Both the position numbers and the translations under genes were made by a program. This document shows positions 1 through 64,000 of a stretch of DNA of 64,000 nucleotides, piece after piece (positions within the stretch are counted from its first letter, which is position 1; every line of letters starts with the position of its first letter). Source of the stretch: Clostridia bacterium (GTDB taxonomy: Bacteria > Bacillota > Clostridia > Christensenellales > CAG-138); the NCBI GenBank assembly GCA_036677445.1, contig JAVBWI010000027.1, positions 21,453 to 85,452 of the forward strand, read 5' to 3'. Under the pieces are notes generated by a model that was not told the DNA's origin, made no database searches, and was given only the letters and a program-made list of their open reading frames with translations.

Positions 1-1
1 A

Positions 2-793
2 CACGAGCGGCACGATACGCTCTTTGGCGGCAGGCTCCCCGCGCCCAACGTGGATACGTTAAGCTCTTTGAGCAACTTCGTAGTGGAGAACAACTGCGAC
101 ATCGGCATCGCCACCGACGGAGACGCCGACCGCATCGGCGTGATCGACGACAAAGGCGAATTCGTGCACCCCAACCACCTCCTTGTGCTGCTCTACTACT
201 ACCTGATGCAGTACCGCGGCTGGCGCGGCCCGGTGGTGCGCAACAACTCCACCACCCACCTGCTGGACAGAGTGGCGGGAGGGTATGGCGAAGCCTCTTA
301 CGAGGTGCCGGTGGGCTTTAAGCACATTTCCTCCAAAATGGAGGAGGTCGGCGCGATCATAGGGGGCGAATCCTCCGGCGGCCTTACCGTAAAAGGCCAT
401 ATCCGGGGTAAGGACGGCATTTATGCCGCCGCCCTGCTGGCTGAAATGATGGCGAAGACGGGCAAACGGCTTTCGGAACTGTATAGCGAAATCACGGACC
501 GGTTCGGCTCCGTCTATACCGCGGAAGCTGAATTGATGCTTACCCCCGTGATCAAAGAGGCGCTAAGCCGCAGGCTGCTGGAGGAAAAGGAGCTTCCGCG
601 CTTCCCGTTTGAGATACAGAAGGTCTCGTACCTGGACGGCTGCAAGGTCTACTTTGCAAACGGCGGCTGGGCCGTGGCGCGCTTTTCGGGCACAGAGCCG
701 CTGCTGCGGCTATGCAGCGAAATGTCCTCCGAGCAGGACGCCTTAACCTGCATCCGTTTGTTCCAAAGCATACTCGAAGGGGTGGCGGCATGA
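2..793 (+). CDS. Phosphoglucomutase/phosphomannomutase family protein, C-terminal part (5' end outside window)
   Basis: Frame open from base 2 (HERHDTLFGGRLPAP); metal loop DGDADR, GGESSGG sugar-binding loop, C-terminal RFSGTEP. Confidence 0.9.
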   Translation, partial: HERHDTLFGGRLPAPNVDTLSSLSNFVVENNCDIGIATDGDADRIGVIDDKGEFVHPNHLLVLLYYYLMQYRGWRGPVVRNNSTTHLLDRVAGGYGEASYEVPVGFKHISSKMEEVGAIIGGESSGGLTVKGHIRGKDGIYAAALLAEMMAKTGKRLSELYSEITDRFGSVYTAEAELMLTPVIKEALSRRLLEEKELPRFPFEIQKVSYLDGCKVYFANGGWAVARFSGTEPLLRLCSEMSSEQDALTCIRLFQSILEGVAA

Positions 794-1515
794 AAATCAT
801 CAAGATGCCGGATTACAGCGGCATGAGCAGGCAGGCTGCAAACATACTTTCCGCGCAGGTCATCATGAAGCCGGACAGCGTATTGGGGCTTGCCACGGGT
901 TCTACGCCCATCGGCGTATACAAACAGCTGGTGGAATGGACTAAAAAAGGCGATATCGATTTTTCGCAGATTCGCACCGTCAACCTGGACGAATACTGCG
1001 GCCTTGCGCCCGGCCACGCACAGAGCTACGCATATTTTATGTGGGAGCATCTTTTCTCCCATATCAACATCAAAAAAGAAAATGTCCATCTCCCCGATGG
1101 GCTGGAAGCGGATGCAAAAAAGGAATGTGCCCGCTACAACGCGCTGTTGGAGGCGCTTGGCTTTATCGATTTGCAGCTCTTAGGCATCGGTCACAACGGG
1201 CACATCGGCTTTAACGAGCCGGGGCATGCCTTCGCGCTGGAAACCCATCGCGTCAAGCTGACCGAAAGTACGCGAAAGGCCAATTCCCGCCTGTTTGCAA
1301 GCATCCAGGACATGCCGCGCTACGCCTACAGCATGGGCATCAAATCCATCATGCAGGCGCGGCGCCTCCTCGTCATTGTTTCGGGCGCAGACAAGGCGGA
1401 TATCGTAAAGGAAGCGTTCACGGGCGAGGTCTCCCCCGCCGTGCCCGCCTCCGTATTGCAGCTCCATCCCGGCGTTACGCTGGTGGGAGATGAGGCGGCG
1501 TTATCCGGGCTGTAA
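790..1515 (+). CDS. nagB: Glucosamine-6-phosphate deaminase
   Basis: LGLATGSTP, NLDEY, LGIGHNGHIGFNEPG motifs; ATG 790 overlaps upstream TGA (ATGA). Confidence 0.95.
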   Translation: MKIIKMPDYSGMSRQAANILSAQVIMKPDSVLGLATGSTPIGVYKQLVEWTKKGDIDFSQIRTVNLDEYCGLAPGHAQSYAYFMWEHLFSHINIKKENVHLPDGLEADAKKECARYNALLEALGFIDLQLLGIGHNGHIGFNEPGHAFALETHRVKLTESTRKANSRLFASIQDMPRYAYSMGIKSIMQARRLLVIVSGADKADIVKEAFTGEVSPAVPASVLQLHPGVTLVGDEAALSGL

Positions 1516-1573
1516 GGATTATGCGCCCAGTGCAGTCTATTTACAGAGCCTATGCGCGCGTCCGCTTGCTTTG

Positions 1574-3400
1574 CTACTCCACCGTTACCGATTTTGCAAG
1601 GTTGCGCGGTTTATCGATATCGCAGCCCTTGAGCGACGCGACATAATACGCGAACAGCTGCAGCGGCAGCACGGAAAGCGAAGGCAGCGCAAATGCGTCC
1701 CCCGCGGGCAGCCATACCACATGGTCGGCTGCTTCCTCCACGCCGGGGGCGCCTTTCTGCGCCAAAGCGATGACCTGCGCGCCGCGCGCCTTGACTTCGC
1801 GGATGTTGCTGACCATCTTTTCCAGCAGGCCGCGGTTGGTGCACAGCGCCACCACCAGCGTACCCTGCTCGATAAGCGATATGGTGCCGTGCTTTAACTC
1901 GCCCGCGGCATACGCCTCTGAGTGGATGTAGGAAATCTCCTTAAGCTTTAAGGAGCCTTCCAGCGCCAGCGCGTAATCGAGATTGCGGCCGATAAAGAAT
2001 ATATCCTTGTGGTTAAAATACTGCGAGGCAAGGTATTGCAAATGCTCGTGCTGCTTTAACAATTCCTCCGCCTGCGCGGGCAGCTTCTCCAGCGCGGCGA
2101 GCCGTTCGCCCGCCTCCGCCTGGTTCAGCCTGCCGTGCAGCAGCCCCAATTGCAGCGTGAGCAGATAGAACATCGCAAGCTGCGTGCTGTACGCCTTGGT
2201 GGTGGCGACGGCGATTTCCGGCCCCGCCCAGGTGTAAAGCACATCGTCGCTTTCGTTCGCGATGGCGCTGCCCACCACGTTGACGATGGAAAGCACCTTC
2301 GCGCCGCGCGCCTTTGCTTCGCGCAGGGCGAAAAGCGTATCGATGGTCTCGCCGCTCTGGCTGATGACGATGCACAGCGTGTGCTCGTCAAGCAGCGGAT
2401 TGCTGTAGCGGAATTCCGACGCAAGGTCGCAGTACACGGGTATACGCAGCGCATCCTGCAGCAGCAGGCGGCCGATGCAGCCCACATGCCACGCGGAGCC
2501 GCAGGCGACGATCTGTATCTGGCGGACGGAGCGCAATTCCTCGTCGGTGATGTGTTTCAGTTCCAGTTGGATGCGCCCCCCGTGCATGCGCGGGGAAAGC
2601 GTATCTCGTATGGCCTTGGGCTGCTCCATGATCTCCTTGATCATGAAATGCTCGTACCCGCCCTTTTCGGCGGAGGCCACGTCCCAGGTGATGGTTTCCT
2701 CCCCGCGCTGGACGCGTTCGCCCTGCCGGTCGTAGACGGTGACGGATTCCGGCGTGATGACGGCAAGCTCCCGCTCATGCAGGCGCAGTACCCGGCGGGT
2801 GTGCTTTAACAGCGCGGGTACATCCGAGGCGATGAAGTTTTCGCCTTCGCCCAAGCCCACGACCAGCGGGCTGTCCTTACGGGCGGCGATGATCTGCCGC
2901 GGATGATCCGAAAACAGTATGCCCAGCGCAAACGCGCCTTCCAGCAGCGCCATGGCCTCCTGCGCGGCGGCGACGGGGTCGCCGTGATAGCAGTAATCCA
3001 AGAGCTGCGAAACGATCTCGGTATCCGTCTCGGAACAGAATGTGTATCCGTGCCCCAAAAGGAAATTGCGCAGCGTCACATAATTTTCCACAATGCCGTT
3101 GTGTACCACCGCGACCCTGCCGCTGTGCGACATGTGCGGGTGGGCGTTCAGATCCGAAGGCTCGCCGTGCGTGGCCCAGCGCGTGTGGCCGATGCCGCAG
3201 GTGCCGGGCATGGCGGCGCCCTCCTCCGTCATCTCCCGCAATACGGCAAGGCGGCCGCGCGCCTTTTTCACATGGATGCCCGCGGGCGTACACAGCGCCA
3301 GCCCCGCGGAGTCATAACCCCGATACTCCAGCTTGGTCAGACCTTCCAGCAGTATGGGCGCAGCCTGACGCTCCCCCGTATAACCGACTATTCCACACAT
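1574..3400 (-). CDS. glmS: Glutamine-fructose-6-phosphate transaminase
   Basis: N-terminal MCGIVG, GHTRWATHG, SQSGET, C-terminal PRNLAKSVTVE. Confidence 0.98.
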   Translation of the reverse strand: MCGIVGYTGERQAAPILLEGLTKLEYRGYDSAGLALCTPAGIHVKKARGRLAVLREMTEEGAAMPGTCGIGHTRWATHGEPSDLNAHPHMSHSGRVAVVHNGIVENYVTLRNFLLGHGYTFCSETDTEIVSQLLDYCYHGDPVAAAQEAMALLEGAFALGILFSDHPRQIIAARKDSPLVVGLGEGENFIASDVPALLKHTRRVLRLHERELAVITPESVTVYDRQGERVQRGEETITWDVASAEKGGYEHFMIKEIMEQPKAIRDTLSPRMHGGRIQLELKHITDEELRSVRQIQIVACGSAWHVGCIGRLLLQDALRIPVYCDLASEFRYSNPLLDEHTLCIVISQSGETIDTLFALREAKARGAKVLSIVNVVGSAIANESDDVLYTWAGPEIAVATTKAYSTQLAMFYLLTLQLGLLHGRLNQAEAGERLAALEKLPAQAEELLKQHEHLQYLASQYFNHKDIFFIGRNLDYALALEGSLKLKEISYIHSEAYAAGELKHGTISLIEQGTLVVALCTNRGLLEKMVSNIREVKARGAQVIALAQKGAPGVEEAADHVVWLPAGDAFALPSLSVLPLQLFAYYVASLKGCDIDKPRNLAKSVTVE

Positions 3401-3430
3401 ATGGCTGTACCTCCAAAACGCTTACACTTC

Positions 3431-3596
3431 TAAGTAACCGCTGATTAATTCAGAACGATGTCTTGACGGCTGTTTTCACCTCCTGCTGCGTCGCTAAATC
3501 TTGAAATAGCGCTGCTATTCCTGCGATTTTGCTCCTTGCAGGCCATGAAACCATCTCGTCAATCCATCATCCCTCATTTAATCAGCGCTTACCTAA
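3431..3596. repeat. Dispersed long-hairpin repeat family B, copy 1
   Basis: Clear similarity to 45959-46120; ends pair (TAACCGCTGATTAA / TTAATCAGCGCTTA); inner TTGACG/CGTCAA pair and AATAGCGCTGCTATT hairpin. Confidence 0.85.
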
Positions 3597-3649
3597 GAAC
3601 AATATACGTTAATACTTTACACCGAATGCCGTGCAAAAGGAACGAAAAC

Positions 3650-3678
3650 TTGTGTGAACAAATACGCGGTGGTATGAT
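3650..3678 (+). promoter_or_regulatory. Putative sigma-A promoter of folC
   Basis: TTGTGT-17 bp-TATGAT with TG extension. Confidence 0.55.
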
Positions 3679-3713
3679 AAAGCAGCAAAAACGGTAATGA
3701 CAGAGGAGTAACC

Positions 3714-4970
3714 ATGCAGCCCCACGATGTATTCAATTATCTCGACCATGCCCAGCTGCGGCGCTCGCCGCCATGTTTAAAAGATATGGAGGCGCTGCTT
3801 CGCGCGCTGGGCGACCCGCAAAGCGCGTTTTGCGCCGTGCACATCGCGGGCACCAACGGCAAGGGCTCCACCGCCGCCATGCTGGACTCCATACTGCGCC
3901 GCGCGGGGTATAAAACCGGGCTTTTTACCTCGCCGTTCATACACCGTTTCCACGAGCGTATCCGTGTAAACGGCGCGGAAATTTCCGACGCCGCGCTGTG
4001 CGCGCACGCCGCGCGCGTGCGGACCGCCGAAGAAAGGGAAGGTCTTCGCCTGAATTTCTTCCAGATCGTTACGGCGATGGGCTTTTTGCATTTTGCCGCG
4101 GAGCAATGTGATATCGCCGTGGTGGAAGCGGGACTTGGCGGCAGGCTGGACCCCACCAATGCGCTTCCCCGCCCGGCCGCCGCGGTCATCACCCGCATCG
4201 GCCTGGACCATATGGCGCTCTTGGGCGATACGGTAGAAGACATTGCATGGGAGAAAGCGGGCATCATAAAACCCGGCGGCGACGTGGTGCTGCTGTCGCA
4301 AACCGCGGAGGTGGAACGGGTCGTAGAGACCGTGTGCAGCGAAAAAAGCGCGCATCTGTATCGCGCGGACGTACCCGCATCTGAAATCAGGGACGGGGCG
4401 CTGGTGCTGCACAGCAAACTTGGTCCGCTCACGCTGGGGCTTTCCGGCAGTTACCAGGCGGAAAACGCCGCTGTGGCGCTGGAAACCGTGCGCGTGCTCG
4501 GAAAAAGCGGCTTTTCGATACCGAACTCCGCCGTGCGCAAAGGGCTGCTTTGCGCACGCTGGCCCGCGCGGTTCGAACTGCTTTCCCGCGATCCCGTGCT
4601 GCTGCTCGACGGCGCGCACAACCCGCAGGGCGCGCAGTCGCTTTGTGACAGCCTGCGGGCATATTACCCCGGCCGCGCCTGCGTATTCTTAATGGCCGGC
4701 ATGCGCGATAAGGATTATATTGGCTGCATACACGCCGTGGCGCCGCTTGCGCGCGCCATGGTCGCCGTACCGCTCAACGAGGCGCGCGCGCTGCCCGCCT
4801 CGATGCTCGCCGATGCAATGCGCCCCTGTTGCGCCACTGTGCGGCAGGCAAACGGCGTGGAAGACGGCCTGCGCATGGCGCTTTCGCTCGCGCAGCCGGA
4901 GGATGTGATTTGCGCATTCGGTTCGCTGCATCTGGCGGGGCCGGTACGCGCGTATATGCAGCGTATTTGA
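3714..4970 (+). CDS. folC: Bifunctional folylpolyglutamate/dihydrofolate synthase
   Basis: HIAGTNGKGST, EAGLGGRLDPTN, WPARFE, LDGAHNP motifs. Confidence 0.95.
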   Translation: MQPHDVFNYLDHAQLRRSPPCLKDMEALLRALGDPQSAFCAVHIAGTNGKGSTAAMLDSILRRAGYKTGLFTSPFIHRFHERIRVNGAEISDAALCAHAARVRTAEEREGLRLNFFQIVTAMGFLHFAAEQCDIAVVEAGLGGRLDPTNALPRPAAAVITRIGLDHMALLGDTVEDIAWEKAGIIKPGGDVVLLSQTAEVERVVETVCSEKSAHLYRADVPASEIRDGALVLHSKLGPLTLGLSGSYQAENAAVALETVRVLGKSGFSIPNSAVRKGLLCARWPARFELLSRDPVLLLDGAHNPQGAQSLCDSLRAYYPGRACVFLMAGMRDKDYIGCIHAVAPLARAMVAVPLNEARALPASMLADAMRPCCATVRQANGVEDGLRMALSLAQPEDVICAFGSLHLAGPVRAYMQRI

Positions 4971-5039
4971 GGCGCGCCGTATAGCGCGGCCGAAACCGGC
5001 CTGACGTGCAAGAATATCGCGGCATTGTGTTTGCATATC

Positions 5040-5088
5040 TTGACATGTGTCATTTTGTGCGTTATTATAGTTAAACAACCGGTTAGTT
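5040..5088 (+). promoter_or_regulatory. sigma-A promoter of tetR plus putative TetR operator
   Basis: TTGACA(5040)-17 bp-TATTAT(5063), followed by TTAAACAACCGGTTAGTT (5071-5088), which resembles 5894-5911. Confidence 0.7.
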
Positions 5089-5100
5089 AGGAGTATGTAT

Positions 5101-5835
5101 ATGCCAAATGAACCTGCCGAAAGAGAAGAAGCCAAAGAACGCATCATCAAAGCATCCGTAGCGCTGTTTTCGGAAAAGGGCTTTGATTCCACGCGCGTGA
5201 ACGAAATCGCGGATGCCGCCGACGTGAATAAGGCGCTGATCTATTACTATTTCAAAAGCAAGGCGGACATTCTGGATTATTTGCTGCAAACCCTGTTCGA
5301 CGATATTAACCGGCTGGCGTTGGACTTCGTGAATGAAAACGTCATCCGCATGATTCAGGACGGGCGGCTGGATATCGAGGCCGACCGTTTCCATTTTATT
5401 GACGACAATGCCATCGCTTTGTTTCTGGGGCATATGAAGCAGTATTATGTGCATCTGGTCGATTATGTGCTGGAGCGCAAGTCCGTTTTCCGCATATTGA
5501 TGCTGGAATCCCTGAAGAAGAGCGGACATCAAAACGACCTGTTCCGGTTTTTCACCATGGCAAAGCCTGATAGCAGCAACAGACTTTATAAAATGATCAG
5601 CGAGGCCGATCACGATTTTACGTATCCGCCAGAGCTGGTAGCGCTTAAATTCTTCTTTGTGCTCGTTCCTATTGTCAGCTTTGCCGCCTATTTTGACGAA
5701 TACAAAACCCTGCTCGGCATCGGGGATGAGCAGCTCAAGAACACCTTCCTCAGCGCCATCGCCATGATAATGCCCGCATTCATCTCCGGAACCGACCTGT
5801 TGCTCAACAACGACCTGTACGGCAAGCTGGAATAG
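5101..5835 (+). CDS. TetR/AcrR family transcriptional regulator
   Basis: N-terminal HTH (IIKASVALFSEKGFDSTRVNEIADAADVNKALIYYYFKSK); AGGAG 7 nt before ATG 5101. Confidence 0.92.
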   Translation: MPNEPAEREEAKERIIKASVALFSEKGFDSTRVNEIADAADVNKALIYYYFKSKADILDYLLQTLFDDINRLALDFVNENVIRMIQDGRLDIEADRFHFIDDNAIALFLGHMKQYYVHLVDYVLERKSVFRILMLESLKKSGHQNDLFRFFTMAKPDSSNRLYKMISEADHDFTYPPELVALKFFFVLVPIVSFAAYFDEYKTLLGIGDEQLKNTFLSAIAMIMPAFISGTDLLLNNDLYGKLE

Positions 5836-5844
5836 GCAAAACAG

Positions 5845-5886
5845 GCTTCCGGCATGCGGGCGCGCTTGTGCGGAAGCATTTTTTTA
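5845..5886 (+). terminator. Intrinsic terminator after tetR
   Basis: GCTTCCG...CGGAAGC stem followed by a T run. Confidence 0.55.
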
Positions 5887-5893
5887 GGCGGAA

Positions 5894-5911
5894 TTAACCG
5901 AATGGTTAGTT
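5894..5911 (+). promoter_or_regulatory. Putative TetR operator upstream of the radical SAM gene
   Basis: TTAACCGAATGGTTAGTT, with a TAACC-N4-GGTTA palindrome; 14/18 match to 5071-5088. Confidence 0.6.
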
Positions 5912-5962
5912 AACATATATTTTCATTGCAATGCATATAACGCAATAAGGAGGAATTTAAAA

Positions 5963-7315
5963 ATGAAAACCATCACGAACGCGGCGCTCAACATGCTGAT
6001 GAACTATCTCGAACACGATCCCCTGAAGAAACTGCCGGCCATGCTGACGATTGCTGAAAAGATGGATAAAGATCATTTCTACACAAGCCAGATCGCGGCA
6101 ATACGGGAGGCGCTTTCCGACCAAAACAACGTGTGGTATCGGTTCACGGAGGATCTTTTCCGCGACGTCGACATACGCTGCATCAAAAAGCTGGTGGAAT
6201 GCTTTTTTGTCAACGCCAGCCTGGGGCGTACCGAACGTATGCTCGCCGCCGCGGAAAAGTACGATTGCAGCATACCGTGGGCCATACTGATGGACCCCAC
6301 CAGTGCGTGCAACCTTTCCTGCACGGGCTGCTGGGCTGCGGAATACGGAAACAAGAACAATTTATCCTTTGATACGCTGGATTCCATCTGCAGGCAGGGC
6401 AAAGAACTGGGGATATTCTTCTATATTTTCTCGGGCGGCGAACCGCTCATGCGCAAAAAGGATATTATCCGGCTGTGCGAGGCAAACCAGGATTGCTATT
6501 TTCTTTCCTTCACCAACGGCACGCTGGTGGACGACGCCTTCTGCATGGAGCTGCGGCGCTTGAGCAACTTCAGCCTCGCATTTTCGATAGAAGGCGACGA
6601 AGCCGCTACGGATATGCGCCGGGGCGAGGGCACTTATCAGAGGGTCATCGCCGCGATGGAACGCATGCGGTCGCACCGCCTGCCCTTTGGCTATTCCACC
6701 TGCTACCACAGGTATAACACAGCGAGCGTAGGCTCGGATGCGTTTGTCGACCATATGATCGAGCTGGGCTGCCGTTTTTCGTGGAACTTCACCTATATGC
6801 CCGTCGGCAGGGATGCTAAATGCGATTTGATCGCCACGCCCGAGCAGCGCGCCTATATGTACCGCCGCGTACGCGAGATCCGCAGTACAAAGCCCATATT
6901 CGCCATGGATTTCTGGAACGACGGCGAATTCACAAACGGCTGCATCGCGGGCGGGCGGCAATATCTGCATATCAACGCCGCGGGGGATGTGGAGCCCTGC
7001 GCATTCATACACTACGCCAATGCCAACATCCACGACGTAACGCTAATAGAGGCGCTGCAGTCGCCGCTGTTCATGGCATACCGCAAGGGCCAGCCGTTCA
7101 ACGGCAACCATCTGCGGCCCTGCCCCCTTTTAGATAACCCCGAAGCGCTTGCCGCGATGGTGCATGAATCCGGCGCCGTATCCACCGATATGGAAGCGCC
7201 CGAAGACGTGGACGCGCTCTGCGCAAAAACCGCGCTGCCCGCAAAGCAGTGGGCCGCAGTAGCCGACCGGATATGGGCGGACAGAAACGCGGGGACCGAG
7301 ACCGCCGCAAAATAA
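5963..7315 (+). CDS. Radical SAM protein with C-terminal SPASM/twitch-like domain, function unknown
   Basis: CNLSCTGC (CxxxCxxC), SGGEP, C-terminal GCIAGG..VEPCAF..RPCP cysteines. Confidence 0.9.
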   Translation: MKTITNAALNMLMNYLEHDPLKKLPAMLTIAEKMDKDHFYTSQIAAIREALSDQNNVWYRFTEDLFRDVDIRCIKKLVECFFVNASLGRTERMLAAAEKYDCSIPWAILMDPTSACNLSCTGCWAAEYGNKNNLSFDTLDSICRQGKELGIFFYIFSGGEPLMRKKDIIRLCEANQDCYFLSFTNGTLVDDAFCMELRRLSNFSLAFSIEGDEAATDMRRGEGTYQRVIAAMERMRSHRLPFGYSTCYHRYNTASVGSDAFVDHMIELGCRFSWNFTYMPVGRDAKCDLIATPEQRAYMYRRVREIRSTKPIFAMDFWNDGEFTNGCIAGGRQYLHINAAGDVEPCAFIHYANANIHDVTLIEALQSPLFMAYRKGQPFNGNHLRPCPLLDNPEALAAMVHESGAVSTDMEAPEDVDALCAKTALPAKQWAAVADRIWADRNAGTETAAK

Positions 7316-7337
7316 TGGCGCCATCCGTTTTCAATAA

Positions 7338-7393
7338 GCAACAAAAAGTTGCCTGAGCATGCCGATACGTATGCTCAGGCAACTTTTTGTTGC
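7338..7393. terminator. Long inverted repeat, probable bidirectional terminator between convergent genes
   Basis: GCAACAAAAAGTTGCCTGAGCAT-N10-ATGCTCAGGCAACTTTTTGTTGC, perfect 23 bp arms. Confidence 0.75.
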
Positions 7394-7410
7394 CGGCCTC
7401 TCTTTACAGT

Positions 7411-8673
7411 TTACCCGCGCTTACTGAGCACTTCCTTTTCGTAGGCCTTTACGATAGAGAACCATTCCCCGTCCGCGGGAACGTTGTTTTCCATACAGTA
7501 ATAATCCCACACGGCGCCAAGGGGCAATGTCTTTCTCTCCTCCATCAGGGCAAAGCGCCGGGTATAGTCGCCTTCCGCTTCCGCCCGCTTGATGGCGGCG
7601 ACCGGCGAAAGCGCGGCGGAAAGCAGCGCCTTCCTTGCGTTTCGCATGCCGATGGCCCAGCAGGCGATGCGGTTGATGGAAGCGTCAAAATAATCGAGCC
7701 CTATAAACACCCGTTTTTCAAAGCCGTTGTACAGCACCTCGTCCATGATCTGCTGCAGCTCGTCGTTCAGGGATATGACATGGTCGCTGTCCCACCGCAC
7801 GCCGCGGCTGACATGCAGCAGCACACGGTCCAGAAAAGACAGCACGGCGGAAATTTTTGCGCTGACCACCTCCGTGGGGTGGAAATGCCCGGCGTCCAGA
7901 CAATACAGCTTGTTGCGGGTAAGCGCGTAGCCCATGGAGTATTCGTGGCTGGCGACGGTGTAGCTTTCCACGCCCACGCCGAAAAGCTTGCTTTCCACGG
8001 CGCAGGGTACCATGGTATCGTCCACCGGCGGGGCGAATATCGCATCCAGCGATTGGGTCATCAGTTCCCTGAGCGCGGCGGTATCCGCGCAGTTATCCTT
8101 ATAGCCGTCGGGCATCCAGTAATTGACGACGCAGGGCTGCCCCAGCTTACGCGCGAACTCCAGCCCGATCTCGCGGCAACGCTTGCCGTGCTCCACCCAG
8201 AACGCGCGCACGTTTTCCTTTCGGCTGGAAAGCGAAAAATCGCCGTCCATCATCGGGTGGGAAAAGAACGTGGGGTTAAAATCCAGGCCCATGCCCGCCT
8301 GCTTCGCCCAATCCGCCCAGTTTTGGAACTGCTCGATGGTGTACGCGTCCCGGTCCACCTTTTTGCCGTTTTTTTCCGCGTAGCAGGCGTGCAGGTTGAG
8401 CTTTGCCGCGCCGGGGATCAGCGTGCGCGCCGTATCGATATCCCGCCGCAGCTCCTCCGGCGTCCTGGCCCGGCCGGGGTAATTGCCGGTTGTGGCAATG
8501 CCGCCGGTCAGCGACCCTGTGCCGTCAAAGCCGATCACGTCGTCGCCCTGCCAGCAGTGCATGGAAACGGGAATGGAGTCCGCGCGTTTGACGGCGGCTT
8601 CCACGTCCACACCCAGTTGCGCGTACTGTTCCTTGGCATAGGCATAGCCTTTTTCAATTTGCTGCTGCGTCAT
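7411..8673 (-). CDS. rhaA: L-rhamnose isomerase
   Basis: SMHCWQGDDV, GGIATTGNYPGRAR, ESKLFG, LDAGHFHPTE, HVSRGVRWDSDHV, GLDYFDASINR. Confidence 0.95.
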   Translation of the reverse strand: MTQQQIEKGYAYAKEQYAQLGVDVEAAVKRADSIPVSMHCWQGDDVIGFDGTGSLTGGIATTGNYPGRARTPEELRRDIDTARTLIPGAAKLNLHACYAEKNGKKVDRDAYTIEQFQNWADWAKQAGMGLDFNPTFFSHPMMDGDFSLSSRKENVRAFWVEHGKRCREIGLEFARKLGQPCVVNYWMPDGYKDNCADTAALRELMTQSLDAIFAPPVDDTMVPCAVESKLFGVGVESYTVASHEYSMGYALTRNKLYCLDAGHFHPTEVVSAKISAVLSFLDRVLLHVSRGVRWDSDHVISLNDELQQIMDEVLYNGFEKRVFIGLDYFDASINRIACWAIGMRNARKALLSAALSPVAAIKRAEAEGDYTRRFALMEERKTLPLGAVWDYYCMENNVPADGEWFSIVKAYEKEVLSKRG

Positions 8674-8693
8674 CTAAATCCTCCCCCTGCGCT

Positions 8694-10142
8694 TTAGCCG
8701 CGCACGATCTCGTACGCTATGCCCAGCGCCTGTGCGATTTTCGCAATGGTATCCGCATGGTGCCCCACACCCAGCGCGTAATGGTGTGTCGGCCCCGCCA
8801 TCACCCATTTTTTAATGAATTCCTTTGTGGTAGGCGCAAAGAAGCCGCGCGTATTGGTGTTGCCCGTGGGGGGGATGGGTCCTTTCTTGGAAAGCCCTTC
8901 CCCGATGATAAACTTGAACTTGCCGTCAAACGTCTGCGATATGCACAGCATGGTGATGGGGCCTTCCTTGATCTTGAACTCCACGGAAGCGCCGCTGCCC
9001 GGCTTGCCGTGGTATTTCATAAGGCTGCGCAGCACGGGCTTTCCATCGGCGATGGCAATATGGTGCGGGCCGTCGTGGCCGACGAATATAAAGTCCTCGT
9101 CAAAATCGAAGGGATGGAATTCCGCGAAGCTGCCGCCGATGTTCAGGCGATCCATAATGAACATGGCCAGGCAGGTCTTGATATCGAACTCGCCGCACAT
9201 GGGCACGCCCTGCGCGTTAAGCAGCGAGTTTCCCACAATGAAGGAGCTGACCACGTTCTGGTGCGCGGAGTTGGGCAGGCCGTTGTAGTAATAGGCAAGC
9301 CCTGTGAGCGAATATTTTTCCACAAATTTATCCAGCGTGACGGCCGCCTTGGCCGCTTTGTACAAATCTGCGTCCGTCAGCTTGGTGGTGATGGGATCGC
9401 TTACAGGGTCGGGCGTATCGAAGCACTCCAGAATGAGGGCGCTCTTTTTTGCGATCTCTTCTTCGGTCACAGTCTCGTAAACGGCCAGCACGTCGTCCAC
9501 TTCCAAGAGGGGCACATGCACGCCGAATGCGCCGGATACCGCGGTGGGGTCGGCGTGCATATCGTACATGGCCTCCAGCACATGGCCCATCAGGCCGAAA
9601 CGCGCGCCCTTCAAATCGTGCAGCACCTTGGCGATATCGCACCAGTCGGCAAGCGCCTGCTGCGCCTCTAAATCGTCGTACAGGGTGCCGAGAATGACGT
9701 CGTTTATAGATTTACCCATGCGGACGGCGACGCCCGTAAACTCCGGCACGGAGCAGATATTGTCGTTTTCGAGCTGCTGACGGGTATTGGCATGGTCGTA
9801 ATCCATTTTGCGGCGGGGCTGCAGGGCCACGAGCACCATAGGCAGGTTCACATCCCGTATGATAGGTGCGAACACCGAGGAGGTGGCATACGTGAGCATA
9901 TTGCAAAACAGCAGGTCCAAGCGGCTGGACTTCATATCCTGCAGCGCCTGATACGCCTTTTCGCTCTCATCGATCATACCAAAATCCACGATTTCCACAT
10001 CCTGCGGTGACAGGAGCGCCTTGAAATCCTCGTGATATTCCATCAGCCTGTTCTGCAGCCCTTCAAACTGATCCCAGTAGGTGGGATGCGCGACGCCGAA
10101 GACGCCGATGCGGGCTGTGCGTTTCTTTAAGCGGTCTACCAT
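8694..10142 (-). CDS. L-fucose/L-arabinose isomerase superfamily protein
   Basis: SVPEF, GEFDIK, SFAEFH, GHDGP, GPTHH motifs; GGAGG RBS before ATG 10142. Confidence 0.8.
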   Translation of the reverse strand: MVDRLKKRTARIGVFGVAHPTYWDQFEGLQNRLMEYHEDFKALLSPQDVEIVDFGMIDESEKAYQALQDMKSSRLDLLFCNMLTYATSSVFAPIIRDVNLPMVLVALQPRRKMDYDHANTRQQLENDNICSVPEFTGVAVRMGKSINDVILGTLYDDLEAQQALADWCDIAKVLHDLKGARFGLMGHVLEAMYDMHADPTAVSGAFGVHVPLLEVDDVLAVYETVTEEEIAKKSALILECFDTPDPVSDPITTKLTDADLYKAAKAAVTLDKFVEKYSLTGLAYYYNGLPNSAHQNVVSSFIVGNSLLNAQGVPMCGEFDIKTCLAMFIMDRLNIGGSFAEFHPFDFDEDFIFVGHDGPHHIAIADGKPVLRSLMKYHGKPGSGASVEFKIKEGPITMLCISQTFDGKFKFIIGEGLSKKGPIPPTGNTNTRGFFAPTTKEFIKKWVMAGPTHHYALGVGHHADTIAKIAQALGIAYEIVRG

Positions 10143-10337
10143 GCTGTTTCCCTCCATTTGTTTGTTCTAAATTTGCATTGCAAATAACAGGCACTGTAAA
10201 AGACTTGTGCCATCGTGCAACAAAGCCTTGTTTTTTCTTAGATTATGATTGATTATAGTACGATTCCGTGCTTTAATGAATGTAGATTTCAAATTTGTAT
10301 TTGTTTAAAATGAACATTCACGGCAGGAGGTTCCCAA

Positions 10338-11225
10338 ATGCAGGCGCCTGTAAGAATGCCCTTTTCCGGCATCAGGCCGCTCGTGCGGTATGTACAATCC
10401 CTCGATGTATCGAAGGGTGAATTCCCCGTTTTTACCCAGCCATACGACTGCCGCCTGTTTTATGTGTACAGGGGCGGCGGCGAGATATACATTGAGGATA
10501 AGGTCTATGCGTTCCACCGCGGCGATATCGCCATGTGGCAACCGGGGACCCGTTACCGAATGGATACTGCGGACAGCAAGTCCATGCAGTTTCTCGCGGT
10601 CAACTTCGATTATACGCAAGATTTCCGCTTCAAAGATTTTCCCATTCCGCCCGACCGCTCTGATCAGTTCCGCGAAGAGGAAATGCTGTTTCGGGTGGCG
10701 TTTACAGACATTGCCCGCCTGAACGAACCGGTCTACCTCACCGGCATGCAGCCGGTGGAGGACGCCCTGCTCGAAATGAAGCGGGAATACCAGAGCAAGC
10801 GGGTATATTATCGGGAGCGCCTCTCGGGATTGATGCTCTCCATTTTGGGGCAGATCGCCCGCAAAATCTCCCTTGGCGTTACCGAACAGACGGACGCCCA
10901 GCAAAAGATCGAGCAGGTCATCGCATACATTCAGGCGCACTGCGCGGAGGATATCTCCAACGAAAGTATCGGCGCGCTGTTCAATTACCATCCCAATTAC
11001 CTGAACAAGCAGATGGTGCTCTACACGGAAAAGCCGCTGCACCAGTACCTCATCGCCTGCCGGATCGCCAAGGCCATCGACCTGATACTCAGCACGAACG
11101 ATCCTATCAGTGAAATTGCCGCGTCGGTCGGCTTCAACGATATCTGCCACTTCTCCAAGCTCTTTAAGCAAAAGACAGGCAGCAGCCCCAGCGATTTTCG
11201 GCGCGCCTCGCTCAAGGGAAGATGA
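10338..11225 (+). CDS. AraC family transcriptional regulator
   Basis: N-terminal cupin-like region; C-terminal double HTH (ISEIAASVGFNDICHFSKLFKQKTGSSPSDFR). Confidence 0.92.
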   Translation: MQAPVRMPFSGIRPLVRYVQSLDVSKGEFPVFTQPYDCRLFYVYRGGGEIYIEDKVYAFHRGDIAMWQPGTRYRMDTADSKSMQFLAVNFDYTQDFRFKDFPIPPDRSDQFREEEMLFRVAFTDIARLNEPVYLTGMQPVEDALLEMKREYQSKRVYYRERLSGLMLSILGQIARKISLGVTEQTDAQQKIEQVIAYIQAHCAEDISNESIGALFNYHPNYLNKQMVLYTEKPLHQYLIACRIAKAIDLILSTNDPISEIAASVGFNDICHFSKLFKQKTGSSPSDFRRASLKGR

Positions 11226-11540
11226 TTATTCCATCAGGAAAACGCAGGCGGGCGGAGGAACGGTTTCTCCTTCCCGTTGGATGGGGTAGAGAATATCCGC
11301 CATATAGCCGCTCCACTTAGCCTGCACGGGGCTTACGGCTTTTTTCGCATCCGTCGCGGCAAGGTCGCCGCTTTCGTAATACCCGAACACTTTGCCTTCG
11401 AAGAGCCATATGGAGTAATTGCGGATGCCCGCCTCGCGCAGCATCGCAAGCATTTCCGGCCAGATCTCGCGGTGGCGGCGGATATACTCCTGCTCCATGC
11501 CTTCCCTGAGGCCCAGCACAAATGCGCGCCGTTGTGCCAT
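11226..11540 (-). CDS. rhaM: L-rhamnose mutarotase
   Basis: EYIRRHREIWPEM..LREAGIRNYSIW..FGYYE, 104 aa, next to rhaA. Confidence 0.88.
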   Translation of the reverse strand: MAQRRAFVLGLREGMEQEYIRRHREIWPEMLAMLREAGIRNYSIWLFEGKVFGYYESGDLAATDAKKAVSPVQAKWSGYMADILYPIQREGETVPPPACVFLME

Positions 11541-11544
11541 GTGC

Positions 11545-12555
11545 TTATATCTTGCGCTTGAGGCTTCCGCCCTTGATCGCGTCGATGGAGACGGAAATCA
11601 ATAGCACCGCGCCGATGATAACGTCCTGCCAGAATGTCTGTACATTGAGCATTGTCATGCCGTTATTGAGCGTACACAGCACCAGCACGCCGATGAATGT
11701 GCCCAGTATGGTGCCGCGGCCGCCCGTGAGGCCCGCGCCGCCCAATATTACGGCGGAAAGCGCCTGCATGTTGGTGTTCATCGCCGCCATGGGCAGCCCC
11801 GAGCCGGTCTGCGCCGCGAGCATGATGCTGGCCACGCCCGCCATGGTGCCGTTGATAACATACAGCAGGAACTTGATGCGGTTGACCTTGATGCCCGAAA
11901 GAAAGCTCGCCTGCGGGTTGCCGCCGATCATATAAATCGTGCGGCCGAACACGGTGTATTTGGAAATAAAGTGGAACAGCAGGTAGCAGACCACCATTAC
12001 GATCAGCGTGAAGGGGATGCCGGCGACATAGCCGCGGCCGATAAACTTGAACGCGGGGTCCGAGATGACCAGCGTCTGCCCGTCCGAAATCAAATAGGCG
12101 ATGCCGCGCAGCATCTGCATGCTGGCGATGGTGGTGATGAACGCGTTGAGCTTGAGCACCGTAATGAAAAAGCCGTTGAACGAGCCCACCAGCGCGCCGG
12201 CGAGTATACCGCCCAGCAGCGTGACAATGATGTTGCTGTTTTCCATCCGAGCCAGCACCGCGACCACCATGCCCACCACCGCGATCTGCGAGCCTACGGA
12301 AATGTCGATGGAGCCGGAAACGTTGATAAACGTCATGCTGCACGCGACCGTCCCCACGATGGCGGCGTACAGGCCGATGTTCAGGAAGTTGCTCATGCGG
12401 AAAAAGTAAGGCGAATTGAGCCCGAAGAATATGATGAGCACCACCAATGCCGTACTGACTGTCAATATGGAGGATGCATCGCCGGATGAAAGCCTCTTTT
12501 TCATGACGCCGATCCATCCTTCCCGGCCCATGCTGTTGTTCTCCTGGTTCACCAT
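11545..12555 (-). CDS. Monosaccharide ABC transporter permease (RbsC-like)
   Basis: Hydrophobic; GSIDISVGS, GRTIYMIGGNPQASFLSGIKV, AVILGGAGLTGGRG. Confidence 0.92.
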   Translation of the reverse strand: MVNQENNSMGREGWIGVMKKRLSSGDASSILTVSTALVVLIIFFGLNSPYFFRMSNFLNIGLYAAIVGTVACSMTFINVSGSIDISVGSQIAVVGMVVAVLARMENSNIIVTLLGGILAGALVGSFNGFFITVLKLNAFITTIASMQMLRGIAYLISDGQTLVISDPAFKFIGRGYVAGIPFTLIVMVVCYLLFHFISKYTVFGRTIYMIGGNPQASFLSGIKVNRIKFLLYVINGTMAGVASIMLAAQTGSGLPMAAMNTNMQALSAVILGGAGLTGGRGTILGTFIGVLVLCTLNNGMTMLNVQTFWQDVIIGAVLLISVSIDAIKGGSLKRKI

Positions 12556-12560
12556 TGTTG

Positions 12561-14090
12561 TCAGCCTCCAATCGCGTATTGTATCACAGATTCCTGCGAA
12601 GCCTCTTTGGCATTGAGCAGGCCCGTTATTTCGCCGTCGTGCATGATCATGATCCGGTCGGACATCGTCAAAAGCTCAGGCATTTCGGAGGTGATCATGA
12701 TCACGCATTTGCCTTTCTGGCAAAGGTCGTCCAGTATCTTGTAAATCTCCGCCTTGGAGCCGACGTCGATGCCCCGGGTAGGTTCGTTTAAAATGAGTAT
12801 TTCCGGCTCCAACTCCAGCCATTTGGAAAGCACCACCTTCTGCTGGTTGCCGCCGGAGAGCGACTCGGCCCGCGTATCCGCCGACGGGGTTTTGATCTTG
12901 AGGTTCCTGATCCACTTTGCGGTGATGGTATCCTCCAGCCTGCGGTTGGTAAGCTTGTGCCTGGTATTCTTGGAATAAAAGGATACCAGCATGTTGTTCC
13001 GGATAGAGCTGTTGAGTATCAGGCCTTCCGTCTTGCGCTCCGCTGGCACATAGGCGATGCCGCACCTGAGCGCGTCGAGCGGGCTCTTAATGGAAACCGG
13101 CTTGCCGCCGACTTTTATTTCACCGCCGTATACGATATCCTGCCCGAAGAGCGCAGGGCCAAGCTCCTGATGGCCGGAGCCCAGGAGCCCATATATGCCG
13201 AAAATCTCCCCTTTTCGGGCGGAAAAGCTCACATTTTTGAGGGAGGCGTTGGTCAGCCCTTCCACCTCAATGGCGACCTCCCCCACCTGAGCGCACTCCT
13301 TCGGGTACATATCCGAAATGGTGCGGCCCACCATCATGGCGATCAGCTGCTCCTTGGTGGCATCCTTGACGTCGATATGCCCCGTTACATGGCCGTCGCG
13401 CAGCACCACGACGCGGTGCGCCACCGTAAATATCTCATCCAGCTTATGTGAAATGTATATAATGGAGATGCCGTCGCGGGAAGCCTGCCGGATGAACTTA
13501 AAAAGGTTTTCCGTTTCCACATCGTTCAATGCGGAGGTAGGTTCGTCCATGATCAGGACCTTCACGTCGTTGGCAATCACCTTTGCGATCTCTATCAATT
13601 GCTTTTGCGCCACGCTGCACTTTCCGATGGGAATGCGCGGATCGATATCCACGCCGATACGGCCCATGATTTTTTTCGCGCCTTCATACATGCTGCGATA
13701 ATCCACCATCAGGCCCTTTTTCGGAATATCCCCCATATAAATGTTTTCCGCCACGGATACGGTGGCGACATAATTGAGTTCCTGGTGTATAATGCCCACG
13801 CCGGCCATTTTGGCCTCGGAAGGCAGATGAAACTTCACCTGTTTCCCCTCCAGCTCGATGGTGCCGCTGTCGCAGCTGTACACGCCGGAAAGAATTTTAA
13901 TCAGCGTGGATTTGCCCGCGCCGTTTTCACCGAGCAGCGCAACGACTTCGCCCCTCTTCACCTCCAGGCTGACGTTGGAAAGCGCCTTTACGCCGGGAAA
14001 TTCCTTGGAGATACCCGTCGCGCGAAGCACTACCTCCCGCCCGTCCGCATCGCACGAATCGGACATACAGGCCTGTATTCTTTCATCCAA
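12561..14090 (-). CDS. Monosaccharide ABC transporter ATPase (RbsA-like, two NBDs); start uncertain
   Basis: GENGAGKST, IHQE, IMDEPT, LSGGNQQKV; TTG 14090 chosen after GAGGTG. Confidence 0.9.
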   Translation of the reverse strand: MDERIQACMSDSCDADGREVVLRATGISKEFPGVKALSNVSLEVKRGEVVALLGENGAGKSTLIKILSGVYSCDSGTIELEGKQVKFHLPSEAKMAGVGIIHQELNYVATVSVAENIYMGDIPKKGLMVDYRSMYEGAKKIMGRIGVDIDPRIPIGKCSVAQKQLIEIAKVIANDVKVLIMDEPTSALNDVETENLFKFIRQASRDGISIIYISHKLDEIFTVAHRVVVLRDGHVTGHIDVKDATKEQLIAMMVGRTISDMYPKECAQVGEVAIEVEGLTNASLKNVSFSARKGEIFGIYGLLGSGHQELGPALFGQDIVYGGEIKVGGKPVSIKSPLDALRCGIAYVPAERKTEGLILNSSIRNNMLVSFYSKNTRHKLTNRRLEDTITAKWIRNLKIKTPSADTRAESLSGGNQQKVVLSKWLELEPEILILNEPTRGIDVGSKAEIYKILDDLCQKGKCVIMITSEMPELLTMSDRIMIMHDGEITGLLNAKEASQESVIQYAIGG

Positions 14091-14151
14091 TGCCTTCACC
14101 TCATTTTCGCAGTCCCTGCGCCGCATACCGGCGCGGCAGTTATCCTACCTG

Positions 14152-14186
14152 CCTCGCGCCGGCAGGATGCTCCCGCCGGCGCGAGG
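14152..14186 (-). other. Intra-operon stem-loop after the solute-binding protein gene
   Basis: CCTCGCGCCGGC..GCCGGCGCGAGG inverted repeat; a typical position for stabilising SBP mRNA. Confidence 0.5.
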
Positions 14187-14210
14187 CTCGTTTCACAAAT
14201 ACGTATCGAA

Positions 14211-15260
14211 TTACAGATTTGCCCAGGGCAAATTGTCGATGGGATAGTATTCCTTAATGTTGCTCCAGTCGATCATGATGTGGTCGATGTAGTACGCCTC
14301 TTCCAGCGGTTCGCCCGCGATCATCTTCTCGACGATGGGCATTACCCATTCGCCGTAGCGGTTGGGGAAGAAGCCTACGCTGCCGATCCAGGAGGTCTTG
14401 CCTTCCACGGCGTACATGGGCTCTACAAAGTCCGCGGTGCAGTTCTGGGAGGTGAGCACGATATGATCGGCACGGCCCGCCGTTTCGGCTGCCGCGTATA
14501 CGCCGCTTGCCGCAACGTCGTTGATGGTGGTGACGGCGATATGGGTGGCGTCCGGGTGCGCCATCAGGAAGTCCGCAAAGCGCTGCTGCGTGATCTGCGC
14601 GTCGTTCTGGCCGTCGATCTCGATGATCTGGTCATCGGTGAATTGGATGCCCGCATTGCGCAGGCCGCCGGGATACGCCTTAACGCGGGGTGCCACGGCC
14701 TCGCCGGATACCGGCTGAATGATCAAGACGACATAGTCCAGTTCGCCTTCCCAGTTTTCCTGAACGTATTTACCGGCAGATTCGCCCGCGATGGTGCCCG
14801 CGCGGGTGTTGTCCGCGCCGAAGAACACGGCACCCGGATGCGCGATATCCACCGCCACAACAGGGATGCCTGCGGCGTCGAATTTCTCCATGATGACCGG
14901 GGCGACAGCCTGGTCGACGTTGAACTCAATCATGTACTGGATTCCCATTGTGATCAGGTCGTCCGCGTTCTTAACGGCGGTGGCGCCGTCGGAGTTGTTG
15001 TCCACGCAAATGAGCTCCCAGCCGCGTGCGGCCGCTTCTTTTTCCATGGAATTGCGGACCTGCTTGCCAAAGGAGCCTTTTTCATTGATGTTTGCAAAGC
15101 CGACCTTGACAGGCGCCGCTTCCTCGGCAGGTTCTTCGGCGCCCGCGGGCGCCTCGGTGGCGGCCGGTGCCGCAGGCTCTTCGGTTGCCGCGGGCGCCGT
15201 GCAGGCAACAAGTGCAAATACCATCATGAAACAAAGTACAGAGAGTAAAAGTTTCTTCAT
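14211..15260 (-). CDS. Sugar ABC transporter substrate-binding lipoprotein
   Basis: Lipobox LVAC, Pro/Ala/Glu linker, periplasmic binding fold (FFGADNTRAG). Confidence 0.9.
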   Translation of the reverse strand: MKKLLLSVLCFMMVFALVACTAPAATEEPAAPAATEAPAGAEEPAEEAAPVKVGFANINEKGSFGKQVRNSMEKEAAARGWELICVDNNSDGATAVKNADDLITMGIQYMIEFNVDQAVAPVIMEKFDAAGIPVVAVDIAHPGAVFFGADNTRAGTIAGESAGKYVQENWEGELDYVVLIIQPVSGEAVAPRVKAYPGGLRNAGIQFTDDQIIEIDGQNDAQITQQRFADFLMAHPDATHIAVTTINDVAASGVYAAAETAGRADHIVLTSQNCTADFVEPMYAVEGKTSWIGSVGFFPNRYGEWVMPIVEKMIAGEPLEEAYYIDHIMIDWSNIKEYYPIDNLPWANL

Positions 15261-15477
15261 TGGAACATTCCCCTTTCCTTATGTGACTGTTTTTCGTCCC
15301 CTGGGGGACAAATGGATTTTCATTGACAGATTAAATCAGATACGCGCAACATTGCATCAGTTTGTGATGTTATATGATTTTTATTGCTCGATTCTGATTA
15401 TAGGGAGTAACCTTCCGCTCTGTCAATGCAGGAAGGGGAACTGGTTTATTTTTCACTGGGATATTCATTTTGCACAA

Positions 15478-16986
15478 TCAGAGGCTATGGGAGAGTATGG
15501 CTTCCTTGTCAAATTCAGCTCGCTCGAGTACGGTGTAATCGCCGCCGTTGCGCAGCACGAGGATACGGTCGCACATGCCGGTCAGCTCGTCGATGTGCGA
15601 GGAAGCCAGGAGTATTGTGCCGCCTTTTTGCACAAAGTTGCTCATAAAATTGTAGATCTCAATTTTGGAGGATTTATCGATATTCCGGGTCGGCTCTTCC
15701 AATATTAATATCCGGCTGTTGGAAAACAGCAGCCTGCAGAGCAGCACCTTTTGCTGGTTGCCCGTGCTCAGGCAGGAGACCTTTTCCCGCATGGAGCCGG
15801 TCTTGATATTAAAACGGCGCACATACCGCCTTGCGACGTTTTCTTCCTTATCCCTGCGCAGCAGGCCAAGCAGGCGAAGCGCCTTCAGGTTGCTCAGCGA
15901 AATATTGGGCGCGATGGGAAACTCGTTTTGCAGGCCGCATTCCACGCGGTCCTCCTGCAAATGGCCGATCCCAAAGCGCATGGCGTCCCCGGGGCTTTTG
16001 ATGCTTACCTTCTGCCCGTGCAGGTACAGCGCGCCGTCCGTGATATGGTCCAGGCCGTAGATCGCGCGCGGTATCGCCATGCGCAGCTCCGTTCGAAGGG
16101 CGGAAATGCCGAGTATCTCCCCGCGGTACAAATCCATATTCAAATGCCGGAGGCCCCCCTGCGTGGATACATCCGCAAGCCGCAGCATGGGCGGCCCGTG
16201 CAGTGAGCGCAGTTTGGGATAAATATCCGGCGTTTCCATGTGCTTGCCCGAGAGTATTTCCATCAGCCGTTTGCTGCTGATGGCGTCGTTTTGCACCGTG
16301 TCCGCCAAGCGGCCGTTTTCGAGCACCATCACTTCGTCCACGATTTGCAGCATGGTATTGAGCCGGTGTGTGGTGATGAGCACGCAACCGCCCTTTTGCG
16401 CGATCTGCTCAAACATGTGCAGTATCGCCGCATAATTCGGGTCCTCCGGCGAGAAATCCGGTTCGTCGAACACCACGAGCCGTGCTGAGGCCCGGTACGC
16501 CCGCATCAGCTCCACCAGCCGTCCATCGCGCAGGCTGAGCGAGGAAGCCGGGGCAAACACATCCATCCTGATGTGCAGCGAGGCGTACAGCGCCGCGGCC
16601 TCCCTGTACAGCTCCTTCCATTTGATTAGGCCGATGGCGCTTTTCGGGTACATGTCCCGCAGCGTGTTTTCCGCAATGCTGAGCGTGCCGATCAGGTTGG
16701 AGGTATTGAGTATGCAGAATATGCCGTTTTTATCCGCATCCGCAGGCTCCCTGGGCGCGAACGGCTTTCCGAACAGGCGTATCTCGCCGCTGTCCGGCCG
16801 GACCAGGCCCGCAATATGGTGTAAAAGCGTACTTTTCCCCGATCCGTTCTGCCCCACGATGCCATAGATGCGCCCGCTGTAAAACGCCGCGCTTACATCA
16901 CAAAGCGCGAGCGTATCGTCATACCGCTTTGTGATATGACGCAGTTCCAAAATGGGCTCTGTCTCCATGCCGCGCCCCTCTTTCAT
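15478..16986 (-). CDS. Second, degenerate sugar-type ABC ATPase (alternative start 16968)
   Basis: GQNGSGKST, VFDEP, LSTGNQQKV, LEEPT; overlaps DeoR stop (ATGA). Confidence 0.85.
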   Translation of the reverse strand: MKEGRGMETEPILELRHITKRYDDTLALCDVSAAFYSGRIYGIVGQNGSGKSTLLHHIAGLVRPDSGEIRLFGKPFAPREPADADKNGIFCILNTSNLIGTLSIAENTLRDMYPKSAIGLIKWKELYREAAALYASLHIRMDVFAPASSLSLRDGRLVELMRAYRASARLVVFDEPDFSPEDPNYAAILHMFEQIAQKGGCVLITTHRLNTMLQIVDEVMVLENGRLADTVQNDAISSKRLMEILSGKHMETPDIYPKLRSLHGPPMLRLADVSTQGGLRHLNMDLYRGEILGISALRTELRMAIPRAIYGLDHITDGALYLHGQKVSIKSPGDAMRFGIGHLQEDRVECGLQNEFPIAPNISLSNLKALRLLGLLRRDKEENVARRYVRRFNIKTGSMREKVSCLSTGNQQKVLLCRLLFSNSRILILEEPTRNIDKSSKIEIYNFMSNFVQKGGTILLASSHIDELTGMCDRILVLRNGGDYTVLERAEFDKEAILSHSL

Positions 16987-17756
16987 TCCGTAGTCGTGTA
17001 CAGCTTCACGTTGTGATCGTAAAAGAATACTTTGTATTTTGCTTCGATCTGTATATTTGATACCACACGCGAAAAGCGGTCGAGCGGCGCAAGGGGGACA
17101 AACGCCCGCTTGCCGAATTTTGTATAATCCATCAGCATGATGGTCTCCTGCGCGCGTTCCATGACCATTTTGTTGAGCACCGCCTGCTCCCGGCTGGATA
17201 CGGTATATCCGGCGTGGATGGTAGCGCCCTGCGCGGACAGAAACGCCTTATCGATGTACATGTTTTCCATATTGGTGTGCGCGTACATGCCGCAGGTCGA
17301 AAGCCTCCCGTCAAGAAGTTCCACATCGCCTCCGAGCAGCACCGTGGAAATTTCCGGCCTTCGCACCGTTTCGGCGACAACGTCCAGATTATTCGTTACC
17401 ACGATCAGGTTATGAAGCCTGGGCAAATGGCGCGCAAAGCATGCGCCCGTGCTGCCGGAACCTATAAAGACCGCCTCCCCCTCCTCGATCATTTGCGCGG
17501 CGATCTGACCGATGAGGTTCTTTTCGTGGGAGAACACGTCCGTGCCCATATTGATGGACACTTCGTCCGTTTCGCTTTCCACCAGCATAGCGCCCCCGTG
17601 CTCCTTGCGTAAGAAGCCCTCCTCGCCCAACTGATCCAGGTCGCGGCGCACCGTGGCAAGCGAGACGCTCAGCAGTGAGCAGAGCGTGTTCACATCCACA
17701 TGCTTGTATTCCAACAATATTTCTTTGATCTTCTTCCGGCGTTCCGCTGCAAACAT
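16983..17756 (-). CDS. DeoR/GlpR family transcriptional regulator
   Basis: ERRKKI..SVSLATVRRDLDQL..HGGA HTH; FIGSGST, VVTNNL, DYTKFG sensor domain. Confidence 0.93.
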   Translation of the reverse strand: MFAAERRKKIKEILLEYKHVDVNTLCSLLSVSLATVRRDLDQLGEEGFLRKEHGGAMLVESETDEVSINMGTDVFSHEKNLIGQIAAQMIEEGEAVFIGSGSTGACFARHLPRLHNLIVVTNNLDVVAETVRRPEISTVLLGGDVELLDGRLSTCGMYAHTNMENMYIDKAFLSAQGATIHAGYTVSSREQAVLNKMVMERAQETIMLMDYTKFGKRAFVPLAPLDRFSRVVSNIQIEAKYKVFFYDHNVKLYTTTE

Positions 17757-18234
17757 ATGCGCTCCCCTCGATGTGGTGAAATACTCAACAACATCATAAC
17801 ATGCCGAAAAATGCAGTACAATTCATAACGCTCAAAAAACATCAGAAACGTGTAAATGTATGCATCACAAATACACGCGGCCATTGGAGACTGGCGCGCC
17901 GCATGGCGTCAACCGGTGCGCTCGCAAAATGTGTATTCATATATGGTTTTGTTTTTTTATACTGAGATATTTTTCTGGCCAAATAAGATATTTTAGAAGT
18001 AATTTTATAAAAAATGTATATTCGGACCAAAAAAAGTGGTGAATAAGATTGTCCTGCGGCCGGGATGAGGGCGGCAGGATGTATAGTAGATGTACGCTGA
18101 TATCTTGCCCTATTTGCAGTTTCCATGTTTACCGGGCGTAAATCCGGGAATAAAAGCGATATCCTGTTGTCGGTCATAGTGCGTTGCAAGCGACCGATGA
18201 TACCGATAAATACAATCACAAAGGAGGAATGGAC

Positions 18235-20847
18235 ATGAGAAGAAAGCCGGTCGCAATCATAGCGGGCGTCCTCGCCTGGCTGATGCTGTGTGGTACGGCG
18301 CTTGCCGCCAGCGTGGACATAGACGACAGCAACAAATCAGTCTACGCCAACGGAAACGCCATCACAATCAAGGCGGACGACGCGGACCCTGCCAAAACCA
18401 TTGTGACCGCGGATGATCCAACCGTAACCGTTGACAGCAACAAGAACATCACAAACTATACCATTTACGGCGGCTGGAAGGATGCCAACGACACCGCCGG
18501 AGGTACATCCATCACGATTGAAGGCGGTACCGTTAACGACGTGTATGGCGGCGGCCACGCTACGGCAACAAACAACCAAACCAGCAACGCCAACGTTACA
18601 GGCGACACAAGCATTGTTGTCAACGGCGGCACCGTGACAGGCGACATTTTTGGCGGCGGCGATGCGGACAGTACTGCCGGCGGCTCTGGTCTTCAGTTTA
18701 ATAATGAAGCCAAGGCATATGCAAATGTAACCGGCAGTACCAGCATCGAAATCAACGGCGGGACTGTTGAAGGCTCCATACACGGCGGCGGCGATGCAGA
18801 TGCTACCGACAAGAGTGTTCGTGGTACTGCTTCTGCCCAAGCAAATGTAACCGGCAGCACCAGCATTGTAGTAAGCGGCGGTGAAGTGGGCGGTTCTGTT
18901 TATGGCGGCGGCGATAAGGAGACTACTAACGACATTTTGGGTAATGCCAGTGCCCAAGCCGATGTCGGCAGTACCGATATCGATATCACCGGCAGCACCG
19001 TCGGCGGCGACGTTTACGGCGGCAGCAGAGACGGCGGTATCAGCGGCAGCACCGATGTCGATATCTCTGACAGTTCTGTCGGCGGCTCCGTCTACGGCGG
19101 CAGCGAAAAAGGCACCGTCACGGGCAGTACCGCTGTCATCGTCAAAGATGACAGTACGGTTTCCGGCAACGTCTACGGCGGCGGCAGGAACGGCAACGTC
19201 GGCGGCAGTACCAGCGTCGGCATCACCGACAGCACGGTTAACGGCGATGTCTATGGCGGCAGCCGCGACGGCGATGTCGGCGGCAATACCGATGTAGCGA
19301 TCACCGGAAGCAGTGTAACAGGCAATGTATACGGCGGTGGCCAGGGTGTCTTACTTAATCCATCCGACATAGGCGGCACCACCAATGTTACTGTTATTAA
19401 CAGCACCGTCGGCGAAATCTACGGCGGCGGTGACCGCAGTAACGCAAGCGGGACATCGGTCACCATGGGGGGTACAACCGCAGCCACAGCCATCTATGCG
19501 GGCAGCCGCAACAGCGGCTGGAGCAGCTCGGCCTCCATCGTGATCACGGGCGGCACGCTATCCACCGGCAATGTTTACGGGTGGGGACGCGAGCACGATT
19601 GCCGGGCAAACATCACCACCATATCGGTGTCTTCGCTTACCGCGCGCAACTTTACCTTCTGGCTTCACCGGGACTTGAACCCGATACCGGCCATTCCGTT
19701 ATCGGGCAATTTGCAGTGGGACAGCGTAGCAAGAACAGATGCCGATCCGATTAAGGATCTCTTCCGTTTGCTGCTTCCCTACAGATTGACGCAGCCCGCC
19801 CCGCGTACGGTAACCGTCACCTTTTATTATAAGGTTGGTGGCACTACCGTTCACACAGAAGTGCATCCGTTGACCGTAGCGCCCGGCGAAAGCCAGACCG
19901 CCACCCCTATGTGGGACGGCGACGGCTACTACGATATTACCGGTAATACGGAGCCTGTAACAGTGGATTTCGGGTCTGCAAACCAGACCAGGGATATTGC
20001 GGTAACGCCCAAGACGGACACTGTGACTGTTACGTTCATATTTAAAAACGGTACGTCGGAAGTGAGCAGGCAGCAGGTCGAGTCGGAAGTGCTTTCGGTC
20101 AACAAGCTGTCCTCGACCGTGCGTGGCTCCCGCACGGAAGACGAGCACTATGAAGCCGCGGAATCCGACGTGGACGTGCAGTTCGGTCAGGCCGACTTTG
20201 AGAAGGAAGTGCAGCTCACGCCCAAGACGGACACGGTGACCGTTACGTTCATATTTAAGAACGGAACATCGGAAGTGAGCAGGCAACAGGTCGAGTCGGA
20301 AGTGCTTTCGGTCAACAAGCTGTCCTCGACCGTGCGTGGCTCCCGTGTGGAAGACGAGCACTATGAAGCCGCGGAATCCAACGTGGACGTGCAGTTCGGT
20401 CAGGCCGACTTTGAGAAGGAAGTACAGCTCACGCCCAAGACCAGAACCGTCACCGTCGTGTTCAATTATCTCTATCGCGGCAACGTCGTCCACTCCGAGA
20501 GTATACCGGTTGATGTCACCTACGGCGAAGCGCCCCGTGACATCTACCCCACCGCATGGGATGGCGACGGTCGTTACATCGTACCTTCCGAGATTGATCC
20601 CGCATCGGTCGACTTCCTGTATAACGGAGATCAGATGGTCATTCAAATCGACGTCAGGCGCGTCGCCAGAGACGATGACGATGACGAGCTCCCGCTCGGC
20701 CCCGGTACGACGGAAGAAGGCGCACAAGGCATCCCGCTTGGCGTGCCCCGCACCGACAACACGTCTTCGGCCAGCCTGCTGCTGACCATACTCGCATTCG
20801 CGTGCCTCGCAATGATCGCGGCGCTGAGAAAGGCCAACAAAGAGTAA
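18235..20847 (+). CDS. Large secreted Gly-rich repeat surface protein with sortase-like C-terminal anchor
   Basis: Signal peptide (..GTALA), many G-x-VYGG repeats, about 70-aa stalk repeats, VPRTD + hydrophobic segment + RKANKE tail; AAGGAGG RBS. Confidence 0.85.
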   Translation: MRRKPVAIIAGVLAWLMLCGTALAASVDIDDSNKSVYANGNAITIKADDADPAKTIVTADDPTVTVDSNKNITNYTIYGGWKDANDTAGGTSITIEGGTVNDVYGGGHATATNNQTSNANVTGDTSIVVNGGTVTGDIFGGGDADSTAGGSGLQFNNEAKAYANVTGSTSIEINGGTVEGSIHGGGDADATDKSVRGTASAQANVTGSTSIVVSGGEVGGSVYGGGDKETTNDILGNASAQADVGSTDIDITGSTVGGDVYGGSRDGGISGSTDVDISDSSVGGSVYGGSEKGTVTGSTAVIVKDDSTVSGNVYGGGRNGNVGGSTSVGITDSTVNGDVYGGSRDGDVGGNTDVAITGSSVTGNVYGGGQGVLLNPSDIGGTTNVTVINSTVGEIYGGGDRSNASGTSVTMGGTTAATAIYAGSRNSGWSSSASIVITGGTLSTGNVYGWGREHDCRANITTISVSSLTARNFTFWLHRDLNPIPAIPLSGNLQWDSVARTDADPIKDLFRLLLPYRLTQPAPRTVTVTFYYKVGGTTVHTEVHPLTVAPGESQTATPMWDGDGYYDITGNTEPVTVDFGSANQTRDIAVTPKTDTVTVTFIFKNGTSEVSRQQVESEVLSVNKLSSTVRGSRTEDEHYEAAESDVDVQFGQADFEKEVQLTPKTDTVTVTFIFKNGTSEVSRQQVESEVLSVNKLSSTVRGSRVEDEHYEAAESNVDVQFGQADFEKEVQLTPKTRTVTVVFNYLYRGNVVHSESIPVDVTYGEAPRDIYPTAWDGDGRYIVPSEIDPASVDFLYNGDQMVIQIDVRRVARDDDDDELPLGPGTTEEGAQGIPLGVPRTDNTSSASLLLTILAFACLAMIAALRKANKE
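20008..20433 (+). repeat. Near-identical 213 bp (71 aa) tandem duplication within the surface protein
   Basis: CCCAAGAC starts at 20008, 20221 and 20434; PKTDTVTVTFIFKNG...EKEVQLT occurs twice. Confidence 0.95.
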
Positions 20848-20866
20848 TACTGCGCATTCAACCTGC

Positions 20867-20898
20867 AGCCGCTCCGCGTTCACACGGAGCGGCTTTTT
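20867..20898 (+). terminator. Intrinsic terminator
   Basis: AGCCGCTCCG-N8-CGGAGCGGCT followed by TTTTT. Confidence 0.85.
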
Positions 20899-20964
20899 TA
20901 TACGTAAAAACCCGCCCCAAAACGCGCGGCACGCGCATATGCTGTACGGAAAGGAGTGACGTGA

Positions 20965-21426
20965 ATGTTTGAAAAGCGAAACGCGCGCGCCCGTGCACAG
21001 GCACAGCTTCGGGGCGCACCGGAATACCCCGAGATACACGGTACGGTAACTTTGAAGGCGGTGGATCGCGGTACGCTGGTCATTACGGAGGTGTTCGGCT
21101 TGCCCCATACGCCCGGCGCATGCAACGCGCGGGTGTTCGCGCTGCACATTCATGAAGGGAAAAGCTGCACGGGAAACGCAACCGATCCTTTTGCGGATGC
21201 CGGCGGGCATTACAACCCGCAGAATTGCGAACACCCCCAGCACGCGGGCGACCTGCCCCCTCTCTTTGCCAATGCAGGCTATGCGTGGGGCGCGGTGGTA
21301 ACAGACCGTTTTTCCGTGGAAGAGGTCATCGGCCGCGCGGTGATCCTGCATGCGGGCGTGGACGATTTCACCTCGCAGCCGGCAGGCAACGCCGGCGCGA
21401 AAATCGCCTGCGGGATCATACGGTAG
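20965..21426 (+). CDS. sodC: Cu/Zn superoxide dismutase family protein, no signal peptide
   Basis: LHIHE, GGHYNP, EHP, HAGDL, VILH, GNAGAKIACG; metal ligands appear complete. Confidence 0.88.
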   Translation: MFEKRNARARAQAQLRGAPEYPEIHGTVTLKAVDRGTLVITEVFGLPHTPGACNARVFALHIHEGKSCTGNATDPFADAGGHYNPQNCEHPQHAGDLPPLFANAGYAWGAVVTDRFSVEEVIGRAVILHAGVDDFTSQPAGNAGAKIACGIIR

Positions 21427-21662
21427 CGCCAAGGTAGCGGTACTATTCACCTGAAATAATTGGTCCTTTTAGAATTGCGCTCTTCGCACAACTGCGGAGG
21501 GTGCAATTTGCGAATTGGCGCGAATTTTATACGGAACGGGCGAAAAAAGGCAGGTCTGGAGACATATCTATCCGGCCGGATTTGACAGCGATGCGCTATA
21601 TATTATAAGATAGAAACAGCATCATTTCATTCATACACATCTTTAGAAAGGGGGCCGAAGAA

Positions 21663-22451
21663 ATGAGAGTTGCTTTGTGCGGCTTGGGAAAAGCAGGAAT
21701 ACAGCTTGTCCGTCTTGCGGTACAGCGGCCCGAGCTGGAGATCGTCATGGCTTTTTGCCGTGACGGGAGCAAAAAAGCGGGCAAGACGATATCGGACGTT
21801 TTCCCCTACAAGGACTTCCCCAGTCCTATCTATGAAATCGGCGGCGCGGACAGCGTATTCGCGCAGGACAGACCGGATGTGGTCATCGATTTTTCCAGCA
21901 ATACGGCGACCATGGAGCTATTGCCGGCATGCGCGAAGCACGGCGTGAAAATGGTCGTCTGCACCACCAATTTTACGGATGAAGATATGCTTCTTATGCA
22001 GCATACGGCCAGAAACACACCGGGCTTTTCACTGGTGTACGCGCCCAACATTACGCTCGGGGTCAACGTGCTGATGATGCTCACGGAACAAACGGCGCGC
22101 TGCCTGCCGGAATTCGATTACGCCATTACCGAAAAGCACCACAGCCGCAAGGCGGACGTATCCGCCACGGCAAGAAAAATCGCCGATAATCTGTCGGAGA
22201 TACTGGGCAGACCCATATCGGTCAATTCCATACGCGCGGGCGGGTATGTCGGCCTGCACGAGGTGATGGCGGTGAGCGAATACGAGCGGATCACCATCAT
22301 ACACGAATCCTTTTCGCGGCAGGCGTTTGCAAGCGGCGCGGTCATTGCGGCCGATTATCTGCTTACCCGGGAGGGATACTTCGAAATGCGCGACGTCGTG
22401 GCCGATTATTTCGGCGACAGGCTCGCGTGCCCAAGTCCATTGCCTGCCTGA
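21663..22451 (+). CDS. dapB: DapB-like 4-hydroxy-tetrahydrodipicolinate reductase
   Basis: GLGKAG, VVIDFS, VVCTT, APNITLGVN, EKHHSRK, HESFSRQAFASG. Confidence 0.75.
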   Translation: MRVALCGLGKAGIQLVRLAVQRPELEIVMAFCRDGSKKAGKTISDVFPYKDFPSPIYEIGGADSVFAQDRPDVVIDFSSNTATMELLPACAKHGVKMVVCTTNFTDEDMLLMQHTARNTPGFSLVYAPNITLGVNVLMMLTEQTARCLPEFDYAITEKHHSRKADVSATARKIADNLSEILGRPISVNSIRAGGYVGLHEVMAVSEYERITIIHESFSRQAFASGAVIAADYLLTREGYFEMRDVVADYFGDRLACPSPLPA

Positions 22452-22518
22452 ATGGCGGCTGGATAAACTTATACAAAAAGTATGAAGCGGAGGGATGTCG
22501 GTATCCCTCCGTCCCAAG

Positions 22519-22709
22519 TGTCAAAAAAGTGCTGCAGCACTTTTTTGAGCTTTACACAGGAACTGCCTGTACCTGAAGGTACGGTCGGCAGTTCCTGAGA
22601 GGAAAGCCTTGCGCCGCAAGGCTTTTCGCTCACGCCGCACATGTCGCCGCTCGCGAAAAAAAACCTCCGGGGACAGCGGTCCCCGAAACCTCTAAAAAGT
22701 TATTTGATA
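22519..22709. repeat. Dispersed multi-hairpin repeat family A, copy 1
   Basis: TGTCAAAAAAGTGC..GCACTTTTTTGA, CAGGAAC..GTTCCTG, AAAGCCTTGCGnnGCAAGGCTTT, CGCACATGTCG; ends TTTGATA. Confidence 0.9.
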
Positions 22710-22813
22710 AGCTGGGGCGAAGGAATGGCAGTATCCCTCCGCCCCAGCTTTACCTATGCATCGTAATGTTACCGGCTTGTCTATGCATATGCTCATCAAT
22801 CACAGGGAATAGA

Positions 22814-22841
22814 CATAACCGCCCGCCTTCGCTCATAAGCT
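22814..22841 (+). promoter_or_regulatory. Putative sigma-E promoter of spoIIID
   Basis: CATA..16 bp..CATAAGCT fits ATA-N16-18-CATAnnnT; spoIIID is sigma-E dependent in Bacillota. Confidence 0.45.
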
Positions 22842-22870
22842 GTAATAGCTTGTTCGAGGGGGTAGGGTGC

Positions 22871-23185
22871 ATGCGCAGCAAACAGCAGGGCAGCCAAGAG
22901 CGGACATGGGGAAGAGCGTCCGACGCATATATAGAGGAACGGGTACTGCAGGTGGCCGGATATATCGTAGAAAACGGCGCCACCGTGCGCGACGCCGCCA
23001 AGGTATTCAAGGTAAGCAAATCCACCGTACACAAGGACGTTTCCGAGCGCCTGTGCGGCATCAACCCCACGCTTGCGCGCGAGGTGCGGCAGGTGCTGGA
23101 TATCAATAAAGCGGAACGGCATATCCGCGGGGGTCAGGCGACCTGCCGCAAATACCGCGAGCAGGGCGAGGCCGCGGCGCATTAA
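22871..23185 (+). CDS. spoIIID: Sporulation transcription regulator SpoIIID
   Basis: YIEERV..ATVRDAAKVFKVSKSTVHKDVSERL..KAERHIRGGQAT. Confidence 0.95.
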   Translation: MRSKQQGSQERTWGRASDAYIEERVLQVAGYIVENGATVRDAAKVFKVSKSTVHKDVSERLCGINPTLAREVRQVLDINKAERHIRGGQATCRKYREQGEAAAH

Positions 23186-23853
23186 TCGCGCGCCTGGGAT
23201 TGCGCATGCGTCAGCGGCGCCGCACAGGCGCACGCGGCGTATACGCGTGCCGCACCCGCGTTTTTAAGCGCCGCCGCGCATGCACATAGCGTGCTGCCGG
23301 TGGTCACGACGTCGTCCACCAAAAGCAGCGCGCGGCCGCGGGCCGCGGGCGACGCCCGAAAAGCGCCCCGGACATTGGAGGCGCGCATATGCGCAGGCAA
23401 CTGTGCCTGCGAACAGGTATCCATGATACGCGTAAGCAAGCTCTCTTCTATCGGCACATCATATCTTTTGGCTAAAACGCGCGTGAGCAGCATGCTCTGA
23501 TTATATCCGCGCGTTTTTTGCCTGCCGGCATACAGCGGCACGGGCAGGATAGCATCGATGGTCCATTGGGCAGGCAGCCGCATGCAGGCGGCAAAACTGC
23601 GCGCCAGATACCGCGCATTGCCGTATTTGAAGCGGTGCATGGCGGCGTGCAGCGCCTCGCAGTACACAAGCCCCGCGTACAGGCCTGAAAGCCCCTGCGG
23701 CGGGTCCAGCAACCCCGCAGGATGAATGCGCGCCGCGCAGGCCGCGCACAGGCCGTTTTCATCCACATGCGCCTGCCGGTCGCAGGCGAAGCAGGCCACA
23801 TCCGGCGGATACAGCACGTCGAGCAAACGATCCCATACAACCCCGGCCTTCAT
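23182..23853 (-). CDS. comF: ComF family phosphoribosyltransferase-like protein
   Basis: N-terminal CxxC..CxxC, RGYNQS, LLVDDVVTTGST; ATGA overlap with recD2. Confidence 0.88.
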   Translation of the reverse strand: MKAGVVWDRLLDVLYPPDVACFACDRQAHVDENGLCAACAARIHPAGLLDPPQGLSGLYAGLVYCEALHAAMHRFKYGNARYLARSFAACMRLPAQWTIDAILPVPLYAGRQKTRGYNQSMLLTRVLAKRYDVPIEESLLTRIMDTCSQAQLPAHMRASNVRGAFRASPAARGRALLLVDDVVTTGSTLCACAAALKNAGAARVYAACACAAPLTHAQSQARD

Positions 23854-26078
23854 ACATCCCTCTCCTGCAGCATCAATGGCGCCAGCTCGCTCATGCGCAC
23901 GCCCATCGCGCTGTAGCGCTTGCGCATGCGCTTGTTTTCCACCATTTGCAGCACGCTGTCCCACCGGCCGACGATGACGACCTGCGCGCGCGCGCGGGTG
24001 ACGGCCGTATACAGGAGATTGCGGGTCATTAGCATGGGCGGCCCGGAAAACAGCGGCAGTACCACCACGGGGAACTCGCTGCCCTGGCTTTTGTGTATGG
24101 AAATGCAGTAGGCAAGCTCCAGCTCGTCCAGCTGATTGAAGGTGTAGCTGGCCATGCGCTCGTCGTCAAACAGCACGTCAAGCGATTGCTCCACCATATC
24201 CATACGGAAAATGGTGCCAAGGTCCCCGTTGTATACGCCCGTACCCAGCTCCGGCGCGCCGTCGTTTTTTGTCCGCGACCATTCCATGCGGTAATCGTTC
24301 TTGATCTGCATGATCTTGTCGCCTTCACGGAATACGGCGTCGCCATACTCCCGCTCCGCCTTGTGGGGCGCGGGCGGATTGAGCGCGGCCTGCAGCCGCG
24401 CGTTGAGGTTTCTGACGCCCAGCGGCCCTTTCTTCGTAGGGGAAAGCACCTGAATATCCTTTTGCGGGTCGCGTGTGAACAGCGCCGCATCCCCGCCGCT
24501 GTACAGCGCGATCACACGGGAAAGCGCCTGCTCCGTCGCCGGGCAGGAAAGGAAAGTAAAATCCGATTCCGGTTCGGGCATGGGCGGCTCGCCCGCGTTG
24601 ATGCGGTGCGCGTTTTGCGCAATGCCGCTGCGGCCGGCCTGCCGGTAAATTTCCGTCAGCCGTATCACGGGCAGCGCGCCGCTCTCTATGATATCGTGCA
24701 GCACCGTACCCGCGCCCACCGGCGGGAGCTGATCCGCGTCGCCCACCATCACAAGGCGCGTACCGGCGGGCAGCGCGCGCAGCAGCGCGTACAGCAGCGG
24801 CAGGTCCACCATGCTCATCTCGTCCACGACGACCATATCGTAAAACAGCGGGTTGTCCTCGTTGCGCGCAAAGCGCGGCTGGCCTTCGCCACCGTATTCC
24901 AGCAGCCTGTGGATGGTGGCCGCCTCGAAGCCCGTCGCCTCCGTCATGCGCTTGGCGGCGCGGCCCGTGGGCGCGCACAGCGTAAAATCCAGCCCCAGCC
25001 GCGTCATAATGTGCAGGATAAATTGCAGTATCGTCGTCTTTCCTGTGCCGGGGCCGCCGGTGATGACCATTGCGCCCTCGCGCAAGGCACAAAGCACCGC
25101 CCTGCGCTGCTCGGACGCAAGCTCTATTAAAAGCTCCCGTTCCAGCGCCGCGAGCTCCCGCGGGAGGTCGATTGTCGCATCCTCCTCCGGCGCGTGCGCG
25201 AGCAGCAGCAGCCTTCTTGCGCAGTCCTTTTCCATATGGTGCAGCGCGGGCAGGTATACCGCGTCGGTCTCGCCCGCCATGGAATAATGCAGTGACCCGT
25301 CGAGTATGAGCGAATCGAGCGCCTCGTCGACCGGCTCCATTGCGGCGCCAAGCATCTCCGCAGCGCCCTGGAGCAGCGCTTCGCGCGGAAGGTAGGTATG
25401 CCCTTCCTGCCGCGCCCAAATGAGCATATAGCGCACCCCCGCGCGCAGCCTCCGCTGCGACTCCGGCTCAATGCCCATGTTCTGCGCGATCTTGTCCGCC
25501 GTTTTGAAGCCGATGCCCTCCACATCCTCCACCAGACTGTAGGGGTTTTCCTGCACGCGCAGCAGGCAGCCCGCGCCATAGAGCTGGTAGAGCTGCATCC
25601 CCTGCCTCACGGTAATGCCATAGCCTGAAAGCGTCATCATCACGTCGCGCATGGCGCGCTGTTCATAATAAGAGGCGGCAATGCCCGCCGCGCGCGCACG
25701 GCCGATGCCGGGAATTTCCTGCAGGCGCTCCGGCGCGTTTTCCAGGACGTTGAGCGTGTCCAGCCCGAAATGCTGCAGGATATTCCTGGCCGTAGCCTCC
25801 CCTACGCCCTTGATGAGCCCGCTGCCCAAATAGCTTTGCAGCGCCGAGAGCGTGGCCGGCGCGACCGTTTTGCAGGAGTCCGCTTTAAACTGGCGGCCAT
25901 AGCTTTTGTGCTCGACATAGCCGCCGATAAGCTCCACGCGCTCGCCGGGGCTCGGAAGCGGCAGCGCGCCCACGGCTGTGATCTCCTCGCCGGCATCGTC
26001 GACAAGCTCCAGCACCGTCCAGCCGTTTTCCGCGTTGCGATAAATGATACGCTTGACCTCGCCCATGAGCTGTTCCAT
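23850..26078 (-). CDS. recD2: ATP-dependent RecD-like DNA helicase
   Basis: IIYRNAENGWTV, GGPGTGKTT, VVDEMSM, AYCISIHKSQGSEF, RNLLYTAVTRA. Confidence 0.95.
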   Translation of the reverse strand: MEQLMGEVKRIIYRNAENGWTVLELVDDAGEEITAVGALPLPSPGERVELIGGYVEHKSYGRQFKADSCKTVAPATLSALQSYLGSGLIKGVGEATARNILQHFGLDTLNVLENAPERLQEIPGIGRARAAGIAASYYEQRAMRDVMMTLSGYGITVRQGMQLYQLYGAGCLLRVQENPYSLVEDVEGIGFKTADKIAQNMGIEPESQRRLRAGVRYMLIWARQEGHTYLPREALLQGAAEMLGAAMEPVDEALDSLILDGSLHYSMAGETDAVYLPALHHMEKDCARRLLLLAHAPEEDATIDLPRELAALERELLIELASEQRRAVLCALREGAMVITGGPGTGKTTILQFILHIMTRLGLDFTLCAPTGRAAKRMTEATGFEAATIHRLLEYGGEGQPRFARNEDNPLFYDMVVVDEMSMVDLPLLYALLRALPAGTRLVMVGDADQLPPVGAGTVLHDIIESGALPVIRLTEIYRQAGRSGIAQNAHRINAGEPPMPEPESDFTFLSCPATEQALSRVIALYSGGDAALFTRDPQKDIQVLSPTKKGPLGVRNLNARLQAALNPPAPHKAEREYGDAVFREGDKIMQIKNDYRMEWSRTKNDGAPELGTGVYNGDLGTIFRMDMVEQSLDVLFDDERMASYTFNQLDELELAYCISIHKSQGSEFPVVVLPLFSGPPMLMTRNLLYTAVTRARAQVVIVGRWDSVLQMVENKRMRKRYSAMGVRMSELAPLMLQERDV

Positions 26079-26383
26079 GATTCCTCCCCGCATTTGCTCC
26101 TTGCGCAGGACTTTTTGCCCGCTCTGCATACTCCATTTTATTATAAAGGCTTTGTAGAGCGATTGCCAGTTTTGCAAAAAGTCCGGCCGCCTATAAAAAG
26201 CGTCACATCAACAAAAGTTTAAGCATTTGGGAAGCGGTTTTCAGCTGATAAATGCCGGGCGGCACTGCAAAAGGTTTATATCGCATTTATCCAAATTTTA
26301 CGCCGCATGGCGGGTTTTAGAGGGCGTAGCATATGTGTTTTCGGGTAACATAGAAAGCAGAATGATTTGTATGTCAGGAGTGT

Positions 26384-27007
26384 ATGCGTTTGCGGCTTGG
26401 AATCGTATTGTTGTGGTGTCTGTTTTTACTGTGTATTACGCGTACCGCGCAGCGCCCCTTGGCGGCGCTGTCGCTGCGCGATTCTTCCTGGGCGGCGCTG
26501 TCGCTGCTCTTATTATGCGCGAACGCTTTCGTGTTTCGCCCTGTCACCGAATTTGCGCTTAACCCCGCCGCGTTGATATTGTGCATCGCGACCGGTGCGG
26601 CCGCATCCAGGAACTGCAAAGGCATGCGCGTGATGCAGGCGATCGCCTGCGCCGTGCCCGCCTCGCTGTGCATGCTTGCGCTTTCGCGGCTGCAAACCGC
26701 CGGCGTCATCGCGCTGCCCGAACCGGGGCTGTTTTTGGCGCTTGCCGGTCTGCTGTTTTTGCTGCCGCTGCGCGAGGCGCCTGCCGCCGCGCTGTTTGGT
26801 ATGTCGGTCGCGCCAATATTGTTGGGCTTCTGGAACGCGGGTCTGGATTTGTACTCCTTTGGCTATACGGTGATGGATATCGGCTTGGATCTCGCGTTTG
26901 ACGCGCAGGTCGCCGGATTATTTTTAGCAGGTATGCTGTTTTCGCTGCTCGCTTACCGGAAACGGCCCGCCGAACATATGCCCCAAAATTCGCGCGCGAC
27001 TCCCTGA
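26384..27007 (+). CDS. Hypothetical multi-pass membrane protein
   Basis: AGGAG RBS, 207 aa with several hydrophobic segments; no recognised motif. Confidence 0.6.
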   Translation: MRLRLGIVLLWCLFLLCITRTAQRPLAALSLRDSSWAALSLLLLCANAFVFRPVTEFALNPAALILCIATGAAASRNCKGMRVMQAIACAVPASLCMLALSRLQTAGVIALPEPGLFLALAGLLFLLPLREAPAAALFGMSVAPILLGFWNAGLDLYSFGYTVMDIGLDLAFDAQVAGLFLAGMLFSLLAYRKRPAEHMPQNSRATP

Positions 27008-27189
27008 GGCGTCACTTTACAAACCCTCCATGAGAGTTGTGGGGGCGTAGAATACCCCCACGTTTAATCCAATTTGCCGCCATGAGCGGCATTTTAACCA
27101 ACAGAAAACCCATCGACCAAGTCCGCAGGACTTTGTCGATGGCCTGAAGCGGGCGCCTATGACGCCCGCTCTTTTATATATGCCAATGC

Positions 27190-27705
27190 TTATTCCGCGG
27201 GTTCCGGGGGAAAATTGTTATAGATTCGCACGGCGTATACATTGCCGCTGGAAATATCGTCCTCCGTGTAGCCGGAAACGGCGTTGCCAACTTCAAACTC
27301 ATCGCTCACCAGCTGCTCCTCCATGGGCAGCGCGTTTGGGCCGGGAATGCCGTACAGGGTATCCGCATCCACAGCGACCCATAGATCGCCTATGCGGAAC
27401 GACTGCCCGCCGGGCGCGACCTCGTCGATGATCCCGTCGATGTTGACGATGCCCTTCGCGGCGACGGCGGGCGGCTGTGTGCTTTGCCCCGGAGCGATTC
27501 CACCCCGGTTCATGGAGAATATGCCGACCGCCAGCAGCAGGCAGGCGGCGATGCCGCCGCAGATTGCGGTTATTTTCTTTCTGTTCATAAAATGTATTTC
27601 CTTCTTTCTTCGTTGTTGGTCCAAGAGCGCCAGCGTCCTTTTTTCAAAATCGGCGCCGGGCCGCACATGGTCGAATGCCGTTTTATACTGTTGTTCATCG
27701 CTCAT
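27190..27705 (-). CDS. Putative single-pass anti-sigma factor
   Basis: Overlaps the ECF sigma 3' end; charged N-terminus, one TM (ITAICGGIAACLLLAVGIF), extracytoplasmic C-terminal domain. Confidence 0.65.
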   Translation of the reverse strand: MSDEQQYKTAFDHVRPGADFEKRTLALLDQQRRKKEIHFMNRKKITAICGGIAACLLLAVGIFSMNRGGIAPGQSTQPPAVAAKGIVNIDGIIDEVAPGGQSFRIGDLWVAVDADTLYGIPGPNALPMEEQLVSDEFEVGNAVSGYTEDDISSGNVYAVRIYNNFPPEPAE

Positions 27706-28192
27706 TACCGAATCCTCCTATCTGGTCTTTGAGTATGCTGCGCCCCCGCGCAAGCCAGGACCCAACGGTGGATGGGTTGGCATGCAGGATCTGCGCGATT
27801 TCGGATATGGAGTATCCTTCGTAATAATGCAGGTGGACGGGCAGTCGATATTTTCTGTCCAGCTGCAGCACCGCGTTGAGCAGCGTAAAATCCTGCTGCG
27901 GCATGCCCGCAAGGTCCTCCGTCAGGGGAACGGTGTCCGAAAACCAGCGTGATTTTAACTGATCCTTGCATCGGTTGATCGTAGCGCGGATCAGCCATGC
28001 CTTCTCGTGCGCGGCGTCATGGAATAGGGGCGCCCTGCGCAGGTAGGCTAAGAATACCTCCTGTACGGCGTCCTCGGCGTCAGCAGTGTTCTTCATATAG
28101 GTGAAGGCGACCTTAAACAGGCTTTGGGAGTAAGCCGCCACTGCATTGCGGATGTTTTCATTGAGCTCGGATGAAACATACACGCCGTTCAT
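27695..28192 (-). CDS. ECF RNA polymerase sigma factor
   Basis: DAEDAVQEVF, KAWLIRATINRCKD, LHYYEGYSISEIAQIL..TVGSWLARGR; GAGGTG RBS. Confidence 0.92.
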   Translation of the reverse strand: MNGVYVSSELNENIRNAVAAYSQSLFKVAFTYMKNTADAEDAVQEVFLAYLRRAPLFHDAAHEKAWLIRATINRCKDQLKSRWFSDTVPLTEDLAGMPQQDFTLLNAVLQLDRKYRLPVHLHYYEGYSISEIAQILHANPSTVGSWLARGRSILKDQIGGFGNER

Positions 28193-28459
28193 CACCTCCT
28201 CACCAATAACACGATTAAGACTCCCCGTATTTCGCATGGAAATAAAATATATTCTTCCGGTATGCGGCAACCCCATACGGATATTGGCGGCACGGCATAA
28301 TTATATTATAAACGTCAACCCGGCGCGGTTTATGCGCAAGGCCGCCGCATGCGCAAAAAAAGATGGCGCCGCCGTTTGAGGCATTGCCATCCCAATCTTT
28401 TCGCTAACCGTCCCGGGGGTGAATCTTCCCGAACATGCCGTTCGGGCATTCATTTGGAA

Positions 28460-28705
28460 TTAATCTGAAACGTAGGGCAGAAGGGCAACGATACGGGCCC
28501 GCTTGATCGCGATAGCCAGCTCGCGCTGATGCTTCGCGCACACGCCGGACATCCGGCGAGGCATGATCTTGCCGCGCTCGGTGATGCACTTGCGCAGGCG
28601 TGCGGTATCCTTATAGTCGATATGCTCCATCTTATCCACGCAGAACTGACAGACCTTGCGCCTGCCCTTGCGTCCGCCGCGGGGACGCGCTTTACGTTCT
28701 TCCAT
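28460..28705 (-). CDS. rpsR: 30S ribosomal protein S18 (Zn-binding C+ form)
   Basis: [28 protein letters not shown]. Confidence 0.98.
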
Positions 28706-28774
28706 GGGGTATTCCTCCTATTCTTGAGTCCTTGGGTGACGTGAACCCAACCGCAATTTGCGGCTGGCATCCAC

Positions 28775-29206
28775 TCAGAAGGGAAGCTCGTCCTCCCTGA
28801 TATTTTCGAAACCGGTAAGATCCTGCATGGAGGATGCGGCCTTTTGTCCGCCGCCCGCGGTATAGGCGGGCGCGCCGCCTTCCTGCTGGCCCTTGGGCGT
28901 GAGGAATTCGACCTCGTCCGCCGAAATATCCAGCGAGACGCGGGTAGCGCCATCCTTGGCTTCGTAAGTACGGGCCTGCAACTCGCCCACGACGGCCACT
29001 TTGCGGCCTTTGGCCAAAAATTTCTGGCAAGTCTCGCCGAGCTGCCGCCACGCATTGACGCGGAAATAATCCGTCTGCCGCTCGCCGCCCTGCGACGCAA
29101 AGCGGCGTGTTACCGCAACAGAGAAGGAGCACACGGAAACGCCGCCCGTAGTGGTGCGGGTCTCCGGGTCGTGCGTGAGGTTGCCGATAATGAAAATCTT
29201 ATTCAT
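28775..29206 (-). CDS. ssb: Single-stranded DNA-binding protein
   Basis: MNKIFIIGNLTHDPE, C-terminal ELPF, located between rpsF and rpsR. Confidence 0.98.
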   Translation of the reverse strand: MNKIFIIGNLTHDPETRTTTGGVSVCSFSVAVTRRFASQGGERQTDYFRVNAWRQLGETCQKFLAKGRKVAVVGELQARTYEAKDGATRVSLDISADEVEFLTPKGQQEGGAPAYTAGGGQKAASSMQDLTGFENIREDELPF

Positions 29207-29271
29207 GCTTCCACCTTCCTTTGTGGCTTTCGCTTCGCATGCAAATTTGCTTCCCGGCCGTCTAAAGGCGT

Positions 29272-29559
29272 TTACGCCTCTTTGCTGGTTACCATGTAGC
29301 GCAGTATGCTTTCGTCGTTCTTAAAGTTACGCTCGAGCTCTTTGGGGAACTCCGGCGCGCTGTTGAACGTCATCAGTACATAATAGCCTTCGGTTTTGTA
29401 ATCGATTGGATAAGCCAGGCGGGTCTTGCCCCATTCGTCGAGCTTCACTACTTCGCCGCCGTTGGTCGCCAAGATGTCGGAGTACTTCTGGATGCAGGCT
29501 TTTGTCGCCTCTTCCTCAAGTTCCGGCGTGATGATATAGAGCACTTCGTATGCGTTCAC
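29272..29559 (-). CDS. rpsF: 30S ribosomal protein S6
   Basis: YEVLYII, EWGKTRLAYPI, GYYVLMTF, ILRY; GTG start after AGGAGGTG. Confidence 0.97.
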   Translation of the reverse strand: MNAYEVLYIITPELEEEATKACIQKYSDILATNGGEVVKLDEWGKTRLAYPIDYKTEGYYVLMTFNSAPEFPKELERNFKNDESILRYMVTSKEA

Positions 29560-29565
29560 GCATAT

Positions 29566-29619
29566 CACCTCCTTATGGTCTAAAGTGGCCCGGCATCCTT
29601 GTGCCGGGCAAGAAGGACG
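29566..29619 (-). promoter_or_regulatory. rpsF leader RNA (S6:S18-binding autoregulatory element)
   Basis: Minus strand UCCUU..GCCCGGCA-loop-UGCCGGGC CAC..CCAUAAGGAGG: a hairpin plus anti-SD pairing at the known position. Confidence 0.65.
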
Positions 29620-29816
29620 TTAGCAACAGGTATTGTAACACAGTATTGCGCGGCATGCAAGAAAAACCACGGGAAAAGGGCGTGTTTTTCTTGATTTTGC
29701 AATTATTTGTTTACTTTCGCCCTGTTGGTCGGTATACTCAACTTGTCACGTTATGTCCTTTCAAGGGGCTTTGTACCGGATCATACATGGCCTTCTACAG
29801 GGATTGGGGGAGCATC

Positions 29817-31742
29817 ATGGATTGGAACTACATTCCAGAGATCATATCCATATGTGTTCTTGCGGTCATTCTGGTATTCCATCACAAAACCATTTATGTC
29901 CGAACACGCAGGGACAAGCTGTTTGTGCGCTGTATCTGGACGTCTATTATCGCCATGCTCCTCAATATCCTCTCCCTGATTGCCATCATAGAGGCGAAGG
30001 AAGTTCCCTTTTGGCTGAACCTTTTGATCAACGACCTGTTTTTCAGCTTCTCGCCGCTCATTGTGGTCACGTTCGGGGAATATTGGCTTTACCTTGTATT
30101 CGAGGATACGCAGCAGCATGCGTATTACCGCTTCGGCAGGTATTATCTGTATGTGTTTGCCGCCCTGATGGTACTTGGGACCGTCGTCAACCATTTCACG
30201 CCCATACTGTACTATTTCGACGAGAACCTGCAATATCGGGCAGGAACGGCGGCCTTTGTGCCGGTCGTTCTTGTGTTAAGCTGCATCGGCGTGGCGGCGG
30301 CGGGGCTCATACTGAACAAAAACAACGTACAAAAATCCATACGCGGGGCGCTCTTTGCCGTACCGGCGGTCGTAGCTGCCATCATTCTTATTCAGCAGCT
30401 TTTGCCCGGCATGCAGCTGATAGGTACGGCGCTGATGATCGGCGTGCTGCTGATCTATTTGAGCTTTCACAGCAACTCCGTCGCTTATGACAAGCTGACG
30501 GACTGCCTCAACAAGGATTCCCTTTATCTTGCGCTGCGCCGTAACTATCCGCTTGCGCCGCCCCGCGCGTTTCTTATGGTAACAATGAGCAACTATCCGG
30601 TGATACGAAACGAATATGGCCACCAGATGATGGACGAGCTTATAAGCGCCGTATCCACCTACCTGAAGCAGGTGTACGGTCCGTCGCACACGTACCGTAT
30701 CGGGGAGGATACGTTTGTCTGCGCCATGCTGGAGCATGTGGGCATCCGCTGCATGGAAGAAACGTATTCGCACCTCAACGCCGACTGGCTTGTCGGCGGC
30801 GTGCTCTGCCGGGTGGACTGCGCCGTCGCCTGCTATGAGGTTCTCGATATCGGCATGCTGACGCCGGATATGCTTTCCTACCTGAAATATGCCATTTCCA
30901 AAGCCGAAAACGGCGGCAGCCACGGCGTAATTCCCTGCAACCCGGAGCTTATGGCGGAATACGAGCGGGAGAAGCAGATCGCGCTGCAATTGAAGGAAGC
31001 CATCAAGAACGGCGCGTTCTCGCTGTTCTTCGACCCCATCTGCAAAGTAAGCGACGAAAAGCTTTCCATCGTCGGCGCGGATTGCGGCATCGGCTTCCGG
31101 TTCGCAGAGGGCGGCTCCTTTTCCTATGAGCAGATACTGCCGGTGGCCGAGCGGTACAACCTGCTCAACCCCATCAACGAGCTGATACTCCAGCGTGCCT
31201 GCGCATTCCAGAGGCGGCTCAACACCATGGGCCTTGGGGATATTTTGCTGTTTTGCGAGATCACGCAGACGCAGCTGCGTTCTGAAAGCATCATCTCGAG
31301 GCTTCGCAATATCATAGAGGACGAGCACGCCGACCCCGACCGCATCAAGCTGCAGCTGGGCGGGCAAACCGTCTGCATCGGCCTTCGCGTACGTGAAAAC
31401 CTTGAGCTGCTTTACCGGAGCGGCATCGGCGTGTGCCTGAAGGATACCGGGCGCAGCAACCTGGACGACCTTCTGACCACGCCCTTTGCCTATGTTAAGC
31501 TGGATGAAGCGGCGCTTTTCAGCATGGGGTTAAGCTCCCGGCTCAACGCGTTCTTCCGGCTGGCGCTGTCCTTCTTTTCGCAGTTTGGCACCACCGTTAT
31601 CGCAAGGAATGTGATTTCCACCGAGCACATACTCTACCTTGAATCGCACGGCATCGAGTACGTACAGGGCGCGGGCGTATCCGCGCCGCTGCTGGAGGCG
31701 GATTTTATCGTACGGCTCAAGGCAGAACGGGAAATGTATTAA
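29817..31742 (+). CDS. Membrane protein with degenerate GGDEF and EAL domains
   Basis: Multi-TM N-terminus; YDKLTDCLN, YRIGEDTF (GGDEF position), FDPI..GADC (EAL position), YVKLD, YVQG; GGGGAG RBS. Confidence 0.8.
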   Translation: MDWNYIPEIISICVLAVILVFHHKTIYVRTRRDKLFVRCIWTSIIAMLLNILSLIAIIEAKEVPFWLNLLINDLFFSFSPLIVVTFGEYWLYLVFEDTQQHAYYRFGRYYLYVFAALMVLGTVVNHFTPILYYFDENLQYRAGTAAFVPVVLVLSCIGVAAAGLILNKNNVQKSIRGALFAVPAVVAAIILIQQLLPGMQLIGTALMIGVLLIYLSFHSNSVAYDKLTDCLNKDSLYLALRRNYPLAPPRAFLMVTMSNYPVIRNEYGHQMMDELISAVSTYLKQVYGPSHTYRIGEDTFVCAMLEHVGIRCMEETYSHLNADWLVGGVLCRVDCAVACYEVLDIGMLTPDMLSYLKYAISKAENGGSHGVIPCNPELMAEYEREKQIALQLKEAIKNGAFSLFFDPICKVSDEKLSIVGADCGIGFRFAEGGSFSYEQILPVAERYNLLNPINELILQRACAFQRRLNTMGLGDILLFCEITQTQLRSESIISRLRNIIEDEHADPDRIKLQLGGQTVCIGLRVRENLELLYRSGIGVCLKDTGRSNLDDLLTTPFAYVKLDEAALFSMGLSSRLNAFFRLALSFFSQFGTTVIARNVISTEHILYLESHGIEYVQGAGVSAPLLEADFIVRLKAEREMY

Positions 31743-31744
31743 TG

Positions 31745-31972
31745 TGTCGAAAAAGTGCCTTGCGGCACTTTTTCGAGGATTACAGGAACAACCTGTGCCT
31801 ACGGCGACGGCGACGGCCCGCAGGCCTAGTGTCCGAGGCGTCTCCCGCCGAGGACCGGCGGTTCCTGAGAGGAAAGCCTTGCGACGCAAGGCTTTACGCC
31901 GCCACCGCACATGTCGCTCTTCGGCGGTTCTTAAGCCTCCGGGAGCTGTGGCCCCCGAAGGGGTCTTTGACA
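31745..31972. repeat. Family A repeat, copy 2
   Basis: TGTCGAAAAAGTGCC..GGCACTTTTTCGA...CTTTGACA; long identical blocks shared with 54333-54570. Confidence 0.92.
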
Positions 31973-32015
31973 AGCAAAGGCCGCAGACTGATATAGTCGG
32001 CGGCCTTTGTTGCTT
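31973..32015. terminator. Bidirectional terminator-like hairpin
   Basis: AGCAAAGGCCGC..GCGGCCTTTGTTGCT between convergent genes. Confidence 0.65.
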
Positions 32016-32016
32016 T

Positions 32017-33279
32017 TTACCCGAACATTATACACACGGCGCTTAAGTACCCTTCCCGTCCGTTGGCGACAGCCTTATACCAGCTGCCGGCGACTTCGAG
32101 CAGGGTAAGCTCCGTGCCCTCTCCGAGTTCCGCAATTACGCCATAACTGGTGCCGGGGCCGCTGCGGAAATTGGCAATGATGCCGGGCTTGACCCAGGCT
32201 GTCGCATTGACGGGGACGGAGGGCGCCGTAACGGTGCCGCCCGTGCCGGAGGTACCTGCCGTCAGGTACTTCACGCGCACGTAACCGAAGGTATCCCCCA
32301 GCCTTGCGGTGAGCCAGTATTTATCCGCCGTACCGATGACCTCTACCGCCGCTCCCTTTTCATAGGTGCCCAGCGTAGCCGCGCTTGTGCTGGGCGACTG
32401 GTAGAGATACGTTTTATCCTTGGCGACGTAGCTCGCATGCACCGGCTGCGTCGCGTCGGGGTTCATCAGCAGGTAACGGGTCTGTACATAGCCGAGCTTC
32501 CCTTTGGAGGTTTCCACCTTGCACCAGTCAGGCCCCATTTGCAGCACTTTGACCGTGGCGCCCGCGGAAAGCGTTACGACGGTCGTATCCTTGGTGGAGG
32601 AGAAGCCTGTACGCACCGGCACGTTGGAAACCATGACCGTAGCGGCCACAATGGCGGGATCCTCCTTATAATCGGCGGGCTGCTTATAGCTGCCGTAGCT
32701 GACCTTTTTCGCCTGCAGGGCTTTAATTAGCGCTTCGTTCTTGGCGCGGTTTTTCGAGATGACGCAGGTGGTGCCCGGCGGGCAATTGTAGAATATCCAT
32801 TTCGCATGGTCGGGAAGCACGCGCACGCAGCCGTGGGAGAGCGCCTTGCCCAAACCGTTGTACGCGCTTTTGGACATATCCGTAATGCTCTTGCTGTCAT
32901 ACATGACCGAATGGATATAGACGCCGCGCACAACCTGTGACCAATACTGCGCATACTGGCCATACGCCACAAAATACCCGAAGCGCTCCTTCAGATGCCC
33001 AAGCTTATACGTGCCCGAACCCGTCGGATTTTCGGCGTTGCCCGTGGTGCACAACCCCTGCAGCACGATCTTGTCGTACAGGCCGGTACTGCTCTTTTCG
33101 TACACGGTGATGACCTGATTGATAAGGTCGATATCGATCTGATAGCGGCTGGGATCGGTGTTGTCGTAATCCACCTTGCTGGTGTAGCCGGATAGCACCT
33201 TGGCCTCTGCCGTTTGGGCGGGCAGTAGCGCGGCACACAGCAATACCACCGCCACCAGACCCGTCAAAACACGTTTCAT
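32017..33279 (-). CDS. L,D-transpeptidase with three SH3 domains
   Basis: Signal peptide; IDIDLINQ, YIHS..SHGCVRV catalytic motif; SH3b-like repeats (NFRSGPGTSYGVI, GREGYL). Confidence 0.9.
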   Translation of the reverse strand: MKRVLTGLVAVVLLCAALLPAQTAEAKVLSGYTSKVDYDNTDPSRYQIDIDLINQVITVYEKSSTGLYDKIVLQGLCTTGNAENPTGSGTYKLGHLKERFGYFVAYGQYAQYWSQVVRGVYIHSVMYDSKSITDMSKSAYNGLGKALSHGCVRVLPDHAKWIFYNCPPGTTCVISKNRAKNEALIKALQAKKVSYGSYKQPADYKEDPAIVAATVMVSNVPVRTGFSSTKDTTVVTLSAGATVKVLQMGPDWCKVETSKGKLGYVQTRYLLMNPDATQPVHASYVAKDKTYLYQSPSTSAATLGTYEKGAAVEVIGTADKYWLTARLGDTFGYVRVKYLTAGTSGTGGTVTAPSVPVNATAWVKPGIIANFRSGPGTSYGVIAELGEGTELTLLEVAGSWYKAVANGREGYLSAVCIMFG

Positions 33280-33483
33280 ATGGCATCGTCCTCCTAAATT
33301 TGTCATTCGCCGGGAAGCCCGGCGCGGCTTCTTTTACTGTATCAAGTATAGACGGCCGGGACAAGCCTTTCGCATGTTTCCCTTACGTTTTAACAAAAAG
33401 TTCATGTTTACGCAAAACACACGGCGTATAGTGTGCTTACGCATAATGCGCCGCTTGCAGAGCATAGGCTGTTGCGGGAGGGA

Positions 33484-34485
33484 ATGCCCTTGCCAAAACG
33501 CATATGGACAGGAGTTTTTTGCATGTGTGTCGCCTTGTGTATCGGCCGCATACTGCTAATTGGCCTTGCGCCGTGCGGCGGGCGCACCGTTCTGCCCGCC
33601 GCGCCGTATACCGGTGCAGAGCTCAGGGCGGATCTGCAGGCGCTGCAGCAAAAGTACCCCGAAGCGCTGGAAATCGAAACCATCGGCTATTCGCGGGAGG
33701 GTCGGGCGCTGTACGCCGCGCGCGCGGGCAGCCGGAGCGCCAGGCATCACGTGCTGATACAGGCGGGCATCCATGCCAGGGAACATATGACCAGCCTGCT
33801 TGTCATGGCGCAGCTCGAGCGCCTGCTGCAGCGCGGCGTGCCGGAGGACTTTTGCTTTCATATGCTGCCCGGTACAAACCCGGACGGCGCGGCCATCAGC
33901 CAGACCTGCGCGGCTTCCGCCGCGGTCAAGGCCATCTATTGCGACGACCGCGCGGCGGGTTTCACCGATTTGCCTCTCGGCGAGTATCTGCGCGAGTGGA
34001 AGGCCAATGCCGTTGGCGTGGATTTAAACCGCAATTTTGACGCCGGATGGCAGCTGATCGACACACGGCCCGGCCCCTCCTCCGCCAACTACCGTGGTAC
34101 GTCGCCCGAAAGCGAGCCGGAAACGCAGGCGCTGGTTTCCTATACGCTGCGCTTCCCCTTTGACGCGACGCTCAGCTACCACGCCACCGGCAGCGAGATA
34201 TACTACGATTTCGGCTGCAACGCGCCCGTCAACGAGGCGGGGTTGTCATTGGCGCGCTCTATCAATCGCCGCACGCGCTACAAGCTGGTGCCGGATGACG
34301 GGACTTCCTTTGGCGGCTATAAGGATTGGGCCATACAGGCGCTCTGTATCCCGTCGCTCACCGTAGAGATCGGCGTCTCGCCCGCGCCGCTGCCGCTAAG
34401 CGAGTACGCCGCCATCTGGCGCAAAAACCGCGATGTGCCATTTATCGTTGCGAAGTGGGTGAGGCAAAGGGAAAACAAACCTTGA
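33484..34485 (+). CDS. M14 zinc carboxypeptidase (gamma-D-glutamyl-meso-DAP peptidase-like)
   Basis: GIHARE, NPDG, WKANAVGVDLNRNFDAGW, SEPET, SYH, TVEIG; N-terminal hydrophobic anchor. Confidence 0.88.
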   Translation: MPLPKRIWTGVFCMCVALCIGRILLIGLAPCGGRTVLPAAPYTGAELRADLQALQQKYPEALEIETIGYSREGRALYAARAGSRSARHHVLIQAGIHAREHMTSLLVMAQLERLLQRGVPEDFCFHMLPGTNPDGAAISQTCAASAAVKAIYCDDRAAGFTDLPLGEYLREWKANAVGVDLNRNFDAGWQLIDTRPGPSSANYRGTSPESEPETQALVSYTLRFPFDATLSYHATGSEIYYDFGCNAPVNEAGLSLARSINRRTRYKLVPDDGTSFGGYKDWAIQALCIPSLTVEIGVSPAPLPLSEYAAIWRKNRDVPFIVAKWVRQRENKP

Positions 34486-34637
34486 CTTGCTTTACAAAGC
34501 ATAGCCCGTCGCCTTTATGAAGGCCGATGAAAACGCGAATTGGACAAGCAGAGTCCGCGCCTACCTGCCGCAGCTTTCATTTTTTACGAACCTTGCAGCA
34601 AAACCGCATCCATCTGCGTCATATAAGCAGCCGGGCA

Positions 34638-35189
34638 ATGGGGAAGAAAAAGCCCGGCGTGCCGGGGGTATTCATTCTGCGGGACGAACGCTTTGAAGCA
34701 TTGTACACGGCCTGCTCTCCCATGGTGTATTGGACTGCGTACGGGCTGACCAACAACCACCACACCGCCTTGGAACTCACACAAACGGTATTTTTAAAAG
34801 CGTTTGTGCGGTGGGATACGGTTAACGCGCTTGCGCCCCCGCAGGCAAGAAGCTGGCTTTACCGCGCGGCAAAGAACGCGGCCATTGACCGTATGCGGCA
34901 TGAGCGGCGCGAGCTTGCTGCGGAATGCGTGCCCGAACGCGAGGATATGGACGTAAGCGCCCTGCCCGAAGCCGCGCTGCTGCAAACGGAAACAACAGAG
35001 GCCGTATGGGCGGAAGTGGACGCCCTGCCCAAAGTGTACCGGGAGGCCGTAGTGCTGCATTATTTTGCCGACCTCACGCAAAAAGAGGCGGCGGAGGCGC
35101 TCATGGTTTCCGGGGGCACATACCGTTCCCGCCTGACCCGTGCGCGGGAGCTTTTAACATCCGCTTTAGGAAAGGAGGAGGCGCTATGA
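34638..35189 (+). CDS. ECF RNA polymerase sigma factor (start uncertain)
   Basis: ELTQTVFLKAF, RSWLYRAAKNAAID, REAVVLHYFADLTQKEAAEAL..GTYRSRLTRAR. Confidence 0.88.
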   Translation: MGKKKPGVPGVFILRDERFEALYTACSPMVYWTAYGLTNNHHTALELTQTVFLKAFVRWDTVNALAPPQARSWLYRAAKNAAIDRMRHERRELAAECVPEREDMDVSALPEAALLQTETTEAVWAEVDALPKVYREAVVLHYFADLTQKEAAEALMVSGGTYRSRLTRARELLTSALGKEEAL

Positions 35190-36052
35190 AAGATCAAGTG
35201 CAGCTGGACGAACTGCTGTACAACACGGCGGCGGCAAAAACAAACGCCCTGCCGCTTGCGGATATGCTCGCCCGCGTATACCGCGAGGCGGAGCAGGAAA
35301 AGCGGAAAGCGCGGCAAATGCCTCCCTTCAGGCGCATACTTCTCCCTGCGGCGGCGGCTTGCGCGGCGCTCCTGATCGTTTCCTTTCTGGCCCGCACCGT
35401 AGTAGTGGAAGGAAAAACGTATGTTGCATGGAACGGGGCGGTGGAAATAGACGGCGTTACGCACCGGATGGATGCATCTTCGGAAAAGACGGCGCTCAGG
35501 CGGCTGTTTGATACCAATCAGTATGTGATTGCGGACGATCCTTCGCCCACGGGGGATATCATGGTGTTCCCGCCGGAAGCAAAAGAGCAGAAGACCAAAC
35601 AGGAAACGAAGGTTAAGTATATACAGAAGGCGGTGTCCATGGAGCCTGTTACCGTATACCCCGTCATCGGCGACCTTGTGGTGCGGGAAGGACCGGATAC
35701 CGCGTATGCGGAGCTTGCGGAACTATACAGCGGCCAGTGCGTAAAGAAGGTTGGCATGTACGGCAGATGGGCCATTATTGAGTGGAACGGCGCGCTCGCC
35801 TACGCATTTGACGCGTATCTTTTTGAAGCGCCGGAAGAAATCCCCTCTTATCCGCCGGTAAAGCGGTACGCCACGGAGCCCGTCAATGTGCGCGCGCTGC
35901 CGACAAGCAGGGAGGAATCCGCCGTGCTTTACGAATTGCGGACAAATGAACCCGTTTCCTGTACCGGCGTGATCGGGGAATGGGCGCAGATCGAATGGAA
36001 GGGCGGCACGGCGTACGTGTTTACAAAATACCTCAAAAGCAGCGCGTTCTAG
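35186..36052 (+). CDS. Putative anti-sigma factor: single TM plus two extracellular SH3b domains
   Basis: ATGA-coupled to sigma; TM ILLPAAAACAALLIVSFL; LVVREGPDTAY..WAIIEWNG..Y and VNVRALP..WAQIEWKGGTAYV. Confidence 0.75.
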   Translation: MKDQVQLDELLYNTAAAKTNALPLADMLARVYREAEQEKRKARQMPPFRRILLPAAAACAALLIVSFLARTVVVEGKTYVAWNGAVEIDGVTHRMDASSEKTALRRLFDTNQYVIADDPSPTGDIMVFPPEAKEQKTKQETKVKYIQKAVSMEPVTVYPVIGDLVVREGPDTAYAELAELYSGQCVKKVGMYGRWAIIEWNGALAYAFDAYLFEAPEEIPSYPPVKRYATEPVNVRALPTSREESAVLYELRTNEPVSCTGVIGEWAQIEWKGGTAYVFTKYLKSSAF

Positions 36053-36074
36053 CGTCCGCCCAGCCGATTTCCGC

Positions 36075-36103
36075 TTTACAAACCCGCGCGCGCCCGTTAT
36101 AAT
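36075..36103 (+). promoter_or_regulatory. sigma-A promoter of the ileS leader
   Basis: TTTACA-17 bp-TATAAT. Confidence 0.75.
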
Positions 36104-36109
36104 AAAGGC

Positions 36110-36388
36110 TGATTAAAGCGTGGATTGGGATGAGTAGGGTCCGGGTTTCCCTCACAAGCGAGCCGCGGGCGGTGTAAGCGCGGCGGAGCGGAAGGACCTG
36201 AATATCACCCATGAGTGGCCGGGCGAAACGGAGGGCGCAGCCTTTTACGAAGTAAGCCGGCACGGGATCGCCCGTTATCGCGATGGCGCGTTATTGCGCG
36301 CACAAAATGAGCGGACGCACAAAGCTGCGTCAACTCGGGTGGTACCGCGTGGAAGTAAAGCCGCGTCCCGATTGGGACGCGGCTTTTT
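36110..36388 (+). promoter_or_regulatory. T-box riboswitch (Ile specifier AUC)
   Basis: AGTA box, GAATATCAC with ATC at 36204-36206, T-box GGGTGGTACCGCG (36337-36349), terminator AAGCCGCGTCCC..GGGACGCGGCTTTTT. Confidence 0.93.
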
Positions 36389-36540
36389 GCATGTCGGCAA
36401 AGTGCCAACCGGCACTTTGCCGAGGCTCACTGTCAATGCATAAATGAACTTGGTATTTATGGTTAAGGTTTGCGATAGTCTGCATTTTATGTAAACTACG
36501 GTAAGCAATAATCGGTAAGCAACCGTTAAGGAGGATGCGC

Positions 36541-39500
36541 ATGTACAAGAAAGTTCCCACCACGCTGGATTTCGTATCCCGCGAAAAGGACGTGCTGGCG
36601 TTCTGGAAGGAAAACAAGGTGTTTGAAAAGAGCACCGGGCACCGCAAGGGCGCGAAAACCTATACGTTTTTCGACGGCCCGCCGACGGCCAACGGCAAGC
36701 CGCATATCGGCCATATACTCACCCGCTGCATAAAGGACATCATTCCCCGCTACAAGACCATGAAGGGGTACGACGTGCTGCGCAAGGCGGGCTGGGATAC
36801 GCACGGCCTGCCGGTAGAGCTGGAAGTTGAAAAACAGCTGGGGCTGGACGGCAAGGAGCAGATCGAAGCCTACGGCGTAGAGCCCTTCATCAAAAAATGT
36901 AAGGAATCCGTTTGGAAGTACAAGGGCGAGTGGGAAGAGATGAGCGACCGTGTCGGCTTCTGGGCGGATATGGAAAACCCGTACATCACCTACGACAACG
37001 ACTACATCGAATCCGAGTGGTGGGCATTAAAGCAGATCTACGAAAAGGGCCTTCTTTACAAAGGCCATAAGGTCGTGCCCTACTGCCCGCGCTGCGGCAC
37101 CGCGCTTTCCTCTCACGAGGTGGCCCAAGGATATAAGGACGTAAAGGATACCTCGGTCATCGTCAAGTTCAAGGTAAAGGGCGAGGAGAACGCCTACATA
37201 CTCGCATGGACGACCACGCCCTGGACGCTTCCTTCTAACGTCAGCCTGTGCGTCAACGCAAAGGAAACGTACGCGCGGGTCAAGGCGGACGGCGTCGTAT
37301 ACATTATGGCGGAATACCTCATTCCCTCCGTGCTGGGCGAAGATGCGGAAATACTTTCCCGTTTCCCCGGCAAGGATCTGGTGGGCACGGATTACGAGCC
37401 GCTGTTCGATTTCCCCGTGAACGCCGGCGGCAAGCGCGGCTGGTATGTGATGAGCGACGATTACGTTACGCTTACCGACGGCACCGGCGTCGTGCACAAC
37501 GCGCCCGCCTTCGGTGAAGACGACGCGCGCGTGGGCCGCGAATGGGACCTTCCCTTCATACAGCTGGTGGACGCCAAGGGTCACATGACCGGCGGCACGC
37601 CGTGGGACGGCATGTATGTCAAGGACGCCGACCACGCCATCATACACGATTTGGAGCACAGCGGGCTGCTGTTGCGCGCCATTGGCTTCGAGCACAACTA
37701 TCCGTTCTGCTGGCGCTGCGACACGCCGCTGATCTACTATGCCCGGAAGTCCTGGTTTGTGAAAATGACCGCGGTAAAGGAGAAGCTGATTGCCTTCAAC
37801 CGCCGCGTCAACTGGATTCCCGAAACCATCAAGGAAGGCCGCATGGGCAACTTTCTGGAGAACGTCATCGACTGGGGCATTTCCCGCGAGCGGTATTGGG
37901 GCACCCCGCTGCCGGTGTGGACCTGCTCAAAATGCGGCAAGATCCACGTGGTGGGCAGCATCGCGGAGCTGCGTGAACTTGGGAAAGACGTACCGGAGGA
38001 TATCGAGCTGCACAAGCCGTTTATCGACCAGGTGCACCTTTCTTGCCCCGACTGCGGCGGCGATATGAAGCGCGAGCCGGAGGTTATCGACTGCTGGTTC
38101 GACAGCGGCTCCATGCCCTTCGCGCAGTGGCACTATCCGTTTGAAAACAAGGATATATTCACGACCCGCTATCCCGCCGATTTTATCAGCGAGGCCATCG
38201 ACCAGACGCGCGGCTGGTTCTATACGCTGCTCGCGGTATCCACCTGTTTGTTTGACGACCCTTCCTTCCTCAACTGCATCGTGCTCGGCCATGTGCAGGA
38301 TAAGGACGGCCGCAAGATGTCCAAGCACCTGGGCAACGTCGTCGACCCGTGGACGGTGCTCAACAAGCAGGGCGCGGACGCGGTGCGCTGGTACTTTTTC
38401 ACCGCCTCCATGCCGTGGCTGCCCAACCGCTTCTACGAGGACGCCGTCAACGAGAGCCAGCGCAAGTTCATGGGAACGCTGTGGAACACCTACGCGTTTT
38501 ACATACTCTACGCCGAGATCGACAAGTTCGACCCGACGCAGCATAAGCTGGTACGCGAAAACCTGACCGAAATGGACCGGTGGGTGCTTTCCCGCCTGAA
38601 CACGCTCACCCGCGAGGTGGACGGGCACCTGGACGCCATGCGCATCACCGAGGGCGGCCGCGCGCTGCAGAAGTTCGTTGACGAGCTTTCCAACTGGTAT
38701 GTGCGCCGCTGCCGCGAACGCTTCTGGGGCAAGGATATGACGCCGGACAAGGAAGCCGCGTACATGACGCTGTATACCGTGCTGGAGACGCTCAACCGGC
38801 TGTGTGCGCCGTTTGTGCCCTTCCTTGCGGAAGAAATCTACCAGAACCTGGTGCGCACGGTGGATCAGACCGTTCCCGAAAGCGTGCATCTGTCCGACTA
38901 CCCTGCGGCCGATGCATCCTTCATCGATTCGGAGCTGGAAAATTGTATGGAGCGGGTGCTGGATATCGTGGTGCTGGGCCGCGCGGCGCGCAACACCGCC
39001 GCTATCAAGAACCGCCAGCCCATCGCCTGCATGTATGTGCAGGGTGAAGAGCTGCCCGCGGGCTATGTGGCCATCATCGCGGAGGAGCTCAACGTCAAGG
39101 AAGTCCGCTTTGTGGAGGACGCCTCCTCCTTCGTTTCCTACCGCGCCAAACCCCAGTTGAAGACATTGGGGCCGCGCTATGGCAAGGTGCTGCCCAAGAT
39201 CAACGCCTACCTTTCCGGCGACGGCGTGGGCGATCTGGTGGTGGCGGCGCACAACGCGGGGCAGGCGTATACCTTTGAGGTGGACGGCGCAGCCGTATCG
39301 CTGGAAAAGGAGGATGTGCTGGTTGAACCCATGCAGAAGGCGGGCTTTGTGACCGTGACAGAACGCGAGCTTTCCGTTGTGCTGGACACCAACCTGACCC
39401 CGGCGCTTATCGACGAAGGGTTCGTGCGCGAGGTGACCAGCAAGGTGCAGACCATGCGTAAGGAAGCAGGCTTCGACGTGACCGACCACATCGCGCTCAC

Positions 39501-39663
39501 CTACGCGGGCAACGCGCGCATGGCCGAGATTTTCGCCCGCTTTGGCGCGGATATCGCCGCGGATACGCTTTCGGACAGCGTAGAGGCCGCAGCACCTCGA
39601 GGATATGTGAAGGAGTGGGATATCAACGGCGAGGCCGTCACGCTGGGCGTGGAAAAGAAGTAG
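36541..39663 (+). CDS. ileS: Isoleucine-tRNA ligase, type 2
   Basis: DGPPTANGKPHIGH, GWDTHGLP, DWGISRERYWG, KMSKH; long C-terminus without the type-1 zinc finger. Confidence 0.97.
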   Translation: MYKKVPTTLDFVSREKDVLAFWKENKVFEKSTGHRKGAKTYTFFDGPPTANGKPHIGHILTRCIKDIIPRYKTMKGYDVLRKAGWDTHGLPVELEVEKQLGLDGKEQIEAYGVEPFIKKCKESVWKYKGEWEEMSDRVGFWADMENPYITYDNDYIESEWWALKQIYEKGLLYKGHKVVPYCPRCGTALSSHEVAQGYKDVKDTSVIVKFKVKGEENAYILAWTTTPWTLPSNVSLCVNAKETYARVKADGVVYIMAEYLIPSVLGEDAEILSRFPGKDLVGTDYEPLFDFPVNAGGKRGWYVMSDDYVTLTDGTGVVHNAPAFGEDDARVGREWDLPFIQLVDAKGHMTGGTPWDGMYVKDADHAIIHDLEHSGLLLRAIGFEHNYPFCWRCDTPLIYYARKSWFVKMTAVKEKLIAFNRRVNWIPETIKEGRMGNFLENVIDWGISRERYWGTPLPVWTCSKCGKIHVVGSIAELRELGKDVPEDIELHKPFIDQVHLSCPDCGGDMKREPEVIDCWFDSGSMPFAQWHYPFENKDIFTTRYPADFISEAIDQTRGWFYTLLAVSTCLFDDPSFLNCIVLGHVQDKDGRKMSKHLGNVVDPWTVLNKQGADAVRWYFFTASMPWLPNRFYEDAVNESQRKFMGTLWNTYAFYILYAEIDKFDPTQHKLVRENLTEMDRWVLSRLNTLTREVDGHLDAMRITEGGRALQKFVDELSNWYVRRCRERFWGKDMTPDKEAAYMTLYTVLETLNRLCAPFVPFLAEEIYQNLVRTVDQTVPESVHLSDYPAADASFIDSELENCMERVLDIVVLGRAARNTAAIKNRQPIACMYVQGEELPAGYVAIIAEELNVKEVRFVEDASSFVSYRAKPQLKTLGPRYGKVLPKINAYLSGDGVGDLVVAAHNAGQAYTFEVDGAAVSLEKEDVLVEPMQKAGFVTVTERELSVVLDTNLTPALIDEGFVREVTSKVQTMRKEAGFDVTDHIALTYAGNARMAEIFARFGADIAADTLSDSVEAAAPRGYVKEWDINGEAVTLGVEKK

Positions 39664-39670
39664 GATGATA

Positions 39671-39708
39671 GGTGTGGGAACCTTTTTCGTGAAAAAGGTT
39701 CCCACACC
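39671..39708. terminator. Perfect 17 bp inverted repeat between convergent genes
   Basis: GGTGTGGGAACCTTTTT-CGTG-AAAAAGGTTCCCACACC. Confidence 0.7.
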
Positions 39709-39744
39709 CTCTAAAAAGCAAAATTGTTCTGCTTACAAATCCGA

Positions 39745-40902
39745 TCATGCATTCAATTCCAGCGCCTCTGTCTGCACCACGCCGTAATTATCCGTTAACG
39801 ACACGCGTATTTGTACGTCGCCGCCTTCGGGTACGATGAACGGTTCGGCAAACGCGTTATAAAACATGCACTCGGAATATTGTCCGCTATCCACGGCGCC
39901 TTCCGGCGTAAAGCAGGCCGACAAATCGATATTTTGCTCCTGTACCGGCATGCCGTTCACCATAAGCTGCATGGTGCCGCTGACCGGCCAGTTACTCAGC
40001 ATCTCGCTGCCCTGCTCACTCGGCGGCCCATTATAGGTTGGCGTGACGTGCGTCACAATCTGCCCGGATATGCTCCACTGCCCGCCATTCACCGTAACCG
40101 ATCCGTTATGGGTAAGCCACACGGTCATTTGGTTGCGCTCTTTCAGGCCATAAACGGTCTCCAGGAGCTGGGTATGGGTTTCGCCATCCTTCTGAAAACC
40201 CGCGGACAACCGCATTTCGCTGCTGACAGGCAATGTTATGCTGCATTGAAACGCCCTCCCCGCGGTGAGCACGCCATCCGCCTCCACGATATCCATACCG
40301 GCCGCCGCCGAGAAAACGGCGGTCATGCCCTCCGTATAGGTTCGTGGCGTAGCCGTGATGTCCAGCGTGACCCGACCGGAGAATGGATCATACGCCGCGA
40401 CGGAATAAGAATAATCCGCGACAAGGCTGTCCTGCGCCTGCCACGGCACTGTGGCGTAGCTGTCAATCCCCTGCGCAGCATTTATTTGAATGGAATCGAT
40501 ACGGCTATTTAACATAGCGACCTGCTGCCGCACCGCATCGGATTGCCGGTTGAACAACAATATGCCGCCAATCAGAATGATAGCGGCCATACCGGCCAGG
40601 CTTAGAATGTATTGCCTTTTCATCTTTTTCAGCTGTACTTCCATACCGGCAAGCAACGCGTAAAAGCCTTCTGTGGATACTGCCGCCTTGGCTTTGCCGT
40701 TTTCCGCGCCTGTCGCAAGCAGTTCATCCACTCCAATGTTAAATAGCTTACTTAATTCCATCAGGTTGTCGAGCGTCGGTATGGCCGCGCCGGACTCCCA
40801 TTTGGAAACTGCCTGCCGCGATACGTGCAGAAGCTCGGCTAGCTTTTCCTGCGAATACCCGGCGGCCTTTCGAAGCTGCTGGATTCGTTCCGCTATTTGC
40901 AT
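39745..40902 (-). CDS. XRE-family HTH protein with a TM segment and large extracytoplasmic domain
   Basis: IQQLRKAAGYSQEKLAELLHVSRQAVSKWESG; TM ILSLAGMAAIILIGGILLF. Confidence 0.85.
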   Translation of the reverse strand: MQIAERIQQLRKAAGYSQEKLAELLHVSRQAVSKWESGAAIPTLDNLMELSKLFNIGVDELLATGAENGKAKAAVSTEGFYALLAGMEVQLKKMKRQYILSLAGMAAIILIGGILLFNRQSDAVRQQVAMLNSRIDSIQINAAQGIDSYATVPWQAQDSLVADYSYSVAAYDPFSGRVTLDITATPRTYTEGMTAVFSAAAGMDIVEADGVLTAGRAFQCSITLPVSSEMRLSAGFQKDGETHTQLLETVYGLKERNQMTVWLTHNGSVTVNGGQWSISGQIVTHVTPTYNGPPSEQGSEMLSNWPVSGTMQLMVNGMPVQEQNIDLSACFTPEGAVDSGQYSECMFYNAFAEPFIVPEGGDVQIRVSLTDNYGVVQTEALELNA

Positions 40903-41121
40903 AAATGCTCTCCCCCCGTTCTGTATTCATTCTACACGAAACCCTTTTCCCGCACCACCACTTCCCGGTTTCTTTCTGTCAACCGGCGGTTGCAGAGACC
41001 GAAAACATCAGGTTTGACACCCTCGCGCTGACAACTGACAAAACCGGCAAGCAGACTTGTCGGCTGTTATTCTTATGGTATCGCCACCTACGGTGGCGAC
41101 GAAAGATTATTTTATTTAATA

Positions 41122-41453
41122 GCGGGCGGGCTCCGCCCCCCGCGCCCCCTGGGGTACGGATTTACTTATGTCGGCCCCCATGTACATCTGCCTCATAACA
41201 TGCCGCCCTGTCGGCCTGCCCTTCAGGCATAATACACCAACCCATATAATCCGTTAAAACCGGCGATATGTGCGCCGGTTTTGACACCTTGCACGGCCGC
41301 CGCCCGCAACCTTAATATGTCGCCTTCGGCGACATCAGTGGTACCCGAAGGGTGGAAAACACCGTAGTGTTTTTGGCGGCCGTGAAAAAAACCGTCCCGC
41401 CGTGCAAAGCACGACGGGACGTAAAACTCGCGCAAATGCTTGCATTTGCGCGA
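41122..41453. repeat. Dispersed multi-hairpin repeat family C, copy 1
   Basis: 29 bp block GTTTTGACACCTTGCACGGCCGCCGCCCG (41278-41306) identical to 44544-44572, with colinear flanking similarity. Confidence 0.85.
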
Positions 41454-41458
41454 ACAGG

Positions 41459-42283
41459 CTATGCCTGTTGTAGCCATTCCGCCGGGCGGATATCCGCGAA
41501 ACCGGCTTCCTCATCCACCGTGCCCAGCGTCATCAGCGGGTAGTATTCCTGCACGCGCTTGACGCGCGGCTCCTGCGTGGCGACGATGACGCCGGTGCCG
41601 CATACCTGTACGTTAAACTCCTGCATCATGGCGACGAGCGCCTTCGCGGTGCCGCCTCCCTTCATAAAGTCGTCGATGATGAGCGCCTTCTGCCCCGCGA
41701 CAAGGCTGCGCCTGGGCAGGCTCATGGTCTGCACCCGTTTGGAGGAGGCGCTCATGTAATTGAGCGTCACCACCGAGCCTTCGGAAATGCGGTTGTCCCG
41801 CCGCGCGGTCACAAGGGGCTTGCCCAGCGCCTTTGCGACCATCAGCGAGATGGGCACGCCCATGGACTCTACCGTCACCACCACATCCGGCTGCTGGCGA
41901 TGAAATTTCTTTGCGAATATCTCGCCCATGCGGGTAAGCAGCCGCGGGTTGGAAAACAGGTCCACCGTGTAGAGGAAACCGCCCGCAAGGATACGCTCCT
42001 TTGTGGAAAGCTCCTTGCATAGTGTTTCCACGAACGCCGCATCCGCCGCATCCTCGTTGAACGGGAAAAAGCGCACGCCGCCCGCCGCGCCGTTGACGCT
42101 TTCCACCATGCCCTGGCCGTACTTTGCAAGCACGGTTCGTACGGTCGTGATGTCCTCGCTCAATGTGGATTTTGCACACCCGAACCACTCCACAAATTCC
42201 CGCAGCGTAAACAAACGCCCGGGTTCGCAACTTAACGCGCGCGTAATTGCAGCAACGCGCTCGCTCCGCTTCAATTTTTCCAT
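41459..42283 (-). CDS. purR: Pur operon repressor
   Basis: KLKRSER, AKSTLSED, GAAGGV, LAGGFLY, LIIDDFMKGGGT. Confidence 0.95.
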   Translation of the reverse strand: MEKLKRSERVAAITRALSCEPGRLFTLREFVEWFGCAKSTLSEDITTVRTVLAKYGQGMVESVNGAAGGVRFFPFNEDAADAAFVETLCKELSTKERILAGGFLYTVDLFSNPRLLTRMGEIFAKKFHRQQPDVVVTVESMGVPISLMVAKALGKPLVTARRDNRISEGSVVTLNYMSASSKRVQTMSLPRRSLVAGQKALIIDDFMKGGGTAKALVAMMQEFNVQVCGTGVIVATQEPRVKRVQEYYPLMTLGTVDEEAGFADIRPAEWLQQA

Positions 42284-42427
42284 TGCTCGGCCATCCTTCC
42301 CCTTATTGAAATCTGATTGTATTGTGTGATGCATAGCATAGGCACGACACGCCGCGCCCTTGCGCGTGCCGGATTATTAGGAACAGTATACCTAATTTCC
42401 CGCACGTTTACAAGTGCAAATTTAATG

Positions 42428-42441
42428 AACGTTCGGAAAAT
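42428..42441 (-). promoter_or_regulatory. Putative PurBox upstream of purR
   Basis: Minus strand ATTTTCCGAACGTT resembles the AWWWCCGAACWWT PurBox. Confidence 0.45.
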
Positions 42442-42526
42442 ATCCCGGATATGTTGAATCAAAAAAGCGGAGGCATTGCATTTCCCCTTCGCTGTTCCGA
42501 TGCGCAGGATGCAGCCTCCGGCCGCG

Positions 42527-42823
42527 TTACTTGCAAAGCTCTATCCGCGGGTTTTCATGGTTTTTGCGGTACAGCACCAGCTTACGCCCGATGCACTGCA
42601 CGATCTCCGCCCGAAGCGGTACCTTGAGCGCATCCGCCGCCTCCCGCGCGCCTAGCGGCGCGGTCTCGAGTACGGTGATTTTAATAAGCTCCCGCGCTTC
42701 CAGCGCCAGGGAAAGCTGCTCGATCATCTCCGTACCGATGCCGCTTTTACCGATTTGAAAAATCGGCTGCAGTGTGTTTGCCATACTCCGAAGCTGCGCC
42801 CTCTGCCTGCTGTTCAATTCCAT
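42527..42823 (-). CDS. yhbY: CRM-domain RNA-binding protein YhbY
   Basis: QRAQLRSMAN, IFQIGKSG, ELIKITVL, VQCIGRKLVLYR. Confidence 0.95.
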   Translation of the reverse strand: MELNSRQRAQLRSMANTLQPIFQIGKSGIGTEMIEQLSLALEARELIKITVLETAPLGAREAADALKVPLRAEIVQCIGRKLVLYRKNHENPRIELCK

Positions 42824-42942
42824 GCACTACCACCTTAATAAGATTTTTTTATCAGTATTCCCGCGAAAACGAACCTAAGTTCAAGAATAACGAGTCATCC
42901 CTACCGGCCGACGGAGCGATATTTCAACGCAGTCTATACCCA

Positions 42943-44148
42943 TTACGCAGTATACCTTGTATAGCCTAGCTGTATATAGTTGTATTCGTATTTCTCTTCA
43001 TAAGCCATTTCTCCTTCACCTTTAAGAAGTTTTATGAATATGCTATAAGTTTCGTCCGGCCCAACGCACCAACTCTTTGAGGCATAGCTGTAAGCTTCGC
43101 CATAAAGCGCAACATCGTTAAAATCAATATCTTTATAGTAACCATCCCTGGCATTCCCCAACGCTGCTGTAATTTGATTCCCCAGCGATGTGAACACCTT
43201 TTGAATCTGCTCAGGGCTTTTACCCATTACATTGATGTTATAATCAACACGGCTTATACGTTTGGAATCATCGTATGTGAATTCCAATGTGGTCTCGCAC
43301 CCTTCGATCAAGAGTCCTTCGATAATATACGTATAGGGATGCTCACCCTCATAAGAGTCCCATATCACGCCCGCATATGTCGGCGTGGCGTGATACTTGG
43401 ACAGTATGTCCTCCGTGCCTGCGGTAAACAATTCCGGATCATGATAGATACCCGTGGGATCGAAGGCCCAATCGGTATACTCCGGCTTTCTATCCAACGG
43501 ATAGTACGATATGTCATACCAATGAAAATAGGTGCGATCGAGCTTGTTCCGGTAAGCGGCAATATACATCGCCCTTCCTCTGGCACAGCTCTCTGTCGTT
43601 CCCAGTTCAAAGGTACAGTCTTTATGTTTCCACATGACAGTTGTTTCTTCCTCGAAACGGTCGCTGGGCTCAAGTTCCCAATAATCATTCCATTCATAAA
43701 AGGCGGAGGGCTCCCCAAGCAGCTTTTTCATCTCATAATAAATTTCCTCATAACCGGCGTACATGCTTTGCGTCGTATGCACCTGTTCAATTTCCCCATT
43801 CCTGACTATTATGCGCAGCATGGTAAAATCGCCGCCGATGTGCAGGCCGGTTATTTCATAAACGCCGGGTACTTCTTTATATTCCGCGTCATATTTCGCA
43901 GCGATCTGCCCGGCCGGCAGGGTAAACAGCTCGCTATCCCCAAATATGCCTGCCGGGTCGCAGGACGCCGGCAGAAGAGCCGCTGAAGGTAATTCTACAC
44001 TCTTCTCCGGCAGCCCTGAAGCTGATGGCGCTGAAGCGCCCGGCACAGGTGCGTTTGCGGAATCGGATGTTGGCTCCTGCAGCGCAGCCCTTGCGGCGCA
44101 GCCGCACAGAAATAAGCATACCAGCAGTATTACAGTAAAGCGTTTCAT
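42943..44148 (-). CDS. Hypothetical lipoprotein, lower GC, with an internally duplicated domain
   Basis: Lipobox LCGC; visibly AT-richer than neighbours; DPAGIFGDSELFT vs DPTGIYHDPELFT. Confidence 0.8.
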   Translation of the reverse strand: MKRFTVILLVCLFLCGCAARAALQEPTSDSANAPVPGASAPSASGLPEKSVELPSAALLPASCDPAGIFGDSELFTLPAGQIAAKYDAEYKEVPGVYEITGLHIGGDFTMLRIIVRNGEIEQVHTTQSMYAGYEEIYYEMKKLLGEPSAFYEWNDYWELEPSDRFEEETTVMWKHKDCTFELGTTESCARGRAMYIAAYRNKLDRTYFHWYDISYYPLDRKPEYTDWAFDPTGIYHDPELFTAGTEDILSKYHATPTYAGVIWDSYEGEHPYTYIIEGLLIEGCETTLEFTYDDSKRISRVDYNINVMGKSPEQIQKVFTSLGNQITAALGNARDGYYKDIDFNDVALYGEAYSYASKSWCVGPDETYSIFIKLLKGEGEMAYEEKYEYNYIQLGYTRYTA

Positions 44149-44227
44149 AGCTTTATTTCCTTCTGTGTTTCATTCAATCCATATCTTCACAAAATCCTGT
44201 ATCGCCGCTTACAGCGGCGGCGAAACG

Positions 44228-44393
44228 TGTCAAAAAAGTGCCGCGGCACTTTTTTGAGTTTTACAGGAACCGCCTGCACCTTCGGCGCGGCCGGCGGTTC
44301 CTGCAAGGAAAGCCTTACTCCGCAAGGCCTTACGCTCGCGCCGTACATACCGCCGCTCGCGAATAAAGCCTGCTGCGACGGCATCTTTTCAAC
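44228..44393. repeat. Family A repeat, copy 3 (shorter, closest to copy 1)
   Basis: TGTCAAAAAAGTGCCGCGGCACTTTTTTGA, CAGGAAC..GTTCCTG, AAAGCCTT..GCAAGG, CGCCGCTCGCGAA. Confidence 0.85.
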
Positions 44394-44418
44394 CCACCAA
44401 AAGCTCTTTCAATTTGCT

Positions 44419-44679
44419 GCGGGCGGGTTTCCGCTCCCCGTAAATACAGGCGTTTTCCCCATGACAGGCCGCTTTGTCGGCCTGTACTCCAAGCACAATA
44501 AGCCAAACCATATCATCCGTCAAAACTGACGACCTGTGCGTCAGTTTTGACACCTTGCACGGCCGCCGCCCGGAAAACGCCGCAGCGTTTTTAGGCGACC
44601 GTGAGAAAACCTTTCGTTTGAATGGGCCATAGCCCATTCAAGCGAAACCCTCGTGAAGATGGCTTTGCCATCTTCACGA
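44419..44679. repeat. Family C repeat, copy 2
   Basis: See copy 1; the last hairpin overlaps the obgE stop codon. Confidence 0.85.
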
Positions 44680-45945
44680 AATGAAGTCAAATTCCCACTC
44701 GCCCAGCCGTACCGTGCTGCCGTCTTCCGCGCCCGCCTCGCGCAGGGCCGCCACGATGCCTGTTTTTTGCAGCAGCATCTGGAAGCGGCGCATGGAGGCT
44801 TCGTCGTTGGGGTCGGTGGTGTCGAGTATGCGCTCCACATCCCCGCCGGTCACCACGAAGGCGCCGTCGTCCTCGCGGGTAATTGCAAAGCCCGGCTCGT
44901 ACTGGGGCTGCAGTTCCAGTTCTTCCTCGTCGTACTCGAGAACCGGCGGCAGCGTTATGAGCAGCTTGACCGTCGCATCCAGCAGTTGTTCCAATCCCTG
45001 ATGCCCTGCAGCGGATACGGGGAAAACGGAAATGCCTTTGGGTGTGAGTGCAGACTCAAGCTTTTTTAGTCCTTCTTCCGCCTCGGGGATATCCATTTTG
45101 TTGGCTGCCACGATTTGCGGCAGGGAAGCGAGCTTTTTGCTGTACGCCGAAAGCTCGGCGTTGATGGCGTCATAATCCTCCAGCGGGTCACGGCCTTCGC
45201 TGCCGCTCGCGTCCACCACATGCACCAGCATGCGGGTACGCTCCACATGGCGCAAAAAGTCGTGCCCAAGGCCCGCGCCTTCCGCCGCGCCCTCGATGAG
45301 GCCGGGGATATCCGCCAGCACAAAGCTCTTTTCATACCGCTGCACCACGCCCAGGTTGGGCGTGAGGGTGGTGAAATGATAATTGGCGATTTTGGGCTTC
45401 GCCGCGGTGAGCACGGAAAGCAGCGTGGACTTTCCCACGTTGGGAAGACCGATCAGCCCCACATCCGCGATGGTCTTGAGTTCCAGCTCCACCTCGCGCT
45501 CAAGCGTTTTCTGCCCCGGCTGCGCAAACCTCGGCGCCTGCCGGGTGGGCGTAGCGAAGCGCGCATTGCCCTTGCCGCCGTGCCCGCCGGGAAGCAGCAT
45601 GCGCGTTTTTCCGGGCCGGTTCATATCGGCGATGACGGCGCCCGTCTCTATATCGCGTACTACGGTGCCTACGGGCACCTTGACGACCATATCCTCGCCG
45701 TCCCGCCCGCGCGAAAGCTCTGCCTTGCCGTCCTCCCCGCGCTGCGCCCGGAAATGCCGCTGAAACTTGAACGCAAGCAGCGTCGTCTGGCCCGGGTCGG
45801 CTTCGAACACCACGTCCCCGCCGTGCCCGCCGTCGCCGCCGGACGGGCCGCCGCGCGCGACGTATTTTTCACGGTGGAAGGCCGAACAGCCGTCGCCGCC
45901 GTCGCCGGATTTGATTACGATCTTTGCCCTGTCTATAAACTGCAT
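44674..45945 (-). CDS. obgE: GTPase ObgE
   Basis: FIDRAKI..GDGGDG, IGLPNVGKST, DIPGLIEGA, NKMD, C-terminal GEWEFDF. Confidence 0.98.
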   Translation of the reverse strand: MQFIDRAKIVIKSGDGGDGCSAFHREKYVARGGPSGGDGGHGGDVVFEADPGQTTLLAFKFQRHFRAQRGEDGKAELSRGRDGEDMVVKVPVGTVVRDIETGAVIADMNRPGKTRMLLPGGHGGKGNARFATPTRQAPRFAQPGQKTLEREVELELKTIADVGLIGLPNVGKSTLLSVLTAAKPKIANYHFTTLTPNLGVVQRYEKSFVLADIPGLIEGAAEGAGLGHDFLRHVERTRMLVHVVDASGSEGRDPLEDYDAINAELSAYSKKLASLPQIVAANKMDIPEAEEGLKKLESALTPKGISVFPVSAAGHQGLEQLLDATVKLLITLPPVLEYDEEELELQPQYEPGFAITREDDGAFVVTGGDVERILDTTDPNDEASMRRFQMLLQKTGIVAALREAGAEDGSTVRLGEWEFDFIS

Positions 45946-45958
45946 GTTTGCTCCTGTC

Positions 45959-46120
45959 TTAGTAACCACGGATGAATTCGAAACGTTGTGTTGACGGCTG
46001 TTTCACGTCCTGCCGCGTCACTAAAATCTTGAATAGCGCTGCTATCCCTTCGATTTTGCCCCTTGCAGACATGAAACCATCCCGTCAATATCATCCCTCA
46101 TTTCATCAGCGCCTACTTAG
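45959..46120. repeat. Family B repeat, copy 2
   Basis: Colinear with 3431-3596; ends GATGAA / TTCATC. Confidence 0.85.
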
Positions 46121-46127
46121 TCCTCCA

Positions 46128-46766
46128 TTATTCCGCCTGCGCCTTATAGTATTCGCAGACCTGCCGCACGCAGCAATCCGCGCATTTGGGCTTGCGCGCA
46201 TCGCACACCCGCCGCCCGTGGAATATCAGCCAATGGTGCGCGTCGCCCCAGTCGGATTCAGGGATAGCGGCCATCAGCTGGCGTTCGGTATGAAGCACAT
46301 CCTTTGCGTTTGCGAACCCGATGCGGTTGGCGACGCGGAACACATGCGTATCCACCGCAATGGCGGGGATATGGAAAGCGTTGCTGACCACCACGTTCGC
46401 CGTCTTTCTCCCCACGCCGGGCAGCTTTACGAGCGCATCGCGGTCGCGCGGAACCTCGCCGCCGTACTGCTCTATAAGAATTTTGCTCGCCGCGATGATG
46501 TTGCGCCCCTTTGTCTGGTACAGCCCGCAGCTTTGTATGTAGGGGAACAGCTCGTCCTCCGACAAAGCGGCGATCTGTTCCGGCGTGTTATACACGGGGA
46601 AAAGCTTTCGGGTGCACTTGTTCACCTGCTTGTCCGTACTCTGGGCGCTGAGCATGGTGGCGACGAGCAGCTCGTATGGAGTCGTATATAAAAGTTCCGG
46701 CCTGGGGTTGGGGTACGCCGCGCTTAAAGCGCTGAGCGCCGTTCGGATGCCCTGTTCATCCAGCAT
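46128..46766 (-). CDS. nth: Endonuclease III
   Basis: LSAQSTD, LPGVGRKTA, AVDTHVFR, CxxxxxxCxxCxxxxxC cluster motif. Confidence 0.97.
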   Translation of the reverse strand: MLDEQGIRTALSALSAAYPNPRPELLYTTPYELLVATMLSAQSTDKQVNKCTRKLFPVYNTPEQIAALSEDELFPYIQSCGLYQTKGRNIIAASKILIEQYGGEVPRDRDALVKLPGVGRKTANVVVSNAFHIPAIAVDTHVFRVANRIGFANAKDVLHTERQLMAAIPESDWGDAHHWLIFHGRRVCDARKPKCADCCVRQVCEYYKAQAE

Positions 46767-46769
46767 GGC

Positions 46770-48128
46770 TTACGTCCTGATCTTTCCTTCATGATTCTTT
46801 TCCAGTATGTGCGCAAGCGATACGGCGTACGCGCTGATTTCATCCTCGTCCCTGCCCTCGAGCATGATGCGTATAAGCGGCTCCGTACCCGAGGCGCGCA
46901 AGAGCACGCGGCCCTCCTCGCCCAATTTCGCTTCCACCTCGCGCACCTGCGCCCACAGCTCTTCATCCCGCATGGCGGGTTCCTTTTGATTTTCCTCTAC
47001 GCGCACATTGACCAGCACCTGCGGATAGATGGGAATCTCGCCTGCAAGCGCGCTCATGCGTTTGCCGCTCAGCTTCAGCACATTCAAAAGCTGTATGGCC
47101 GAAAGCATGCCGTCCCCCGTGGTATGGTGGTCGGTAAATATGATATGGCCGGACTGTTCCCCGCCCAGGTTGACCTTCTTTTCCAGCATGCGCTCGAGCA
47201 CATAGCGGTCGCCGACGGCGGTCTCCTCAATACGGATGCCCGCCTGCTTCATGCGCTGCTTGAGGCCAAGGTTGCTCATGACGGTGATGACCAGCGTATC
47301 CTCCTTGAGCGTTCCGCGCGCGTGCATATCCAGCGCGCAGATGCCCAGGATGCGGTCGCCGTCGATGATGCGGCCGCGCTCGTCGGTGGCGATGAGCCGG
47401 TCGGCGTCGCCGTCAAAGGCGAGCCCCACGTCCGCGCCCAGCTCGCTCACCAGCTGCTGCAGGCGTTCGGGGTGGGTGGACCCGCACTGGTCGTTGATGT
47501 TATAGCCGTCCGGCTCGTCCGAAAAGCTCAACACCTCCGCGCCCAGGCCGCAGAACACTTCGCGCGCGATATCCGACGCCGCGCCGTTGGCGCAGTCGAG
47601 TACGATGCGAAGGCCTTCAAACCGCGTAAGCGCGGTGCCCTGCAAAAATTCGCGGTATTCATCCTTTGCGCGGCGCACGCGTGTGACTCGCCCCACGCCG
47701 CCGCCCACCGGACGGGGCAGCGGGGTGTTCTCGCGCAGGATGGCCTCGATCTGATCCTCCAGCGCGTCGGAAAGCTTGAAGCCCGCGGTATCGAACCATT
47801 TGATTCCGTTGTATTCCATGGAGTTGTGCGAGGCGGAAATGACCACCGCGGCGTCCGCGCCGTACAGGCGCACCAAATACGCCAAAGCGGGCGTCGGCAC
47901 CACGCCCACCTGCACCACGTCGCCGCCGACCGAGCAAATGCCCGCCGCAAGCGCGCAGGAAAGCATATCGCCGGATTTTCTCGTATCCATGCCGACAAGT
48001 ATGCGGGGCGAATGCACCTCGCTTGCAAGCACGAACGCGCCCGCGGCGCCTATACGCATGGCAAGCTCACAGCTCAATGTATCGTTTGCGATACCGCGCA
48101 CCCCGTCGGTGCCAAAAAGTCTGGCCAT
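46770..48128 (-). CDS. glmM: Phosphoglucosamine mutase
   Basis: LFGTDGVRG, ISASHN, DGDADR, GGEQSGH, RASGTEP. Confidence 0.97.
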   Translation of the reverse strand: MARLFGTDGVRGIANDTLSCELAMRIGAAGAFVLASEVHSPRILVGMDTRKSGDMLSCALAAGICSVGGDVVQVGVVPTPALAYLVRLYGADAAVVISASHNSMEYNGIKWFDTAGFKLSDALEDQIEAILRENTPLPRPVGGGVGRVTRVRRAKDEYREFLQGTALTRFEGLRIVLDCANGAASDIAREVFCGLGAEVLSFSDEPDGYNINDQCGSTHPERLQQLVSELGADVGLAFDGDADRLIATDERGRIIDGDRILGICALDMHARGTLKEDTLVITVMSNLGLKQRMKQAGIRIEETAVGDRYVLERMLEKKVNLGGEQSGHIIFTDHHTTGDGMLSAIQLLNVLKLSGKRMSALAGEIPIYPQVLVNVRVEENQKEPAMRDEELWAQVREVEAKLGEEGRVLLRASGTEPLIRIMLEGRDEDEISAYAVSLAHILEKNHEGKIRT

Positions 48129-48226
48129 GAAAATTCTCCTCCGCTTTTACTGTACCGGGTGAAACATGATGCATGTACGGATTTTTGCGGCGCGGGATGC
48201 TCCGGCGCCGGTTCTGGGGTAAGCCG

Positions 48227-49156
48227 CTATTCGTTCACGGCTTCGCGCAGCGTGGACAAATACTCCAGCGCCTGCGTCGCCGCCACCGCGCCGTCGCTTA
48301 CGGCGGTGACGACCTGCCGAAGCGGCGTTTCCCGCGCGTCGCCAGCGGCGTAAACGCCCTTGATGGAAGTGCGCATAAACGGGTCGGTCTGTATATATCC
48401 GCTCGCCGTGAGCGGAAGCTGCCCGCGCACAAGATCGGTTCTTGGTTGAATGCCCACCGCTATGAACACGCCGGATACCGGAATCTGGCGCTGCGCTCCG
48501 GTATCCACATGCCTGAGCCGGATACCCGCAAGCGCGCCCTCGCCCAAAAGCTCCGTGACCACATGATTCCAAACCATCTGTATCTTAGGCTCGGCCAGCA
48601 CCGCCTTTTGCAGCAGCATGCAGCCGCGCAGGGCGTCGCGGCGATGTACCATGTATACGCGGTTGGCAAAACGGGCGAGGTAGAGCGCATCCGAAAGCGC
48701 GGTATCGCCGCCGCCTATCACCGCCACGTCGCGGCCGCGGAAAAACGCGCCGTCGCAGGTGGCGCAGTAGGAGACCCCCGTGCCGGTGAGCGTTTCTTCC
48801 CGCGCAACGCCCAGCTTGCGCGGGCTTGCGCCGGTGCAGAGTATCACGGAGCGCGCCTGCACCCGTTCGGACGCGGTCTGTATATGTTTGACGGGATACA
48901 TCAGATCCAGCTCGCTCACGGGCTCATAGCGTATGGAAAGCCCAAATCTGGACGCCTGCTGCTCCATCCGGAGCCCCAGCTCGCTGCCCGCGATCCCCTC
49001 CGGGAAACCGGGGTAATTATCCATCTGGTGGGTCTTCGCCGCCTGGCCGCCCACAAACACTTCTTCAAAGAGCACCGCCTGCGCGCCGCCGCGCGCGGCA
49101 TACAGCCCCGCTGCAAGGCCGGCAGGCCCTCCGCCGATGATCGCGATATCTATCAT
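48227..49156 (-). CDS. trxB: Thioredoxin reductase
   Basis: GGGPAG, SYCATCDG, GGGDTA, HRRD, AAGD. Confidence 0.95.
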   Translation of the reverse strand: MIDIAIIGGGPAGLAAGLYAARGGAQAVLFEEVFVGGQAAKTHQMDNYPGFPEGIAGSELGLRMEQQASRFGLSIRYEPVSELDLMYPVKHIQTASERVQARSVILCTGASPRKLGVAREETLTGTGVSYCATCDGAFFRGRDVAVIGGGDTALSDALYLARFANRVYMVHRRDALRGCMLLQKAVLAEPKIQMVWNHVVTELLGEGALAGIRLRHVDTGAQRQIPVSGVFIAVGIQPRTDLVRGQLPLTASGYIQTDPFMRTSIKGVYAAGDARETPLRQVVTAVSDGAVAATQALEYLSTLREAVNE

Positions 49157-49224
49157 GTTCCCTCTCCTTTAGCCGCATTCTAAGGTATGTGCTTTCTGCC
49201 TCCGGCAGTACGGCCGGGCGGGGT

Positions 49225-49869
49225 TTACCCGCGCAGGCGTTTGATCATTGCGGCAGGGTCCTCCGCCGAGAACACCGTATTGCCCGCCACCAGCACCGTG
49301 GCGCCCGCGTCGATACAGGCCTTCGCGGTCTCCGGGTTGACGCCGCCGTCGATTTCGATTTCAAGGGGAATGCCCCGCTCCTGCGCCATGGCGCAAAGGG
49401 CGCGGATTTTATGGAGCACCGCGGGCAAAAATTTCTGCCCGCCAAAGCCGGGGTTGACGCTCATCAGCAGCACCATATCACAATATTCCAGCGCGCATTC
49501 GAGCGTGTTTACCGGCGTTGCCGGGTTTAGCGCCAGCCCCGCCTTTTTGCCCGCGTCGCGTATGCGCTGGAGCTGGCGCTGTATGTGCCGTTCCGCCTCG
49601 ACATGGAAGACGATACTATCCGCGCCCGCTTTGACGAATAAGTCGATCCAGTCCGCCGGATGCTCCACCATCAGGTGCACGTCGAGCGGCAGCGCGGTGT
49701 GCGGGCGCAGCGCGGCGCACATCATGGGCCCGAATGTCAGGTTGGGCACGAAGTTACCGTCCATTACGTCGAAATGGATCCAGTCCGCACCGCTTTTTTC
49801 CAGCATTTCCACGGCGGTCCCCATCCGGGCAAAGTCCGCGGACAGTATGGATGGCGCGATTTTAATCAT
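49225..49869 (-). CDS. rpe: Ribulose-phosphate 3-epimerase
   Basis: IAPSILSADF, HFDVMDG, DVHLM, MSVNPGFGGQ, IDGG. Confidence 0.97.
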   Translation of the reverse strand: MIKIAPSILSADFARMGTAVEMLEKSGADWIHFDVMDGNFVPNLTFGPMMCAALRPHTALPLDVHLMVEHPADWIDLFVKAGADSIVFHVEAERHIQRQLQRIRDAGKKAGLALNPATPVNTLECALEYCDMVLLMSVNPGFGGQKFLPAVLHKIRALCAMAQERGIPLEIEIDGGVNPETAKACIDAGATVLVAGNTVFSAEDPAAMIKRLRG

Positions 49870-49919
49870 GAACGTTTCCTCTTTTCCTGCATATCTGTAT
49901 CAGCCAAAACGCCGCACGT

Positions 49920-50804
49920 CTACTTATCGTACAGGTGTTTTCGCATCTGTTCGAACTGCTCCGAAAGCTCTTTATAACGCGCATAACGCCCCGGTGAAAG
50001 CTTTCCTTCATAGAGGAGCGCCTTGACGGCGCAATCCGGCTCGGTTCGATGGGAACAGGCCGCAAAGCGGCAGCGGCCGGGCGCATCGCCAAACTCGCGG
50101 TAAGCGCGATTTAACGCCTCCTGATCCAGCGCGGAAAGCTCCAGGAGCGAAAACCCCGGCGTATCCAGCACCGCGCCGCCGCGGTACGGCCAAAGCTCTG
50201 CGTGGCGCGTGGTGTGGCGGCCGCGGTCCGTACGGCGCGCGAGCCCGCCCACCGGCAGGTGCAGCGCCGGCAGCAGGGCGTTGAGCAGAGAGCTTTTCCC
50301 CACCGCGCTCTGGCCCGCAAAGCAGCTCACCTGCCCGGCAAGCGCATCCGAAAGCCGCTCCACCCCCGCGCCGGTATGCGCGGAGAGTGTCAGCGTACGG
50401 TAGTGCGGCGCGTATTCCGCAGTAATCTCTTCCACCGCCGCCTGTTCCGCTTCGTCGCATTTATTGATGACGATGAGCGGCTCTATCGAAAGGGGCGCCG
50501 CCTGCAGCAGCAGTTTATCGCACAAAAGAAGGTCCGGCTTTGGCGCGGATACCGAAAGCACGATCACGATCTGGTCGATGTTGGCGACCTGCGGGCGCAG
50601 CAGCAGATTTCGGCGTGGCAATATCGCAGCAAGCGCGGCGTGCCCTTCCTGCTGGCGCTCAAATTCCACATGATCGCCGCATACGGGGGATAACCCCTCG
50701 TGCCGGAAGTGCCCGCGCGCCTGGCAGGTGACTTCTTCCCCTTTTTGCGCAAGGACGGTATAGAACCCGCCCACGCCCTTTAGCAGCAAGCCGGTTTCCT
50801 GCAT
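49920..50804 (-). CDS. rsgA: Ribosome small subunit-dependent GTPase A
   Basis: NKCD, GQSAVGKSS, GRHTT, DTPGF, CRFAACSHRTEPDC. Confidence 0.96.
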   Translation of the reverse strand: MQETGLLLKGVGGFYTVLAQKGEEVTCQARGHFRHEGLSPVCGDHVEFERQQEGHAALAAILPRRNLLLRPQVANIDQIVIVLSVSAPKPDLLLCDKLLLQAAPLSIEPLIVINKCDEAEQAAVEEITAEYAPHYRTLTLSAHTGAGVERLSDALAGQVSCFAGQSAVGKSSLLNALLPALHLPVGGLARRTDRGRHTTRHAELWPYRGGAVLDTPGFSLLELSALDQEALNRAYREFGDAPGRCRFAACSHRTEPDCAVKALLYEGKLSPGRYARYKELSEQFEQMRKHLYDK

Positions 50805-50808
50805 GCCT

Positions 50809-52668
50809 TTACCCCAGATACGAGAACGTGACGGCCGTCCTTCGTATCTCCGTGCCGTTCTGGTATAATATCAATTCCTGCTCTCCTCCCTCGCCGATGG
50901 CGGCGGAAATGGAAATCTCCTGCGCGTTGCCCGCCGCAAGCACCGTTTCGTACACCACCTGCTCATAGGCGACGCCGCCTATCTCCAGCGGTACCGTCGC
51001 CATGATCTTCGTATCCGCCTGCGCGATATCCAGCGAGAACACGATATTCGCGGTATATATTTCCGGCCCGATGCCCGATACCGTGAGCCCCACCGTCGAG
51101 GTGCTCGCCGCGCTTTCGCCCTGCGCGGGGTTTTGCTTCTGCACGGTATCCGTCACCGTGTTTTCGGCGGACGGCGCAAGGCGCACGCGGAAGCTGGAAA
51201 ATCCGCGGTCGTGCAGCAGAGACAGCGCTTCTTTAAGCGAAAGCTGCGTGACCTCCGGCATTTCGATGCTGCGGCTGGGTTCGCCGCTGATAAAGAGCTG
51301 CACCTCGTCCCCTTCCAGAAGGGAGGTATCGGCAACGGGATCCTGCTTGAATACGGTGCCCACCGGCGCTTCGGAAATACGGTATTCCACGCCGCCGCGT
51401 TTTAAGCCCGCCTCCAAGAGCGCCTCCTCGGCCTGCGCGAGCGTCATACCCGTCAGATCCGGCGCGAGCGGCATCGCCGCCCCCGCGCTCACCGAAATGG
51501 AAATGACCCCGCCCGCCTTTAACGCCGTGCCTGCCGCGGGCGTCTGCTCGATGACCACGCCGCTTGGGTAGGCGTCGCTCGCGACGGTTTCAATGACTTC
51601 CGTGGTATACGCGCGAAGCTTCGCGGTGCTTTTGGCTTCCTCCAGAGTCTTGCCCACCAGCGTAGGCACAAGATCCGTGCTGGCGTTGGTGCTGCGCTCC
51701 AAGAGCGTCTGCCCCGTTAAAAGCAAAATGCCGAACAAAGCGATCAGCGCCGCCGCCGTAAACGCGATGCGCAATATGCCGCGCCTGCCGGGCTTGCGCT
51801 TTTTCGGTTTTTCCGGCGCCGCCTGCCGCGCGAAATCGCCCGCGGGCTCGCGCAGCACGCGCAAAAGATCCTGCCGCATTTCCTTTGCGCTCCGGTAGCG
51901 AAGCGAGGGCTGCTTGCGCGTCGCCTTCATAATGACGTCGTTGAGCGCGGGCGGCAGCGTGGGGTTGTGCATAATGGGCGGGACAATCTCTTCCTGCAGA
52001 TGCTTGAGCGCGACGGATACGGAGGTTTCCCCCTCAAACGGCAGGCGGCCGGTCACCATCTCATAAAGCGTAATGCCCATGGAATAGATGTCGCTTTCCA
52101 CCGTGACCTGCCTGCCCTTGGCCTGCTCGGGGGAAAGATAATGTACGGAGCCGAGCACGTTTGCGCCCGTAAACGTCACGGTCGTAGACTCCGCGTTGCG
52201 CGCGATGCCGAAATCCGCCAGTTTGGCGCGGCCGCGCGGGTTGACGATAATATTCTGCGGCTTGACGTCCCGGTGGATGATTCCCTTTTCATGCGCGTGA
52301 GAGAGCGCTTCGAGCACCTGCGCGCCCAGATTGATGGCGGAGCGGGGCAGCATCCGTCCCTGGGAGCGGATACGTTCCTTGAGCGTGCAGCCTTCCACAT
52401 ATTCGAGCACGATGTAGGGGACATCCCCCTGCGTACCCACATCGTAGGACCGCACGATGTTTTCGTGCGAAAGCACCAGCACCGCCTGCGCTTCCTGCTC
52501 GAAACGGCGCAGGAAGGCCGCGTCCTTTTCAAACTCGGGCTTTAATACCTTGACGGCCACCGTGCGGTGGGGGGATACAAGCTGCTGGGCTTTGTATACG
52601 TCCGCCATGCCGCCGGAGCCGATTTTTTCTATAACGCGGTACTTGCCGGATAATATTTCCCCGATCAT
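50809..52668 (-). CDS. prkC: PASTA-domain Ser/Thr protein kinase
   Basis: GSGGMADVY, HRDVKPQN, DFGIA, TM then three PASTA-like repeats. Confidence 0.93.
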   Translation of the reverse strand: MIGEILSGKYRVIEKIGSGGMADVYKAQQLVSPHRTVAVKVLKPEFEKDAAFLRRFEQEAQAVLVLSHENIVRSYDVGTQGDVPYIVLEYVEGCTLKERIRSQGRMLPRSAINLGAQVLEALSHAHEKGIIHRDVKPQNIIVNPRGRAKLADFGIARNAESTTVTFTGANVLGSVHYLSPEQAKGRQVTVESDIYSMGITLYEMVTGRLPFEGETSVSVALKHLQEEIVPPIMHNPTLPPALNDVIMKATRKQPSLRYRSAKEMRQDLLRVLREPAGDFARQAAPEKPKKRKPGRRGILRIAFTAAALIALFGILLLTGQTLLERSTNASTDLVPTLVGKTLEEAKSTAKLRAYTTEVIETVASDAYPSGVVIEQTPAAGTALKAGGVISISVSAGAAMPLAPDLTGMTLAQAEEALLEAGLKRGGVEYRISEAPVGTVFKQDPVADTSLLEGDEVQLFISGEPSRSIEMPEVTQLSLKEALSLLHDRGFSSFRVRLAPSAENTVTDTVQKQNPAQGESAASTSTVGLTVSGIGPEIYTANIVFSLDIAQADTKIMATVPLEIGGVAYEQVVYETVLAAGNAQEISISAAIGEGGEQELILYQNGTEIRRTAVTFSYLG

Positions 52669-53405
52669 ACGGCTTCACCTCCCGCATTTTGCGCGAGCAC
52701 AACGGTCACGTTGTCCGTCCCGCCCGCGTCGAGCGCGCGCCGCACCAACCGATCGCAGATTTCCTGCAGCGGCGCCTGCTCGCGCAGGGCTTCTTCTATC
52801 GCCGTATCCGGCAGGCTGCCGTGCAGCCCGTCCGAGCAAAGCAGCAGCATGTCGTTTTCGCCCCAGCGGCGCTGAAAATAATCCGCCTCCTCATTCTCGG
52901 CGGTACCCAGCGCGCGCGTGATGATGTTGCGCTGGGGGTGAACGTACGCTTCGGCGCGGGTAATGGAGCCGTTCGCCACCAACACCGCCACCAGGCTGTG
53001 ATCGTGCGTGACCTGCGTGAGCGTCCACCCGTCAAAATGGTACAGGCGGCTGTCGCCGATGTTGGCGGCGACATATTGGTCGGGGAAAAGCAGCGCCAGC
53101 GTGAGCGTGGTGCCCATGCCGCGGCAGCCCTCCTCGCTTTGCGCGTGGCGGTAAATATCCAGATTGACCTGCCGGATGGCCTGGCGGATGCGCAGCACGG
53201 GGTCCCCGCGCAGCCTGCCGTCCTCATCGCGGCAAAGCGTGGTACAGAGCCCGTCCACCGCAAGCGTGCTCGCACGCTTGCCGGCGGCATGCCCGCCCAT
53301 GCCGTCCGCCACGGCGATAAGCGGCACGCCGCAGCGCCCGGGCAGATAAAGGCTGTCCTCATTGCTCAGCCGACGCCCCACGTGGGTCTGTGCGGCAAAT
53401 ATCAT
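52665..53405 (-). CDS. prpC: PP2C-family Ser/Thr phosphatase
   Basis: NED, VADGMGGH, GMGTT, NIGDSR, CSDGL, GGTDNVT; coupled to the kinase. Confidence 0.93.
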   Translation of the reverse strand: MIFAAQTHVGRRLSNEDSLYLPGRCGVPLIAVADGMGGHAAGKRASTLAVDGLCTTLCRDEDGRLRGDPVLRIRQAIRQVNLDIYRHAQSEEGCRGMGTTLTLALLFPDQYVAANIGDSRLYHFDGWTLTQVTHDHSLVAVLVANGSITRAEAYVHPQRNIITRALGTAENEEADYFQRRWGENDMLLLCSDGLHGSLPDTAIEEALREQAPLQEICDRLVRRALDAGGTDNVTVVLAQNAGGEAV

Positions 53406-54310
53406 GCTTTGCCTCCCTTCGGTTGAAACCGCGCGCGGATATCGTCCGCTTCAGCATTTAGATCCCTGTGGAAACAGCGCACGGTATGTTCCCCGCCGGA
53501 AAACCGGCGCGCCATTTCCTCCGCCGCCCAAACGGAGCGGTGCCGCCCGCCCGTGCAGCCGAACGCCATCATCACGCGCTGCTTGCCCTGCGCCGCAAAG
53601 CCGGGCAGCATTTGCCGGAGCATCTGCTCCGCCGCGTCAAAAAAGGACCGGGCCTTTTGATCCTGAAACAGATACGCGCATACAGGCTCGTCCTGCCCGG
53701 AAAGCGGACGCAGCTGCGGCTCATAAAACGGGTTGGGTAAAAAGCGCATGTCCAGCACCATATCCGCGTCGATGGGCAAACCGCGCTTATAGCCGAAGCT
53801 CATAAACAGCAGCAGCAGATGCGCAAGCGGCTGCAGGGAGAGCGCCTCCTCCAGCCGGGTATAAAAATCGAACGGTTTTAAGTCGCTGGTGTCGACGACG
53901 GCATGCGCGCGTTCGCGCAGGGCCTGCAGCAGCGCGCGTTCGCGCGAGATGCTGCGCGTAATATCCCCGCCGCCTGCAAGCGGATGCCTGCGCCGCGTTT
54001 CGCCGTAGCGGCGCTGGAGCACATCGTCCCGGCAGTCCAGGAAGAGTATGCGGTATTCCACGTCCGATTCGTCCAGCTTCGTGAGCATGCGCTCCCAATC
54101 GATGCCAAACACGCTTTCACGGCTGTCGATGGCGAGCGCCGCGCGGGGCACCGCGGGGGACGCGTTCCTGCATTGTTCCAAAAATGCCGGAAGGAGACCC
54201 GTCGGGAGGTTGTCCACGCAATAATAACCCAGATCCTCCAGCCGCCGCAACGCAAGGGACTTGCCCGCGCCCGAAAGGCCCGTGACGATGAGCAGCGTTA
54301 AATCCGGCAT
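53402..54310 (-). CDS. rapZ: RNase adapter / P-loop protein RapZ (YvcJ)
   Basis: TGLSGAGKS, YCVDNLP, SFGYKRG, DMRFLPNP, GCTGGRHRSV. Confidence 0.95.
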   Translation of the reverse strand: MPDLTLLIVTGLSGAGKSLALRRLEDLGYYCVDNLPTGLLPAFLEQCRNASPAVPRAALAIDSRESVFGIDWERMLTKLDESDVEYRILFLDCRDDVLQRRYGETRRRHPLAGGGDITRSISRERALLQALRERAHAVVDTSDLKPFDFYTRLEEALSLQPLAHLLLLFMSFGYKRGLPIDADMVLDMRFLPNPFYEPQLRPLSGQDEPVCAYLFQDQKARSFFDAAEQMLRQMLPGFAAQGKQRVMMAFGCTGGRHRSVWAAEEMARRFSGGEHTVRCFHRDLNAEADDIRARFQPKGGKA

Positions 54311-54332
54311 GCGGCGTTCTCCTTTCTTTGTC

Positions 54333-54570
54333 TGTCGAAAAAGTGCCTTGTGGCACTTTTTCGAGGATTACAGGAACAACCTGTGCCTGGGGTGACGGCG
54401 ACGGCCCGCAGGCCTAGTGTCCGAGGCGTCTCCCATCGAGGACCGGTTGTTCCTGAAAGGAAAGCCTTGCGCTGCAAGGCTTTCCGCCGCCACCGCACAT
54501 GTCGCTCTTCGGCGGCTGGAAACCTGCGGGAACTGCGGTCCCCGAATCCCCAAGGGGCTTATTGACGACA
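54333..54570. repeat. Family A repeat, copy 4 (inside the murB-rapZ intergenic region)
   Basis: Shares long identical blocks with copy 2 (e.g. GACGGCGACGGCCCGCAGGCCTAGTGTCCGAGGCGTCTCCC). Confidence 0.92.
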
Positions 54571-54607
54571 AACTCTTTTGGACTTTGTCGATGGGTTTAC
54601 TAAAGCG

Positions 54608-55513
54608 TTATTGGGCGTCCTCGCCCCACATTTTCGGCTCGCAGGCAAGCTCCACGCCGGAATGCGCGAATACCTTTTCCTTTACGTACGCAATCAGCCT
54701 GAGCACATCGTCCGCCGTGGCGTCCCCGTTGTTTACGATGAATCCCGCGTGCAGGGTGCTTACTTGCGCACCGCCCACGCGCGCGCCCTTGAGCCCGGCG
54801 CCCTCTATGAGCGCCCCGGCGTAACAGCCGGGCGGACGCTTGAATATACTGCCGGCGCTGGGGTAGTTAAGCGGCTGCTTTTCCCGCCGCCTGGCCATGT
54901 AATCCGCCTGGCGTTGTTTTGCGCCCCCGTCATCCGGCGAAAGCGCAAGCGTGGCGGCGAGCACGACGCGTTCGGGCGCGCAGTAGACGCTTGTACGGTA
55001 GCCAAGCTCTCCTTCCTGCACTTCGCGGTCGTATATGCGACCGTTTTCCAGTACGCGGACGCTGCGCAGCACCTGTTTCATCTCCCCGCCGTATGCGCCC
55101 GCGTTCATGGCGCATGCGCCGCCGAGCGTGCCCGGGATGCCGCAGGCCCATTCAAGCCCCTGCAGATTGCGTGAAAGCGCCTCCTGCGAGAGAGCGGTAA
55201 GCGTGATCCCCGCGCCTGCCGTTAGCAGATTTCTCTGTTCTTCGATGGAAGCCATAGCGGGGCCGATGACGATGACCAGCCCGCGAATTCCGCCGTCGCG
55301 CACGATCAGGTTGGAACCGTTGCCCATTATATAATACGGTATTTGCAGCGCGTCGCACGCGGCGACGGCGCGGCGTATTTCCCCGCCGTCTTGCGCATGC
55401 AGCACCGCATCCGCGGGGCCGCCCAGCCGGAACGTCGTCAGCGTACGCATAGGCACGCCGCGCTGTATATGCATATCCGTAAGTTGGCTTAACAGCGCAT
55501 CCATACGCTCCAA
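54608..55513 (-). CDS. murB: UDP-N-acetylmuramate dehydrogenase (start TTG 55513 or ATG 55504)
   Basis: TFRLGGPAD, GNGSNL, GIPGTLGG..MNAGAYG, PSAGSIFKRP, HAGFIVN, LACEP. Confidence 0.96.
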   Translation of the reverse strand: MERMDALLSQLTDMHIQRGVPMRTLTTFRLGGPADAVLHAQDGGEIRRAVAACDALQIPYYIMGNGSNLIVRDGGIRGLVIVIGPAMASIEEQRNLLTAGAGITLTALSQEALSRNLQGLEWACGIPGTLGGACAMNAGAYGGEMKQVLRSVRVLENGRIYDREVQEGELGYRTSVYCAPERVVLAATLALSPDDGGAKQRQADYMARRREKQPLNYPSAGSIFKRPPGCYAGALIEGAGLKGARVGGAQVSTLHAGFIVNNGDATADDVLRLIAYVKEKVFAHSGVELACEPKMWGEDAQ

Positions 55514-55692
55514 GGCCGCACTTCCTTTCCCAATAAAAAACTGCATTCGTCTTTCTATTGTAGCGCACTCGCAGGCTTTGTGCAACGCCGCAGCAGGCGC
55601 GAAGCCTGGTATGTAGTGCGATGTATGTCAAATCCTGCTTACTTCATTCAAAAATGCAGCGCTGCATTTTCACAGGACGCCTCTGACAAGCC

Positions 55693-55710
55693 TTAAGGTT
55701 AATTTAAGGT
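55693..55710 (+). promoter_or_regulatory. Tandem direct repeat, candidate OmpR-family binding site
   Basis: TTAAGGT-N4-TTAAGGT (11 bp period) about 105 bp upstream of the flavoprotein gene. Confidence 0.55.
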
Positions 55711-55814
55711 AAATTTTTAACAAACTGTTATAGAATCAAGACAGCAAAGCGGCGCATCGTATATATGCCGCACATGGTACGCCGTTTAGTATATGCAGCA
55801 TAGGAGGAAAGAGA

Positions 55815-57635
55815 ATGCTAGGTTCACGAATCAAGGCGATCAGCCTGATACTTTCACTGATGCTCCTGGTATCGGCCTGCGCGGGCACAACCGTACCCGC
55901 AACAGCAACGCCTGCGGCTGAGCCGGCCGCGGCGCCTGAGACGATGCCGGAAGCGGTCGCCTATACCCCCGGTACGTATACGGCGGTAAGCACCGGGCAC
56001 AACGGCGAGATGACTGTGGAAACAAAGTTCAGCGAGAATGAGATCGTTTCCGTCAAGGTGCTGGAAAGCGCCGAAACCGCGCACATTTTCCGCGCGGCAG
56101 CCGAACGGATCCCGGCGGCCATCGTACAAGGCCAGACCCTCAACGTCGACACGGTATCCGGCGCCACCATCTCGCGCGCGGCCATTTTGAGCGCGGTAGC
56201 CGACTGCGTCAGGCAGGCGGGCGGCAACGACGAGTCGTTGCGCAATAAAGAACTCGCGCCGGTTACAAAGAACGCGGACCAAACGCTCGAAACACAGGTG
56301 CTGGTGGTGGGCAGCGGCATCGCAGGGCTTTCCGCGGCCATCGAGGCCGCCGGTAACGGCGCCAAAGTGCTGCTGCTTGAAAAGCTCGCGGTCATAGGCG
56401 GCAGCTCCTCCATCAGCGGCGGCAAGCTGCAGGCTTCCGAATCCTTCGTTATGAAGGCGGACGGCATTGAGGATACCAAAGAGGCCTTTGCCAAATACCT
56501 GATGGATTGCGCGCGCGACCTTGCCGACCCGGAAATGATAGAAGCCATCGCGTACAATTCGGCGGACAACGTACAGTGGCTCTCGGACCTGGGCGTACAG
56601 TTCATGCCCGACCTTGTGGCGCTGCACCCCTACCGTACCCCGTGGCGCGGGCATCTTCCCGTTGAGCAGAAGGGCTACGGCTACACGACCCCCATGGAAG
56701 AAAAAGCGCGCGCGCTGGGTGTGGAAATCCTTACGGAAACGCCGGCCAAATCCCTCATCATGGAAGACGGCAAAGTGGTTGGTGTGAACGCGCAGGATAA
56801 AACAGGCGCGGCGGTCGCCATCAAGGCCGGCGCCGTTATCTTAGCGACCGGCGGCTTTGACCGCAGCCCGGAACTGATGGAGCTGTATTCGCCCCTGATT
56901 AAAGACCATACGTCCTCCGGCGTGGTGGGCAATACCGGAGACGGCCTCATCATGGCGCGGGACGCGGGTGCGGAAATCATCGCCCGTTCTGGCGCTATAG
57001 GCAACTGCCTGGATACCACATTCACGTATATGACCAACACCAACGGCGGCAGCTACCAGGCGGCCTCCACCGGCTTGTTCGTAGCGGGCGAGGGTAGGCG
57101 TTTTGTGGATGAAAACAACTTCAGCTTTGCGCGTACGGCAGCCATGCTGGATAACGGGTATACCTGTTTCTACAGCATATTCGACCAAAAGAGCTATGTG
57201 GACGCTTTGGAACGCGCTATTTCCATGCAGCGCGCATTCAAGGCCGACAGCATGGAAGAGCTGGCGGGCATGACCGGTATGAATCCCGCCGTACTTTCCG
57301 AAACGGTAACGCGCTATAACGAGCTCTGCGCAGCCGGGGAAGACAAGGATTTTCATAAGCCCGCTCAGTTCCTCACCCCCGTGGATCAGGGTCCCTATTA
57401 TGCGCTGCTCCATACGTACGTGGTATCCGGCACGTTCGGCGGCCCCAGGATCAACATGGACGGCCAGGTGATCAATACCGCGGGCGAGCCCATTCCCGGC
57501 CTTTATGCCGCAGGCGAGGTTGCGAACGGCCAGTTCCTCTGCTATGAATACCCGGGCAGCGGATCGGCGCTGATTTCCTACCTGACGTTCGGCAGGCTCG
57601 CGGGCGCGGCGGCCGCCAAAACGGCAATCGGCTGA
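55815..57635 (+). CDS. Lipoprotein: FMN-binding (flavinylation) domain plus flavocytochrome c / FAD_binding_2 oxidoreductase
   Basis: Lipobox VSAC; VDTVSGATIS motif; GSGIAGLSAA, LEK, ATGGF, GNTGDG, PGLYAAGE. Confidence 0.9.
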   Translation: MLGSRIKAISLILSLMLLVSACAGTTVPATATPAAEPAAAPETMPEAVAYTPGTYTAVSTGHNGEMTVETKFSENEIVSVKVLESAETAHIFRAAAERIPAAIVQGQTLNVDTVSGATISRAAILSAVADCVRQAGGNDESLRNKELAPVTKNADQTLETQVLVVGSGIAGLSAAIEAAGNGAKVLLLEKLAVIGGSSSISGGKLQASESFVMKADGIEDTKEAFAKYLMDCARDLADPEMIEAIAYNSADNVQWLSDLGVQFMPDLVALHPYRTPWRGHLPVEQKGYGYTTPMEEKARALGVEILTETPAKSLIMEDGKVVGVNAQDKTGAAVAIKAGAVILATGGFDRSPELMELYSPLIKDHTSSGVVGNTGDGLIMARDAGAEIIARSGAIGNCLDTTFTYMTNTNGGSYQAASTGLFVAGEGRRFVDENNFSFARTAAMLDNGYTCFYSIFDQKSYVDALERAISMQRAFKADSMEELAGMTGMNPAVLSETVTRYNELCAAGEDKDFHKPAQFLTPVDQGPYYALLHTYVVSGTFGGPRINMDGQVINTAGEPIPGLYAAGEVANGQFLCYEYPGSGSALISYLTFGRLAGAAAAKTAIG

Positions 57636-57656
57636 TCCACAATTGCAGCAAAAACG

Positions 57657-57681
57657 CAAGGCGACCATATTGGTCGCCTTG
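57657..57681. terminator. Inverted repeat between convergent reductase and kinase genes
   Basis: CAAGGCGACC-ATATT-GGTCGCCTTG. Confidence 0.6.
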
Positions 57682-57685
57682 TATG

Positions 57686-59185
57686 TTAATCAAGTGCGGG
57701 CAGGCAGATGAGGAATGTGCTGCCTTCCCCCTGGGCACTATGCACCCGGATATCGCCGCCGTGGCTTTGCACGATGCTTTGCGCGATAGACAGCCCCAGG
57801 CCGGTGGATTCCGGGTTGCCTTTGCGGGCATTGTGATAATACCGGTCAAACAAATACGGAAGCTCCGCCGCGGGGATACCGGGGCCGGTATCCTGGACGG
57901 CGATGCACCCGCCGTCCCCGTCGAAGGCGCATTCTATTTCAATGCGGCCGCCTGCGGGCGTGTAGTGCAGCGCGTTCTCTAAAAGGTTCTGCAGGGCCTG
58001 CTGCAGGCGGAAGCTGTCGCCCAGTATATTGCCGTCGGACTTCACCCGAAGCTCCACCGCAATATCCTTTGCGCGCGCCGCAAGCCGGGCGCTTTCATAT
58101 GCGCCGCGGCAAAGCCGCGAAAGCGAAAGCGCCTCATGCTCGAATGTGACCTTGCCTTCCTCAAGCTTGGCGATGAGGAAAAGATCCTCGATCAGGCGGC
58201 TTAAGAACTCCAGGCGCTCCTGCATGTTCAGCTTGCGCTGCGCGTCGCCTTCGTTATGCGTTTCCAGCATGTCCGTATAGCCGCGCAGCACGAAAAGCGG
58301 GCTGCGCAGGTCATGGAAGATATTGAGCATCAGGGAATGCTTGCGCTTCTGCTCGGCCACGATTTTGGCGTTGGTTTGGGCAAGCTCCGCGGTGCGCGCA
58401 GCCACCTTGGCGTCCAGGTTGGCGTTGGCCTTGGCCAGCTCCGCCACAAGGCGGTCGCTTTCGTTGAACTTGCTTACGAATTTGTGGTTGATGACAAGCA
58501 GGCAGGCCACCACGAACACCAGAAAGTCCATCTGCGAAGCCGTAACGTAGGCAAACACCGTTTCCATGGGCAGCGTCCCCTGATTGACCATGGAAAGGTA
58601 ACTGCGCAGGCCGTACCGCGCGGCCATACCGAACAGCAGCACATAGGCGAGGGGCTTTTCATCATGAGCGGCCAGCACCAGGCAGATAAGCCCCGCAAAA
58701 TACGGCATATTCGCCAGCATGATCTGCAATAGCGTACCCGGTATCGTATAGCGAAGCAGCAGCAGAAAGCCGTACAGGAGCATGAGCCCCAAGGGGGAAA
58801 GCAGGAAATTCCAGCTTCCGGGAAGGGAAGAGTTGGTCAGCCAGAAGCACAGCGCGTAGCAAATGACCACCGTGAATATATCCAGCGGCAGCTTCAGCCA
58901 GTGAAGACTGTCCTCCATCAGCCCGACGGAGGCGGAAAGCGTCCGTACAAAAGCGATGGCAGCCAGCACAAACAGCCATAAAAGGTAAGTTTCACTGCGT
59001 TTTTGCAGATACAGCGACAGGCTGTAAATGGTAATCAGAAAGCAGGCGCCGCAGGAAAATGTGTTGACCCAGCCCGGGGACAGCGCACCCACAGGCAGCG
59101 CCAGGCCGGAGAGCATGATGCAGCCGTATTGGAACAGGTATTCCACCGCCAGAAAGAAACAGATGGGAGGCAATGCTTTGCGCAT
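57686..59185 (-). CDS. Multi-TM sensor histidine kinase
   Basis: Several TM helices then coiled coil, FHDLRSPL H-box, QNLLENAL, DTGPGI, GLGLSI; GAGGG RBS. Confidence 0.92.
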   Translation of the reverse strand: MRKALPPICFFLAVEYLFQYGCIMLSGLALPVGALSPGWVNTFSCGACFLITIYSLSLYLQKRSETYLLWLFVLAAIAFVRTLSASVGLMEDSLHWLKLPLDIFTVVICYALCFWLTNSSLPGSWNFLLSPLGLMLLYGFLLLLRYTIPGTLLQIMLANMPYFAGLICLVLAAHDEKPLAYVLLFGMAARYGLRSYLSMVNQGTLPMETVFAYVTASQMDFLVFVVACLLVINHKFVSKFNESDRLVAELAKANANLDAKVAARTAELAQTNAKIVAEQKRKHSLMLNIFHDLRSPLFVLRGYTDMLETHNEGDAQRKLNMQERLEFLSRLIEDLFLIAKLEEGKVTFEHEALSLSRLCRGAYESARLAARAKDIAVELRVKSDGNILGDSFRLQQALQNLLENALHYTPAGGRIEIECAFDGDGGCIAVQDTGPGIPAAELPYLFDRYYHNARKGNPESTGLGLSIAQSIVQSHGGDIRVHSAQGEGSTFLICLPALD

Positions 59186-59204
59186 TTGTACGCCCTCCGA
59201 TATA

Positions 59205-59220
59205 ATACTATGCATAGTAT
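59205..59220. promoter_or_regulatory. Perfect 16 bp palindrome in the divergent HK/RR intergenic region
   Basis: ATACTATGCATAGTAT, overlapping a TATAAT. Confidence 0.55.
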
Positions 59221-59242
59221 ACCATACAGAAAGGACAGCGCC

Positions 59243-59965
59243 ATGATCCGTGTACTGTTGGTTGAGGACGACGGAAGCATCGCCGAAATCATACGCTATT
59301 ACCTGAAGCAAAGCGGGGAATACGAAGTCACCGTGGCGCCGGATGCGTCCGCGGCCCTGACGAAGGCGCAGGCGGAAGCGTTCGACGTGATTCTCCTGGA
59401 TGTGATGCTGCCGGATACGGACGGCGTGGAGCTGTGCACGCACTTTAGGGAAAAGCTGTATTGCCCCATTATTTTTATTTCCTGCATCGACGATGAGGAG
59501 ACAATCATCCGCGCGCTGCGTATGGGTGGAGACGATTATCTGGTAAAGCCCTTCAACTGTGAAATGCTGCAGGCCCGCATGGAGGCAAACCTCCGGCGCG
59601 TACGGATGGAGCAGCGCCACGAGGTGCCCGAGCGTATCGTATTTGCGCGGTTTTGTGTGGATACGAAAAAACACAGCGTTGAAAAAGACGGGAAAAGAAA
59701 AGACCTTTCCCCCATCGAATACAACCTTCTGCAGTTTTTTATCAGCCATCCGGAAACGAATTTCACGCTCAGCGCGCTGTATGAAAAGATATGGGGCCGC
59801 CCCAGCCTGGGCGATGTGCGCACGGTGATGGTACACATTCACAATTTGCGCAAAAAGATCGAAGACGATCCCAATAACCCGGAATATCTGTGCAGCATCC
59901 GGGGAAAGGGATACGTGTTTCATGCGGCCGGAGGGCAGGAGGGCCCTTCCCGGCAACTTCTTTAA
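59243..59965 (+). CDS. OmpR-family response regulator
   Basis: LLVEDD, ILLDVMLP, DDYLVKPF, winged helix (RTVMVHIHNLRKKIE, RGKGY). Confidence 0.95.
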   Translation: MIRVLLVEDDGSIAEIIRYYLKQSGEYEVTVAPDASAALTKAQAEAFDVILLDVMLPDTDGVELCTHFREKLYCPIIFISCIDDEETIIRALRMGGDDYLVKPFNCEMLQARMEANLRRVRMEQRHEVPERIVFARFCVDTKKHSVEKDGKRKDLSPIEYNLLQFFISHPETNFTLSALYEKIWGRPSLGDVRTVMVHIHNLRKKIEDDPNNPEYLCSIRGKGYVFHAAGGQEGPSRQLL

Positions 59966-60026
59966 CAAATCATTCGATCAGGCCGCAACGGCCTTCTTTC
60001 TTCTTCATCTATTACACAGCTTATTG

Positions 60027-61175
60027 TTATTGCGCATTTTGCGCATCCCCCATCGCCTGCGCCATGCGCGCATAAAACGCATTTTTGCCTGCGGCGTCGC
60101 CCGTGAGCGCGGTTTGCGCCTCCTGCAGCAACGCGTCGTAATGCTGCTGCCACAGCGCGGGCCTGGGGCAAACCGGCGTGCGGTACGCGTTATAGAAGGT
60201 TTGCAGCTGTCCGTCCGCATAGTGCAGGTCTTCTGTATGCGCCACGGCGGGCAGCGCGCCCAGCGCCGTTACTTTCGCCTGCGACTGTTCCCCGAGCAGC
60301 AGCGTAATGAGCCCCGCGGCATGTTCGGCAAACCCGCCCTGCGCGCCGGCGTCGATGCCGATATACTGTACCTGCTCGGTAAACCCGCCAAGCGGCAGCG
60401 CGTCAAAAGTGAAACCGCCGGACGCCATTTTGCGGGATAAGTCGCCGAACGCCCGCCCGTCGCCGATCATGAACGGCACCTGCCCCGCCTTGAAATCCCC
60501 TTCCTGCGCCATGGCGCCCGTTAGCCCCATACGCGCGGCAACGATGGGAGGCGCGCACAGCGCGCCGTAGCGCGTTGTGGAACGCGAATCCATCGCCGCC
60601 TGCAGCACGTCCGCAAGCGCGGAGGGCTCCCCCGCCTTCACCGGCGCCGCCGCGCCCACTTCCGGCCAGGCTAGCCCCAGTTCCTGCACCAGCACGGTGT
60701 TGCCCAGCAAAAAATAGCCGCTGTACAGGTATGGCGCGGCATACGCCGTACCCTCGGAGGACAGCGGCAGCATATTGCCCGCGAAGGCGGGCAGCGTGAG
60801 CGAAAGCGGAGCAAACTGCTCCGCCGTGAGCTCGCCCATGGGGAATGACCACGCATCCGGACGCTCGCCGCGGGAAAGGCGCTCCTGCACGGCCTCGGCG
60901 GTCAGCCCCAGCACCTCGATGTATACGCCCGCGTGCGCGCGCTCATACTGGGAAGCGACGTTTTCCAAATAAGACGTGATGCTTCCCTGGCAGGTCTTAA
61001 ACCCCACCACATGCCATACCGTGATGACGCCGCTCCACGCTTCCTTTTCGCCGGAGAGCCATTCGCGGTAATAATTGCGCCCCAGCGCCCCTTCCAGATA
61101 GGGCGGCGCAAACACAAGAAACGCCACCAGTATGGCGGCCACCGCCGCACGCAGCACCAGCGTGAATCCCTTCAT
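60027..61175 (-). CDS. Membrane-anchored hypothetical protein, extracellular solute-binding-like
   Basis: GGAGGG RBS, N-terminal TM, GVITVWHV..YERAHAGVYIEV pattern; possible in-frame TTG at 61232. Confidence 0.65.
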   Translation of the reverse strand: MKGFTLVLRAAVAAILVAFLVFAPPYLEGALGRNYYREWLSGEKEAWSGVITVWHVVGFKTCQGSITSYLENVASQYERAHAGVYIEVLGLTAEAVQERLSRGERPDAWSFPMGELTAEQFAPLSLTLPAFAGNMLPLSSEGTAYAAPYLYSGYFLLGNTVLVQELGLAWPEVGAAAPVKAGEPSALADVLQAAMDSRSTTRYGALCAPPIVAARMGLTGAMAQEGDFKAGQVPFMIGDGRAFGDLSRKMASGGFTFDALPLGGFTEQVQYIGIDAGAQGGFAEHAAGLITLLLGEQSQAKVTALGALPAVAHTEDLHYADGQLQTFYNAYRTPVCPRPALWQQHYDALLQEAQTALTGDAAGKNAFYARMAQAMGDAQNAQ

Positions 61176-61214
61176 GTCTGTCCCCCCCTCCGAGGCGTTT
61201 ACGCTCGTTTCAAT

Positions 61215-61418
61215 GTATGGCGGATCGTGCAAAAGAATACCCCCTCCGCATACACCCGCCAGTACAAGAGGCGGGTAAAAACGTATGGCGCATCGTGCAA
61301 AAGAATACCCCCTCCGCCTGCACCCGCCAGAACAGGAGACGGGTGAAAACGTATGGCGCGCCGCGCAAAAGAATACCCCCTCCGCCTGCGTCCGCCCGGA
61401 CAAGGGACGGTAAAAAGG
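61215..61418. repeat. Three tandem 68 bp repeats
   Basis: Units start at 61215, 61283 and 61351; invariant 21-mer GCAAAAGAATACCCCCTCCGC; a hairpin in each unit. Confidence 0.95.
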
Positions 61419-61509
61419 GCTGGAAAATATTTTCGCGCCGTGTATAAGGCGCCTTGCACAGGGGCATACTGCATGTGGGGGAGTCCGTTTTTCACCTTTC
61501 CGAAATCCA

Positions 61510-61582
61510 TTCGACAAGCAAAGTGCAATTGAGACAGAAGCCCCCGCCTTTTTACAAAGGAGCGGGGAAATGGACAGAGAAT
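61510..61582 (+). promoter_or_regulatory. Spo0A box and sigma-H-like promoter of spoIIA
   Basis: TTCGACA (reverse complement of TGTCGAA) at 61510-61516; AGGA(61558)-17 bp-GAAT(61579). Confidence 0.6.
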
Positions 61583-61657
61583 AAAAGATAGGCTTGTCCT
61601 AAAAGGCAGGCAATGATCAGGCAGGCCGGGCATGCGCCCGGTGAAGGAGGCGATACG

Positions 61658-61963
61658 ATGGAACTCAACGCCACCCGTAAAGGGCAGCGTGTCAAGGTCC
61701 AGCTTTCGGGGGAGCTTGACCACCACAGCGCGGAATCCGTCCGCGGAGCGCTGGACGCGCTCATTTCCGACCCGATGGTGCGGGAACTGGTGCTGGACAT
61801 GTCCGGTGTGCAATTTATGGACAGTTCCGGCCTTGGTGTGATACTTGGGCGCTACCGCACGCTCACGGAACGGGGAGGGCGGCTGCTCCTAAGCGGCGTA
61901 CCCGTCCCAATCGACCGGATATTCCGCATATCCGGCCTGTACGCGCTGGTAGAGCGGGCGTAA
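61658..61963 (+). CDS. spoIIAA: Anti-anti-sigma F factor
   Basis: LSGELDHHSAE, FMDSSGLGVILGRY. Confidence 0.95.
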   Translation: MELNATRKGQRVKVQLSGELDHHSAESVRGALDALISDPMVRELVLDMSGVQFMDSSGLGVILGRYRTLTERGGRLLLSGVPVPIDRIFRISGLYALVERA

Positions 61964-61998
61964 CGCAAAAAAGCTAATCGACTGGGGAAAAGAGGGGT

Positions 61999-62439
61999 AT
62001 GGACATGCATGACAACCAGATGCACCTGCAATTTATGAGTCTGTCACAAAACGAAGCGTTCGCACGCTCGGTCGCCGGCGCGTTTCTCACACAGCTCAAC
62101 CCGACGCTGGAGGAGCTGACCGACGTGCGCACGGCGGTATCCGAAGCCGTGACCAACGCGATTATACACGGCTACGGCAACGGGCCGGGCATGATCACGC
62201 TCGAAGGCTATCTCAAGGAGAACTGCTGTACGCTGGTGGTGCGCGACGCCGGCATCGGCATACCCGATGTGGAGCTTGCGCGGCAGCCGTTTTACACCTC
62301 GCACCCGGAGCTGGAACGTTCCGGCATGGGCTTCACGCTGATGGAAACGTTCATGGACGAAGTAAGCGTGGACTCCCGTGTGGGGGAGGGCACCACCGTC
62401 ACCATGAAAAAGACCATCAAGAGGCAGGAATCGGCATGA
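61999..62439 (+). CDS. spoIIAB: Anti-sigma F factor
   Basis: NEAFARS, AVSEAVTNAIIHGY, ERSGMGFT. Confidence 0.97.
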   Translation: MDMHDNQMHLQFMSLSQNEAFARSVAGAFLTQLNPTLEELTDVRTAVSEAVTNAIIHGYGNGPGMITLEGYLKENCCTLVVRDAGIGIPDVELARQPFYTSHPELERSGMGFTLMETFMDEVSVDSRVGEGTTVTMKKTIKRQESA

Positions 62440-63176
62440 TGGACGCGGCACCGCTGCCCCACGAGGAGGTATTGGCGCTCATCCGCGCGACGCAGGCGGG
62501 CGATGAGACGGCGATGGACGCCCTTGTCCGGCACAACACGGCGCTGGTCAAATCCATCGTGAAAAAATACCTTGGCAGGGGCGTGGAATTTGACGACCTG
62601 TTCCAGATCGGCTGCCTGGGATTGGTAAAAGCCATACAGAATTACGACGAGCAGTTTAACGTCCGCTTTTCCACCTATGCCGTACCCATGATCGCGGGCG
62701 AGATCAAGCGGTTTCTCCGGGACGACGGCATGATCAAGGTCAGCCGCTCCATAAAGGAGCTGGCGACCCGCGCCGCCGCGGCGCAGGAGCGGCTCAGGCG
62801 CACGCTGGGCGGCGACCCCGGCATACTGGAGCTTGCGCGCGAGGTGGACGCGGAGCCGGAGGATATCGCCGTGGCGCTGGAGGCGGTGCGCCCACATGTG
62901 TCGCTTTACGAGCATGTGTACGACGACGGCTCGGAGGCGACGCTTTTAGACCGTATGCAGCAGACAGGCGGCGGCGAGGATACGGGCGTGGTGGACCGTA
63001 TATTGCTCAAGGAGCTGTTGGGCCAGTTGGAGGCGCGCGAGCGCCAGTTGATCGTGCTCAGGTACTTTCAGGACAAAACGCAGTCCGAAATCGCGCGGCT
63101 CATGGGCGTTTCGCAGGTGCAGATTTCCCGGCTGGAAAACCGCATTATAAGCAAATTAAGGGATGCGGCGCACTGA
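62436..63176 (+). CDS. sigF: RNA polymerase sporulation sigma factor F
   Basis: DDLFQIGCLGLVKAI, FSTYAVPMIAGEIKRFLRDDG, YFQDKTQSEIA..SQVQISR; follows spoIIAB. Confidence 0.95.
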   Translation: MMDAAPLPHEEVLALIRATQAGDETAMDALVRHNTALVKSIVKKYLGRGVEFDDLFQIGCLGLVKAIQNYDEQFNVRFSTYAVPMIAGEIKRFLRDDGMIKVSRSIKELATRAAAAQERLRRTLGGDPGILELAREVDAEPEDIAVALEAVRPHVSLYEHVYDDGSEATLLDRMQQTGGGEDTGVVDRILLKELLGQLEARERQLIVLRYFQDKTQSEIARLMGVSQVQISRLENRIISKLRDAAH

Positions 63177-63364
63177 TACGCGCCGCAATCCGGTCGCAAC
63201 CGGAAAAAACCGGTGCGGTTCGCGGCGGCCGATGTTTGCTTGATTTTTGCTGCTTTTTTAACAAAGGGTGCAATCCGTGCGGCGTGCCGTCCCTTACCAT
63301 ATACGCGCAGTCCGTCTTCAAAAATATGCCAATATTCCATAACTAACGCGAATATGAAGCGCCG

Positions 63365-63393
63365 TTGACAAAACTTTTCCTTTCTGCAATGAT
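63365..63393 (+). promoter_or_regulatory. Putative sigma-A promoter of hppA
   Basis: TTGACA-17 bp-AATGAT with TG extension. Confidence 0.5.
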
Positions 63394-63526
63394 AGTGTTG
63401 TGCGTATCTAAATGCTCCCTTTCACGTACACATATACTATCCATCAGCACGGGCAGGTAAGCCGCGGGCGCTGTTTTGTGCGCCGTGCGGATCAGATTAT
63501 AAAAATTAAAAGGAGGCCAACGAAAT

Positions 63527-64000
63527 ATGATTGTGCTGTATGCCGCAATTGCGGTCGCTGTTGCTGCGCTCTTTGCAGCGATGCTCTTCTTCCGTTCAAA
63601 CGGACGCATACGCATAGAGAACGCACGGATGGAGGAAATCTCCGGTTACATCCGCACGGGGGCCATGGCGTTTTTGCGGCGCGAGTACCGGGTGATCGCC
63701 CTGTTTGCGGCGGTGCTTTTTCTGGTTCTGCTGTTCATCCCTTCCATGGGCTACAGGGTCGCGACCAGCTTTTTGTTTGGCGCGCTGCTTTCGACAGGCG
63801 CCGGATATGTGGGCATGCGCAGCGCGACCTCCGCCAACGCCCGTACGGCGCAGGCCGCCGCCCAGAGCGAAAGGGCGGCGCTCGACGTCGCTTTTACCGG
63901 CGGCTCCATCATGGGGCTGTGCGTGGTTGGCCTGGGGCTCATGGGCGTGACGGTATGCTATCTGGTATTTGAGGATGCGTCCATACTCACCGGCTTCTCC
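63527..64000 (+). CDS. hppA: Membrane ion-translocating pyrophosphatase, N-terminal part (runs off window)
   Basis: Frame from ATG 63527 reads RMEEISGYIRTGAMAFLRREY..GYVGMRSATSANARTAQAA..AFTGGSIMG; AGGAGG RBS. Confidence 0.93.
   Translation, partial: MIVLYAAIAVAVAALFAAMLFFRSNGRIRIENARMEEISGYIRTGAMAFLRREYRVIALFAAVLFLVLLFIPSMGYRVATSFLFGALLSTGAGYVGMRSATSANARTAQAAAQSERAALDVAFTGGSIMGLCVVGLGLMGVTVCYLVFEDASILTGFS

Follow-up and report, generated by a model that had tools for sequence, protein, structure and literature searches.

A conserved three-gene cassette for a predicted exported flavin reductase with a Tyr-type active site and its adjacent two-component system in a sludge and sediment Clostridium

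Extracytosolic reductases in which an ApbE-flavinylated FMN_bind domain is combined with a FAD_binding_2 domain, such as FrdA and UrdA, form the reference class used here (Meheust et al. 2021). A total of 3,070 FMN_bind-fused fumarate-reductase-like proteins have already been catalogued. The range of unsaturated organic compounds that anaerobes can use as electron sinks depends on their exported flavin reductases, most of which have no assigned substrate. In gut bacteria, respiratory-like arsenals of these enzymes are found, for example CirA-D in Holdemania filiformis and CrdA-D in Eggerthella lenta (Little et al., bioRxiv 10.1101/2022.12.26.521950). In that study, such reductases were induced by their substrates and often encoded next to two-component systems, and Tyr-type active sites were described. 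In Lachnoclostridium scindens, BaiP and BaiJ are bile-acid 3-oxo-delta4 5-alpha-reductases (PMC9645264) with the same two domains.

The cassette described here is found in a 64,000-nucleotide stretch of DNA (the window) from a Clostridium. The source habitat is sludge and sediment, and not the gut. The cassette is quite probably a self-contained, substrate-inducible unit for an extracytoplasmic flavin reductase with FMN_bind and FAD_binding_2 domains. Its features are as follows.

55693..55710, + strand: direct repeat TTAAGGT-TAAT-TTAAGGT with an 11-bp period, predicted site of the OmpR-type regulator
55731..55736, + strand: TAGAAT, probable -10 box of the reductase gene, from spacing and alignment with orthologs
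55815..57635, + strand: predicted exported lipoprotein flavin reductase, 606-aa ORF
55878-55880, + strand: Cys22, predicted end of the signal peptide and lipobox, from sequence reading
55995-56210, + strand: FMN_bind domain (Pfam, residues 61-132)
56166-56168, + strand: predicted FMN-attachment residue Thr118 in the motif VDTVSGAT118IS
56298-57545, + strand: FAD_binding_2 domain (Pfam, residues 162-577)
within the reductase: active-site motifs S538-G-T-F-G-G, E578-Y579-P-G-S582-G, and F436-S-F-A-R440, from alignments
57657..57681, no strand: GC-rich hairpin with an 11-bp stem, where the reductase and kinase genes converge
57686..59185, - strand: sensor histidine kinase, 499 aa, with about 6-7 TM segments, a coiled coil, HisKA, and HATPase_c
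59243..59965, + strand: OmpR/PhoB-type response regulator, 240 aa, with Response_reg (REC) and Trans_reg_C

The three-gene cassette is well formed and conserved. Four genomes have reductase, kinase, and regulator together, each with this convergent/divergent arrangement and with identities of 68-76% for the reductase, 51-62% for the kinase, and 59-70% for the regulator. The neighbors of the reductase gene are murB and the two-component system. In sludge metatranscriptomes, short contigs 99-100% identical to the reductase gene are found.

The N-terminus of the reductase, MLGSRIKAISLILSLMLLVSAC22, reads by eye as a signal peptide whose lipobox is VSAC. Given this lipoprotein signal, the protein is expected to be tethered to the outer side of the cytoplasmic membrane. 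Pfam finds an FMN_bind domain (PF04205, 1.9e-12, 48.1 bits, cut-off 22), which includes the [S/T]GA[S/T] flavinylation motif as D-T-V-S-G-A-T118, followed by FAD_binding_2 (PF00890, 3.6e-63, 214.6 bits). The initial annotation, a lipoprotein with an FMN-attachment motif fused to a flavocytochrome-c-type domain, is borne out by these features. They support a predicted exported flavoenzyme that can be flavinylated by an ApbE-type enzyme. The AlphaFold2 model (mean pLDDT 91.1, pTM 0.88) has Fcc3, UrdA, 4AT0, and KstD as its top Foldseek matches. The best solved-structure matches are Fcc3 (E 1e-54) and UrdA (6e-48), the Foldseek TM on UrdA reaching 0.81. A search for an apbE gene elsewhere in the genome had been proposed, and two are found (PF02424 matches of 306 and 224 bits, both over the Pfam cut-off), of which at least the first encodes a lipoprotein. 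ApbE is necessary yet non-specific evidence, since Rnf also needs ApbE.

The active site was compared by HMMER alignments to Shewanella Fcc3 and Ifc3 and by a 73-row MAFFT alignment. In both, the column of the fumarate-type HHTMGG is SGTFGG in the reductase and that of NRLGGN is EYPGSG. The catalytic Arg of (T)RD in Fcc3 aligns with Ser437, within ENNFSFAR, and the column of Fcc3 His365 is Asn (Asn397). As first noticed, the catalytic His and Arg residues of fumarate and urocanate reductases are absent, and the alignments support the conclusion that a site of the fumarate or urocanate type is impossible here. The genome has nine lipoprotein reductases of such type, and five paralogs keep the fumarate/urocanate His/Arg residues. 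By alignment, the pocket of the cassette reductase is "Tyr-type" (the Ser538 motif, Tyr579, Ser582, and Arg440), replacing the His/Arg pocket. Arg440 is found in 41 of the 41 members of the clade to which the reductase belongs, three residues past the missing catalytic Arg column. In the AlphaFold2 model it sits on helix 437-446, one helical turn past that column, with its orientation read from helix periodicity alone. With this Arg, the enzyme may accept carboxylate substrates.

In the phylogeny, the SGTFGG/EYPGSG-type site defines a 64-row clade (SH-aLRT 100). The site, at first singled out as a non-fumarate one, is not unusual. It is common to this large, well-supported clade, and Tyr-type sites have already been described (bioRxiv 10.1101/2022.12.26.521950). 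BaiP (36% identity, 308 bits) and BaiJ (34%, 239 bits) are the nearest characterized enzymes among those compared. A phylogeny against known reductases was proposed at the outset. In the tree, BaiP and BaiJ are inside the same 64-row superclade, but the reductase belongs to a 41-row clade apart from their 14-row clade (SH-aLRT 100). Between these clades the pocket differs consistently. The Arg440 column is Val in the BaiP/BaiJ clade, the Ser582 column is Cys, and the Gly539 column is Val; Cys-Cys is found there at the position of Gly-Ser582.

Family models give the reductase no name. NCBIfam scans of the reductase, BaiP, and six clade members reached no equivalog cut-off. For the reductase, the flavocytochrome c model TIGR01813 gives 267.8 bits, under the cut-off of 285.45, which three of the scanned members of its clade pass. 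The model of the vinyl phenol reductase VprA (NF053717) gives 224.6 bits against 600, and the score of the TcuA family model is far under its cut-off. As to the KstD-type Tyr/Gly motif of the initial annotation, Tyr579-Pro-Gly-Ser-Gly resembles the C-terminal Tyr...Gly motif of KstD. The family models do not place the reductase among the KstD enzymes: the KstD equivalogs score 179.7 against 789 (NF009478), 152.9 against 788 (NF005882), and 136.6 against 793 (NF009479). The steroid reductases OsrA and OsrB, Fe-S flavoenzymes of PF00724, and SpiE, an SDR, were rejected as relatives because their families are different ones. A contig search with one short peptide pattern gave one close ortholog (69%) among the matches listed.

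What the reductase reduces is approached from these residues. Initially it was taken for an enone ene-reductase. The nearest enzymes, BaiP and BaiJ, do share its build and the TFGG and EYPxxG motifs, which lends indirect support to a steroid-like enone. However, since Arg440 is invariant in its own clade and Val in the Bai clade, a neutral enone is no more likely than an enoate bearing a carboxylate. The enzyme may tentatively be read as an enoate reductase for an alpha,beta-unsaturated carboxylic acid: acrylate, a cinnamate or other phenylpropenoate, or some related compound from lignin or plant breakdown, with Arg440 binding the carboxylate and Tyr579 catalytic. Apart from the invariance and helix position of Arg440, this possibility is favored by the Arg-independent cinnamate reductases of gut bacteria. 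In three independent clades of these, the classical arginines are missing, the Tyr579 equivalent is retained, and a clade-specific Arg or Tyr is needed. Phenylpropanoids are also abundant in digesters and sediments. On the other hand, no characterized enoate reductase is found within the 41-row clade, and the position of Arg440 toward the pocket comes from a predicted helix.

Another substrate class is steroids. The enzyme would then reduce a steroid or bile-acid 3-oxo-delta4 (or delta1) enone, as a secreted and flavinylated counterpart of BaiP/BaiJ or a KstD working in reverse, and the kinase would sense the steroid. This is rather unlikely. The closest characterized enzymes are bile-acid reductases sharing S/T-x-T-F-G-G and E-Y-P-x-x-G, the 3-ketosteroid delta4-(5alpha)-dehydrogenase 4AT0 is a strong match in sequence and fold, an all-transmembrane sensor fits a lipophilic ligand, and steroids are present in sludge and sediment. 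However, the reductase is outside the BaiP/BaiJ clade and differs from it at Arg440 and Gly-Ser582, its KstD scores (137-180 bits) are far from the cut-offs of 788-793, no bai or steroid-pathway genes are found near the cassette, and Tyr-type sites also reduce cinnamates and resveratrol.

In the genome, which is 96% complete, no UbiA-family prenyltransferase is found. A quinone-based respiratory chain is therefore unsupported, and the word "respiratory" in the initial annotation is doubtful. The genome has one Rnf complex, whose canonical RnfD is the only one found, and a tri-FMN_bind protein is encoded at C2:162477-163835. A further reading, conceivable though improbable, has two parts. The 41-row clade would use a third catalytic arrangement (Tyr579, Ser582, and Arg440 displaced by one helical turn) on a substrate class new to the enzyme family. 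In this and related quinone-free Clostridia, the exported reductases would be fed directly by Rnf through membrane-anchored, RnfG-like multi-flavinylated relays such as this protein. If true, the relay would mean ferredoxin-driven, quinone-independent respiration of organic acceptors in digesters and sediments.

The regulatory half of the cassette agrees with the initial annotation, which had a convergent multi-TM histidine kinase and an OmpR regulator. By their Pfam domains the two proteins are an OmpR/PhoB-type two-component system. The 499 residues of the kinase are counted from an ATG with a GGAGG ribosome-binding site. Its hydrophobic segments are within the first 240 residues and leave no sizeable extracellular loop; a Pfam scan of this membrane region with E up to 10 gave no sensor domain and nothing meaningful. 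The regulator gene is divergent from the kinase gene across a 57-bp spacer. The hairpin at 57657..57681 is likely a terminator shared by the reductase and kinase genes. Full-length relatives of the kinase are found in only 5 of the 301 genomes of the order. Of 13 loci with such relatives, at least 9 have a flavin reductase gene next to the kinase, and the family is recurrently paired with flavin reductases of several active-site types.

The TTAAGGT-N4-TTAAGGT repeat upstream of the reductase gene was also correctly recognized at first. The repeat, TTAAGGTTAATTTAAGGT, has a single match in the window with up to 2 mismatches allowed and a single exact match in the 3.4 Mb genome, where there are no 1-mismatch sites. 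A genome search for further operator copies that would define a regulon gave, beyond this, six 2-mismatch sites, a number within chance expectation. The repeat is kept as CTTAATGTTAATTTAAGGC in the orthologous locus L015 and as CTTAAGGTTAATTTTAGAT in L017, which come from other metagenomes and have otherwise unalignable flanks. TAGAAT aligns with TATGAT in L015 and TATAAT in L017 at equal distance from the repeat, the spacing from repeat to -10 hexamer being exactly 20 nt in these two readable orthologous promoters. The promoter of the fourth ortholog is past the contig end, and operator conservation thus refers to three loci. From this alignment, TAGAAT would be the -10 box of the reductase promoter. 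A consensus scan found no sigma-70 -35/-10 pair at this promoter, and the second half-site of the repeat overlaps the position where a -35 box would be. These observations support the repeat as a conserved promoter element in the predicted position of an OmpR/PhoB-type activator site. The pho box is a precedent for activation by this family at direct repeats.

It could be argued that the two-component system is a mere neighbor, that the reductase is not its target, and that the repeat is due to chance or is an unrelated promoter feature. In L015, three genes including one for a resolvase lie between reductase and kinase, and the kinase-regulator spacer has no copy of the repeat. However, the three genes have stayed linked in four genomes although their proteins have diverged by 24-49%, paralogous kinase/regulator pairs adjoin other flavin reductases in most of the loci counted above, and the repeat has 7+4+7 geometry, an OmpR/PhoB-type promoter position, conservation among orthologs, and uniqueness in the genome. 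This reading is very improbable.

For the inducible reductase unit, the following mechanism is proposed. FMN would be covalently attached to Thr118, and electrons would pass from a membrane donor to FMN and then to FAD. They would be delivered as a hydride plus a proton to the activated C=C of a small organic molecule, an enone or enoate. Tyr579 would polarize the substrate carbonyl, and the role of Arg440 would be anion binding or proton relay. The signal for the membrane-embedded kinase would be the substrate itself or something lipophilic related to it, and the kinase would then phosphorylate the OmpR-type regulator, which would bind at TTAAGGT-N4-TTAAGGT (about -50 to -33) and switch on a promoter without its own -35 box. 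The target is probably the reductase gene alone. With no quinone prenyltransferase encoded, a quinone pool is a less likely source of the electrons than Rnf and/or flavinylated relay proteins, and the reaction may be an electron sink rather than classical respiration. Reduction would be the catalytic direction from two considerations only, family precedent and the anaerobic, quinone-free background. An extracytoplasmic KstD-like desaturase feeding electrons into the cell is very improbable: KstD, 4AT0, and cyclohexanone dehydrogenase are dehydrogenases with the same fold and a Tyr-based site, but the characterized FMN_bind-fused members are all reductases, and an Rnf-bearing Clostridium without quinone prenyltransferase offers no obvious electron sink.

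The cassette is a member of a class of bacterial electron-sink enzymes that has been described before, and it is otherwise ordinary; nothing in it is surprising to a specialist. It is a clean test case, having one enzyme gene, a dedicated kinase and regulator, a conserved and genome-unique predicted operator, and four orthologs, and it may be used as a reporter in screens for the inducer and hence the substrate. Cgr2 is reported to carry a Tat signal and Cys residues that ligate an Fe-S cluster, and to be encoded with a cytochrome partner, cgr1 (Koppel et al. 2018). In the reductase, no twin-arginine motif is found in the signal peptide and no cytochrome gene is adjacent.

KstD (4C3X) and 4AT0 share the fold with the reductase (TM 0.74-0.77, target-normalized) and appear to have a C-terminal Tyr-Pro-Gly-x-Gly-like motif at the place of an Arg of the fumarate reductases. 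While the reductase is an FMN_bind lipoprotein, these are cytosolic dehydrogenases without FMN_bind and only 25-28% identical to it. Listeria monocytogenes FrdA (a fumarate reductase), Shewanella oneidensis UrdA (a urocanate reductase), and Shewanella Fcc3 have an export signal, a flavinylated FMN_bind entry domain, and the FAD fold, as is predicted for the reductase, but all four of their substrate-binding and catalytic His/Arg positions are changed in it. BaiP and BaiJ match it over the full FMN_bind and FAD_binding_2 length and have likewise lost the fumarate His/Arg. They are cytosolic, without signal peptide, starting at the FMN_bind-like domain, whereas the reductase has a lipoprotein signal. 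The flavinylation motif, which the reductase keeps as DTVSGAT118, is lost from their FMN_bind domains (GAEV, GADL), and the two enzymes are found in bile-acid-inducible operons instead of a two-component cassette.

In PhoB/OmpR activation, as predicted for the reductase promoter, two 7-bp direct repeats 4 bp apart replace the -35 box. Here the repeat sequence differs, the sensor is all membrane without a known domain, and the predicted regulon is one gene. The arsenals of Little et al. also consist of exported FAD_binding_2 reductases with many paralogs per genome, which are often beside histidine-kinase two-component systems and induced by substrates; several of their clades lack the two classical arginines and have Tyr at the Tyr579 position. 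The organism studied here, in contrast, is from sludge and sediment, has nine paralogs rather than tens to hundreds, and lacks a quinone prenyltransferase. The cassette widens the class, described from gut bacteria, to include sludge and sediment Clostridia of this kind and sharpens the question of electron supply.

The reductase gene, its convergent kinase gene and the divergent regulator gene form a conserved unit, located in the window as follows:

55693-55710: direct repeat TTAAGGT-TAAT-TTAAGGT, two 7-bp half-sites with an 11-bp period
55815-57635, + strand: reductase (ORF, 606 aa), the query
57657-57681: GC-rich hairpin between the reductase gene and the convergent kinase gene
57686-59185, - strand: kinase, 499 aa from an ATG with a GGAGG ribosome-binding site
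59243-59965, + strand: OmpR-type regulator, divergent from the kinase

The initial annotation described the reductase as a lipoprotein with an FMN-attachment motif and a flavocytochrome-type domain, and this is borne out. Its N-terminus is a signal peptide ending in the lipobox V-S-A-C22, Pfam assigns residues 61-132 to FMN_bind and 162-577 to FAD_binding_2, and the ApbE-type motif reads V-D-T-V-S-G-A-T118-I-S. The His and Arg residues of fumarate and urocanate reductases, stated earlier to be absent, are indeed missing from the query, both in the HMMER alignments and in a 73-row alignment. Where Shewanella Fcc3/Ifc3 have HHTMGG and NRLGGN, the query has S-G-T-F-G-G and E-Y-P-G-S-G, and the catalytic Arg column is occupied by Ser437, within E-N-N-F-S-F-A-R. 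Arg440, three residues past this column, is invariant in the query's clade (41 of 41 rows). It is found on helix 437-446 of the AlphaFold2 model (pLDDT 91), and from this position it may still reach the active-site pocket. The top Foldseek ranks for the model are Fcc3, UrdA, 4AT0, and KstD, a ranking that does not discriminate among them. In the NCBIfam scan the query reaches none of the curated equivalogs.

Counting the query, the genome (G000, 3.4 Mb) has nine lipoprotein reductase paralogs with these two domains, and five of the nine retain HHTMGG, NRLGGN, and the catalytic Arg. The eight further FMN_bind + FAD_binding_2 lipoproteins are encoded on three contigs:

C17: 291122-292978
C17: 327842-329731
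C17: 161931-164273
C4: 337466-340033
C4: 406046-407986
C4: 422011-423792
C4: 426478-428331
C23: 166314-168497

The active sites of five are of the Arg type (fumarate/urocanate-like), and those of the remaining three are of different kinds; two of these proteins contain two FMN_bind domains rather than one. A kinase-regulator pair of the window's type adjoins none of these genes. In the tree, a superclade (SH-aLRT 100) with the motifs S/T-x-T-F-G-G and E-Y-P-x-x-G unites the query with a single paralog and with 62 database and reference rows. The 63rd such row, P0119 (33% identical to the query), lies outside and groups with Arg-type enzymes. FMN_bind-fused fumarate-reductase-like proteins already number 3,070 in catalogues, and the reductase class was characterised earlier by Little et al. 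(bioRxiv 10.1101/2022.12.26.521950). The cassette belongs to this already catalogued class.

The multi-TM histidine kinase and OmpR regulator of the initial annotation are both found. Residues 1-240 of the kinase have about 6-7 hydrophobic segments, in which no Pfam sensor domain was matched, and are followed by HisKA and HATPase_c. The 57-bp spacer between kinase and regulator (59186-59242) contains a perfect 16-bp palindrome, ATACTATGCATAGTAT, with the counterpart TAGTATACTA at the same place in the orthologous locus L015; it may be an operator or merely overlapping divergent -10 boxes. Further along, at 61212-61415, a 68-nt unit occurs three times in tandem in non-coding DNA upstream of the spoIIAA-spoIIAB-sigF genes. 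The later copies match the first at 78-88% identity, and the array gives rise to spurious peptide repeats in more than one reading frame, several in all.

The two closest database homologs of the reductase (68-69% identity) are located on contigs L015 and L017. L017 has the same layout as the window, while in L015 all the cassette genes are there but three genes, one a resolvase, are inserted between reductase and kinase. A fourth ortholog, L033, was obtained from a kinase search of 301 genomes of the same taxonomic order (identity to the window's proteins: reductase 76%, kinase 62%, regulator 70%). Active-site motifs are identical in all four orthologs. Full-length kinase relatives are rare, found in five of the 301 genomes of the order, and these genomes hold several copies, up to five each. 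A flavin reductase gene adjoins the kinase relative in at least nine of 13 loci, most of the remainder being interrupted by contig ends. Since the partners include classical Arg-type enzymes, the kinase-regulator pair is probably a general control module for such flavin reductases. The same pairing pattern is reported in gut species (Little et al., bioRxiv 10.1101/2022.12.26.521950). Upstream of the L017 reductase (969-1360), two GC-rich palindromic elements, CCTTTGGCGGAGGTyTGGAGGCGGAGCCTCCATAAAACCTGA, flank a region beside an rve-family transposase gene, suggesting that this cassette is located in mobile-element-rich DNA.

The TTAAGGT-N4-TTAAGGT repeat, noted initially upstream of the reductase, is kept in L015 and L017. 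It is the sole match within the window and the sole exact copy in the genome, where no 1-mismatch copies were found either. The flanks upstream of the orthologous reductases do not align, apart from a short conserved island:

Window: CTTAAGGTTAATTTAAGGT
L015: CTTAATGTTAATTTAAGGC
L017: CTTAAGGTTAATTTTAGAT

Exactly 20 nt after the island there is a -10-like hexamer: TAGAAT (window), TATGAT (L015), or TATAAT (L017). This fixed distance implies that the second half-site occupies the place of the -35 box; a consensus scan finds no sigma-70 promoter at the repeat. For activators of the OmpR/PhoB family, a pair of 7-bp direct repeats with a period of 11 bp at the -35 position is the classical arrangement. 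The repeat is predicted to be a conserved operator with a single target.

No UbiA-family prenyltransferase (MenA/UbiA/DmkA type) is found in G000 (96% complete), nor in four other genomes with such cassettes, one of them 98% complete; the same search gave a match in 14 of 14 control genomes. The exported flavin reductases thus appear to operate in a background without quinone synthesis. G000 has one Rnf complex (operon on C4), several extra FMN_bind proteins, and two ApbE genes, which answer the initial suggestion to look for a flavinylation gene elsewhere in the genome. One FMN_bind protein is encoded outside the window:

C2: 162477-163835, - strand: tri-FMN_bind protein, 452 aa

In this protein an N-terminal membrane anchor is joined to three FMN_bind domains that resemble RnfG, and all three have a flavinylation motif (VNAVSGATISS, IDAVSGATVSS, and VDAVTGATISS). 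Its gene is solitary, apart from the rnf operon, and the protein is a candidate for relaying electrons to the nine reductases outside the cytoplasm. Quinone-independent electron supply of this kind has already been proposed in the literature. Given this gene content and these proposed routes, the query is probably better termed an electron-sink reductase than 'respiratory'.

Sediment and sludge metagenomes contain nearly all of the window stretch, and biofilm and bioreactor metagenomes contain part of it; no gut samples carrying it were found in the metagenome search. Short, low-depth contigs in sludge metatranscriptomes share 99-100% identity with portions of the reductase gene. Against 55400-60100, such contigs from runs X15, X16, and X20 cover parts of this gene and murB (the X15 and X16 tables are identical, probably one dataset filed twice). 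This hints that the reductase gene may be expressed in sludge.

Worth retaining are the conserved, single-target predicted operator, the displaced invariant arginine, and the apparently quinone-free background. The evidence allows an activated alkene as substrate, be it an enone, whose carbonyl is neutral, or an enoate, which bears a carboxylate, and does not choose between them. Arg440 leans toward an anionic substrate, and the all-membrane sensor of the kinase toward a lipophilic one. The initial interpretation is borne out in part. The Tyr-type site stands; the enone is allowed, but an enoate is equally within the evidence. Tyr-type sites are known from gut bacteria reducing cinnamates and resveratrol, and from L. 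scindens reducing 3-oxo-delta4 bile acids (PMC9645264).

BaiP and BaiJ, translated from the synthetic baiP and baiJ genes in the PMC9645264 supplement, are the nearest characterised enzymes among those compared. They convert 3-oxo-delta4 bile-acid intermediates to 5-alpha products (PMC9645264). Both share the two-domain build; full-length identity with the query is 36% for BaiP (308 bits) and 34% for BaiJ (239 bits). They fall within its superclade, yet in their own 14-row clade (support 100). Unlike the query, BaiP and BaiJ begin without a signal peptide, the motifs in their FMN_bind domains are decayed, and Val occupies the position at which members of the query's clade carry Arg440.

Follow-up and report, generated by a model that had tools for sequence, protein, structure and literature searches.

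What do three tandem copies of a 68-bp unit contribute to the gene that they precede? The 64,000-nt stretch of Clostridia bacterium DNA analyzed here (the window) carries such an array at 61215–61418, between a gene of the minus strand (60027–61175) and the divergent spoIIA operon. From the letters alone, each unit had been described as a hairpin followed by a Shine-Dalgarno-like sequence and a TTG codon, and the original prediction proposed either a copy-number-tunable translational or RNA leader or a multi-site protein-binding platform. The comparisons presented here favor another answer, namely that the array probably arose in one lineage by tandem triplication of a promoter module, of the sigma-E type (mother-cell, sigE/sigK class), that belongs to the gene at 60027–61175.

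Structure and uniqueness of the array

TRF called the array at 61215–61416 with a period of 68, 3.0 copies and 85% matches (score 285). On the strand of the gene, the minus strand, U1 (61215–61282) is the gene-proximal unit and is preceded by U2 (61283–61350) and U3 (61351–61418). Pairwise identity was 90% for U1/U2, 79% for U2/U3 and 76% for U1/U3, with 50 of the 68 columns invariant across the three units. The 21-mer GCAAAAGAATACCCCCTCCGC occurred exactly three times in the window, where 100 shuffles gave an expectation of 0, and an invariant run of 21 columns, given 18 variable ones, had a permutation P of ~0.007. The triplicated 68-bp unit and its invariant 21-mer were thus confirmed by TRF, shuffling and unit alignment. 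Read on the sense strand of the gene, each unit consists of GTTTTT, a palindrome, GCGGAGGGG-GGTATTCT, 14 nt and CATAC; downstream of U1 the sequence continues as ATTGAAACG...GGAGGGGGGGACAGACATG.

The unit is confined to this locus. In a search of the 3.4-Mb genome only the three tandem copies scored below E = 0.2, and a search for the unit elsewhere gave no match in 40 related genomes or in the genome_contigs and metagenome_contigs collections, from both of which the 21-mer is also absent. A dispersed, genome-wide repeat, one of the outcomes that had been named as fatal to the original prediction, was not found. The array shares with REP/BIME and MITE-like hairpin repeats a GC-rich hairpin in a repeated intergenic unit, but unlike them it is present at a single locus of its genome and in none of the collections searched, which rules out a repeat of that kind. 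An assembly artifact was likewise ruled out because two other assemblies of the same species also have three units: L091, a public assembly in which the array is identical to that of the window, and L089, in which the flanks are 100% identical. Elsewhere in the window, TRF reported repeats at 18966–19337 and 20005–20441 (78 bp × 3.8 and × 2.4, with 70–74% matches, and 213 bp × 2.1, with 95%), which probably lie within a large surface-protein gene.

The gene and its spoIIA neighborhood

The product of the gene served by the array (60027–61175, minus strand) is 382 aa long and combines a membrane anchor at its N-terminus with a MalE-like solute-binding fold. It matched no family of Pfam or NCBIfam; its homologs gave sub-threshold SBP_bac_8 hits, and the AlphaFold model (pLDDT 90) resembles MalE-like sugar-binding proteins. 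No ABC transporter genes adjoin it. Homologs are present in 75 of the 101 genomes of the family and were found divergent beside spoIIAA at 17 of the 23 loci examined. Its distribution follows that of spoIVA: of the 87 genomes with spoIVA 72 have the gene, against 3 of the 14 without spoIVA (Fisher p = 1e-5). The gene may encode a new sporulation protein of this clostridial family, with expression predicted to be sigma-E dependent.

To the right of the array lie spoIIAA (61658–61963), spoIIAB and sigF, as identified by Pfam and NCBIfam. Conserved alignment blocks and a pattern scan of syntenic loci placed the spoIIA regulatory region at 61442–61584 on the plus strand. It comprises a sigmaF/G-like site, GTATA-15-GGGCATACTG (61442–61471), located ~40 nt upstream of an 0A box, TTCGACA (61510–61516), and a sigmaH-like site, AAAGGAGCG-11-AGAGAATAA (61556–61584); the two sigma assignments follow the consensus sequences of these factors. 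At the corresponding position, 9 of 16 syntenic loci from several genera carry GWATA-15-GGnCAnACT, and a conserved sigmaF/G-like site there suggests that spoIIA may be subject to forespore autoregulation without a dacF gene.

Candidate sigma-E-type promoters in the three units

In published sigma-E promoters a gap of 12 ± 1 nt separates an 8-mer -35 element from a 10-mer -10 element, and the latter is common to sigE and sigK (PMC517825, PMC3789822). A candidate of this type was recognized in each unit on the minus strand. The gene-proximal candidate, P1, has its -35 octamer GGTATTCT at 61234–61241, within the invariant 21-mer, followed after 14 nt by the -10 octamer CATACATT at 61212–61219, which spans the proximal edge of the array and sits 44 nt before the ATG of the gene. 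P2 (61280–61309) and P3 (61348–61377) repeat this arrangement with GGTATTCT at 61302–61309 and 61370–61377, a spacer of 14 nt, and CATACGTT at 61280–61287 and 61348–61355. The -10 element of both is completed by the junction of two units (CATAC + GTTTT), which yields CATACGTT; the CATACG of P2 is also present in the spoIID promoter of the same genome. Both CATACATT of U1 and CATACGTT of U2 and U3 fit CATAcAnT. The -35 octamer lies at a spacing of exactly 14, but in it TAT replaces CAT; it shares ATTCT with spoIIIAA and spoIVA.

Other sigma factors fitted less well. A scan found no sigma-70-type promoter anywhere in 61100–61700. By eye, a sigma-K reading of the unit was rejected, the 'AC' of the -35 being absent at the required distance, and a sigma-G/F reading was rejected because sigma-G spacing and the -10 do not fit.

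A strict genome-wide regular expression for a perfect sigma-E consensus returned only 10 hits and was uninformative. In its place, four canonical sigma-E-regulon genes of this genome were located directly, and a PWM was used. The sequences upstream of spoIID (GTCATCAA-14-CATACGCT), spoIIIAA (AACATTCT-13-CATACATA), spoIIID (GACATAAC-14-CATAAGCT) and spoIVA (TTCATTCT-17-CATATATA) have the same shape as the unit sites, with the difference that the unit -35 has TAT and these four promoters, like most orthologs, have CAT. The PWM was built from 16 sites, comprising 13 ortholog promoters and three of the four reference promoters, with the window and L029 excluded. P1, P2 and P3 scored 14.0, 13.2 and 13.2 bits with this matrix and were the top three sites of the 482-bp intergenic region on both strands, a ranking that is partly circular in that the training sites were chosen by eye with consensus-guided spacing. 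Sites of ≥14.0 bits are expected 0.02 times per 85-nt upstream window in the non-ORF DNA of this genome. The training sites themselves mostly self-score 16–20 bits, above the 13–14 bits of the unit sites, which score lower because their -35 reads TAT, not CAT.

The upstream regions of orthologous genes point the same way. CATAnnnT was found on the sense strand between -100 and -15 at 15 of 23 orthologous loci, against a shuffle mean of 2.05 (maximum 7 in 2000) and a count of 2 on the antisense strand of the same loci, which are phylogenetically related and so are not independent trials. At most of the loci bearing the motif, xxCATxxx lies 13–15 nt upstream of it. In the MAFFT alignment, GGTATTCT-14-CATACATT falls column for column with the GGCATGCA/GGCATGCC-14-CATATATT of genus-level relatives, so that the -35 and -10 blocks of the units and of these relatives are positionally homologous. 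Only GGGGGTATTCTTTTGC and GCCATAC, the -35 and -10 blocks, are unchanged in all seven copies of the unit compared from three lineages; the spacer and the palindrome vary, which makes the invariance of the two blocks selective.

In genera whose intergenic region spans 140–210 bp (L073, L078 and L076), the sigmaF-like promoter of spoIIA and the sigmaE-like promoter of the divergent gene overlap, facing each other, and the 0A box adjoins the -35 of the latter. These loci do not give clean support, because their CATA motif overlaps the sigmaF-like promoter on the other strand.

The unit sites thus resemble the sigma-E promoters of the B. subtilis and C. difficile regulons in their 8-mer -35, the ~14 nt to CATA, the -10 CATAcAnT and a location 30–65 nt before the start codon (PMC517825, PMC3789822). 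They differ from them in the TAT of the -35, where CAT/ATA is conserved, and in standing as three tandem copies produced by duplication, and their dependence on sigma-E is a prediction. Sigma-E RNA polymerase would be expected to use them.

The repeated TTG codons and the start of the gene

The features from which a translational leader had been proposed are present. On the minus strand all three units read GGAGGGGG-TATTCTT-TTG, and GGAGGGGG-7 nt-TTG has good Shine-Dalgarno geometry in each. The three TTG codons (61232, 61300 and 61368) lie in three frames (counted from the ATG at 61175: 0, 2 and 1); the proximal one is in frame with the gene and would add 19 residues, and the ORFs opened by the other two stop at 61199 and 61210, all as originally described. 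The public (NCBI) annotation of the gene also begins at TTG 61232, giving a protein of 401 aa (P0030, MHDPPYIETSVNASEGGTD-MKGF...). According to the leader model, the array would be transcribed as a 5′ leader, its repeated Shine-Dalgarno-plus-TTG modules would serve as alternative starts or upstream ORFs, and their effect could be tuned by copy number; transcripts from P2 and P3, if those promoters fire, would indeed include the module of U1.

Comparison with relatives makes this model highly improbable. The one unit of L029, the closest relative, lacks GGAGG and has GGGCGGGGG there. Furthermore, TTG 61232 shares the frame of the gene only if the G-run at 61182–61188 (minus strand) has 7 G, as it does in the window and in L091. 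L089, L090 and L029 have 6 G, and with 6 G the TTG frame stops at a TGA overlapping the ATG. Such an ATGA arrangement could couple translation, yet the relation of the TTG frame to the gene flips with a single nucleotide among strains, a difference that is either real strain variation or a homopolymer sequencing error. An alternative start, an N-terminal extension and a leader peptide were all rejected, given the loss of the frame in L029, L089 and L090 and of GGAGG in L029. No promoter candidate was found upstream of the array on the strand of the gene, and no Rfam covariance model gave a hit approaching its gathering score in 60900–61800.

The ATG and the N-terminus, in contrast, are conserved in all orthologs, and we regard GGAGGGGGGG as the true Shine-Dalgarno sequence of the gene (with the ATG, 61173–61191, minus strand). 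The 19-residue extension would precede the Met-Lys start of the membrane anchor that is conserved in every ortholog, each with its own Shine-Dalgarno sequence. TTG 61232 falls in the spacer of the predicted P1, upstream of the predicted P1 start. The deposited 401-aa start is therefore probably wrong, the conserved start being ATG 61175 and the product 382 aa. The GGAGGGGG...TTG pattern is best read as the G-rich flank, -35 element and spacer of a promoter, not as a translation start, and the invariant 21-mer is the predicted -35 element with its flanks. With neither GGAGG nor the TTG frame conserved, no Rfam match and weak evidence for the hairpin, the translational or RNA leader of the original prediction was not supported.

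The palindrome

Each unit carries a palindrome upstream of its candidate promoter. In U1 (61254–61276) ACCCGCC-N9-GGCGGGT is perfect and ends 12 nt upstream of the -35 octamer of P1; in U2 (61322–61344) it contains one G·U or mismatch, and in U3 (61392–61410) it is reduced to 6 pairs, so that the degradation toward the third unit noted earlier was borne out. Fold z-scores on the sense strand of the gene were -2.5 for U1, -1.3 for U2 and +0.6 for U3. A functional RNA structure was rejected, since U1 alone folds better than shuffles and the evidence from G·U pairs versus mismatches conflicts on strand, favoring opposite strands in U2/U3 and in L029. An intrinsic terminator was also rejected: the hairpin leads into AAAAAC on the plus strand, the T-run of the minus strand lies ahead of the hairpin, and a terminator scan of the array found none.

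The palindrome could instead act at the DNA level. In B. subtilis the core of the SpoIIID binding site is GGACAAG. On the plus strand the hairpin loops read AGTACAAGA (61261–61269), AGAACAGGA (61329–61337) and GGACAAG (61398–61404), and are loosely SpoIIID-box-like. A regulator-binding platform, in which the palindrome is a functional element bound by a dimeric regulator, or by SpoIIID at the loop, and in which triplication multiplied operators between divergent sporulation promoters, would accommodate this likeness, and also the retention of the palindrome in U1–U3 and in L029, where its register is shifted and its arms are changed. The palindrome would be centered near -62 relative to each predicted promoter, where activators typically bind. 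Nevertheless, no part of the unit evolves faster than the palindrome, which decays in U3 and is unrecognizable in genus-level relatives; nor is it enriched elsewhere in the genome, which excludes a regulon-wide operator. The loops (GTACAAG, GAACAGG and GGACAAG) match the C. difficile SpoIIID box, KRTAACARK (PMC5025042), only loosely, and a SpoIIID box in the loop was rejected as a short and imperfect match. A binding platform is accordingly improbable as the explanation of the array; the protein-binding function proposed earlier holds in the generic sense that each unit has a predicted sigma-factor site (-35 and -10) and an upstream palindrome.

Copy number and history of the array

L029, a Logan contig with 93% protein identity, has the same flanks as the window and exactly one unit. 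The window, L091 and L089, all from one species, showed no difference in copy number, and in L090 (98.4% protein identity) the contig breaks inside U1, making it uninformative on this point. The L089 array shows seven differences from that of the window, six of them confined to U1 and U2: GTATG and GCAGG are swapped between these units, and U2 has one extra G. Variants exchanged in this way indicate conversion between units. The array is thus real and specific to a species-level lineage, old enough for its units to have diverged and still recombining. The original prediction had also held that a leader should be abandoned if the array were lacking in relatives and lay upstream of the transcription start; relatives lack the multi-copy array, which lies upstream of the predicted proximal start.

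These comparisons support the following history. A 68-bp segment that begins shortly before the palindrome and ends after five bases of the -10 was duplicated twice, and each junction, CATAC|GTTTT, rebuilt the -10 as CATACGTT. The predicted result is three sigma-E-type promoters in series, 68 bp apart. P1 would be the ancestral promoter, with a predicted start ~30 nt before the ATG. Transcripts from P2 and P3, if these are active, would have their 5′ ends at or near the stem-loop and would read through P1, and expression in the mother cell might be higher or otherwise altered.

Like VNTR-type intergenic arrays, this one has units that are arranged head to tail and recombine with one another, and a close relative differs in copy number (1 versus 3). 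Unlike those arrays, its units are long (68 bp) and diverged (76–90% identity), which makes slippage unlikely, and no copy-number polymorphism was seen within the species; a contingency-type VNTR was rejected on the latter ground, since only L029, at 93% identity, has one unit. The copy-number tuning originally proposed was partly supported, by the one-copy relative and the exchange of variants between units; copy number did not vary among the three assemblies of the species.

The main rival to a functional promoter triplication is a neutral relic. In this reading the duplication is real and contains a promoter, but P1 alone works, and U2 and U3 are inert passengers kept alike by gene conversion, with no regulatory consequence. 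The exchange of GTATG and GCAGG in L089 lends it weight, as conversion could homogenize the promoter blocks, and the invariance of the P2 and P3 blocks could be due to conversion rather than to selection. The decay of the hairpin toward U3 and the fact that the nearest relative manages with one copy are also consistent with inert copies, as is the 23-bp × 2 tandem duplication that another genus carries in the corresponding intergenic region. We nonetheless regard a neutral relic as unlikely. The units have diverged by 10–24%, yet seven copies show zero changes in the 16-nt -35 block or in GCCATAC; the 7-nt spacer between these blocks varies, and a conversion tract should not pass over it. In addition, the junction-built -10, CATACGTT, keeps CATA...T and resembles the -10 of spoIID, CATACGCT.

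The duplication in the other genus was observed in the leader of the ortholog in a relative with 68–70% protein identity (L064, 646–690, and L030, 647–691, of the oriented upstream extracts), where a run of GGAGGG × 2.5 is also present. Small tandem duplications thus recur in this intergenic region.

At the other extreme, the array might be a recombination-active promoter cassette of adjustable copy number that sets the mother-cell dose of the uncharacterized, sporulation-linked binding protein, with the 6/7-G run of its ribosome-binding site switching P2 and P3 transcripts between the 19-residue-extended isoform and a coupled upstream ORF. This is the least probable of the readings considered here. 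If true, it would place heritable tuning of dosage and isoform inside a developmental program that is usually thought to be hard-wired.

Discussion

The P1 and P2 promoters of rRNA operons are a familiar example of promoters in tandem. In the E. coli kps PR1 region, three promoters likewise stand in series for one gene, with upstream transcripts reading through the downstream promoters (PMC5738388). The kps and rRNA promoters have distinct sequences and distinct regulation, whereas the promoters predicted here are diverged paralogous copies of one module, placed exactly one unit apart.

The reading of the array as a probable sigma-E-type promoter triplication has consequences for annotation. 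A G-rich promoter flank can mimic a ribosome-binding site, and the gene start should be corrected to ATG 61175 (382 aa) in place of TTG 61232 (401 aa). If all three copies fire, the locus would illustrate from nature how promoter dosage can evolve in a developmental regulon through tandem duplication, and would offer a convenient natural comparison of one copy with three. The neighboring gene family, unstudied and widely conserved, may be a more interesting lead than the array itself.
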